Source of the DNA: Paramicrosporidium saccamoebae KSL3
Lineage: Eukaryota; Fungi; Cryptomycota
Assembly (NCBI GenBank): GCA_002794465.1
Contig: MTSL01000219.1
Span: forward strand, 11,459-43,458
Direction of reading: 5' to 3'
Length of the DNA: 32,000 nt
In this document: positions 1-32,000 of the stretch, piece by piece
Layout of the letters: each line of letters opens with the position of its first letter
Position numbering within the stretch: position 1 is the first letter of the stretch
Notes under the pieces: generated by a model
Databases searched by the model: none
Told to the model about the DNA's origin: nothing
Seen by the model: the letters and a program-made list of their open reading frames with translations, nothing else
Position numbers and translations under genes: made by a program

Positions 1-2
1 AA

Positions 3-533
3 CTGCTCACTGGACAGTCTCGAGGCGGCTTCCTGGGCGGAAGTGGTGCGACGCTCACCGGTGGACGTGGTACAACCATCCAAATTCCAGAGACTTCAGT
101 TGGGGCGGTGATTGGAAAGCGTGCCGAAACGTTGAGGACACTGCAGACCATGTCAGGATGTCGTATCTATGTGGAACCCAATCCGGCGGTTGGGAACTCT
201 TCCTTCCGGAATGTGCATCTGACTGGTGCCCCCGAGCAAGTTGCCTATGCGCATCAGCTCATCATGGAAAAGGTGGCACAGAATGAGGGTGCTTACTACT
301 CTTACGACCCTGCCCAGCCCTCTGTTATTTACCAGAATCCAAACGAAATGTTTGCCGGCGCCGGCGCTACCGATCAGGCCACAGCGGCTGGCTACGATTA
401 TGCACAGTATTATTATCAATATTATCAGCAGCAGGCCCAGGCGGGAGGACAGCCCATGGATCCTGCCCAACAACAGACTTATGATTATGCAGCATATGCC
501 CAATACTACGCCCAACAACAGCCGCCCCAATAG
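3..533 (+). CDS. KH-domain RNA-binding protein, FUBP/KSRP-like (3' part; 5' end outside window)
   Basis: Frame 3 is open from the window start: TTIQIPETSVGAVIGKRAETLRTLQTMSGCRIYV is a KH domain, followed by Tyr/Gln-rich repeats (DYAQYYYQYYQQQ, DYAAYAQYYAQQ) like the FUBP C-terminus. Stop TAG at 531-533. Confidence 0.8.
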   Translation: MLTGQSRGGFLGGSGATLTGGRGTTIQIPETSVGAVIGKRAETLRTLQTMSGCRIYVEPNPAVGNSSFRNVHLTGAPEQVAYAHQLIMEKVAQNEGAYYSYDPAQPSVIYQNPNEMFAGAGATDQATAAGYDYAQYYYQYYQQQAQAGGQPMDPAQQQTYDYAAYAQYYAQQQPPQ

Positions 534-560
534 ATAAACATTTATTGATTACTCTTTGTC

Positions 561-1440
561 ATGCTGCAGGATGAGAGTGATGTGGATTGGTTCCAGGCAT
601 TGCTGAACAGGAATAGACTCTGTGGCAATTTTGAGGATTCGCCATTCGTAGACGAATATTTGCAGTGTTTCCGACGAATCACTACCGATGACACTGAGCA
701 CAAACTAGTAGTATCCCGGAAGCTTCAAGAGGAAATTCCATTGTTGCTGGGAGCGACGGAGCGAGAAGGGAAACTGCTGGAGCTGCTGGGTGTTTCGCTT
801 GACAAACTTTCCGAGTCTGAACTTGCCACGATACAGAGTACAGCCAAATTGATGGCAATGACAGGCGCGACTTCCATCACTGAGCTGATTGTGGCACTAA
901 ATGACATTTCCACTGACCATGCCCAAGCAGTGACAAATCTCAGCACTGCCCAGGTGCTACATTCCGAGGGGAATCGGGTTGAATCGGAAATTTCCACATT
1001 GGAGGCCAAACTCTCACAGTAGCTCCTCCTGCGTCTCTCATATGGTAGAGCTCACAACGAATTTGTCGGTTGGGGGCAGCGCGACTGCGAATTGGGCATC
1101 AAAGAACTGAAGGTGGCTACCGAGACGGTTCTGCAGAAACGCGAAGAATATCAATTGCGGTTGCAGAGGCTGCACAGTGTATGGCAGGAGCGGCATGGCA
1201 ACAGGGAGCCGCCAGTGGTCAGATTGGCGGATTGCGCTGCACAGATTCTCGACAAAAGGGGTCAGCTAAAGAGCATTGAAGAGGCACTGCAGCCGTATAA
1301 CCAACTGCCGCCCGACATATCGCTGGCCTCGGTGGAGGTGGAACGGGCCCGACAGGAATTGGTATGGTCTGATTACTTATAATGGCTTGTAGGAACGGCT
1401 CCTGTCTCATCGAGATTCGCTGCTGCGTAATTTTCGCTAG
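561..1440 (+). CDS. HAUS1: Augmin subunit HAUS1-like, 272 aa
   Basis: Exons 561-1018, 1049-1361, 1393-1440; GT-AG introns of 30 and 31 nt restore the frame. The C-terminal LPPDISLASVEVERARQELERLL matches the HAUS1 motif and the length is typical. Confidence 0.75.
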
Positions 1441-1461
1441 AACCCACTAAGCTGTACAGAT

Positions 1462-2806
1462 TTATAAGAATTGTTTAAGGATTCGGGCTACTATAGGACT
1501 CAGCATTGACTGATCTTTGCGAAGTGTCTTCATCAAAACCGCCATCGAACCCGCCAGCAGCAAAATCTCGCCATGGGGAATGTTCCTTGCCCATCCCTTC
1601 TCCACCAAACCCCGATAAAAGGCCACACCCGCTCTCGGCAACATCTATAGAAATTAGAGAGAATGCAGACACCATACATATAGGGCAAGTTCGGCACGAC
1701 GGGGCTTCTTTTCAATGAATATGCTGCCCGCCGAGATAAAGCCCATCCACCAAAATGCCATTTTCCATTCACCAGTGATCACACCCGCCTCCATCAGGTT
1801 CCGCTGCGCACACAGCATGGCCTGGAATATAAAGACGTAGGTGGACATGAATGCGGACGATTGTGCACCGTTACGGACAGCATTTAGCAGGGTCTCGTTT
1901 ATTCGGGCAAGTGATTTTGTGAATTTGAAGAGCAGGGGAGGGATGAGGTGAAGCGAAAAGTACATGGGAAAGACCATCTTAAAATTAGCATAAAGAACCC
2001 AGAGGATTCGATCCCAGCATGAACGCCCAGGATGGATAAGTGAGCAGGTCAGCGTGTCACAGCTTCCCATGAGGGGAGGAATCTCAACGCCCCGAGCAGC
2101 ATGTTTGCTCACCAGTCCCCCAAAAATGCTCATATCCATATAGCCGGACCGGATCTTCCTCTGGAAGAGCTCAATGACGGCCGGATCCATCTGTGTGACT
2201 TGTGTCAGAAAGTGACTGTACGTAGGATCAACCGTCTCTGGTCGAACCACAAAATTGTAAACCGCCTGTCCAGAACAAAGTGCAAATACTGCCGCATCTC
2301 CGAAATATGCTATTGGATCCAGACGAGGATGTTTGCGCTGGAAATTGCTCCACGCACTTGCCATGGCACGCACCACCAAATATTGTGCCAAAATCCACCG
2401 AGTGCTCTCTTTCTCCACTACAATTGCCAATGATCCAACCAGTCCCCCAACAAAGGCATTCCAGCTGTCCTTCCCACGGCGACGCTCCAATGTCCGCTCC
2501 ACGGCCTTGAAGAGGGCAAAATAGAGAGCGACAAAGGATCCGAAGCGAATCGCCGTCCCACCAAAAGAGATCCGCAGTGCTCCCAAAATGTTCAATCTAC
2601 CAGTTAATCCTCCATCGATGGTACTGTTTGGAACGGAGCAGCTTGATGAGGTGCGGCAGGAAGCCTACTCCGCCCCGAACGGCCCAGGCGAGACAAAAGT
2701 CACGCAGCAGCGTTCGCAGAAAAATAAACAGGATCTTCCGCTTTTCCTCTCCCAAACAACGTGCCTGATCCACCAGCTGATGGAGACGTGACTCCACATT
2801 GCCCAT
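1462..2806 (-). CDS. TMEM135: TMEM135-family (peroxisomal membrane-type) protein, 427 aa
   Basis: Exons 2806-2625, 2596-1678, 1644-1462 (introns 28 and 33 nt). Motifs DSWNAFVGGLVG, CSLIHPGRSC, PMYFSLHLIP, IEKKPRRAELALY|MLPRA. Confidence 0.85.
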
Positions 2807-2855
2807 TAGAACACAAAAACGATTAATCTCGATTTTTTCTTAATTTCCCGCCAAG

Positions 2856-3245
2856 ATGTGTAAGCATATCCCCAATGCGCAGGTACGCGGGTGCATGTAT
2901 TGACGGTAGGCCTCAATTAGAGCAGCATGTTGCAAGCGGTGGTTCGACTGCACGCAATGTCATGAGGAGATTAGCGACCATGAGCTTTTCAAGACGATGG
3001 AGTTGATTGTCGCCTGTAAAAAGTGCAAAAGGGTCTTTAAGAAGGATTTGACGTATGTGTCCTTGGGGAGCTGATGGTGTAGCGCAGAAATGGAAGAATC
3101 GGACGAGTTTTGTCCCCATTGTGACAATCATTTTGTGATTGAGGTGCAAGAGGCACAGCCCGTCATCACGTTGGAGGGGGATGACCCGCGCATTATGCGA
3201 GATCACAGAATGCCCCAACATAGTGTCGAGGTTGAAGATTTATAA
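2856..3245 (+). CDS. CHY zinc-finger protein, 110 aa (absent from ORF track)
   Basis: Exons 2856-2882, 2910-3052, 3083-3245 (introns 27 and 30 nt) give MCKHIPNAQASIRAACCKRWFDCTQCHEEISDH...ACKKCKRVF...EFCPHCDNHF, the Cys/His pattern of fungal CHY proteins. Confidence 0.9.
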
Positions 3246-3381
3246 TTTAAAGTACATAAACGCTCCAGTTTCATGAAATGACTATTATATACGTAAGCGG
3301 ACCAGTCTCATGACTATAGTTCAAATAACCACTTCCCAGTTTCACGGCTACAAAGTACATAAATAACCCAGTCCATCCAGG

Positions 3382-4554
3382 TCAGGACTTGTTGGCGAAT
3401 ATGAGAAGGAGCCGGCGTCGAACGCTCGTCTTGACCTGATCAATACGATCCTTAATTAACAAGTAGATTCCCTTCTTTTCCTCAACTGGCGCTCGTTCTA
3501 TAATCTTTTGCAGCACATAATTGGCATATTGATCAAACGCCATTCTTCTCCAAATATCCGTATCGGATAGATGCTCCCTGACCAGCTGTCCAATCCGCTC
3601 AGAAGATACAACATCAGTAGCCTACCATTAGACACAGTCTTGCAATAACCTTTTCGACTACATTGGATCCATACTTGTGCAGAAACAGCTGGTCAAAGTT
3701 GTCTATCACTTTGGTTGCACACTCTTGGCGGCCATTTGCGTCCGACACATCCATGCAATGTTGCAGGACATAATTTCCATATTGATCCTAACAAGTCAGG
3801 GGGAATTATTAGCTCGTAGTACTAAAGCAAGCTCGACTACGTGTTCCAAGAGCTTGGTGTGAAGGTTTGGACAGGATGCAGACAGCTTTTCAAGACACTT
3901 TTTCAACAAGCAACATCCGAATCGATCGGTGCCAGCCTGCATAATGTTTTCTTCCAAATATCCGGCAATAAACTATGTCCATCAGTTTTCTGGACCCTGA
4001 GTACATGGCAATCATCTGCAGTGTGCGTGTCAATATATTGCTGCAGAATAGTAGCGCCATACGGACATTTGAGCATACTGGCCATATCGCGTGCTAACGC
4101 ATCCTGTATCATCATTTTCTTCACCATATAGCCACATCTGTAATGACTACCTGTTTCGGACTTTGTAACATTGACACTAGCGAGCTCAGCACACAGGATC
4201 CATGAAGATTGCCCTGGATTCTTGGAAATGTGCTAGGAGCCAATATCTCTGCCAGCATTCTGGTCTGCAAGCACTCACTCGCTGTTTCAAAAACCTTTTG
4301 ACAAACATAGTTCCCATAGGTATCTAGAGTTACCACCGTGACAGAGGTCAGCTACTTGTAACATGGCTGACAATGTTTGGCATCATGGCTTCGGCAGTAG
4401 CAGCTGCAGCAAACAGCTGTTTGTCCTGAATAAACTGTTGCACAATCCTGCATCCACTCTGTTGCCCCAGTTGGCTACGTAGGACTTCTATATGCAACCC
4501 TCTCGCGCTTGCATGAACTGTACCTATTAGTATGGAATGGTTGAGTGGGTCCAT
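3382..4554 (-). CDS. Pumilio/PUF RNA-binding protein (Puf4/5-like), 8 repeats, about 337 aa; N-terminus uncertain (frame open to 4686)
   Basis: Exons 4554-4356, 4323-4151, 4118-4005, 3972-3823, 3787-3650, 3621-3382 (introns 32, 32, 32, 35, 28 nt). Repeat cores: GCRIVQ, GNYVCQ, GSCVLS, GATILQ, GCCLLK, GNYVLQ, GSNVVE, ANYVLQ. Confidence 0.85.
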
Positions 4555-5255
4555 AAAATCGTCAAGAGAGACATCTTCCAGGAAAGATTCTCGGGTACTT
4601 ATGACATCTACAGCTGGTCTACTGGTGAACGCATTGTTGTACCAGTCTCGGTCTTGAACAACGAAGCAAAGGAAGATGTCTACTTGTCAACTCATTCAAC
4701 ACAATAGTACTCTCGAGTGCATGACTCTCCAAATTTAGAAGTGCAAATTTGTTGAAATGTTATGAACGCCGCCGTCCAATCACGGGCTGCATGGCCATGG
4801 ACCAATCGGGCGTGGCTTTGCGTGACTATAATTGGCCGACGCCAGGAACTGGACAACAGGCGACCGTCTGTCTGCTGAGCTTGTTGTGTATGTTATCCAA
4901 GTATTTAATGTGTCGTTTATGCGCCCTGGGTGCCTGTTAGATACTCTTGATAGCGAGGACTAGCCTCAAGATGGTGTAGTTGATAGCGGAGGTAGAGGTC
5001 TGGGAGTGACTGACAATGATAGCTGATGCTCTGGTAGCTAGAAGTAGACTAGATAGCGGTACAGATTTCGCAACTGACGTGCTAGGGATCGTCATTTCCG
5101 AGTGAACTCTTCTCAATGTCCATATAACACGGTCAAGTCTCTTATGATGCCCACACTGTTGTGTAGATGTAGTAGCCTTCCTGACCAGGAGGCAACGATA
5201 CAAGATTAACAGGTACACCCGTAGTCGTGGGTACTGCTAGAGTAGAGGCACTCAA

Positions 5256-5408
5256 GATCAGTGCGAGGTTAATAATAATGAGACGGTCGCCGCCTCGCAC
5301 TGATCAGGAAGCACATCCGAAAAAACGGCTAGCCACCTCCTGGATGTGCAAGCCTTAGGAGGGCGTTTTTGGATCTGGTTCGGCCTGGTATGAAGCCGAG
5401 CCAGATCC
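5256..5408. other. Cluster of inverted repeats / candidate structured RNA
   Basis: Stems: 5256-5268/5293-5305 (13 bp perfect), 5311-5318/5342-5349 (8 bp perfect), 5371-5384/5395-5408 (14 bp, one G-T pair). No recognisable protein in the interval. Confidence 0.55.
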
Positions 5409-5454
5409 TCTAGCGCATTCCGACTTGGATTCTCTAGTGCGAGGATATGTATCA

Positions 5455-5847
5455 TATCAACGAAACTGAAATGTCCCCAATGGTCATATTGTCGCGTAGT
5501 GGGGATAATACCACGGCCCAGTTTAGGTGAGAAGAGAATTTATTCAGTCAATCCAACGACCCATTTATAGTCTCACAAATAACATAATCCTCAAATGGTA
5601 AAGATCTCATTATTCTTGATCGATTGTTCTGGTTATCCCTTCTCCAAACTAGGGAACTATTTCCAAAAGACATGCTAATCAGTCTTCTATGTCACAGTAT
5701 CAACGAAATTGAAATGTCCCCAATAATCATAACGAAACTGGAACGTCCCCAATAATCGTAACAATGAAGCTGGAATGTCCCTAATAATCATAACAACAAA
5801 GTTAGAATGTCTTCAATAATCATAACAACGAAACTGTAATGCCCAGC
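5455..5847. repeat. Minisatellite, unit about 29-33 bp (consensus caacgaaactggaatgtccccaataatcata), about 6 units, interrupted by an LTR-like insert
   Basis: One unit at 5455-5489, then five degenerate units at 5698-5847. 5455-5481 and 5698-5724 match at 26/27 bases. Confidence 0.9.
5490..5696 (-). mobile_element. Solo-LTR-like element, copy 1 (207 bp)
   Basis: Begins TGTCGCGTAG and ends CTATGTCACA (TG..CA, 7/10 inverted); flanks ATAT/GTAT; TATAAAT on minus strand at 5563-5569; homologous to 9076-9279. Confidence 0.7.
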
Positions 5848-5904
5848 AAAAGGGTTGGTGTTACAAATCTCTCAAGTTAACAAAACAATTTTGACGTAAA
5901 GTTC

Positions 5905-7424
5905 ATGGCGGCTGATGAGGAGACACCCTTTGAAGTGTTACTCCAATTCAGCAAATTTTTAGAGGCGCCTGCAAATGTAAAGACGGCAAAGAGCTCGTTG
6001 GTCTTGTGCATACAAAACCCTGAACTGGCGGAAGACATTATCGAACGGTCTGTAGACTCGGTCCAACAGGACCCGAAGAATAGACGGCCGATCCTTCAGT
6101 TTATGGCAACTCTATATGAACACCCGGAGGCAAAAAGCTTTCGACCGATCATTGAGAGGAGGTACCGGGACCTTGTTGATATCGGGCTACGGGGCACATC
6201 CCCCTCGGTGGTTAGGAATGCCGCCAAGGGGCTAAAGACTTTACTGCAGGCCTTTGACGACACATTCCAAGGCGAATGTGGTGATTTGAACGCTTCCATA
6301 AATGAGGCCATTGGACTGTACATTGTGGTTGCGTTTCTAATTGTGTCTAGGACTGAAGCCGAACAAAAATTTAATCAGAACAAGCAATCCGTGCTAGAAG
6401 CCATTGAGCGGGAACGTGAAAATGTATATAACCCACTCGGCTTCTCATATTGTCTAGCATAAAGCGCTGAGAGTAAGCTGCTGGAGTCGCCCTGAAGACG
6501 AGACGCCGGAGGAGGAATTTTTGTCGTTTTACAAAAAATCAGCTGGTCTCTCTGATTCAGATTTCCGACAGGCCAAGAATAATTTAGCATTATTCTGTCA
6601 GGTCAATGGACTGGAAAAGACTGAGCATCCTGTCGTTGTGGTGAATCTTGATGAAGTGATGCCTTTTATCCCCGAGCTTCGAGACAGTCGAGATTCAAAG
6701 GTCCGCCATACTGCTGAAGACTTTTACTCGGTTGTCAAGGAGATTGCTCATTTTTGCTTCTTCTATTCGGATTTGCGCGATTTTGAACAGCCACACACTG
6801 AGTACTATTGCGAGGATGATGACGGACGGAAGCTGAATGACTACGACTTTCAAAGCGATGAGCTTGCATTGTTTATCAAAGACTCTTCTATCCCCTACAC
6901 GCACAAGTTTTACCGCGAAAGGGCATATAGGAATCGTCTAGCAGCATATCGATACGACCACAACAGGGAAATTGTGAATATCATCCCGAGAGAGTTGGAG
7001 CGTGATTGCAACCGATGTAGGCAGGATTGTGATCATCTTTTCGGAAAAGTATTTTCCAAGATGAAGCACTCTTTGACGACATTAAGATCACTGGGAGTTG
7101 AAATGTGCTTCCTAACCAAAGTTCACCTTAGTCTAGCCTTGGCAATCAATGTTGCGCTCGACATCAACACTGTCGTGCCATCCCAGTCGCTGTACTCTAC
7201 CAGCAAATATGATGTAGACTGGGGATTCTCAGCTATTAGACAAAAGTACGGCGATGGGCGTAAATACATTATTGCTGGCCGATCTAAAGCAAGCAGTCGA
7301 TGCGCTGAAAAGGTGGGAAAGGCATCATTGGATCTTAATAATTTAGTTTGGTTGGAAGTATTTGGAGGTGCGACACCCAGAAGACTTTGGCAAGCTAGTC
7401 CAGGAGTTGAGGACGGCTGAATAG
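5905..7424 (+). CDS. CTK3: CTK3-like CTD kinase subunit fused to an Eyes-absent (EYA)-type HAD domain with degenerate catalytic motifs, 472 aa
   Basis: Exons 5905-6317, 6351-6423, 6458-7312, 7347-7424 (introns 33, 34, 34 nt). N-terminal TPFEVLLQF...LAEDI and IERERENHKALRVSCW...EEEF match CTK3 N and C domains. From about 6630, VVVNLDEV...FFYSDLRDFEQPH...DDDGRKLNDYDFQSD...LYSTSK...RKYIIAG...EVRHPEDFGKL aligns by eye along the EYA domain. Confidence 0.8.
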
Positions 7425-7473
7425 ATCGGCTCAGAGAATTTATTCGTCTATATTATGATTTGTGTATTGTTCT

Positions 7474-8951
7474 CTACGAATCTGTCTCCACGGTTTTTGC
7501 ATCTAACGGAGTGCCCGTAGTCTCTCCCAAATTGTAAGCCACGTACACGAAGCCTGCTGCGGTGATAACGGCCAGTGTTGCGTAGAGATACAAAGGATGC
7601 GCAGCGTGAATTATGGGCCAAAATGCTGTGACGGCGAGAATCTTAAAGGTGCCAGCTACGCCCATTGAGAGGGCCAAACCCTTTCCCCTGATGGCAGAAG
7701 GGAGTATTTCTGCAGAGACGACCATGGGGAGCGGCCCAATGCCAACGCTGAAGAACATTCGGTTTAGAAAGATGCCAAAAAGCGAGAGATGGGTGCATAT
7801 ATGATGGGGATGGACCTGCATCACAGCGGCCAGGATTAAGAGACTGGCAGATATTCCGGCGAGGCTGATGAGAATTGGCCCTTTCCGGCCGATACTGTCG
7901 AGATTATGCACGACGAGCCAGATTACGATTATTTGAGGCAGCATGGATAGAACTCTATAGAATATTAGTAGCTGTAATATATTGCTTACGTCATGCCGAT
8001 TGACATTTCCCGAACAAATCCCAAGTCGTGGAGAATGATGGAAGAGTAATATGTAATAATGTTGTTCCCCGATAGCTGCTGTAGGAGGTGAAGAATCAAG
8101 GTGACCAGGACCGCGTGTCGGTTTTCCTTCTTGACCAGATCACTGAACGAACTTTGCTTTTGCGTTTGTTGACCAGCATAGTCCTTGAGGATTTGAATTT
8201 CCTTTTGCAGTTGCTCATCTTCTCCTGGTCCGTAGGTTGTCTCCAATACTTTCAGGGCCTCCTCCTCTCTCCCGTGGAGCACCAACCATCTAGGCGACTC
8301 TGGAAGAGAAATCAGCGTAGTCACAATCGCGGGAATATGCAGTACTGCGCCGATCAAAAATACTATTCGCCAACTGATCGTCTTGTCGAGGTAAATGACA
8401 ATGGGCAGCGCACAAAGGTTTGCCAAAATGCCGCCGATCCATCCGGCCAGTTCGCCGTACCCTTGGAGGGAGCCACGAATTTTGCTTGGTGAAATCTCTG
8501 CTAAAAACAAACCAGCTCCCACCGAATTCAATCCTATGGACAGCCCAGTGAACAGTCGGCCAATGATGATGGCCCAAGTACCTGGGGCAAAGGCCGACAA
8601 GACGGCTGCCAGCAGTCCGATCACAGCACTGATTACTAATATGGGCCGTCTGCCCAGCCGGTCGCCTATCACTCCACTTGCCAAATTTCCAAGCAACATA
8701 CCTAGGAGAATCACCGAAACAATCAAGGTGGTCTCCAACACGGAGAGCTCATAGGAAAACGGAATATACAAAATCACAGCCGAGAGAAGACCAATCATAT
8801 ATCCACTGTAGAACGTTGTAATTGAGACTATTATGGTGTATTTGTAACATGCCCATGGGTATCCCGGCGGATCCACACCGGGTGGGTTGTCCGTCATACC
8901 GAAACTGGACTGGCGTGATGCAGATATAGAGGGCCTATGCTGATTGGACAC
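7474..8951 (-). CDS. MFS sugar-porter family transporter (inositol/hexose type), 480 aa
   Basis: Exons 8951-7990, 7954-7474 (35-nt intron). Motifs GDRLGRR, AEISPSKIRG, PESPRWL, QQLSGNNIITYY, DSIGRK, AEILPSAIRGKG, ETTG. Confidence 0.92.
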
Positions 8952-9075
8952 TATTCAAATTTCTTCAGCTCTGACCAATTAGGGATGCTGGGGGAGCTAG
9001 CGTGGGATTTGTGTCTGTAATGAAGACGGGGCCCTTGATCCGCTATCTTAATTGACCTTTGACTCGTTATCATAA

Positions 9076-9279
9076 TGTCGCGTAGTGGGCTAATACTACG
9101 AATCAAGTCATGCGGGAACCCGTCCACTGCTACTCCGACAGCCTATTTATAGCCTCACAAATAGCGTAATAGTCCTAAAATGATAAGGCTCCCCTTATCT
9201 TTCATCTTTTGTTCCAAATGTCCTCTTCAAAGTAGGGAATTATCCTCAAATCCCCAACTAATCAATCCCCTACATCACA
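9076..9279 (-). mobile_element. Solo-LTR-like element, copy 2 (204 bp)
   Basis: TGTCGCGTAG...CTACATCACA with a perfect 4-bp flanking duplication ATAA (9072-9075, 9280-9283); TATAAAT on minus strand at 9145-9151; first 14 nt identical to copy 1. Confidence 0.75.
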
Positions 9280-9340
9280 ATAATAGATCCTTTATCCTTG
9301 GTTATTTATATTATACTCTCTCATAATCTGGTAATTGTAT

Positions 9341-10849
9341 TTAGCGGAGATTAGAAGGGGGACTGCATGGTCTCGGAAGTCTACTATCATCGGTTGTCTT
9401 GTTTCCTTCTGTAAACTGCAATTCAGGCACCTTTGGGGATCTTCTTTGTTCAATTTCCTCCAAGGAGGCTCCCTTGGTCTCTTCCACCACCACAGCAATA
9501 AATAAAAACCCCAAAAACGCAAGCAACGCAAATGTCCAGTAAACATGGGACGGATGTGTCCATGTCACTAGCAGCGGGAAGCTAGCAGTCACGACATAAT
9601 TACACGTCCAATTAATGGCGAGTGATAGCGAGAGTGCTCTCCCGCGAATGGGAAATGGCAGCGTTTCGGCAACCAGGACACCTGGGACGGGTCCCATCCC
9701 AGCCGCAAAGAAAGCCCGATGTATGACAATTCCGACGAGGAGCATCCAAAATCGCTGATTAACCTCTTTGATAACGGTCGCGCCGCCAATGATCACAAGA
9801 CTGATTGCAATTCCAGCTTCGGAAATAAGTAAAGCCGGTCGGCGTCCATTCTTGTCCAGTGTGAACACGACTGAAATAAGCACAAGCAGCTGTGGGATAC
9901 AAGCAAGGGCATTATAAAAGAGTGCATCGCGCGATGAGTGCCCCATGGAATGGAGCAGGATGGTGCAATAATATACGATCACACTATTACCAGAGGCCTG
10001 CTGAAAGACCTGCATCAGAATGGCAATCAAGAGTGGCCTGTGATATTTTGAATCCACAATTTCGGCTTCGGAGAGACAGGTAGGTTCCTGATAATCGCGG
10101 CGGTCGCAGAGCACTTGATATTGTTGAATTATATGCGTCTCGTGAGAATCACCATAGATTTGAGTTAGCACCAAACGCGCTTCTTCATTCTGACCATTGC
10201 TCACTAGCCATTGTGGCGTCTCTGGCAGGACAGCAATCACTAATATCTACATGTTAGAACTAAACTTGTAAAGTACCCAGTGAAAGATACACAGTATTGC
10301 ACCTGATGCGAACATTGAGCGCCAACACAAGTCTCCTGCGGTGCAAGCAACCACTTCATAGCCAACAAAATACGAGACGGCTATCCCAGTCCAGCCACAG
10401 AGCTGATTAATTGCGCCCAGTTTTCCTCTAACATGCGATGGCGCCACTTCGGTAATGTAAAGCGCTGGGATCACTGACGCAACTCCCACCCCCAAACCAA
10501 GCACAAATCTACTGAGCATCATAAGCTGACTCCCATTCCCCAGGGCAGCAACCACCGCTGCCACCAACATCAGCATGTTGTTCCAGGCCAACGTCCTTCT
10601 GCGGCCCACCGCGTCGGCAATTCGTCCACTAAAGATAGAGCCCAAGATGGCGCCGATGAGAATGATGGAGACTATGGTGCTAATCTCGGCAGTGGTGAGC
10701 GAGATTGTGCGTGGGATGAAGAGGATTGCTGGGGCGATAATACCCGTGTTATATCCGTAAACAAAGGAGGAGAATGAGGCCACCAGAGTGTAGCCATATA
10801 CACTGGCAGGCAAACGTGGTTTAGGTAGATCTGGGTCTAGTTGACTCAT
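9341..10849 (-). CDS. MFS sugar-porter family transporter, tandem paralog, 492 aa
   Basis: Exons 10849-10277, 10246-9341 (30-nt intron). Motifs ADAVGRR, TEVAPSHVRGKLG, PETPQWL, QQASGNSVIVYY, DKNGRR, AETLPFPIRGRA, EETKG. Confidence 0.92.
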
Positions 10850-10977
10850 TTAGCATGGTACATCTGCAGACAATGGCCTTACTAATACTAATATTGCGGC
10901 CAATTGCAATCGTTCAAACTCGACTCGTATCCAATCACTTTCACCTGCAACCAATGAATTCCTCTCCAACCTGACAC

Positions 10978-12561
10978 TTAAAGATTCTTTGGTTTATTCA
11001 TACTGGAAATGTCAACAGACAGTGCCTTTTCTTTCATTCCATCCAACCCATGGCTTTTTGCATCTGGGTCAGCTTTGATTTGGCGATAATCGTTGTAAAG
11101 GTTACGGCTTCGAGTGTATCGTATCAGGTTCATTCCCAACACAATTTTGGCGATGAACAGTCTAAAAAATTGAGAGAACTGAAGCTTATACCCGACTATG
11201 ACCAATGATCCTGAAAGAAGATAGTCTCCAATCCAAACCTCTGAAGCCTTGATGGTTTGCAGAGCAATCCTCACTAATAGGCAAGAGAATGGGAATGAGG
11301 AGAATCCAATTCTCCTTGACACTGCAGGAGACTGATCTGCAAGTGTTCCCTATGGTAATAAGAGGACATTCATAAACATACCTCATCAGTGCTAGATTCA
11401 AAGTCTTTGCACAGCGTATCCATATACTTTGAGTAAACATCGGGATGGATATGATTGAATTTTGTAATAAAGGAATGCTTGAGCCAGTCAACAAGGATCT
11501 CTGAGAAAAACACGAGTCCCAGCGGGGTGACAAGACCATAGAGCACGTAATCCAAATCAAGTGTGGCACTGATCTCTGTCATATTTCGGAACCCAATGAT
11601 TAGCAAATACAAAGATAATTGGAAACGCTCCAAAATATCGGCGCAGGAGAGTTGGAATAAATTTTCCTTTTCAAACTTTTTGAAAACGGCCGACTTGATC
11701 TCCACAAACTGATTAGAAACCAACAAAGTAAGCAGTGCATTGCTGAAAGAGTTGATCGATACATTGAGAGTGATGGCTTGTAGAAAGAGTACCATTGTGT
11801 GAATGACTAAAATTACGAAAGAATGGAAATGGCTACAGACATACAAGATGGTCAAAATAAAATGCGCAACGGGATGCAGGCGTATGATTCGACCAGTTTC
11901 GGCTAAAGTGCCTCTTGCCGATTTAGAAAAGAAGGAGTCGAGAATATCTAGCCCAAAAGAACAGCACAGCTTGTCCATGACCTACAGGAATAGTCTCATA
12001 AGTGATGAAATCAAACCTCAAAAACGTTGAATATTACATAGAGCTTTATCACCGACTGCCCACGGATCGAGTGGTAAACACGGGAAGCGTCAATCTGCTG
12101 CAGGAGCACGCAAACGGTAAAAAGTAACAGCCCTCGCAGTAAATCAAAGCCAAAATATGGCAACTTTTGCGCAGGCTCTCTCTTGAAGCTATTCACTTAA
12201 GAATTCACTAGAGTGTGTACATGCGTCGATACAACTGGACGTGAGCGAGGGACAGTAGGGAGATTAGGATCCTCACTGGAAGAATCGTAAAGTTGTACAA
12301 GAAACTGTCCAAGCAGATAAAGTAGCCGAGAAAGAGCAACTAAGAAGAACATTAGCCATATCGTCACTGCACTTGTTCGAGCTTCTGAGGCACGTGAAGG
12401 AAGTTGTACACTCTTTCGTGCTTTGTCACTTGGATCTCATCCTGCATTGGAGTGCTAATTTGGGCAGCAAGGTAGTCCCATAATCGAAGCTTAGTGGCCA
12501 CACTGCGAGAGACTAAGGGAATTCTGGACATTGTGTTTCCATGGGGGCCAAGTGTCTTCAT
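10978..12561 (-). CDS. TAPT1: TAPT1/Emp65 (DUF747) ER membrane protein, about 473 aa
   Basis: Exons 12561-12373, 12339-12221, 12188-12017, 11981-11382, 11349-11192, 11161-10978. Motifs CLDSFLYNFTILP, YHSIRGQSVIKLYVIFNVFEVMDKLCCSFG, SNQFVEIKSAVFKKFEKENLFQ, SEILVDWLKHSFITKFN. Confidence 0.93.
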
Positions 12562-12607
12562 GCAATTTATTTGTTCTTTTCATAGTAAATATCTGCACAT
12601 ACACCCG

Positions 12608-13102
12608 TCAATTCTGGATTGCTACACCACGCATTTCAATGAGAAGATCTTTTCCTGGCAGTGAAGCCACCCCGATTGTCGTCCGGGCTGGACCAGTCTT
12701 TCCGTCAAAGTATCTATTATACACCTACGAATAAGCCCAATGATATGGACGAACCTTGTTGAATTCTGCATAGTCAGCCATGTTGGTTAGGAAGACTGTC
12801 ACCTCGATGAGGTTGGTCAGATCAGCCCCAACTTCGCCCAGCACATGCTTCATACTACAGAATCAGCTATATGATGCATGCGACTTTTCCAAGACACCCT
12901 CAGTCTGTTTCTCAATGGAACGGAGCGTCTCTCCATTAGGGAGCACTTCAACTCCGAGCACACTGTTATCTTTCTGTCGCGCAGACAGGCCTGAAAGAAA
13001 TATCATGTTGCCAACTTTTTTGGCGTGGGGATACTGAGCAAGAGCACCACCAACTTTTTCACAAAAAATCGACTGTGGAACAGCTTGTGTATGTGGCATC
13101 AT
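12608..13102 (-). CDS. Rid/YjgF-family protein resembling 2-aminomuconate deaminase, 144 aa
   Basis: Exons 13102-12885, 12854-12755, 12724-12608 (two 30-nt introns). Motifs YPHAKKVGNMIFLSGLSARQKDNS, EVTVFLTNM, TGPARTTIGVASLP, LLIEM; the Rid active-site Arg (PAR) is present. Confidence 0.85.
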
Positions 13103-13148
13103 CAAGAGTGTGATTGCTTAAAGGCCACGCCTACCCTGGCACGCCGGG

Positions 13149-14126
13149 ATGTCTGGAGAGGGCGTTACTTCGGCCGGCATGGAGCCCTCCAAGAACCGAC
13201 GCCACCGCAAAGATAAGCCGTGGGATACAGATGATATTGACCATTGGAAAATCGACCCGTTTACCAAAGAAGAGATGAAGGGTCCGCTGACTGAGGAGAG
13301 CTCGTTTGCGACCCTCTTCCCAAAGTATCGTGAGGGGTATCTTAGAGAAACTTGGCCGCACGTTACCAAGCTCCTAGCCGGACACGGTGTAGCTTGTGAG
13401 CTAAACTTGGTGGATGGCAGCATGACCGTCAAGACCACCCGCAAAACCTTTGATCCGTACATTATTCTGAAATGTCGCGACCTCATCAAGCTTCTTGCCC
13501 GCAGTGTCCCTCTTCCTAATGCCGCCAAGGTGCTGGATGATGGTGTGACTTGTGATGTTATCAAGATTGGTAATCTTGTCCACAACAGGGAGCGGTTTGT
13601 AAAAAGACGCCAACGTCTGGTAGGCCCCAACGGTAACACTCTAAAGGCCATCGAGTTGCTTACACAGTGCTTCGTTCTCGTACAGGGAAACACGGTATCT
13701 GCTATTGGGTCCCACAAAGGGCTAAAGGAGCTGCGTAGAATCGTAACAGACTGCATGAAGAACATCCATCCCATCTATCACATCAAGGAACTCATGATCA
13801 AGCGCGAGCTTATGAAGGATGAAAAGTTAAAGTTCGAGTCGTGGGATAGATTCTTGCCCCAGTTCCGAAAACTCAACCAGAAGGCTAAGCCTGCAGCCAA
13901 GCCGTCTAAAGAGAAGAAGCCATATACTCCCTTCCCTCCGACGCCTACACCCCGACAGGAAGATCTCCAGATGCAGTCGGGAGAATATTTCCTCAAGCCA
14001 GAACAAAAGGAAGCCAAGAAGCTGGCAGAAAAGAAGGCAAAGCAAAAGGTCAGGAAGGCAGAGAAGGAAGTGGAACGAGCAAAGTCCTACATTCCCCCCG
14101 AAGAAGCTATCCGCAAAAGACCGTAG
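13149..14126 (+). CDS. KRR1: KRR1 small-subunit processome KH protein, 325 aa
   Basis: Intronless ORF with [60 protein letters not shown]. Confidence 0.97.
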
Positions 14127-14228
14127 ATTAGAATATATATTTAGTAAACTGGGTTCTGGCTTGAGTATCGTCATATGCATAGGGTAAATCACTTGGAAAA
14201 TCCGAGTTAGAGAGCTGACCCAGCTAGA

Positions 14229-14411
14229 CTATGGTTTTGGTGCCGTGACCTTTTTCTCCGTGAACAAGACGTGATGTCCGACTATCGGGTCGTATTTACA
14301 GAGCTCGAATTTGGGGGAAGTACGGGGCCTCCGCAGCGCATACATGAATCCCGTGCCGGCCGAACTGAACAACTTTGCGACAACCACCCTCGCTTTCGCC
14401 TTTTTACTCAT
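14229..14411 (-). CDS. MRPL33: Mitochondrial ribosomal protein bL33m
   Basis: 60 aa: KAKARVVVAKLFSSAGTGFMY...KYDPIVGHHVLFTEKK, the L33 signature. Confidence 0.9.
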   Translation of the reverse strand: MSKKAKARVVVAKLFSSAGTGFMYALRRPRTSPKFELCKYDPIVGHHVLFTEKKVTAPKP

Positions 14412-14781
14412 CCCGACGGAGTATGTGGTTAAAGTAAAATTTGTTTCTTTATTTGGGCGATCGTCCTACCAAAGACTGAACAATGTCGGGAGGCCAACAG
14501 GTCCAAGTACTATGAACGCTCTGACAAATACCATGAGAAATATGTATCTGAGTGTTTGTTTATGCTTTTGGATACGATGAATAAAGAGGTTTACACCCTG
14601 AGCACAACATAAAGTGACTATTACTTAGGGAAGACTGATGTTGTGCTTCCAAGATTACCCATGTGCGAGGTAGGATCCCACGCTCTAATTATTTGGTCAA
14701 TATCTCTGTATTCTTAAGGAAACATTGGGACCGCTCTCAATAGTTACAACAGGGTCAGGGTGTGCAAGTATACAAGATGCG

Positions 14782-14850
14782 CAAGAGTTTAGTAGGATTG
14801 CCGCTATTTCTGTTCCTCTAGAGATTAACGACAGTCCTACTAAACTCTTG
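14782..14850. repeat. 16-bp perfect inverted repeat forming a long hairpin
   Basis: CAAGAGTTTAGTAGGA (14782-14797) / TCCTACTAAACTCTTG (14835-14850); the 37-nt spacer pairs further with mismatches. Confidence 0.9.
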
Positions 14851-14868
14851 TACTCCGAGAACTCTTTC

Positions 14869-15478
14869 CTAAAGCCCAGAGATCTTATGGCTTGCTTCTT
14901 CAAGTAAACGAAATTTTTCATCTACTAAGAATACGATTTTCATTGCCCCATCAGGAAGCGATGCCTTGCGTAGGGCAATCACTCCGTACTGTGCGCCAAT
15001 CACTCCTATGTCATCCTGGAAGCAAATGCCTCGGGCCGCCTTTCCGGGAATCATCGGGATCGCCAGTCCCACACCCGAATTCATCATAATAGCTAAGATC
15101 GCATCTTCAATCGTTTTTCTGCGATAGAGCGGACGCCCGCTATAATTTGGATCAAAGGTCTGGATCCAAACCCGTGGGACTGGTTTGGTATGACTTGTGT
15201 CTATAATCGCCTATCCCGGGTGTTGGGCTGGTTTCTTTTTATACTCCCGTCCCATCAATTAATTTGGCAATAATAGGCGTCGAGTAAAACAGTGATAAAT
15301 GCTGATTATTATTACGGGCCCGAGACCCCAAATATCCCCGGATTATGGTGGGGAGCAGAGGAAAAAGTGACTTGTAGAAGATGGTTTATATTAGTATAAC
15401 CAGCTCTGTTTATACCTGTGAGTAGCCTGTAGAGACGCTAAAATATATTTCTATACACTACTCACCATCACGAGACAT
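14869..15478 (-). CDS. Candidate hypothetical protein, exon structure uncertain
   Basis: Stop-free frame 15210-14869 (114 codons, protein-like: VPRVWIQTFDP...TIEDAILAIMMNSG...KIVFLVDE). Upstream exons are possible via introns 15244-15211, 15415-15371 and 15465-15427 from ATG 15478. No family recognised. Confidence 0.35.
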
Positions 15479-15505
15479 TACGAAACATCACGAGACACTA
15501 CGCAG
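15466..15505. repeat. 20-bp tandem duplication (2 copies, 17/20 identical)
   Basis: catcacgagacattacgaaa / catcacgagacactacgcag. Confidence 0.8.
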
Positions 15506-15616
15506 CATGTCGGACAACCAATAAGTTGGACAGGCGTACTTCACCAGCCAATAAGGAGACGTATATCCACCCGTTGTATATACCGAGTCAGTAGCACTGA
15601 AAATATCGTCTCCACG

Positions 15617-15959
15617 ATGCAGGCCTTGATAAATCATATGCGCATGCGCCCACAGGTATATATAGATTTAAAGGGTACTAAGATGCAGCTATTTGTCCTG
15701 ACCGGAGTGGTTGCGGCCACTGCTGCGACTGCGACCTGGTTTGGAGTTTTCAAAGCTCACCACGATCCGCATCTTGTCTTCAACTCGCGCGAGGATCCGT
15801 TTCCATATCTCCGCGCTCGTGATGAGCAACAGCCAAAGGTAGTTAGGATGCAAATACCTCATATTTTAGTTTTCCCCGGTTGGACAGGTTTCAGAGACGA
15901 ATCTTGAAGAGCATTATGATCTTCTTGACATCTTGAATGGAAAGTATGGTGATCACTAG
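15617..15959 (+). CDS. NDUFA4/COXFA4 (MLRQ/B12D)-like small mitochondrial membrane protein, 92 aa
   Basis: Exons 15617-15655, 15689-15838, 15870-15959 (introns 33 and 31 nt): RPQLFVLTGVVAATAATATWFGVFKAHHDPHLVFNSREDPFPY...QPKF, a single TM followed by a P-x-V and P-x-P-Y pattern. Confidence 0.7.
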
Positions 15960-16095
15960 TATAAGAAAGCACAAGAGAGTGTACATATGAAGTGAATAAA
16001 AAACCCAGATAACAAAAAAGTGTTTCGCTTTAGTTTGATTGGCCGACTGTTGTGTTCCCACTGTTGTGCCGGCGCCAACAATTTGGTTACCGCAG

Positions 16096-19000
16096 ATGCC
16101 GTCTATACCCATCGTTGCGACCCAGCATGACCATGGGAATGGTCTGATGAAGATTGTAGAACTTTGTGTAGGTGGGTTCATGCTATAGGTTTGTAAAATC
16201 GCAGGCTATCAAGAACAGTGTGCCACTTTTTCTGCACTTGTAGACGGCAAAATATTCGGCGAGGCTCTGCACAAAATGTAAGCATATACCAAGTGTCTAG
16301 TTATCTTTAAGTGACTGTGAATTTTTCAAAAATGTGCTCACTCCTCAAACTAGCACTAATGGGGTGTTACGCGCCGCACAGCTAAAGAGAATGTATTTGC
16401 GAATCATTGCGTTTGGGAGAGAGGCTCTTGATCGAGATTGGAGCGAGTTGCCGGTTCCCGATTTCAATGCTCTTACGAGACCTTCGGCGACAGCCAAAGT
16501 GAGATCGGATGTATTGGAGCTGTTCTCGGCTGTGATTGTTAACGTTGCTCTAAATATTCCGCATTTGAAGGTGGAGATTGATTGTCTCCTTGCCTCTCTA
16601 CCCCAAATGGACTCTGAAATTGTAAATTTTTCGCTAGCCTCGATGAAGGCTCTCGTTGTTGGGACTTTTCCGGAATCACCAACTCTGACAAACATTACTA
16701 TTTCTCCTCAGCTGGACTATGAGTATGAGTATAAGGCTCTCCGAGTACTGTTTGAAGCCATCTCATCCGAGGCTGAGGTTCTCCGCGAGCAGCTAGTATG
16801 CATTAGTGCTTCTTTCCCATTTTTAGATACAGGTTTCACATGACCGTGAACAGCTAAACGCAAAGTTTCCAGCCCTTCAGTCCATGGTCGATATTTTACA
16901 AAAGGAAAACCAAGAGTTGCTGGTTGCACGCGATGAATACGCTCATGAGTTGTATGTATTATATGGATTCATCATCAATGTTGTAGAGAAGCCATGGTTC
17001 TTGCCAAGGCAAACGTGATGGCAGAGAGCGCAAAAGGATCAGACAGCACATTGAAGCTCATTGAACAGATGCGCTTGGTGGACCCCAATGTCACATGCCT
17101 CAGTGACGTAGGAATGGTGTTGGAAAAAATGTGGAATGACAGCCGCAAAAAAGACGAATTAATCTTGCGTCTTCAGGCTCGATGTGAGGAAACAGAGATT
17201 AGTCGCGATGTTCTAATTGAAAAGGAAAAGATTCTACTGGAAGATAAGCGCGAGTCCGAATTAGAAATGCAAAGCTTAAAGGACGAACAAAATTCAATTT
17301 TCTGTCTTCAATCTGAAAAGGTAATAATGCAAGCCGAACTTCAAAAGCTGTCCGATGAGAATGGTCAGCTTCGAATTAGAATTTCTCAAAAAGAAGACGA
17401 GGTTATGCAATTGGAGAATGGGCGTCAAGAATATGCTTTGAATATCCAAAGTCTGTCCGACACCCATCAATCCAATGTCGAGTCGCTTCAAAAACAACTG
17501 GATGATAACATAATGGAGCGCACCAATGCATCCGAATCGTTGGCAAAGCTGCAAACCCAATATAATCTCCTCTCCAATACCTATGCGGAATCAACTTGTC
17601 AATTATACGAAGATGTCGCAGGAATTTCGAACACTGTTAGGATTCACGAATTTCGCTTACGGAAAGTAAAATCACAATTATCCAAATCAAAAAGCCGAGT
17701 TGTAATTTTGCAAAAGGAAAACCTTGCGCTCAATACCCATCGATCAAAGCTGCGGAAGAGATTAAGAAAGCTATGGCCCAACTATCATGGTTTAAAGAAG
17801 ACTGTGAATCAAAGAGAGGCGGCGGTGCAGGAGCTTAAAGCAAAAGTGGCATCTTCGACTCAATTGAATGAAGAAATGGAAGCCTTGCTGCAAGCCAACA
17901 CTGAAGAAATCTTAATGCTCCAGTCTCATTTTAAGGAAACACTGAAGCAGTTGGATGAGAAAAAGAGGGAGCTTGACAATCTTGCAAGTCTGAATCAAAG
18001 TGTGAGTGAATCCCATAAAGAACTGGAAGTGCTGCGGTCCAATCTTTCCCAGGCCAAAGAGGAGGCAGCAGAGAATCTGGTGCGCGGTCAGTTGCTATTG
18101 GAAGAAAATCTCTGCCGTGCAGATAACCTTGCAAAGGCAAAAGAGACAGAATTCCATTCTACTGTGGCAGAGCTCAAGCAGCAGCTAGATCAAGCCACTT
18201 CCAATGCGGAAAAGTTGAGAATTGAAAATGAAGAACTAACGAGGGAGAGCTTTGAATTAAAGAGCCTGAGTAGGAAGCGGGATGGACAAATTGCTGAGCT
18301 TGAGGATGAGCTTCAGATTAAAATGCTGGGAAAGGAGAAACTAACTCGCGCGATGGAGATGGAAATTACCCGTATCGATGAGCTGAACAGGATTGAGGTT
18401 AATCGTCTGACAGAAAAGATACGGGAACTACAAGATAATGCCGGCAGTGTCGAGGGAGTGCACGCTAGTGCGATGAGCCAGCTCAAAAGCGATATTTTGG
18501 CATTGGAGCAAGAAAACCGTACCCTACTTGCTGCGATGGCTCAATTAAGTTCCGAACGAGAACAATTTGCACACAACTTGCATGAAGCGGAACGGACTAG
18601 GGCCAAGTCTATTCAAGACGGGGAGAAACTGGAGAGTGCTTTGGTGGAAATAATGGCGGGGAAAGGAAATTTAGAAAATGAAATGCAAAAGATGCTGAAT
18701 GAATACACTGTGCAAAGAGAATTATCCCAGCGACTAGGCGAACAGTTCCAAAAGCAGTCTGAAGAGCTGGAATCTTGTCGTCTGGACTTGGATGAAGCCC
18801 AGCGAGAGATTGCCTTGCAAAAGCACGATCTGGACAATCTCGCCGCACAGGAAGCCCAGCGGCTTTCAAAGAAGCAGATGGAGATATCGGAGCTGCAGCA
18901 ATCACTCCTGAACCAAGAGACGCACTGGTCCGAACAAATAAATCAACGGAATGCCCGAATCAGCAATCTCGAAGCCGAATCGTCAGATTTAAAGACAAAA

Positions 19001-19342
19001 ATATACAGCCGAGAGAGAAACTGGGAGTCGGAGCGGGCAGAATTGCAGAACTGGCTACGACAGCAGGAGAAAGAGTTGCAAAAGCTTGTGGCATATCATG
19101 CACCGCATGAAGATGCCTCGTGTCAAACAGACTTTTCCGGCAGCACGATGGCGGTTGTGACTGTGGACCTTGATCAGGTGGACCGAAGTGTCGTTGATCT
19201 CAAGGACAAGGAAATTGCCAAAATGAAAATGGCAATGAAAGAAATGCTCAATTCTATTCGCGAAGAACATCGGGCCATCTTGACCGTCTGGCATAATCTC
19301 GGAAGTCGAATGTATCGAGATACTTTTTATCAACGTGTCTAA
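16096..19342 (+). CDS. HOOK-family microtubule/dynein adaptor-like coiled-coil protein, about 1037 aa
   Basis: Exons 16096-16155, 16189-16277, 16312-16795, 16827-16951, 16987-19342. N-terminal FSALVDGKIFGEALHKIDCEFF...VLRAAQLKR (HOOK CH-like domain), long heptad coiled coil, C-terminal EEHRAILTVWHNLGSRMY. Confidence 0.72.
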
Positions 19343-19484
19343 TAAATTTTGTCCTTTTCTCGGCCGCTTGAGTGGTTTGTGTGAGCGTATATCTCTACGA
19401 AGCAAACCCGCCCCTCTCCCCCAATAGAGGAGCCTTACTACAAACACCAACCTCACGATATACACGCAAATTTCCGGGCCTGGG

Positions 19485-21924
19485 ATGCCAAGCTTTGTGC
19501 GAAGCTTCTTTCAAGCTTCCCACAGAATGGTGCATACAAATCGCCTGGCTAAGGAAAAGTCGCCCTATTTATTGCAACATCAGCACAACCCGGTAAACTG
19601 GTATCCATGGGGAGAGGAAGCCTTCAAGCAAGCTCGAGCTCTTAATAGGCCAATATTCCTGTCGATTGGCTATTCTACATGCCACTGGTGTCATGTCATG
19701 GAAAGAGAGTCCTTTGAGAGGTTAGATTTTGAAAAGCGTTATAACCAGTGCAGTGAAGAAATGGCCCGAATAATGAATGCCTCATTTGTGAACATCAAAG
19801 TGGATCGTGAAGAACGTCCTGATGTTGATTCGCAATACATGCTATATGTTCAGGCTACAACTGGTGGGGGAGGTTGGCCGATGAGTGTATTCTTGACTCC
19901 TGATCTCAAACGTATTCTTATTTCTATTCTCAACGTTGTAGCATTCTTTGGAGGAACCTATTTTCCACCCAAAGACTCCTTTTCAATGCCGGGTTTCACT
20001 TCAATTTTGCGTCTAATCTCTGAAAAGTAAGCTCTGAATAGTATTATGATGGCTGTAGATGGACGACGGATTCGGATGCCATAATTGAAAGTAGTGGCAA
20101 AGTATTCGACTCGTTGGCCAAAGCCGTAGAGGGCCGTGGCTCCAACGAACCGTCATCAGAGGAAAGATTGCTCGAAGAGTCAGCTGAATGGATAAATCGT
20201 ACATTACGACACTTTGACAGTAAATTTGACGAAACCTATGGCGGTTTTGGCGGTACAACTTTGCGACACTTTTGATTCAGATAGGCGCGCCAAAGTTTCC
20301 AACTCTGGTAAACATTGTTTTCCTGCAAAAAGTTGTCTCCCTTTGCAATGAAATCCTTGAAGCAAGGGATGTCAAGGGACACGTTTTGAAGCCAAATTTA
20401 ACACGCTTCTGCAAGGCCATCGAGGCTGATGGCTCTAATCCACGCGAAATTGAGGAAATTGCCAAGAGAGCGCAGGAGATGACTGAACGGACCCTGTCCG
20501 CGATTTGGATGGGCGGAATCCATGATCATATCGGAAATGGATTCCATCGCTATTCGGTTGATCGCAAATGGCATTTGCCACAGTATTCCCTGTGATATTG
20601 CATAATCATCTATTTAGCTTTGAAAAAATGCTATACGATCAGGGACAGCTCCTCGCTGCCTTTGCCGAAGCTGCTCGGCTAAATCCTGGTAACAGGGAGT
20701 ATCTTGATGCAGTTGAGGATATCATCACGTACATTCGTACCAACTTGAGACATCCAGAAGGAGGCTTTTACTGTGCTGAAGATGCTGATTCCCTCCCTGT
20801 TGAGGAAGCAAAGCTCAAGCTCGAGGGTGCCTTTGCGGTCTGGACTTTTCAAGAAATTCAAGATAGTCTTCCTGATGATGTAGCAAAGGTTTTCAACTCC
20901 CACTACGGCGTTGAAGAAAAGGGAAACGTCCCAACTGGCTTAGATCACCATGGAGAGTTACGCAATCAAAACGTTCTAATCGAACAAAGATCTGTTAAAG
21001 AGACAGCCGAGTTGTTTAGACTATCTTTTCAAGAGTGTCACCGGATGTTGGCCCAAGCCAAAGAGACTCTTGCCGCCGTTCGGGCCTTGAGGCCCCGTCC
21101 GCATCTAGACGACAAGATACTCGTTGCCTGGAACGCCCTGGCAATCAGTGGATTGTGCAGCGCTTACAGTGTTACTGCGAATCCCTCAACCTTGCTGCTT
21201 GCTGAGCAAGCTGCCAATTTTATCAAGGCTAACATGGTTGCGGAGGATAATTGTCTGGTCCGCTCGTATCGAAATGGGCCATCCACCATTAGCGGGTTTG
21301 CTGCGGATTATGTATTTTTGACCTCTGCCCTCTTGGATCTCTGGAATTGTACTCTGAAGCCTCAATACCTGGAATGGGCCGTACAAGTGCAAGCAAAGTG
21401 CGATACTCTATTTTGGGACGACGAAAACTATGGCTACTTTTCCAGTCCAAAGAATGCACAGGATATCCAGCTTCGTCTGAAAGACTGTAAGTCTTTCGTC
21501 TAGTATTGACTGTTTAGCTCAAGATGGCGCCGAGCCAGCTGTCAATTCGGTGGCAGCAATGAATCTGCTACGTCTTGATCTCATTGTAGAGGACAAGGGC
21601 TACAGATCGAAATTTGCACAATTGTTGTCTTCTCTTTCCAATGAAATGAAGGATGCACCCGATGCACGACCATCACTCCTGGCGGCTTTGATATTTGACA
21701 TGGCTCTACCAAGAAAGTTGACCTTTTTGATCCCTGCCCAATTTACCAATGATCCCCTCTCTAATGAAAACATAATGAGTTTGAAGAAAGCTTGCGGACA
21801 AGGCCCATTTCAGGTCTTTGCAGTCCAAGAGAGTGGTAAAACAGAGGTGCAAGTGTGTAGAGGAACGACATGTCAGAAACCTGTCGGCACCTGCGAGGAA
21901 TTGAAAGAGATTTTGAAAAACTGA
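19485..21924 (+). CDS. SPATA20: SPATA20/YyaL family (thioredoxin-like plus six-hairpin glycosidase-like) protein, 748 aa
   Basis: Exons 19485-19720, 19754-19911, 19942-20026, 20059-20252, 20285-20582, 20618-21486, 21518-21924. Motifs [79 protein letters not shown]. Confidence 0.95.
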
Positions 21925-22211
21925 ACAATTAGCCACACTGTTCAAGGGCATATCCAATGGTCGCAAATACAGAGTCTATTGTTCGTGTCTCCTATCCGTG
22001 TCTTTTATCGTATCCTTTACGAGCCAGAGATAATTGATCTGTTAAACAGTGCTTGTGATTAGGAATCTTGATAACTATCCCACAATTCTCGGTGTGTTAA
22101 GGATTGCCGGTCCATGTGCCGCACGTTTTATAGAAATACTTTTGTGCACTAAAATGATCTTTACTACAAGCATTACAGCAAAGTTCAACCGCAGGTCTGA
22201 TTAATAATAAA

Positions 22212-23090
22212 TTACATGGCTGATCGATCGATAAGAGAATCGTAATGTTCCCCCAAAGAGTATGCATATTTCTGAAAACTACATGCAATGAAAAAACGAC
22301 TGAAAAGATACCAGATACGAAGCGGACTGTCATTTCTATCAGAACCAAACGTCATTGGAGGAGAACTGGCTTGATAAACAACAATTGGCAGTGAAAGGGC
22401 CTCTGATAATGCATCAAGCTCCAAGTGTCCTCCCCAAAGATCATTCCCCCTTAATCTTTCACAATAATCTTCGAGAGGCTCTTCGAGAAAGCCGGCATAC
22501 TTTATCTCATTACCGAGAATATACTCTGCCGCCATATCCCGAAGTTTGCTTTGGTCATAATTTCTACTGTAACGAACCTTGAGTTGATGCGAAAGTGCGT
22601 TGAATAGACAGCTGCCATCGGGATCTATGTGAAAGATTTCAAGCTGCTCAGTTAGCAAGACTGTCTCAAATGCCTCTCTCTCTAGTCGACCTAGCTGGGG
22701 CATTTGTGCTGCGATCGCTTGTGCCTCTTGCTTCCTCTTGGCATCCTCTTCCGACCGCATCTCCTTCTTGGCCTGCCGTTTGGCCCGGGCCGCGGCGGCT
22801 CGCTCGTTTTCATGTGTACGTTCCATGACCAGAGCAGCACCAGCAGCAAGTCTTTCGTCAGTCTCCAAGGCCTCTTTCTTGCTTTCTAGCAGAGCCTCAA
22901 GAGTGCTAACCTCCTCATGGATGCTTTTTTTCTGCTTCTTATCAGCGTTTTTTACAGCTCGGCGTGCCGCGACCAGCCTTGTACGCAGCTCCTTGAGCTC
23001 TTGCCTCCGCGCAGAGAAGGGGTCTTCTATATCAACAAGCTCCTGCTCGCTGGTTTCATCGTATGCTTCGACATCCACAGAGTCTTCCAT
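22212..23090 (-). CDS. OTU2: OTU deubiquitinase (Otu2/OTUD6B-like), 281 aa
   Basis: Exons 23090-22312, 22278-22212 (33-nt intron). Catalytic IDPDGSCLF, WGGHLEL and LGEHYDSL, with a charged coiled-coil N-terminus. Confidence 0.9.
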   Translation of the reverse strand: MEDSVDVEAYDETSEQELVDIEDPFSARRQELKELRTRLVAARRAVKNADKKQKKSIHEEVSTLEALLESKKEALETDERLAAGAALVMERTHENERAAAARAKRQAKKEMRSEEDAKRKQEAQAIAAQMPQLGRLEREAFETVLLTEQLEIFHIDPDGSCLFNALSHQLKVRYSRNYDQSKLRDMAAEYILGNEIKYAGFLEEPLEDYCERLRGNDLWGGHLELDALSEALSLPIVVYQASSPPMTFGSDRNDSPLRIWYLFSRFFIACSFQKYAYSLGEHYDSLIDRSAM

Positions 23091-23275
23091 GGCCACGAAG
23101 CCAACAGGGGACCTATTGTAGGGCTGACTGAGAAAGATCCCTCAATAGGGATTTTCGATCCGCTGACCTGAAATTTTTGTAGTAGAGACTCTTTATCTCT
23201 AGTCCGTAGCCATGTTAATAGGATATCATATACTATATAAGTATCGTTTTAGGGAATTTATTATTTTGACTCTAT

Positions 23276-23897
23276 TTACAGTCCAATGCAACGCTTCACC
23301 ATGCTTCTGGCATATGGGATGTAGGACAGGGCGTACCACAAGAATGCAATAACTTCGACAATGGCAAAGACCAGAGCCAGTATTGTCTTCCTCTAAATAA
23401 TAAAAGCTAGCGTCGTATGCCGTACCCTCCAACCAAAGAATATAACCAAGCCGATGGAAACTAGGTAAATGACGCTTGCAATGATGCGAACCGGATCAAA
23501 CATTCGCCTCAGCTGTTTCACGGGGCCCATTAGGAACATTGTACTAGCAAGAAGGACAAGATTTCCGAATGAAAAGAGGATGACAAAGGGTACGACCTTT
23601 GGGGGAATTATAATAAGGCAGACATACGACTACATGCATGAGCATTGACCTGAGACAGAGATACCAAAGCGCCGATAACGACAGCAACTACAACACAGCA
23701 CGCAAAGCCAATTAATCGTTGCTTGTAGCTGAGGGAGAAAAATTCGTCCACCTAAACATATAAGACCAAGAATGTCTGCGTACGTCATCGAACAAGCCTC
23801 CATCCTTGCCCCTATTGCCGCCACCACCTGTGCTGCCGCCGCTGAAGATGGAGACTCGGGATAGATTGGTGTTTTTAATGTCAATAGTCACGACCAT
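23276..23897 (-). CDS. SFT2: SFT2/Got1-family vesicle transport protein, 173 aa
   Basis: Exons 23897-23784, 23751-23665, 23629-23426, 23392-23276 (phase-0 introns of 32, 35, 33 nt). Motifs SLSYKQRLIGF, FSFGNL, STMFLMGPVKQLRRMFDPVR, WYALSYIPYAR. Confidence 0.92.
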
Positions 23898-24235
23898 TTT
23901 CGCAAGTCCCACTACACTCTGCCGTTAAAGAGTCTACGTTAACTGAACAGCGCGTGCAATGGACCAATCATGATGAGGGTCGTTGTCGGCCGAGGAAGGA
24001 GAGTGACCATCTCACCAATAAACCCTTTAGATTGACCGGATAACTATGGATCATCGACCTTTGATCCCCAATCGATCTATATGCCAAGATAGACTCGCGC
24101 ACAATCGACGCCTAATCTTGATTCGCATATATGCTATAGTATACTCTCTAACAATATACCCGATCCCCGATCTGTTAATATACTATGATATATACTCTCA
24201 TAATATTTATTGTGCCGATTATAAAGACAATTTGT

Positions 24236-25081
24236 TCATTGTTTTCTTACTTCAGTTGTCATTATCGCATCTACCTTTGATACAATTGGGAAGATGAGAA
24301 GCCGTCTTTTAACAAAGAAGCGCGCGCTTATAAACGGATCGGTAAGCACTAGTCCAGCAATAAACCATACCAATCCGAGAGACGTTAACAAATGCCACCA
24401 AGCGTGAAGCTGTAGCATCGAATCCCAAGGTTGGCCGATATATGTGCGTGCGAAGCGTAGACTATCGCATTTATGTCTATCAACTAGCCACAAGATAAAG
24501 GCCACGAGATTGAATATTAGAGCAAAAAGCATTGACCTGCCCAGAGACACTCTATCTCCTCGCCCACCGCCTCGTGGTGTTTTGAGAAAAATGTGGAGAG
24601 ACATGCCAACGATAGCCACCATATGAAGACCAAATAGTATCTGGAACAATACGGCAATATTGAAAAAGTAGTATATCGCCATGCTTAATAATATGACACC
24701 GTAAATAACAAGGCCCGAGATCACCTTGACCGTCCGCGGAACTAGGGAATTGGCAGTCAATAAGAAAATGGACTGCCCAGCCAGAAGCAGCATAGGAAAC
24801 TCATCGAGTATCTGAAACTCGTAACGAAGAGTGGCGTGAAACAGGAACGAACCGATTCCAATGATGCAAAGAAAAACATAGCAGAGCTGAAAGCGAAAGG
24901 GAAGATTGATCCTTATCCCGCGATAGATGCCATAAAGTCCGACGGATACAAACGGTACATTGGTCAATGTATTCCAGAATTCGGCCACCATTGTTATGAC
25001 GGCATACTTCTCCTCACACCACACAATGTTAGAGGTAAAAATATGGCCATCGCTCCATGCATGTGTCTGCTCAACCGCCAT
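24236..25081 (-). CDS. Alkaline ceramidase (ACER/Ypc1, CREST superfamily), 281 aa
   Basis: First ATG at 25081. Motifs WCEEKY, AEFWNTLTN, GIGSFLFHATL, QILDEFPM, QLHAWWHLLT; all three Zn histidines are present. Confidence 0.92.
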   Translation of the reverse strand: MAVEQTHAWSDGHIFTSNIVWCEEKYAVITMVAEFWNTLTNVPFVSVGLYGIYRGIRINLPFRFQLCYVFLCIIGIGSFLFHATLRYEFQILDEFPMLLLAGQSIFLLTANSLVPRTVKVISGLVIYGVILLSMAIYYFFNIAVLFQILFGLHMVAIVGMSLHIFLKTPRGGGRGDRVSLGRSMLFALIFNLVAFILWLVDRHKCDSLRFARTYIGQPWDSMLQLHAWWHLLTSLGLVWFIAGLVLTDPFISARFFVKRRLLIFPIVSKVDAIMTTEVRKQ

Positions 25082-25385
25082 ATAGCCCGATTCCGATGCA
25101 CGATCACTTCTTAAGAGACCGTTTAGGCTCAGAGGTCTCAAGCTATTGGCTCAATCTGGCGTCACCCACTTAAGTCCCGGCATCCTCAAGCTTGGTTCAA
25201 TCTAACGCCGCCCAATCAAGGCTTAGCATTCTCAAACTATTGGCCAAATAGGAAGAAACTAAGGACATATAATGTTTGGCAAGTAAGGACTTGACCTTAC
25301 AGCAGCAAAACTAATCGCGCATGAACTGTCAAGTAAAGCGGAATAGTATACAATAATATTACATTTTTAGACCCAACTTCACTAA

Positions 25386-25471
25386 CTCGGGATAGCTCAG
25401 CTGGTAGAGCGGAGGACTGTAGTGTGTTCGCAGCCATCCTTAGGTCGCTGGTTCAATTCCGGCTCCCGAGA
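25386..25471 (+). tRNA. tRNA-Tyr(GUA) with 13-nt intron (25423-25435)
   Basis: Acceptor stem CTCGGGA/TCCCGAG+A, D arm AGCTCAGCTGGTAGAGC, anticodon stem GAGGA/TCCTT with GTA at 25419-25421, T loop GGTTCAATTCC, Pol III terminator TTTTT at 25473-25477. Confidence 0.97.
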
Positions 25472-25754
25472 ATTTTTGATATTTGTTCTATTTTTTAAAT
25501 AAGCGTGAATGCAAACGATATGAACTCTTATGACCAGTTTAACTTTGTGGGATGAATGTGAGCAGGCGTATATTCGTTTCTTTTAGTGAGATTATAAGTA
25601 AAAGGCCCTTTATTGGAATCCCTTATTAATAGCTATACCATCTTATGCATCGGGGTACTGCCTATGATGTGGTCAGGGATTACATCGAGTAATCCTTGGT
25701 TACAAGACCTCACCGACAGCTTTGTAATGTGGGTCGGTTAATCGTTCACAGTAC

Positions 25755-25967
25755 CTATATTTCCCGGCCAGTATAAAGGTCGTACATCGGCGCCAGGGGT
25801 CGAGCTTTTTTGTCCGCCGGATTCTTCGAGGTAGGCACATACCTGAGCTCGGTGATGATAAACTGAATCCTAATTCTAATGATGACGATTCATCCAAATA
25901 GTTTCAGCCTTGTCTGAGAGCTCTTTGTTTCTGCAGTTTCTTACATATATAGGTTGTCGTATCCGGC
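25755..25967 (-). pseudogene. Decayed retroelement RNase H-like fragment
   Basis: One frame reads GYDNLYM*ETAETKSSQTRLKLFG*IVIIRIRIQFIITELRYVPTSKNPADKKAR: DN...YVP(S/T)xxNPAD with retro-RNase-H spacing and two in-frame stops. Confidence 0.55.
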
Positions 25968-26019
25968 TCACTTGTGGCAATGTACTCAAATAATAAATCT
26001 CGCCATTACATCAAGTTGT

Positions 26020-26648
26020 TTATTTCGACGTGTTCTGAGGAATATTTGGGGCGGCTGGGATCCAGTCCGATTCAGGCACTACCAGACATGGCAGCATTTT
26101 CCCCATGTTGGCCAGACGGTTGACCCACTTGGGAATCGCTCTACCGGAAATCTGTATTGCAAAATCGTTTGAAAAGTGATTACAGTTTCTATCCACATTA
26201 TAGCGTGCATAATGAGGGACCTTGAGATAATGTTGTATGCGCGACCTGTATATTCGCGAGACAATCTCTGTACCACCAGGTATAGGTCCCGCCGACTTAG
26301 TGAAGTGTGGCCAATATTAATAGATTCCCTATTTAGAGTTGAGAGAACTCATTTGAATAAGTACCGCAAGACGAGACCGGGAATCGGGGTGTTTGGCGAA
26401 ATTTGAAAAATGCCACTTTGATCCGATTCATGGCCGCCAAAGGCAAACTCTTATAAATTTGAATGTGCCCAAATTGGTTACCCGTGCCATAGACCTCTAC
26501 ACCCGAATGGAAGATACCAAACCCGAACGGATAGGTAAACTTATTGTGGGGCGACTAAACGTAAGACTTTTGTGGCGTGATGGACCATGTCGTAAACATG
26601 TAAGATGACTTTTGCCGTGGATGGGTCAGAAGGGCTTTCGGCCGGCAT
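26020..26648 (-). CDS. DESI2: PPPDE/DeSI isopeptidase (DESI2-like), 165 aa (largely absent from ORF track)
   Basis: Exons 26648-26586, 26554-26482, 26449-26365, 26328-26221, 26188-26020 (introns 31, 32, 36, 32 nt): VILHVYDM, GIFHSGVEVYGTEFAFGGH, SRNCNHFS, IPKWVNRLA; catalytic His and Cys intact. Confidence 0.93.
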
Positions 26649-26789
26649 CCAAGTCCTTTGTTATGGGTCCCGCTGTAGCCAATAAGCTACAAACAAAAGT
26701 GTGTCTCGAATCTCTGCCACATCATCAGCAGAATGCACGGCCTGTGGTATTATATCAAAGTGAAGTTATAAGAAGAAATCTATTAGTTC

Positions 26790-28049
26790 ATGACTTTTGC
26801 CCTTGGTCGGCTGTTGAAAAATTATCGACTTTCCAATTATGGCAGGTTTCAGTCGTCTACAGCTTCAGCTGCATCGAGGAATGACTTTTCCGGCCATACT
26901 AGTTTCGCACGGCGCATCTTACAGAACGTAATGTCGGATAGCAACGGAACGAAACGTATCGTTGGGCATTGGCTTATCGGGACGAGTGGGCTTGTATTTG
27001 GGATTGTCGTCCTTGGAGGCCTTACAAGACTCACGGAATCTGGCCTGTCTATGGTCGACTGGAAGCTTTTGCACTTTCGCGCCCCGGGGAGCCAGGAAGA
27101 ATGGCAGGAATATTTTGAAAAGTATCAACAATTCCCCGAATATAAACTGAACAATCACGGTATGACTCTAGAAGAGTTCAAGCGCATCTACTGGTTTGAG
27201 CATGCCCATCGCGTGTACGGACGTCTCTTGGGAATGTTTGTCTTGTTCCCGGCAGCATTTTTTGTAGCAAAGAAGTGGGCTTCACCAGGAATGAGACGTG
27301 TTATTATGGGATGCGCTGGTTTGGTTGGATTCCAGGTAAGCTCGTCTGTAAAGCATACTGATCTGATCTAGGGCCTTTTAGGCTGGTATATGGTCAAGAG
27401 TGGTTTGAAGAACGAAATTATTGAAAATGGAGAGCAAGCTCGGGTCTCTCCTTACCGTTTGAGCGCCCATCTAGCATCGGCATTCGCATTGTACCTAATC
27501 ACACTGGCTGCTGGTTTCCGAGTTCTAGCCCCAAAGACTACTTTGCATTTTCTGAAAACTCCAGGCCCTCAAGTCCAGCAGCAGATCAAGCGAGTCTATT
27601 CTTGGACACACGGCATAGCCGGCTTTACCTTTGCAACTGCAATTACCGGTGCTTTTGTTGCTGGATTAGATGCCGGCCTGATATATAATACGTTTCCCTT
27701 GATGGGAGATCGCGTTGTCCCAAGCGATATCTGGCAAGAGAAGCTCTCTTGGAGAAATGTAACGGAAAATCCTGCTACAGTGCAGTTCATTCATCGCTGT
27801 ATGGCAATCTCCACCATCACAGCTGCATCTGGTCTCTGGCTGGCCGCTCGCCGCTTACCCCTCCATCCTACAGCGCGCAGAGCCTTCAATTTAATGCTGG
27901 CTGCTACCTGGTCTCAAGGGACTCTGGGTGTCCTCACGCTGCTTTATCTGGTGCCGATACCTGTGGCCTCGGCACATCAAGCCGGATCGCTGGTCCTTCT
28001 AAGCACATTTATCTGGCTAATCAATATCATGAAGCGGCTTCCAAAATAG
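26790..28049 (+). CDS. COX15: Heme A synthase, 407 aa
   Basis: Exons 26790-27335, 27372-28049 (36-nt intron). Motifs LGGLTRLTESGLSMVDW, FEHAHRVYGR, GWYMVKSG, VSPYRLSAHL, GAFVAGLDAG, VQFIHR, HQAGS. Confidence 0.96.
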
Positions 28050-28264
28050 CCAGCCCAAACAAGTCGACTTAGAACGGATCAGGATTTGCAATAAGAGCCC
28101 CAACACTTAAAACTACCTGTAAGACAATACCGGCTGTCTGTTGGGGACCTCAATAAAGAGATCTATACCAGAAATCCAACTCGACATGTTGAGAGTGGTC
28201 ATCTATAGACAGTGAACATTGCCCCACAGTAACTATTACTGACTTGACGTGAGAATATACCTGG

Positions 28265-28310
28265 CCTGTGAATATGCCTCGCCTGCGAATATGCCTCGTC
28301 TGTGACTATA
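28265..28310. repeat. 17-bp tandem repeat, about 2.7 copies
   Basis: cctgtgaatatgcctcg / cctgcgaatatgcctcg / tctgtgactata. Confidence 0.8.
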
Positions 28311-28434
28311 CAATCTCGCACTTTTACATCTCAGATTTTCTACCCCACGCGCTCACATCTCATACACCCACCACATATCTATCACACACGCCTCGTGCTC
28401 TCAATCAATAGTTTATTTAATATGGACTTGTATT

Positions 28435-29068
28435 TTACTTGGCCTAAAGATTAGTCATTTTAACACGCTTACGGGAATAGCAACTTCTCCACTCTTGACT
28501 TTGGTGGTCATGCCGCGGGCCGAAATACCTTCCACCATGCATCCCATGGATGAGCAGGTTCCAAGAATTTCAAGGACGGTTCCCTTCAGTTCCCGAGCAA
28601 GAGACTTGGTGCGGTTCTTGCGAGCAATATCGACAACCTGGTCCAAGGTTAGACTTCCGTGATGTCTAACTAAAAATGTCAAATACAACCCATATGATCC
28701 ATACTGTTCTTCTCCTTCTTGCGGTCACGAGGAGGCTCCTTGAGGCTCTTGATAACAAGGCAGGCAGTGGAGGGGACTGGCTCGACGGTGGCGACACGGT
28801 TTACAATGGTAAGTTTGCAGCGAACGCGGAGGCCCTTGTATTCCTGAGTGCACTTTGCGATATCTTCGGAAACCTTCTTTGCGGGCTACAGAGGATCAGA
28901 CCTGGCACATGAATGAATAACATACCACACCGAGAGGTCCAACTTTCTGGGCAAGTGTAGGTCCAGCACCTTCACCACCGATAGCACGGACGAAAACTAG
29001 GACGTTTAGGATGGATGGATGAGGTCCTTACGGATCTTAACGGCAGTGGGATCGACCTTGGGAGCCAT
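28435..29068 (-). CDS. RPL12: Cytosolic 60S ribosomal protein uL11 (L12), 164 aa
   Basis: Exons 29068-29032, 28996-28926, 28885-28705, 28669-28473, 28443-28435. [50 protein letters not shown]. Confidence 0.95.
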
Positions 29069-29135
29069 AGCGATTGGTCAAATTCGGGACCCCGGCCTCT
29101 TTGAATATTAGCCAGGCCGCGAATTTGGTAGGGCC

Positions 29136-29711
29136 ATGAATATTGCCAGACACTTTGCCACTGTCTCTGCAATCTCGTCAAAATATCCTCCAAGGAAGCA
29201 ACTCATCTGGAGTGAGTGCCAAAATTATTTGAAAAAGCCGATTTTGCTGCTGATACAGCACAACAATCTCGATACTCCGTCTAAGCATGCATTCAAATCC
29301 AAACTAGGGGCACTTGGTTTGTCATGGAAGGCCCCAAAGCCCCACATTCTCAGGAAAGCTGTAAAATTAGCAGGATACACAGGCCTTGAGGGCTGTATTG
29401 TCGGGCCAACCGGAGTTTTACTGAGTAGCAAAAAGCCTCATGAACTGCAAGCCGGATTGCAGTACCTGGCCACTCAAAATCGTGTTTTTATAGTTGGTGG
29501 CAAAATTGGAGACTATACATTTTCTTCAGAAGGGATTAAAGACGCCATATTTAATCTCGCACCTATAGATGCTTTGAGACAGAATCTCGTTGGCCTCTTA
29601 CAAAGTCCATCAATGGCCGTTACAAGCACTCTTTCTCTTGCCCCACTAGCTCTAGCAAAGACGCTAGATCAGCATGTAGCAATCCAAGACCAATCTACAG
29701 CCCAGGAGTAA
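29136..29711 (+). CDS. MRPL10: Mitochondrial ribosomal protein uL10m-like, 191 aa
   Basis: Presequence-like N-terminus, YPPRK, LLLIQHNNL, GPTGVL, VGGKIG, LRQNLVGLLQSP, typical of uL10m (yeast Mrpl11). Confidence 0.78.
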   Translation: MNIARHFATVSAISSKYPPRKQLIWSECQNYLKKPILLLIQHNNLDTPSKHAFKSKLGALGLSWKAPKPHILRKAVKLAGYTGLEGCIVGPTGVLLSSKKPHELQAGLQYLATQNRVFIVGGKIGDYTFSSEGIKDAIFNLAPIDALRQNLVGLLQSPSMAVTSTLSLAPLALAKTLDQHVAIQDQSTAQE

Positions 29712-29817
29712 ACGATATTCTCTTTATTTGCTTTATTTTCGTTGTTCCATATAATGTCGATCAATAGTACCCTGGTGGAAGTCCCCAATTCTCAGCCCAT
29801 TCTGAAGGACGGCTACA

Positions 29818-32000
29818 ATGGAATCACTACTGCGCCTCGACGACAGCTTTGACGTAGCTCTCTTAGACCGTGTTGTCTCGGCTTTTTTTCAAGGACACGG
29901 TCCAGACGTAAGCTCCCCCCTTATGGTCTAATATCCAGCACATGACCGCCCAAAAGGTTATCACCCAACTACAAGAGCATCCGGATGCATGGCAAAAAGT
30001 GGACTACATTTTGGAAAATTCAAAAAGCAGCAACACAAAGGTACGCTCATGAACTAGTGACATTGATGTGCAAGTACTTGGCGCTGCAAATCTTAGAAAA
30101 ACTTATACAGACACGATGGAACGCGCTCCCCAGGGAGCAATGCGAAGGTATGAGGCTTAAACGTGGCTTTGACAGTAGGAATTAAGAATTACATTGTGAC
30201 TCTGGTCATTCGCTACTCTTCAGACGAGGCGACAATGAAGCAGGAACGGATTCTTATTAGTAAGCTCAATTTAATTCTTGTCCAAGTGCTTAAGCAAGAG
30301 TGGCCAAAGAATTGGCCCACGTTTGTTTCAGAGCTTGTATCTTCCAGTAGAACCAGCATCTCTCTCTGTGAAAACAACATGGCAATTTTAAAGTTGCTGA
30401 GTGAAGAGGTGTTTGACTACTCGGCTGAGCAAATGACAACTGTGAAGGCAAAGAACTTGAAAAGCCAGCTGTGTGGAGAGTTTGCCGAAGTATTCCAACT
30501 TTGTACAGAAGTATTGGAAAAGGCACAGAAGCCGTCCTTGATTTCGTCCACGCTGGAAGCGCTCCTACGTTTTTTGAAATGGATTCCATTGGGTTACATC
30601 TTTGAGACTGCTCTGATTGAAAACTTGAAAAGTCGTTTTCTCACAGTGCCACTATTCAGAAATGTGACCTTGAAGTGTCTGACAGAGATCAGCGCACTGA
30701 CAATCGGGTCGGAATACGACAACAAGTTTGTCGCTTTGTTCCAGAGTGTTATGGACTCGCTGTCTCTGATGATCCAATATTCCCAAGATTTAGACTTGGC
30801 AAAAGCATACCAGAATAGCTCTGATGAAGAACAGAAGCTCATTCAAAATTTGTCGCTCTTTTTTGCTACTTGCCTTGGGAATCATCTAAAGGTCCTTGAG
30901 ACACATGTGAACCGCGAGGTTCTTTTGTTGGCGCACATGTATCTGTTAAAAATATCCCTCGTGGATGACCGCGAAGTGTTCAAAGTCTGTCTTGAATATT
31001 GGACTAAGCTTGTGAGTGATCTTTATAATGAGTATCCTTTTGTCGCAATGGAGTCTAGTGGTCTTTTCCTCGGGTCTATTGCCCATACCAACTCTCGCCG
31101 TGCTCTCTATGGAGATGTGCTCTCTTCACTTAGACTCGTCATGATTGAACGCATGGTGAAGCCTGAAGAAGTTTTGATTGTGGAGGATGAAAATGGCGAG
31201 ATTGTTCGTGAATCGATCAAGGAGACTGACACGATAACCTTGTACAAGAGCATGCGCGAGGTTCTTGTCTTTCTAACTCATTTGGACTATGAAGATACTG
31301 AAAATATCATGACCGAAAAGCTGTCTCGTCAATTTGACGGTTCCGAATGGAGTTGGAACAATTTAAACAAGCTCTGTTGGGCAATCGGTTCCATCAGCGG
31401 GGCCATGAACGAGGAGGTGGAGAAGGGATTTTTAGTTAATATTATTCGCGACTTGCTAGGCTTGACGGAGATGAAGAGAGGAAAGGATAACAAGGCTGTT
31501 GTCGCTTCAAACATTATGTATATTGTTGGACAATATCCAAGGTTCCTCAAGGCCCACTGGAAGTTTTTAAAGACTGTCATCAACAAGCTCTTTGAATTTA
31601 TGCACGAACTGCACGAAGGAGTCCAGGACATGGCGTGTGATACGTTTATAAAGATATCGAAAAAGTGCCGTCGACACTTTGTTGTCCTCCAGGTTGGGAG
31701 CACTACACCTTTTGTGGATGAAATACTTGCCAAGTTGCCATCAATTATTTGCGATCTTCAGCCCTCTCAAGTACATACATTTTACGAAGCCATTGGATAC
31801 ATGATCCAGAGTCAAACAGACACTACCCTTCAAGGAGCTGAGATTAGCCAGCTAATGTCCCTTCCAAATGGATCGTGGGATACGGTTATTTCGGCTGCAG
31901 CACAAAACGTTGAAATCTTGAAGAGTACCGAGACTTTAAAGAGTCTTTCAAACATTCTTCGGTCCAACGTCCGAGCATGTGAGTCTATTGGACCCGCTTT
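29818..32000 (+). CDS. CRM1: Exportin-1 (5' part; runs off window)
   Basis: Exons 29818-29907, 29939-30040, 30075-30147, 30179 to end. Motifs FDVALLDRVV, QEHPDAW, VLKQEWPKNWP, CENNMAILKLLSEEVFD, ERMVKPEEVLIVE, WSWNNLNKLCWAIGSISGAM, GQYPRFLKAHW. Confidence 0.97.

What the first reader, a model, noticed from the sequence alone, without database searches (positions are those of the whole stretch)
5905..7424. CTK3 (CTD kinase I subunit) fused in frame to an Eyes-absent domain
Seen: after the 34-nt intron at 6424-6457 the frame runs without a stop from a CTK3-like C-terminal motif (IERERENHKALRVSCW..EEEF) through a linker of roughly 10-15 aa into a complete EYA-like domain. Removing intron 7313-7346 yields an EYA-like tail (FGWKYLEVRHPEDFGKL). 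The EYA part has no in-frame ATG of its own before motif I. Known: Ctk3 is the gamma subunit of fungal CTDK-I (Pol II CTD Ser2 kinase). EYA proteins are HAD tyrosine phosphatases and transcription cofactors of animals and plants, and are not known from model yeasts. Inference: this lineage tethers an EYA fold to the elongation kinase, an architecture I do not know from any organism. It could couple CTD Ser2 phosphorylation to a phospho-Tyr or partner-binding module.
Basis: partly seen in the sequence, partly recalled or inferred. Interest (0 to 1): 0.9.

Follow-up and report, generated by a model that had tools for sequence, protein, structure and literature searches.

The report
Ctk3 fused to dead EYA domain
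This Paramicrosporidium gene really does encode one protein that joins Ctk3, the third subunit of a fungal RNA polymerase II tail kinase, to an Eyes-absent-type phosphatase domain whose catalytic residues are lost here but kept in the Rozella ortholog, so the fusion physically links EYA domains to the polymerase-tail machinery.

Summary
Window 5905-7424 (+) is one four-exon gene of Paramicrosporidium saccamoebae (deposited as hypothetical protein PSACC_03661). It has three 33-34-nt introns and encodes 472 aa.

- **Ctk3 part.** Residues 1-210 align end to end with genuine Ctk3 (hhalign 99%; Pfam CTK3_C above its cut-off).
- **EYA part.** Residues ~217-472 have the EYA-domain fold (family profile vs EYA3/EYA2 E=1e-33/1e-29; Foldseek TM 0.81-0.86).
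- **One gene, not two.** The last CTK3_C helices and most of the EYA domain (all but its last 25 residues) lie in one exon, with no stop or Met between them. The gene is under purifying selection (dN/dS 0.09). The same fusion sits at syntenic loci of several uncultured relatives, twice as one uninterrupted ORF. It also occurs in Rozella allomycis, with an intron at the same codon.
- **Inactive here.** The nucleophile Asp is Asn, the motif III Lys is Val, and GDGxxE is GRSKAS. Rozella keeps every motif except a Lys-to-Arg change at motif III.

My best reading is a non-catalytic EYA module on the kinase's gamma subunit, descended from an active, tethered phosphatase. Two unrelated eukaryotes join CID domains to EYA domains. 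I found no paper describing any of this. It is a new variant of known kinds and moderately interesting.

The parts
5905..6317 (+). Exon 1: start codon and the Ctk3 N-terminal CID-like helical domain (aa 1-137, plus 2 nt of codon 138)
   Evidence: The ATG and the frame are conserved in L001. hhalign of the rozellid N-terminal profile against genuine CTK3 gives 99.15% probability and E=3.9e-19. The AF2 model is all-helical with pLDDT above 90.
6318..6350 (+). Intron 1 (33 nt, GTAC...CTAAT...TAG). It is in frame and is retained in the deposited model PSACC_03661.
   Evidence: It is 64% identical to L001, against 82-90% for the exons. Removing it restores the conserved motif INEAIGLTEAEQ, which relatives encode without interruption.
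6351..6423 (+). Exon 2: first helix of CTK3_C up to ...IEREREN (aa 138-162)
   Evidence: The Pfam CTK3_C match starts at aa 149, which is nt 6382.
6424..6457 (+). Intron 2 (34 nt, phase 0). Splicing is obligatory, because retaining it gives an in-frame TAA.
   Evidence: The position and phase are identical in L001 and in Rozella allomycis L009 6557-6585.
6458..7312 (+). Exon 3 (aa 163-447). It holds the rest of CTK3_C (to nt 6601), a ~10-aa linker (6605-6631) and most of the EYA-like domain. Within the EYA-like domain: degenerate motif I VVVVNLDEV at 6632-6658; the conserved cap segments at 6758-6868 and 6908-6937; motif II region FLTKVHL at 7109-7129; motif III region YSTSKYDVDW at 7193-7222; degenerate motif IV IIAGRSKASS at 7268-7297.
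   Evidence: One open 855-nt exon spans the domain junction. Coordinates are and motifs. dN/dS across the junction is 0.11.
7313..7346 (+). Intron 3 (34 nt, GTGGG...TTAAT...TAG). The deposited model reads through it.
   Evidence: It is 56% identical to L001 and carries a 3-nt indel. The spliced tail matches the EYA C-terminus and the intron-less tail of L002.
7347..7424 (+). Exon 4: last strand and helix of the EYA-like domain (FGWKYLEVRHPEDFGKLVQELRTAE) and the TAG stop
   Evidence: AF2 predicts strand 451-454 and helix 460-471.

Best explanation
Shown:
- Window 5905-7424 is a single four-exon gene of Paramicrosporidium saccamoebae.
- After about 10 linker residues the protein continues into an EYA-type HAD domain (Rossmann-like core plus the EYA-specific helical cap).
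- The fusion is inherited. Rozella allomycis has the same architecture, with an intron at the same codon, and so do many uncultured relatives at syntenic loci.
- In this species, and in the whole clade of close relatives, the EYA domain has lost the catalytic set. The motif I nucleophile Asp is Asn. The motif III Lys is Val. The motif IV Mg-binding GDGxxE is GRSKAS.
- The cap and the fold remain strongly conserved and under purifying selection.
- The Rozella copy keeps the motifs, apart from a Lys-to-Arg change at motif III.

Inferred:
- The protein still works as Ctk3, assembling and activating the Ctk1/Ctk2 kinase-cyclin pair through CTK3_C.
- The EYA-like domain is a pseudophosphatase that serves as a non-catalytic docking or recognition module carried on the kinase complex. 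Candidate ligands are the polymerase tail or a transcription-linked partner.
- It descends from an ancestral arrangement in which an active EYA phosphatase was tethered to the CTD kinase.
For: Gene model
- Three short GT..AG introns are far more diverged than the exons between the window and sister contig L001 (56-68% against 82-90% identity).
- dN/dS is 0.09 overall and 0.11 across the junction.

Ctk3 identity
- Pfam CTK3_C scores 27.8 bits against a cut-off of 25.
- hhalign gives 99.15% probability, E=3.9e-19, over 198 collinear columns, running to the very C-terminus of genuine CTK3.
- The family profile also hits yeast Ctk3 chain 7jv7_C (E=1.2e-3).

EYA identity
- TIGR01658 gives E=1.3e-12.
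- The family profile matches EYA3 (9n0y) at E=1e-33 and the EYA2 EYA domain (ED) at 1e-29, over the whole domain.
- The AF2 model has pLDDT 86.9, and above 90 in this domain.
- The top 12 Foldseek PDB hits are all EYA2 ED (TM 0.81-0.86). Generic HADs reach only about 0.45.

The fusion is real
- The junction lies inside exon 3, with no stop or Met.
- P0030 (L005) and P0055 (L011) are single uninterrupted ORFs with the same order of parts.
- Those loci and others share the synteny Tim17/PUF, then this gene, then Sugar_tr, DUF747 and KRR1.
- The Rozella ortholog is EPZ31782.1, and its intron position is conserved.

Loss of catalysis
- Motif table; residue-level alignment to EYA3.
- Motif roles are taken from PMC8069645.

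Role of Ctk3
- Ctk3 binds both Ctk1 and Ctk2 and activates Ctk1, as summarised in PMC10746219.
Against: - There is no transcript or protein evidence for this species.
- I could not check whether Ctk1 and Ctk2 orthologs, or a second plain Ctk3, exist elsewhere in the genome.
- Pfam's CTK3 N-terminal model does not hit the window protein directly.
- Foldseek of the N-terminal model is not significant. It returns only CID-like natural proteins at TM 0.54-0.61, and no Ctk3 chain among the 50 listed.
- The non-catalytic role is inferred from lost residues only.
- Arg and Lys now sit where the Mg ligands were, so an unconventional phosphate-binding or catalytic site cannot be excluded.
- The N-terminus of the Rozella protein is only weakly Ctk3-like (hhalign 56%).
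Confidence: 0.75

Rival explanations
1. These are two adjacent genes, a short Ctk3 and a separate EYA-like gene, wrongly merged by gene prediction and by the reader.
For: - No transcript data are available.
- The deposited model PSACC_03661 is an automatic prediction and is wrong at three splice sites.
Against: - The last two CTK3_C helices and the first EYA strand are coded by one exon, with no stop, no Met and only about 10 residues between them.
- L001 has no Met at all before the middle of the EYA domain.
- dN/dS across the junction is 0.11.
- Orthologs P0030 and P0055 are single uninterrupted ORFs.
- Two independent annotations of Rozella give the same fused protein.
Confidence: 0.03
2. 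The EYA domain of this species is still an active phosphatase, for instance on CTD phospho-Tyr1, using non-canonical residues.
For: - The fold and cap are highly conserved.
- The general acid/base Asp of motif I is retained (NLDEV), and a Thr is kept in the motif II strand.
- The Rozella ortholog looks active.
- Mammalian EYA has been linked to CTD Tyr1 dephosphorylation (PMC12548103).
Against: - The nucleophilic Asp, which forms the covalent intermediate in all HAD phosphatases, is Asn.
- The motif III Lys and both Mg-binding acidic residues of motif IV are also replaced.
- The replacements differ between subclades (N, H, S, I, E or D at the nucleophile position). That is the pattern of relaxed constraint on catalysis, not of an alternative mechanism.
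Confidence: 0.07
3. The protein is no longer a CTDK-I subunit. On this view the family is an EYA-derived protein that uses a Ctk3-derived CID-like head only as a targeting device, independently of Ctk1/Ctk2, and a separate Ctk3 (or none) serves the kinase.
For: - In Rozella and in the AT-rich subclade the N-terminal domain is too diverged to be recognised as Ctk3, and CTK3_C is shortened.
- Other eukaryotes join plain CID domains, not Ctk3, to EYA domains (P0035, P0046).
- I could not search the whole genome.
Against: - In the window protein the complete CTK3_C bundle is kept above Pfam's cut-off and under strong purifying selection (dN/dS 0.055). In yeast, Ctk3 holds Ctk1 and Ctk2 together; that CTK3_C is the contact surface is from my memory of the 7JV7 paper.
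- The all-database phmmer search returned no second Ctk3-like protein that I could assign to Paramicrosporidium, though its sensitivity to plain Ctk3 was low.
Confidence: 0.15

Closest known systems
Ctk3, gamma subunit of yeast CTDK-I (S. cerevisiae Ctk3, PDB 7JV7 chain C; Pfam PF12243 + PF12350)
   Same: - Residues 1-210 are collinear with genuine Ctk3 from the first helix to the last residue.
- The CTK3_C motif E.DRE.HK.LRE..W is kept.
   Different: - Dikaryan Ctk3 ends right after CTK3_C at about 220-300 aa. This protein carries a further ~255-aa EYA-fold domain.
- The N-terminal domain is too diverged for Pfam's CTK3 model.
Eyes absent (EYA) domain of animals and plants (EYA2 ED, PDB 3GEB/3HB0/4EGC; TIGR01658)
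   Same: - It has the same HAD core plus the EYA-specific helical cap. TM is 0.81-0.86 and rmsd 2.5-3.9 A over about 265 columns.
- It shares the cap signatures FF..L...DQ.H and DDG..L..Y.F..D, and the RYR of A[FY]RYR.
   Different: - Identity is 17-20%, and it scores 48 bits against a family cut-off of 195.
- The catalytic motifs I, III and IV are lost.
- There is no SIX-type partner context.
- The N-terminal partner is Ctk3, not the disordered transactivation region.
Rozella allomycis O9G_000261 (EPZ31782.1 / RKP18583.1, UniProt A0A075ATC6, 437 aa, auto-named protein-tyrosine-phosphatase)
   Same: - It has the same order of parts: Ctk3-like head, EKDREQHK motif, EYA domain.
- It has a phase-0 intron at the same codon.
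   Different: - Rozella keeps DLDET, the motif II Ser and ADGDQE. At the motif III Lys position it has Arg, with a Lys just before it. It therefore looks catalytically competent (TIGR01658 139 bits).
- Its CTK3_C is shortened and its head domain is more diverged.
- It is not at the syntenic locus.
FCP1/SCP-type CTD phosphatases (HAD enzymes acting on the Pol II tail)
   Same: From established knowledge, not tested here: these are HAD-superfamily DxDxT phosphatases brought to the Pol II CTD by an accessory domain. The concept is the same as an EYA domain tethered through Ctk3 or CID.
   Different: - They belong to a different HAD subfamily (FCP1-homology domain, no EYA cap).
- They are Ser-specific.
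- They are not fused to a kinase subunit.
- No FCP/SCP structure appeared among the 50 Foldseek hits listed.

Membership tests
Ctk3 (CTDK-I gamma subunit) | C-terminal helical bundle CTK3_C (Pfam PF12350) at or above the gathering score | tested here: met
   27.8 bits against a cut-off of 25, covering aa 149-210 and model positions 2-63 of 65. The family profile also hits yeast Ctk3 7jv7_C residues 227-279.
Ctk3 (CTDK-I gamma subunit) | N-terminal non-canonical CID-like domain (Pfam PF12243) | tested here: met
   There is no direct Pfam hit. Profile-profile comparison with proteins that score 141.6 bits on PF12243 gives 99.15% probability, collinear from residue 7. The AF2 model is an all-helical domain. 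The best natural Foldseek hits are CIDs (Rtt103, RPRD1A/B; TM 0.54-0.61), but these are not significant.
Ctk3 (CTDK-I gamma subunit) | Forms a trimer with the Ctk1 kinase and the Ctk2 cyclin | not testable with these tools
   The window holds neither gene, and no whole-genome search or multimer prediction was available.
Ctk3 (CTDK-I gamma subunit) | Is the only Ctk3 ortholog of the genome | not testable with these tools
   Only 32 kb of the genome was available. The phmmer search of all representatives showed no second Paramicrosporidium-like Ctk3, but its sensitivity for plain Ctk3 was low.
EYA domain (TIGR01658; HAD protein tyrosine phosphatase) | EYA-domain fold: HAD Rossmann-like core plus the EYA-specific helical cap | tested here: met
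   The top 12 Foldseek hits are all EYA2 ED (TM 0.81-0.86), against about 0.45 for other HADs. The family profile matches EYA3/EYA2 at E=1e-33/1e-29 across the whole domain.
EYA domain (TIGR01658; HAD protein tyrosine phosphatase) | Score at or above the curated TIGR01658 cut-off (195.3 bits) | tested here: not met
   48.1 bits, E=1.3e-12.
EYA domain (TIGR01658; HAD protein tyrosine phosphatase) | Motif I DxDx[T/V], with the nucleophilic first Asp | tested here: not met
   The motif is NLDEV: the first Asp is Asn, and the second Asp and the Val are kept. L001 has SLDEV.
EYA domain (TIGR01658; HAD protein tyrosine phosphatase) | Motif II Ser/Thr at the end of strand S2 | tested here: inconclusive
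   FLTKVHL aligns to LITTTQL. A Thr is present, but it is one position off the central Thr in the HMMER alignment.
EYA domain (TIGR01658; HAD protein tyrosine phosphatase) | Motif III Lys | tested here: not met
   The Lys of ...TK.GKES in EYA2/3 aligns to Val in YSTSKYDVDW. It is also lost in most relatives.
EYA domain (TIGR01658; HAD protein tyrosine phosphatase) | Motif IV acidic Mg ligands (GDGxxE) | tested here: not met
   GRSKAS replaces GDGRDE. This motif is lost in every Ctk3-linked member examined except Rozella.
EYA domain (TIGR01658; HAD protein tyrosine phosphatase) | Tyrosine phosphatase activity | not testable with these tools
   This needs an enzyme assay. The sequence predicts no activity.

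The most novel reading that the evidence does not exclude

Three architectures point this way.
1. Ctk3-EYA in rozellids, apparently active in Rozella.
2. CID-SH3-EYA with intact motifs in an unidentified eukaryote (L012).
3. CID-EYA-like in a EukProt transcript.

On this reading these are 'Rosetta stone' fusions. They independently support the contested link between animal EYA and CTD Tyr1. The Paramicrosporidium clade would then have turned the enzyme into a non-catalytic reader or scaffold on the Ser2 kinase.
Probability: 0.22. Interest if true: 0.85.

Novelty: new variant of a known kind. Interest (0 to 1): 0.62.

Why it matters
Ctk3 has been regarded as a small fungal-specific assembly factor with no human ortholog (PMC10746219). 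EYA is regarded as an animal and plant tyrosine phosphatase and transcription cofactor whose N-terminal region has 'no recognizable motifs' (PMC8069645).

Why the fusion matters:
- A conserved, selected fusion of the two gives a physical, evolutionary link between EYA domains and the Pol II CTD code. It spans a deep fungal-related clade and has an apparently active version in Rozella.
- It fits reports that EYA inhibition raises CTD Tyr1 phosphorylation (PMC12548103). That paper also cites work that Tyr1 phosphorylation promotes Ser2 phosphorylation.
- It offers a simple recombinant test system: the Rozella enzyme against the naturally dead Paramicrosporidium domain.

It also corrects the public gene model PSACC_03661 at three splice sites. 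It suggests a functional label for a set of 'hypothetical proteins' in rozellid and microsporidia-like genomes.

Tried and rejected
- **Word-indexed homolog searches.** All three returned almost nothing beyond the query's own cluster. They gave no taxon names for the distant members.
- **Taxonomy of the uncultured loci.** It rests only on synteny with the window. Only Rozella, Aphanomyces and the animal EYAs carried names.
- **Pfam's CTK3 N-terminal model.** It did not hit the window protein.
- **PDB sequence search with the N-terminal profile.** It gave only a designed helical protein and a weak CTK3_C hit.
- **Foldseek of the N-terminal model.** It was not significant. I rely on hhalign instead.
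- **hhalign of the Ctk3 profile against P0066 (AT-rich clade) and against Rozella.** It was weak (26% and 56%). Ctk3 identity of the head domain is solid only for the Paramicrosporidium-like subclade.
- **Mis-merged gene, or a read-through artefact of the deposited model.** I considered both and rejected them (see rivals).
- **Literature.** No paper held Ctk3 together with 'eyes absent', or Ctk3 with 'haloacid dehalogenase', or 'CTD-interacting domain' with 'eyes absent'. None of the listed rozellid or microsporidian papers mentions Ctk3.
- **Neighbour-joining tree.** It is rough: NJ on BLOSUM distances, long branches, 67% support for the clade of degenerate domains. I use it only as a hint.
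Full report
**Source and gene model**

The window comes from Paramicrosporidium saccamoebae. The spliced product matches the deposited hypothetical protein PSACC_03661 at 97% identity. PSACC_03661 is 488 aa and is already a fused model.

I read the region directly and translated it. The 34-nt GT..AG intron at 6424-6457 carries an in-frame TAA if retained. Removing it joins ...IEREREN to HKALRVSCW...

An environmental contig from a sister species (L001, JGI 3300042204) is 82-90% identical to the window in the exons. It has the same structure. The three proposed introns are much more diverged than the exons:

| Intron | Identity to L001 |
|---|---|
| 6318-6350 | 64% |
| 6424-6457 | 68% |
| 7313-7346 | 56%, with a 3-nt indel |

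The exons are 82-90% identical. All three introns are 33-34 nt (31-34 nt in L001) and carry CTAAT-, CTCAT- or TTAAT-like branch sites. By my reading, a neighbouring transporter gene has a 35-nt intron of the same type.

The best model is exons 5905-6317, 6351-6423, 6458-7312 and 7347-7424, giving 472 aa. The deposited model differs at all three introns:
- It keeps the 33-nt intron.
- It uses other boundaries for intron 2, which deletes RENHKA.
- It reads through intron 3.

- The motif E.DRE.HK.LRE..W is conserved family-wide.
- GLTEAEQ is uninterrupted in relatives.
- The spliced tail FGWKYLEVRHPEDFGKL aligns with the EYA C-terminus.

Nei-Gojobori dN/dS between the two species, by region:

| Region | dN/dS |
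|---|---|
| Whole protein | 0.09 |
| CTK3_C | 0.055 |
| Junction | 0.11 |
| EYA-like part | 0.10 |

**The N-terminal half is Ctk3**

- Pfam CTK3_C matches aa 149-210 at 27.8 bits, against a cut-off of 25.
- Pfam's CTK3 N-terminal model does not hit directly.
- A profile of the rozellid N-terminal halves (A5) was compared with two genuine Ctk3 proteins. Those proteins score 141.6 bits on CTK3 and 78.7 bits on CTK3_C.
- That comparison gives hhalign probability 99.15%, E=3.9e-19, over 198 collinear columns.
- The alignment runs to the very last residues of plain Ctk3. The EYA part is therefore appended exactly at the normal C-terminus.
- The AF2 model of residues 1-213 is confidently helical (pLDDT 88).
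- Foldseek on that model is not significant. The natural proteins it finds are CID domains.

**The C-terminal half is an EYA domain**

- TIGR01658 matches at E=1.3e-12, though at only 48 bits against a cut-off of 195.
- The single sequence hits EYA3 at 1.5e-8.
- A profile of 18 family members hits EYA3 (9n0y) at 1e-33 and the EYA2 ED at about 1e-29, over the complete domain.
- The full-length AF2 model has pLDDT 86.9, and above 90 in this domain.
- Its 12 best PDB matches are all EYA2 ED, with TM 0.81-0.86. Generic HAD enzymes follow at about 0.45.

**The fusion is real and old**

- The junction lies inside exon 3, with about 10 linker residues and no stop or Met.
- An exhaustive phmmer search of 1.8 billion representatives found 64 relatives. 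Many match the query continuously from CTK3_C through the EYA-like domain. CTK3_C is detectable in most of those I scanned, above Pfam's cut-off in two of them.
- I fetched the loci of six of them.
  - Five (L002/L003, L005, L006, L007/L008, L011) share at least part of the window's gene order: Tim17, PUF, this gene, a convergent Sugar_tr (two copies in the window and L002), DUF747, KRR1. Their G+C ranges from 37% to 67%.
  - A Ctk3-like first exon lies just upstream in L002, L006 and L007.
  - P0030 (461 aa, L005) and P0055 (529 aa, L011) are single uninterrupted ORFs with the same order of parts.
- The weakest listed hit, P0065, turned out to be Rozella allomycis O9G_000261 (EPZ31782.1). Two independent assemblies annotate it identically, and UniProt auto-names it protein-tyrosine-phosphatase. 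It contains:
  - a Ctk3-like head (weak; hhalign 56%);
  - the EKDREQHK motif, immediately followed by an EYA domain (TIGR01658 139 bits);
  - a 29-nt phase-0 intron at exactly the codon boundary of window intron 2.

**Catalytic state**

HAD phosphatases need four motifs (PMC8069645):
- motif I, DxDx[T/V], whose first Asp is the nucleophile;
- motif II, a Ser or Thr;
- motif III, a Lys;
- motif IV, acidic residues that bind Mg.

The window protein has NLDEV for motif I. The Lys position is Val. GRSKAS stands in place of GDGxxE.

Every Ctk3-linked member at the syntenic loci is similarly degenerate, with different replacements in different subclades. Rozella keeps DLDET, a motif II Ser and ADGDQE; at the motif III Lys position it has Arg, preceded by a Lys.

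A rough NJ tree places the degenerate domains in one clade (67% bootstrap). Rozella and P0048 sit outside it, near the canonical EYAs. That is consistent with a single loss of catalysis followed by faster divergence.

The most conserved columns lie in the cap: FFY.DL..F.QPH and DDGR.L..Y.F..D.LA, plus FYRERAYR.R.

**Mechanism**

Shown:
- One polypeptide combines Ctk3 with an EYA-fold domain.
- It is conserved and under purifying selection.
- It lacks the catalytic residues.

Inferred:
- Yeast Ctk3 binds both Ctk1 and Ctk2 and activates the kinase (summarised in PMC10746219).
- The full CTK3_C is kept here. The protein therefore most likely remains the gamma subunit of a CTDK-I-like complex.
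- The EYA-like domain is then a non-catalytic docking or recognition module mounted on the kinase.
- Arg and Lys now occupy the former Mg site, so a phosphate-reading pocket is conceivable. This is untested.

**Wider context**

Two further architectures join CTD-interacting domains to EYA domains.
- P0035 is a complete ORF from a EukProt transcriptome. It has a CID/CTK3 domain (43 and 29 bits) followed by an EYA-like domain (165 bits). Its nucleophile position is Asn.
- P0046 is encoded on L012. After I joined two upstream exons, it has a full CID (37 bits, above the cut-off), an SH3 domain, and an EYA domain with intact DLDET and GDGEEE.

The literature reports that EYA inhibition raises Pol II CTD Tyr1 phosphorylation. 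The same paper cites earlier work on EYA1 and the CTD, and on Tyr1-P promoting Ser2 phosphorylation (PMC12548103).

No paper in the searchable library mentions Ctk3 together with EYA or HAD, or CID together with EYA. The EYA review knows five fungal EYA hits but no Ctk3 link.

**Verdict**

- The domain is a pseudophosphatase in this species.
- The architecture is clade-wide rather than unique to this lineage.
- It is a new variant built from two known families, with a testable bearing on what EYA domains originally did.

Noticed in passing
window 5701-5841 (related copy near 5452-5480): A 32-nt tandem repeat (CAACGAAACTGGAATGTCCCCAATAATCATAA, 4.5 copies, 77% matches) lies 60-200 nt upstream of the ATG, in the presumed promoter region. 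The upstream region is only 44% alignable to the sister contig L001, and L001 shows no matching copies of the repeat.
   Followed up: partly
window 6318-6350, 6412-6466, 7313-7424: The deposited model PSACC_03661 (488 aa) differs from the homology-supported model at three places. It retains a 33-nt intron. It uses shifted boundaries for intron 2, which deletes RENHKA. It reads through intron 3 into a frame ending ...PGVEDG.
   Followed up: yes
window 7474-8951 and 9341-10849 (- strand): Two tandem Sugar_tr/MFS transporter genes lie convergent with the Ctk3-EYA gene. The first ends 50 nt from its stop codon. Each is split into two ORFs by a short gap, which appears to be a ~35-nt GTAAG...CTAAT...TAG intron at about 7945-7985. 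A convergent Sugar_tr gene sits next to the Ctk3-EYA gene in all the syntenic relatives.
   Followed up: partly
window ~3463-4491 (- strand): A multi-exon PUF-repeat gene shows up only by tblastn and contains no long ORF. It is inverted relative to its ortholog in L002. A Tim17/TMEM135-like gene lies at 1654-2592.
   Followed up: partly
L012 3537-5776 (Logan SRR27444490): An unidentified eukaryote encodes CID-SH3-EYA. After two upstream exons are joined, the N-terminus gives a full CID match (37 bits). The EYA domain keeps DLDET and GDGEEE and carries a second SH3-like insert at residues 399-433.
   Followed up: partly
P0035 (EukProt transcript c12707_g1_i2, 453 aa): This complete ORF has a CID/CTK3 N-terminal domain, a His/Gly-rich linker and an EYA-like domain (165 bits). 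Motif I is WNLDD and motif IV is lost. The organism was not identified.
   Followed up: partly
P0043, P0056 (Aphanomyces invadans, A. euteiches): Oomycetes carry stand-alone EYA domains with intact motifs (TIGR01658 183 bits). The review PMC8069645 states that a query of protozoa returned no EYA-like proteins.
   Followed up: no
L002 5750-5800 and 5955-5990: In this relative the two introns that must be removed from the Ctk3 head appear to begin with GC rather than GT (my reading). I did not verify this.
   Followed up: no

What the first reader, a model, noticed from the sequence alone, without database searches (positions are those of the whole stretch)
6632..7312. The EYA domain is a predicted pseudophosphatase (natural D-to-N at the nucleophile)
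Motif I reads VNLDEV instead of WDLDET (AAT at 6644-6646 replaces the nucleophilic Asp), and the metal-binding GDGxEE reads GRSKAS. The motif II Thr (FLT) and motif III Lys (STSK) are kept. D-to-N at this site is the standard phosphatase-dead EYA mutation. Loss of two catalytic motifs in an otherwise intact, spliced domain suggests selection for a non-catalytic binding or scaffold role, possibly phospho-substrate reading (inference).
Basis: partly seen in the sequence, partly recalled or inferred. Interest (0 to 1): 0.7.

Follow-up and report, generated by a model that had tools for sequence, protein, structure and literature searches.

The report
Dead EYA phosphatase domain on Ctk3
In this amoeba-parasitic fungus, a subunit of the kinase that phosphorylates the RNA polymerase II tail (Ctk3) ends in an Eyes-absent (EYA) phosphatase domain that has lost its catalytic residues but is still strongly conserved, which suggests EYA and polymerase-tail phosphorylation are connected.

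Summary
The window comes from Paramicrosporidium saccamoebae. A 483-aa gene (exons 5905-6423, 6458-7312, 7347-7424, with two 34-nt introns) ends in a true EYA-fold domain. Its model matches human EYA2 with TM 0.79-0.87, and a family profile matches EYA3 at E=1.5e-35.

- **Motif I:** it reads V-N236-L-D-E-V, where EYA has WDLDET.
- **Motif IV:** it reads GRSKAS, where EYA has GDGxEE.
- **Retained residues:** the motif II Thr393 and motif III Lys423 are kept.
- **Selection:** a metagenomic ortholog (87% identical) has Ser at the nucleophile position. dN/dS for the domain is 0.10 (bootstrap 0.06-0.16), so the domain is selected but does not need the Asp.

1. The N-terminal half is a Ctk3 homolog (gamma subunit of CTD kinase I; the Pfam CTK3_C match passes its cutoff, and BLASTP against a bona fide Ctk3 gives E=1e-11 end to end). 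The gene is therefore a Ctk3-EYA fusion.
2. The fusion defines a family of about 30 mostly metagenomic clusters whose catalytic motifs are degenerate in different ways. The Rozella allomycis member keeps all four motifs, so the dead state is most simply read as derived.

In the fusion family, conservation sits in the EYA cap and the Ctk3 C-terminal helices, not in the catalytic core. I read the domain as a non-catalytic binding or scaffold module of CTDK-I. Activity was not measured.

The parts
5905..6423 (+). Exon 1 (aa 1-173). It encodes the Ctk3-like N-terminal helical (CID-like) domain and the start of the long CTK3_C helix.
   Evidence: The ATG-to-GT model is. BLASTP of aa 1-230 against the plain fungal Ctk3 P0052 gives E=1e-11 over aa 9-222. 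The Pfam CTK3 (PF12243) match is only 15 bits, below the cutoff. The AF2 model has pLDDT 90 and is all-helical.
6424..6457 (+). Intron 1, 34 nt, GT..AG.
   Evidence: The spliced product ERERENHKALRVSCW fits the family consensus E.DRE.HK.LRE.CW. The ortholog L001 has a 34-nt intron at the same place.
6458..7312 (+). Exon 2 (aa 174-458). It encodes the rest of CTK3_C and most of the EYA-like domain.
6382..6601 (+). CTK3_C-like region (aa 160-221, interrupted by intron 1).
   Evidence: Pfam PF12350 matches at E=3.1e-6 with 27.8 bits, above the 25-bit cutoff. An HMM built only from the fusion lineage hits the plain Ctk3 proteins P0052 (2.6e-12) and P0060 (5e-8). A fusion-only profile has yeast Ctk3 7JV7_C residues 225-292 as its top PDB hit.
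6623..7421 (+). EYA-like (HAD fold plus EYA cap) domain, aa 229-483, interrupted by intron 2.
   Evidence: Foldseek gives TM 0.79-0.87 to the EYA2 ED. Profile E-values are 1.5e-35 for EYA3 and 3e-32 for EYA2. TIGR01658 scores 48 bits, well below its equivalog cutoff of 195. pLDDT is above 90.
6644..6646 (+). Asn236 (AAT) at the position of the HAD/EYA nucleophilic Asp.
   Evidence: The ortholog has AGT (Ser) at this codon.
6650..6652 (+). Asp238, the retained second Asp (general acid/base position) of motif I.
6695..7090 (+). EYA-type helical cap (aa 253-384), the most conserved part of the domain.
   Evidence: 21 of the 35 positions that are at least 80% conserved in the fusion family lie here. 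The lowest sliding-window dN/dS values, 0.03-0.05, fall at aa 281-400.
7115..7117 (+). Thr393, retained motif II residue.
7205..7207 (+). Lys423, retained motif III residue.
   Evidence: The Lys is invariant in the close clade.
7277..7294 (+). GRSKAS in place of motif IV GDGxEE. There is no acidic metal ligand, and Arg448 occupies the Asp position.
7313..7346 (+). Intron 2, 34 nt, GT..AG.
   Evidence: The ortholog's intron here is 31 nt. Splicing gives FGWKYLEVRHPEDFGKLVQELRTAE, which aligns to the EYA C-terminus and folds as strand 462-465 plus helix 471-482.
7347..7424 (+). Exon 3 (aa 459-483 plus the TAG stop).

Best explanation
**What it is.** The gene encodes the Paramicrosporidium homolog of Ctk3, the gamma subunit of the Ser2 CTD kinase CTDK-I. 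Its C-terminus carries an EYA-fold domain that can no longer act as an aspartyl phosphatase.
- There is no nucleophilic Asp (Asn236).
- There is no acidic Mg2+ ligand in motif IV (GRSKAS).

**What selection keeps.** The fold is maintained, above all the EYA-specific cap, which in active EYAs covers the substrate site. The Ctk3 C-terminal helices are also maintained; in yeast these clamp Ctk1 and Ctk2.

**Most likely role (inferred).** The domain is a non-catalytic binding or scaffold module carried on the kinase complex. It may still dock a (phospho)peptide through the cap, Thr393, Lys423 and Asp238.

**Direction of change.** The dead state is most simply read as derived, because the Rozella allomycis counterpart has the same layout with all four catalytic motifs intact.

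**Shown:** the sequence, the fold, the motif states, purifying selection, the fusion architecture and the family.

**Inferred:** loss of activity, membership of a CTDK-I complex, and the binding role.
For: **Gene model and motifs**

**EYA fold**
- Foldseek gives TM 0.79-0.87 to EYA2.
- Profile E-values are 1.5e-35 (EYA3) and 3e-32 (EYA2), covering motif I through the C-terminus.
- Strand 1 ends at Asn236.

**Motif table for 37 domains**
- Canonical EYAs have DxDxT / T or S / K / GDGxxEE.
- The window has N-L-D-E-V / T / K / GRSKAS.
- The ortholog has S-L-D-E-V / T / K / GRSKES.

**Selection**
- dN/dS is 0.099 for aa 226-483 (bootstrap 0.059-0.158) at dS about 0.7.
- The value is the same for the N-terminal half.

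**Ctk3 half**
- Pfam CTK3_C passes its gathering score.
- BLASTP against a plain Ctk3 gives E=1e-11 end to end.
- Fusion-only HMMs hit plain Ctk3 proteins and yeast Ctk3 7JV7_C.

**Family**
- An exhaustive phmmer search found 64 hits. About 30 of them span the CTK3_C and EYA-like regions together.
- One member (P0030) has the same two convergent sugar-transporter genes downstream as the window.

**Rozella allomycis**
- EPZ31782.1 (P0065) has IFDLDET / S / K / ADGDQE.
- It also has weak CTK3 and CTK3_C matches in the correct order.

**Where conservation sits**
- Conservation is concentrated in the cap and in CTK3_C, not in the catalytic core.

**Literature**
- EYA2 D274N is the standard phosphatase-dead mutant (PMC8504185).
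- The roles of the HAD motifs are described in PMC8069645.
- Ctk3 binds both Ctk1 and Ctk2 (PMC10746219; bioRxiv 10.1101/2024.10.14.618141).
Against: - No enzymatic or binding data exist.
- The N-terminal CID-like domain misses the Pfam CTK3 cutoff (15 bits against 23.7). Its fold search is not diagnostic: Ctk3 structures are not among the top 50 hits, and CID domains appear only at E of 0.09 or worse.
- I could not check whether P. saccamoebae encodes Ctk1 and Ctk2, a second plain Ctk3, or a second active EYA.
- Thr393, Lys423 and Asp238 are retained in the window's clade but not in the other degenerate clades. A shared phosphate-binding role across the family is therefore not supported.
- The NJ tree is rough. 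It has long branches and I did not read off support values, so the polarity 'intact to dead' rests mainly on parsimony and on Rozella.
Confidence: 0.7

Rival explanations
1. The domain is still a phosphatase or another phosphotransferase that uses substitute chemistry. Asp238 could act as nucleophile, as in HADs of the DxTxx type, or the pocket could work without metal, with Arg448 taking the place of Mg2+.
For: Asp238, Glu239, Thr393 and Lys423 are retained, and an Arg sits at the motif IV Asp position in the window, its ortholog and P0003. The pocket-forming cap is highly conserved.
Against: - Asp238 lies two residues past the end of strand 1.
- The residue two positions after Asp238 is Val.
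- Arg448 is replaced by Gln, Cys or Leu in close relatives.
- The Asp238 column holds Thr, Asn or Glu in some relatives.
- No HAD enzyme is known to me that works without the strand-1 Asp (own knowledge).
Confidence: 0.1
2. The EYA-like region is a decaying relic with no function, on its way to being lost from a reduced parasite genome.
For: The parasite lineage is known for gene loss (PMC5701793). The catalytic motifs differ from clade to clade.
Against: - dN/dS is 0.10 at dS about 0.7.
- The reading frame and both splice sites are intact in two species.
- The model is confident (pLDDT above 90).
- The domain is kept in about 30 divergent clusters, including compact genomes.
Confidence: 0.03
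3. The domain is inactive and folded, but the protein is not a CTDK-I subunit. On this reading the Ctk3-like half is a generic CID/helical module that has been reused, and the protein acts elsewhere, for example in another nuclear complex or in another phospho-CTD-binding role independent of Ctk1/Ctk2.
For: - The N-terminal domain is below the Pfam CTK3 cutoff.
- The fold search finds generic CIDs and helical repeats.
- P0035 combines a CID (PF04818) with an EYA domain and has no clear CTK3_C.
Against: - CTK3_C passes its cutoff. In yeast this is the part that contacts Ctk1 and Ctk2, according to the secondary account in PMC10746219.
- The alignment to a bona fide Ctk3 is collinear over its whole length.
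- Nine CTK3_C positions are at least 80% conserved in the family.
Confidence: 0.15

Closest known systems
Animal and plant EYA domain tyrosine phosphatases (human EYA2 ED, PDB 3GEB/4EGC; EYA3, 9N0Y)
   Same: The HAD core and the EYA-specific helical cap are the same (TM 0.79-0.87). The cap motifs FF.DL..QxH...DDxGxxL..Y.F..D and RxxAxRxR, the motif II Thr and the motif III Lys are conserved.
   Different: - The nucleophilic Asp is replaced by Asn.
- Motif IV GDGxEE is replaced by GRSKAS.
- Identity is only about 20%.
- The score is far below the TIGR01658 equivalog cutoff.
- The N-terminal partner is a Ctk3-like module, not a transactivation domain.
Rozella allomycis CSF55 EPZ31782.1 / O9G_000261 (P0065; named 'protein-tyrosine-phosphatase' in UniRef)
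   Same: It is also from Rozellomycota (my own knowledge of the taxonomy). It has the same order of parts: a helical N-terminus, a CTK3_C-like helix (MIEKDREQHKRARQQW) and then an EYA domain.
   Different: All four catalytic motifs are intact (IFDLDET, S, K, ADGDQE). Its CTK3_C region is shorter. It is only about 26% identical over the EYA part.
Fungal Ctk3 / Lsg1 / FlpB, gamma subunit of CTDK-I (PDB 7JV7 chain C, 5CE7)
   Same: aa 1-228 aligns collinearly with a plain Ctk3. The CTK3_C signature is present.
   Different: The plain Ctk3 proteins recovered here (P0052, 222 aa; P0060, 219 aa) end after the C-terminal helices. This protein continues into a 255-aa EYA-like domain. The N-terminal domain is very divergent.
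Engineered phosphatase-dead EYA (EYA2 D274N and equivalents)
   Same: It has the same substitution at the same position (PMC8504185).
   Different: Here the change is natural and is combined with loss of the motif IV acids. The position has drifted further in relatives (Ser, His, Tyr).
Ramazzottius varieornatus EYA homolog GAV07135.1 (P0053)
   Same: It is another natural Asp-to-Asn change at the nucleophile (WNLDET), together with GNG in motif IV.
   Different: It is an animal-type EYA with a long low-complexity N-terminus and otherwise canonical sequence. It has no Ctk3 module.
Other HAD-fold pseudophosphatases, such as the FCP1-like domain of Tim50 (recalled from my own knowledge, not tested here)
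   Same: A HAD fold is kept while the DxDx(T/V) chemistry is lost, and the domain is reused as a binding module.
   Different: It belongs to a different HAD subfamily with a different cap and a different cellular setting.

Membership tests
EYA domain (EYA-type HAD fold) | HAD Rossmannoid core together with the EYA-specific helical cap | tested here: met
   The AF2 model has pLDDT above 90 over aa 230-480. Foldseek gives TM 0.79-0.87 and rmsd 2.6-4.1 over about 263 columns to EYA2, while other HADs score 0.51 or less.
EYA domain (EYA-type HAD fold) | Sequence score at or above the curated model cutoff (TIGR01658 equivalog_domain, 195.3 bits) | tested here: not met
   The score is 48.1 bits at E=1.3e-12. 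It is homologous but not an equivalog.
Active EYA/HAD phosphatase | Motif I DxDx(T/V) with a nucleophilic Asp at the end of strand 1 | tested here: not met
   The motif is N236-L-D-E-V. The ortholog has S-L-D-E-V.
Active EYA/HAD phosphatase | Motif II Ser/Thr | tested here: met
   Thr393.
Active EYA/HAD phosphatase | Motif III Lys | tested here: met
   Lys423.
Active EYA/HAD phosphatase | Motif IV acidic Mg2+ ligands (GDGxxEE) | tested here: not met
   The motif is GRSKAS in the window and GRSKES in the ortholog.
Active EYA/HAD phosphatase | Mg2+-dependent phosphotyrosine hydrolysis | not testable with these tools
   This needs recombinant protein and pNPP or pTyr-peptide assays.
Ctk3 (CTDK-I gamma subunit) | C-terminal helical domain (Pfam PF12350 CTK3_C) | tested here: met
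   The score is 27.8 bits against a cutoff of 25, at E=3.1e-6. A fusion-only HMM hits plain Ctk3 proteins and 7JV7_C.
Ctk3 (CTDK-I gamma subunit) | N-terminal non-canonical CID-like domain (Pfam PF12243 CTK3) | tested here: inconclusive
   The Pfam score is 15.1 bits against a cutoff of 23.7. BLASTP against Ctk3 P0052 gives E=1e-11 and includes this region. The fold search finds CIDs only weakly (4NAC TM 0.56 at E=0.09) and finds no Ctk3 structure.
Ctk3 (CTDK-I gamma subunit) | Forms a trimer with the Ctk1 kinase and the Ctk2 cyclin | not testable with these tools
   No eukaryotic genome or complex-prediction tool was available. The presence of Ctk1/Ctk2 in this genome was not checked.
Pseudophosphatase (pseudoenzyme) | Conserved catalytic fold, missing essential catalytic residues, maintained by purifying selection | tested here: met
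   Fold, motifs, and dN/dS 0.10.

The most novel reading that the evidence does not exclude
The EYA phosphatase may not be an add-on peculiar to this parasite. On this reading, a Pol II CTD-linked tyrosine phosphatase was physically built into the Ser2 kinase CTDK-I through Ctk3 in early-diverging fungi, and it was linked to CID modules in at least one other eukaryote (P0035).
- Rozella would keep the active enzyme, for example as a Tyr1-P eraser coupled to Ser2 phosphorylation.
- The Paramicrosporidium lineage and its relatives would have turned it into a non-catalytic reader or scaffold for the phosphorylated CTD.
Probability: 0.15. Interest if true: 0.85.

Novelty: new variant of a known kind. 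Interest (0 to 1): 0.6.

Why it matters
EYA proteins are studied as the only HAD-type tyrosine phosphatases. A 2021 review found both motif I aspartates fully conserved in the animal, plant and fungal EYAs it compared (PMC8069645).

This locus adds three things:
- a natural EYA that is under selection and has no catalytic residues;
- a family of such proteins;
- a domain partner, Ctk3, that puts an EYA domain on the RNA polymerase II CTD Ser2 kinase.

No searchable paper contains both 'Ctk3' and 'eyes absent'.

The intact Rozella protein and the dead Paramicrosporidium protein form a ready-made pair for asking two questions: what the EYA fold does apart from catalysis, and whether fungal EYA acts on the CTD. 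The work also corrects the deposited gene model.

Tried and rejected
- **Word-indexed protein search.** The full-length search found only the window's own protein and one relative. Searching with the family alignment again returned only those two. Searching with a trimmed core alignment returned nothing. The family came only from the exhaustive phmmer search.
- **Organism names.** Cluster look-ups named only Rozella, a tardigrade and Aphanomyces. All other family members are unnamed metagenome or Logan assemblies. I cannot say whether the DFDCIE clade is microsporidian.
- **Pfam and the EYA domain.** None of the Pfam scans returned an EYA-specific family, so I used NCBIfam TIGR01658.
- **N-terminal half against PDB.** phmmer found nothing. 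A profile that included plain Ctk3 sequences hit 5CE7 and 7JV7, but that is partly circular, so I rely on the fusion-only profile and BLASTP.
- **Fold search of the N-terminal model.** It was not diagnostic.
- **First tree attempt.** A Biopython bootstrap tree timed out. The faster NJ tree is only a sketch.
- **Rejected: sequencing error at AAT.** An independent ortholog also lacks Asp at this codon.
- **Rejected: a generic HAD rather than an EYA.** The fold and profile results exclude it.
- **Rejected: a register shift that would put Asp238 at the nucleophile position.** The strand ends at residue 236, and the ungapped alignment of 14 relatives agrees.

Full report
**Source and gene model**

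The window's protein is 97% identical to PSACC_03661 of Paramicrosporidium saccamoebae. This is an intranuclear parasite of amoebae placed in Rozellomycota (PMC5701793).

Reading the + strand from the ATG at 5905 gives three exons: 5905-6423, 6458-7312 and 7347-7424. They are joined across two GT..AG introns of 34 nt each and encode 483 aa.

The deposited model differs in two ways. It uses other boundaries for intron 1, and it reads through intron 2 into a shifted frame. My model is preferred for four reasons:
- The junction sequence ERERENHKALRVSCW fits the family consensus.
- The spliced C-terminus FGWKYLEVRHPEDFGKLVQELRTAE aligns with the last strand and helix of EYA domains.
- That C-terminus is modelled with high confidence.
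- An orthologous gene on a metagenomic contig has introns at the same two places, of 34 and 31 nt.

**The observation**

- AAT at 6644-6646 is Asn236 within V-N-L-D-E-V.
- GRSKAS is aa 447-452 (7277-7294).
- The FLT threonine is Thr393.
- The STSK lysine is Lys423.

The region is an EYA domain and not merely a HAD fold.
- phmmer finds EYA3 and EYA2 at E of about 1e-8.
- A profile of the family finds EYA3 at 1.5e-35 and EYA2 at 3e-32, over the whole domain including motif I.
- The AlphaFold model (pLDDT above 90 here) superposes on EYA2 crystal structures with TM 0.79-0.87. The next-best HAD proteins reach about 0.5 at most.
- Strand 1 of the model is residues 232-236, so Asn236 sits where HAD enzymes carry their nucleophile.
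- The score against the curated EYA equivalog model is only 48 bits against a cutoff of 195. This is a divergent homolog.

**Selection**

A JGI metagenome contig (L001) carries the complete ortholog, 87% identical at the protein level.
- Nei-Gojobori dN/dS is 0.099 for the whole gene.
- It is 0.098 for the N-terminal half.
- It is 0.099 for aa 226-483 (bootstrap 0.059-0.158), at dS of about 0.7.
- The lowest values, 0.03-0.05, fall in aa 281-400.

At the nucleophile codon the ortholog has AGT (Ser), while the flanking L-D-E-V is identical. The domain is under strong constraint, but that position is not constrained to be Asp.

Evidence that the N-terminal half is Ctk3-like:
- Pfam matches aa 160-221 to CTK3_C, the C-terminal domain of the CTD kinase I gamma subunit, above the gathering score.
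- aa 9-222 align collinearly with a plain 222-aa fungal Ctk3 (P0052) at BLASTP E=1e-11. P0052 itself matches Pfam CTK3 at 1.7e-41 and CTK3_C at 4e-22.
- An HMM built only from the fusion lineage finds plain Ctk3 proteins.
- A fusion-only profile has yeast Ctk3 (7JV7 chain C, residues 225-292) as its best PDB hit.

The N-terminal CID-like domain is weaker evidence.
- It scores 15 bits against the Pfam CTK3 cutoff of 23.7.
- A confident all-helical model (pLDDT 90) gives only weak fold matches. These are CID domains such as p15RS, Pcf11 and Rtt103 among generic helical repeats, and no Ctk3 structure.

According to the literature, Ctk3 contacts both the Ctk1 kinase and the Ctk2 cyclin, opens the kinase T-loop, and has no human ortholog.

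**The family**

The exhaustive phmmer search of 1.84 billion representatives gave 64 hits.
- About 30 cover query residues 146-475, that is CTK3_C plus the EYA-like domain in one protein. Several match Pfam CTK3_C themselves.
- Canonical animal, oomycete and other EYAs appear only at E of about 1e-6 or weaker.

A motif table for 37 near-complete domains shows the following.
- **Canonical EYAs:** DxDxT / T or S / K / GDGxxEE.
- **The window's clade:** His (most often), Asn, Ser or Tyr at the nucleophile. The Lys is kept, and motif IV reads G-[RQCL]-[ST].
- **A second clade:** D-I-E-D, with Ala-Pro in place of the motif II Thr, mostly without the Lys, and with GGH in motif IV.
- **A third clade:** D-F-D-C-I-E, with no acidic motif IV.

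One member of the third clade (P0030) lies next to two convergent sugar-transporter genes, the same arrangement as in the window. The transporters are 31-32% identical, which supports orthology over a large distance.

Of the 35 positions that are at least 80% conserved across the fusion family, 21 lie in the cap, 9 in CTK3_C, 2 in the Rossmann core and none in strand 1 or the flap.

**The intact counterpart**

P0065 is Rozella allomycis EPZ31782.1 / O9G_000261.
- It has IFDLDET, a motif II Ser, the Lys and ADGDQE.
- Upstream it has MIEKDREQHKRARQQW, which matches CTK3_C weakly, and an N-terminus that matches Pfam CTK3 weakly. Both matches are in the correct order.
- A metagenomic protein, P0048, has CTK3_C followed by W-D-F-D-D.

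The fusion therefore also exists in a form that looks active. The simplest reading is that catalysis was lost later, in different ways in different clades. The NJ tree is compatible with this but is too rough to prove it.

**Mechanism**

*Established chemistry (PMC8069645).*
- The first motif I Asp forms the phospho-aspartyl intermediate.
- Together with the motif IV acids, it holds the Mg2+.
- The equivalent EYA2 D274N mutant is used as the phosphatase-dead control.

With both features absent here, Asp-based catalysis is very unlikely.

*What is kept.*
- The fold is kept.
- The cap is kept. In active EYAs it forms the substrate site together with the core.
- In this clade, the phosphate-contacting Thr and Lys and the second Asp are kept.

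*Most likely role.* I therefore consider a non-catalytic binding or scaffold role within a CTDK-I-like complex the most likely function, at about 0.7 confidence for the overall picture. Binding of a phosphorylated ligand is plausible but unproven, and it is not supported for the other clades.

*Precedent.* EYA function without phosphatase activity has been shown in Drosophila (PMC3595212, listed).

**Limits**

- No activity, binding or complex data exist.
- I could not search the parasite's genome for Ctk1 and Ctk2, a second Ctk3 or a second EYA.

**Verdict**

The more interesting finding is the Ctk3-EYA architecture with an intact (Rozella) and a dead (Paramicrosporidium) version. No paper in the searchable library contains both 'Ctk3' and 'eyes absent', or 'EYA', 'Rozella' and 'phosphatase' together.

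Noticed in passing
window 5905-7424 (+): The deposited model PSACC_03661 (488 aa) appears wrong at both introns. It removes part of the conserved ERENHKA segment at intron 1. It also reads through the 34-nt intron 2, which replaces the true EYA C-terminus with an out-of-frame tail (VGKASLDLNN...).
   Followed up: yes
window 7474-8951 (-) and 9341-10849 (-); L004 5491-7125 (-) and 8706-9386 (-): Two tandem sugar-transporter (MFS) genes lie convergent to the Ctk3-EYA gene. The same arrangement follows the distant family member P0030 on metagenomic contigs, and the transporters are 31-32% identical. This is conserved microsynteny.
   Followed up: partly
window 6424-6457 and 7313-7346; L001 603-636 and 1492-1522: The introns are tiny and almost uniform in length: 34 and 34 nt in the window, and 34 and 31 nt in the ortholog.
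   Followed up: partly
P0053 (Ramazzottius varieornatus GAV07135.1): A tardigrade EYA homolog of the animal type also has a natural Asn at the nucleophile (WNLDET), with GNG in motif IV. It may be a second, independent EYA pseudophosphatase.
   Followed up: no
P0035 (EukProt transcript c12707_g1_i2, organism not given): This 453-aa protein has an N-terminal CID domain (PF04818, E=6e-11) followed by an EYA domain with W-N-L-D-D-V and a degenerate motif IV. It is a CID-EYA combination outside the window's family.
   Followed up: partly
P0046 (591 aa, Logan assembly): This is an EYA domain with intact motifs. It has an SH3 domain upstream and a second SH3-like insert inside the cap region.
   Followed up: no
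window 25386-25471 (+): This is the only RNA gene found. It is a tRNA (Rfam 57.9 bits) of 86 nt whose anticodon loop reads CUGUAG. It looks like tRNA-Tyr(GUA) with a short intron, and it is followed by a T run.
   Followed up: partly
window 16994-19342 (+): A 782-aa open reading frame with no Pfam match lies in the most purine-rich part of the window (AT skew 0.23-0.27, GC skew up to 0.16).
   Followed up: no
window 1654-2595 (-), 11370-11978 (-), 13149-14126 (+), 22212-23096 (-): The neighbouring genes are ordinary eukaryotic housekeeping genes: a TMEM135/Tim17-like protein, a DUF747 membrane protein, the KRR1 small-subunit processome factor, and an OTU cysteine protease.
   Followed up: no
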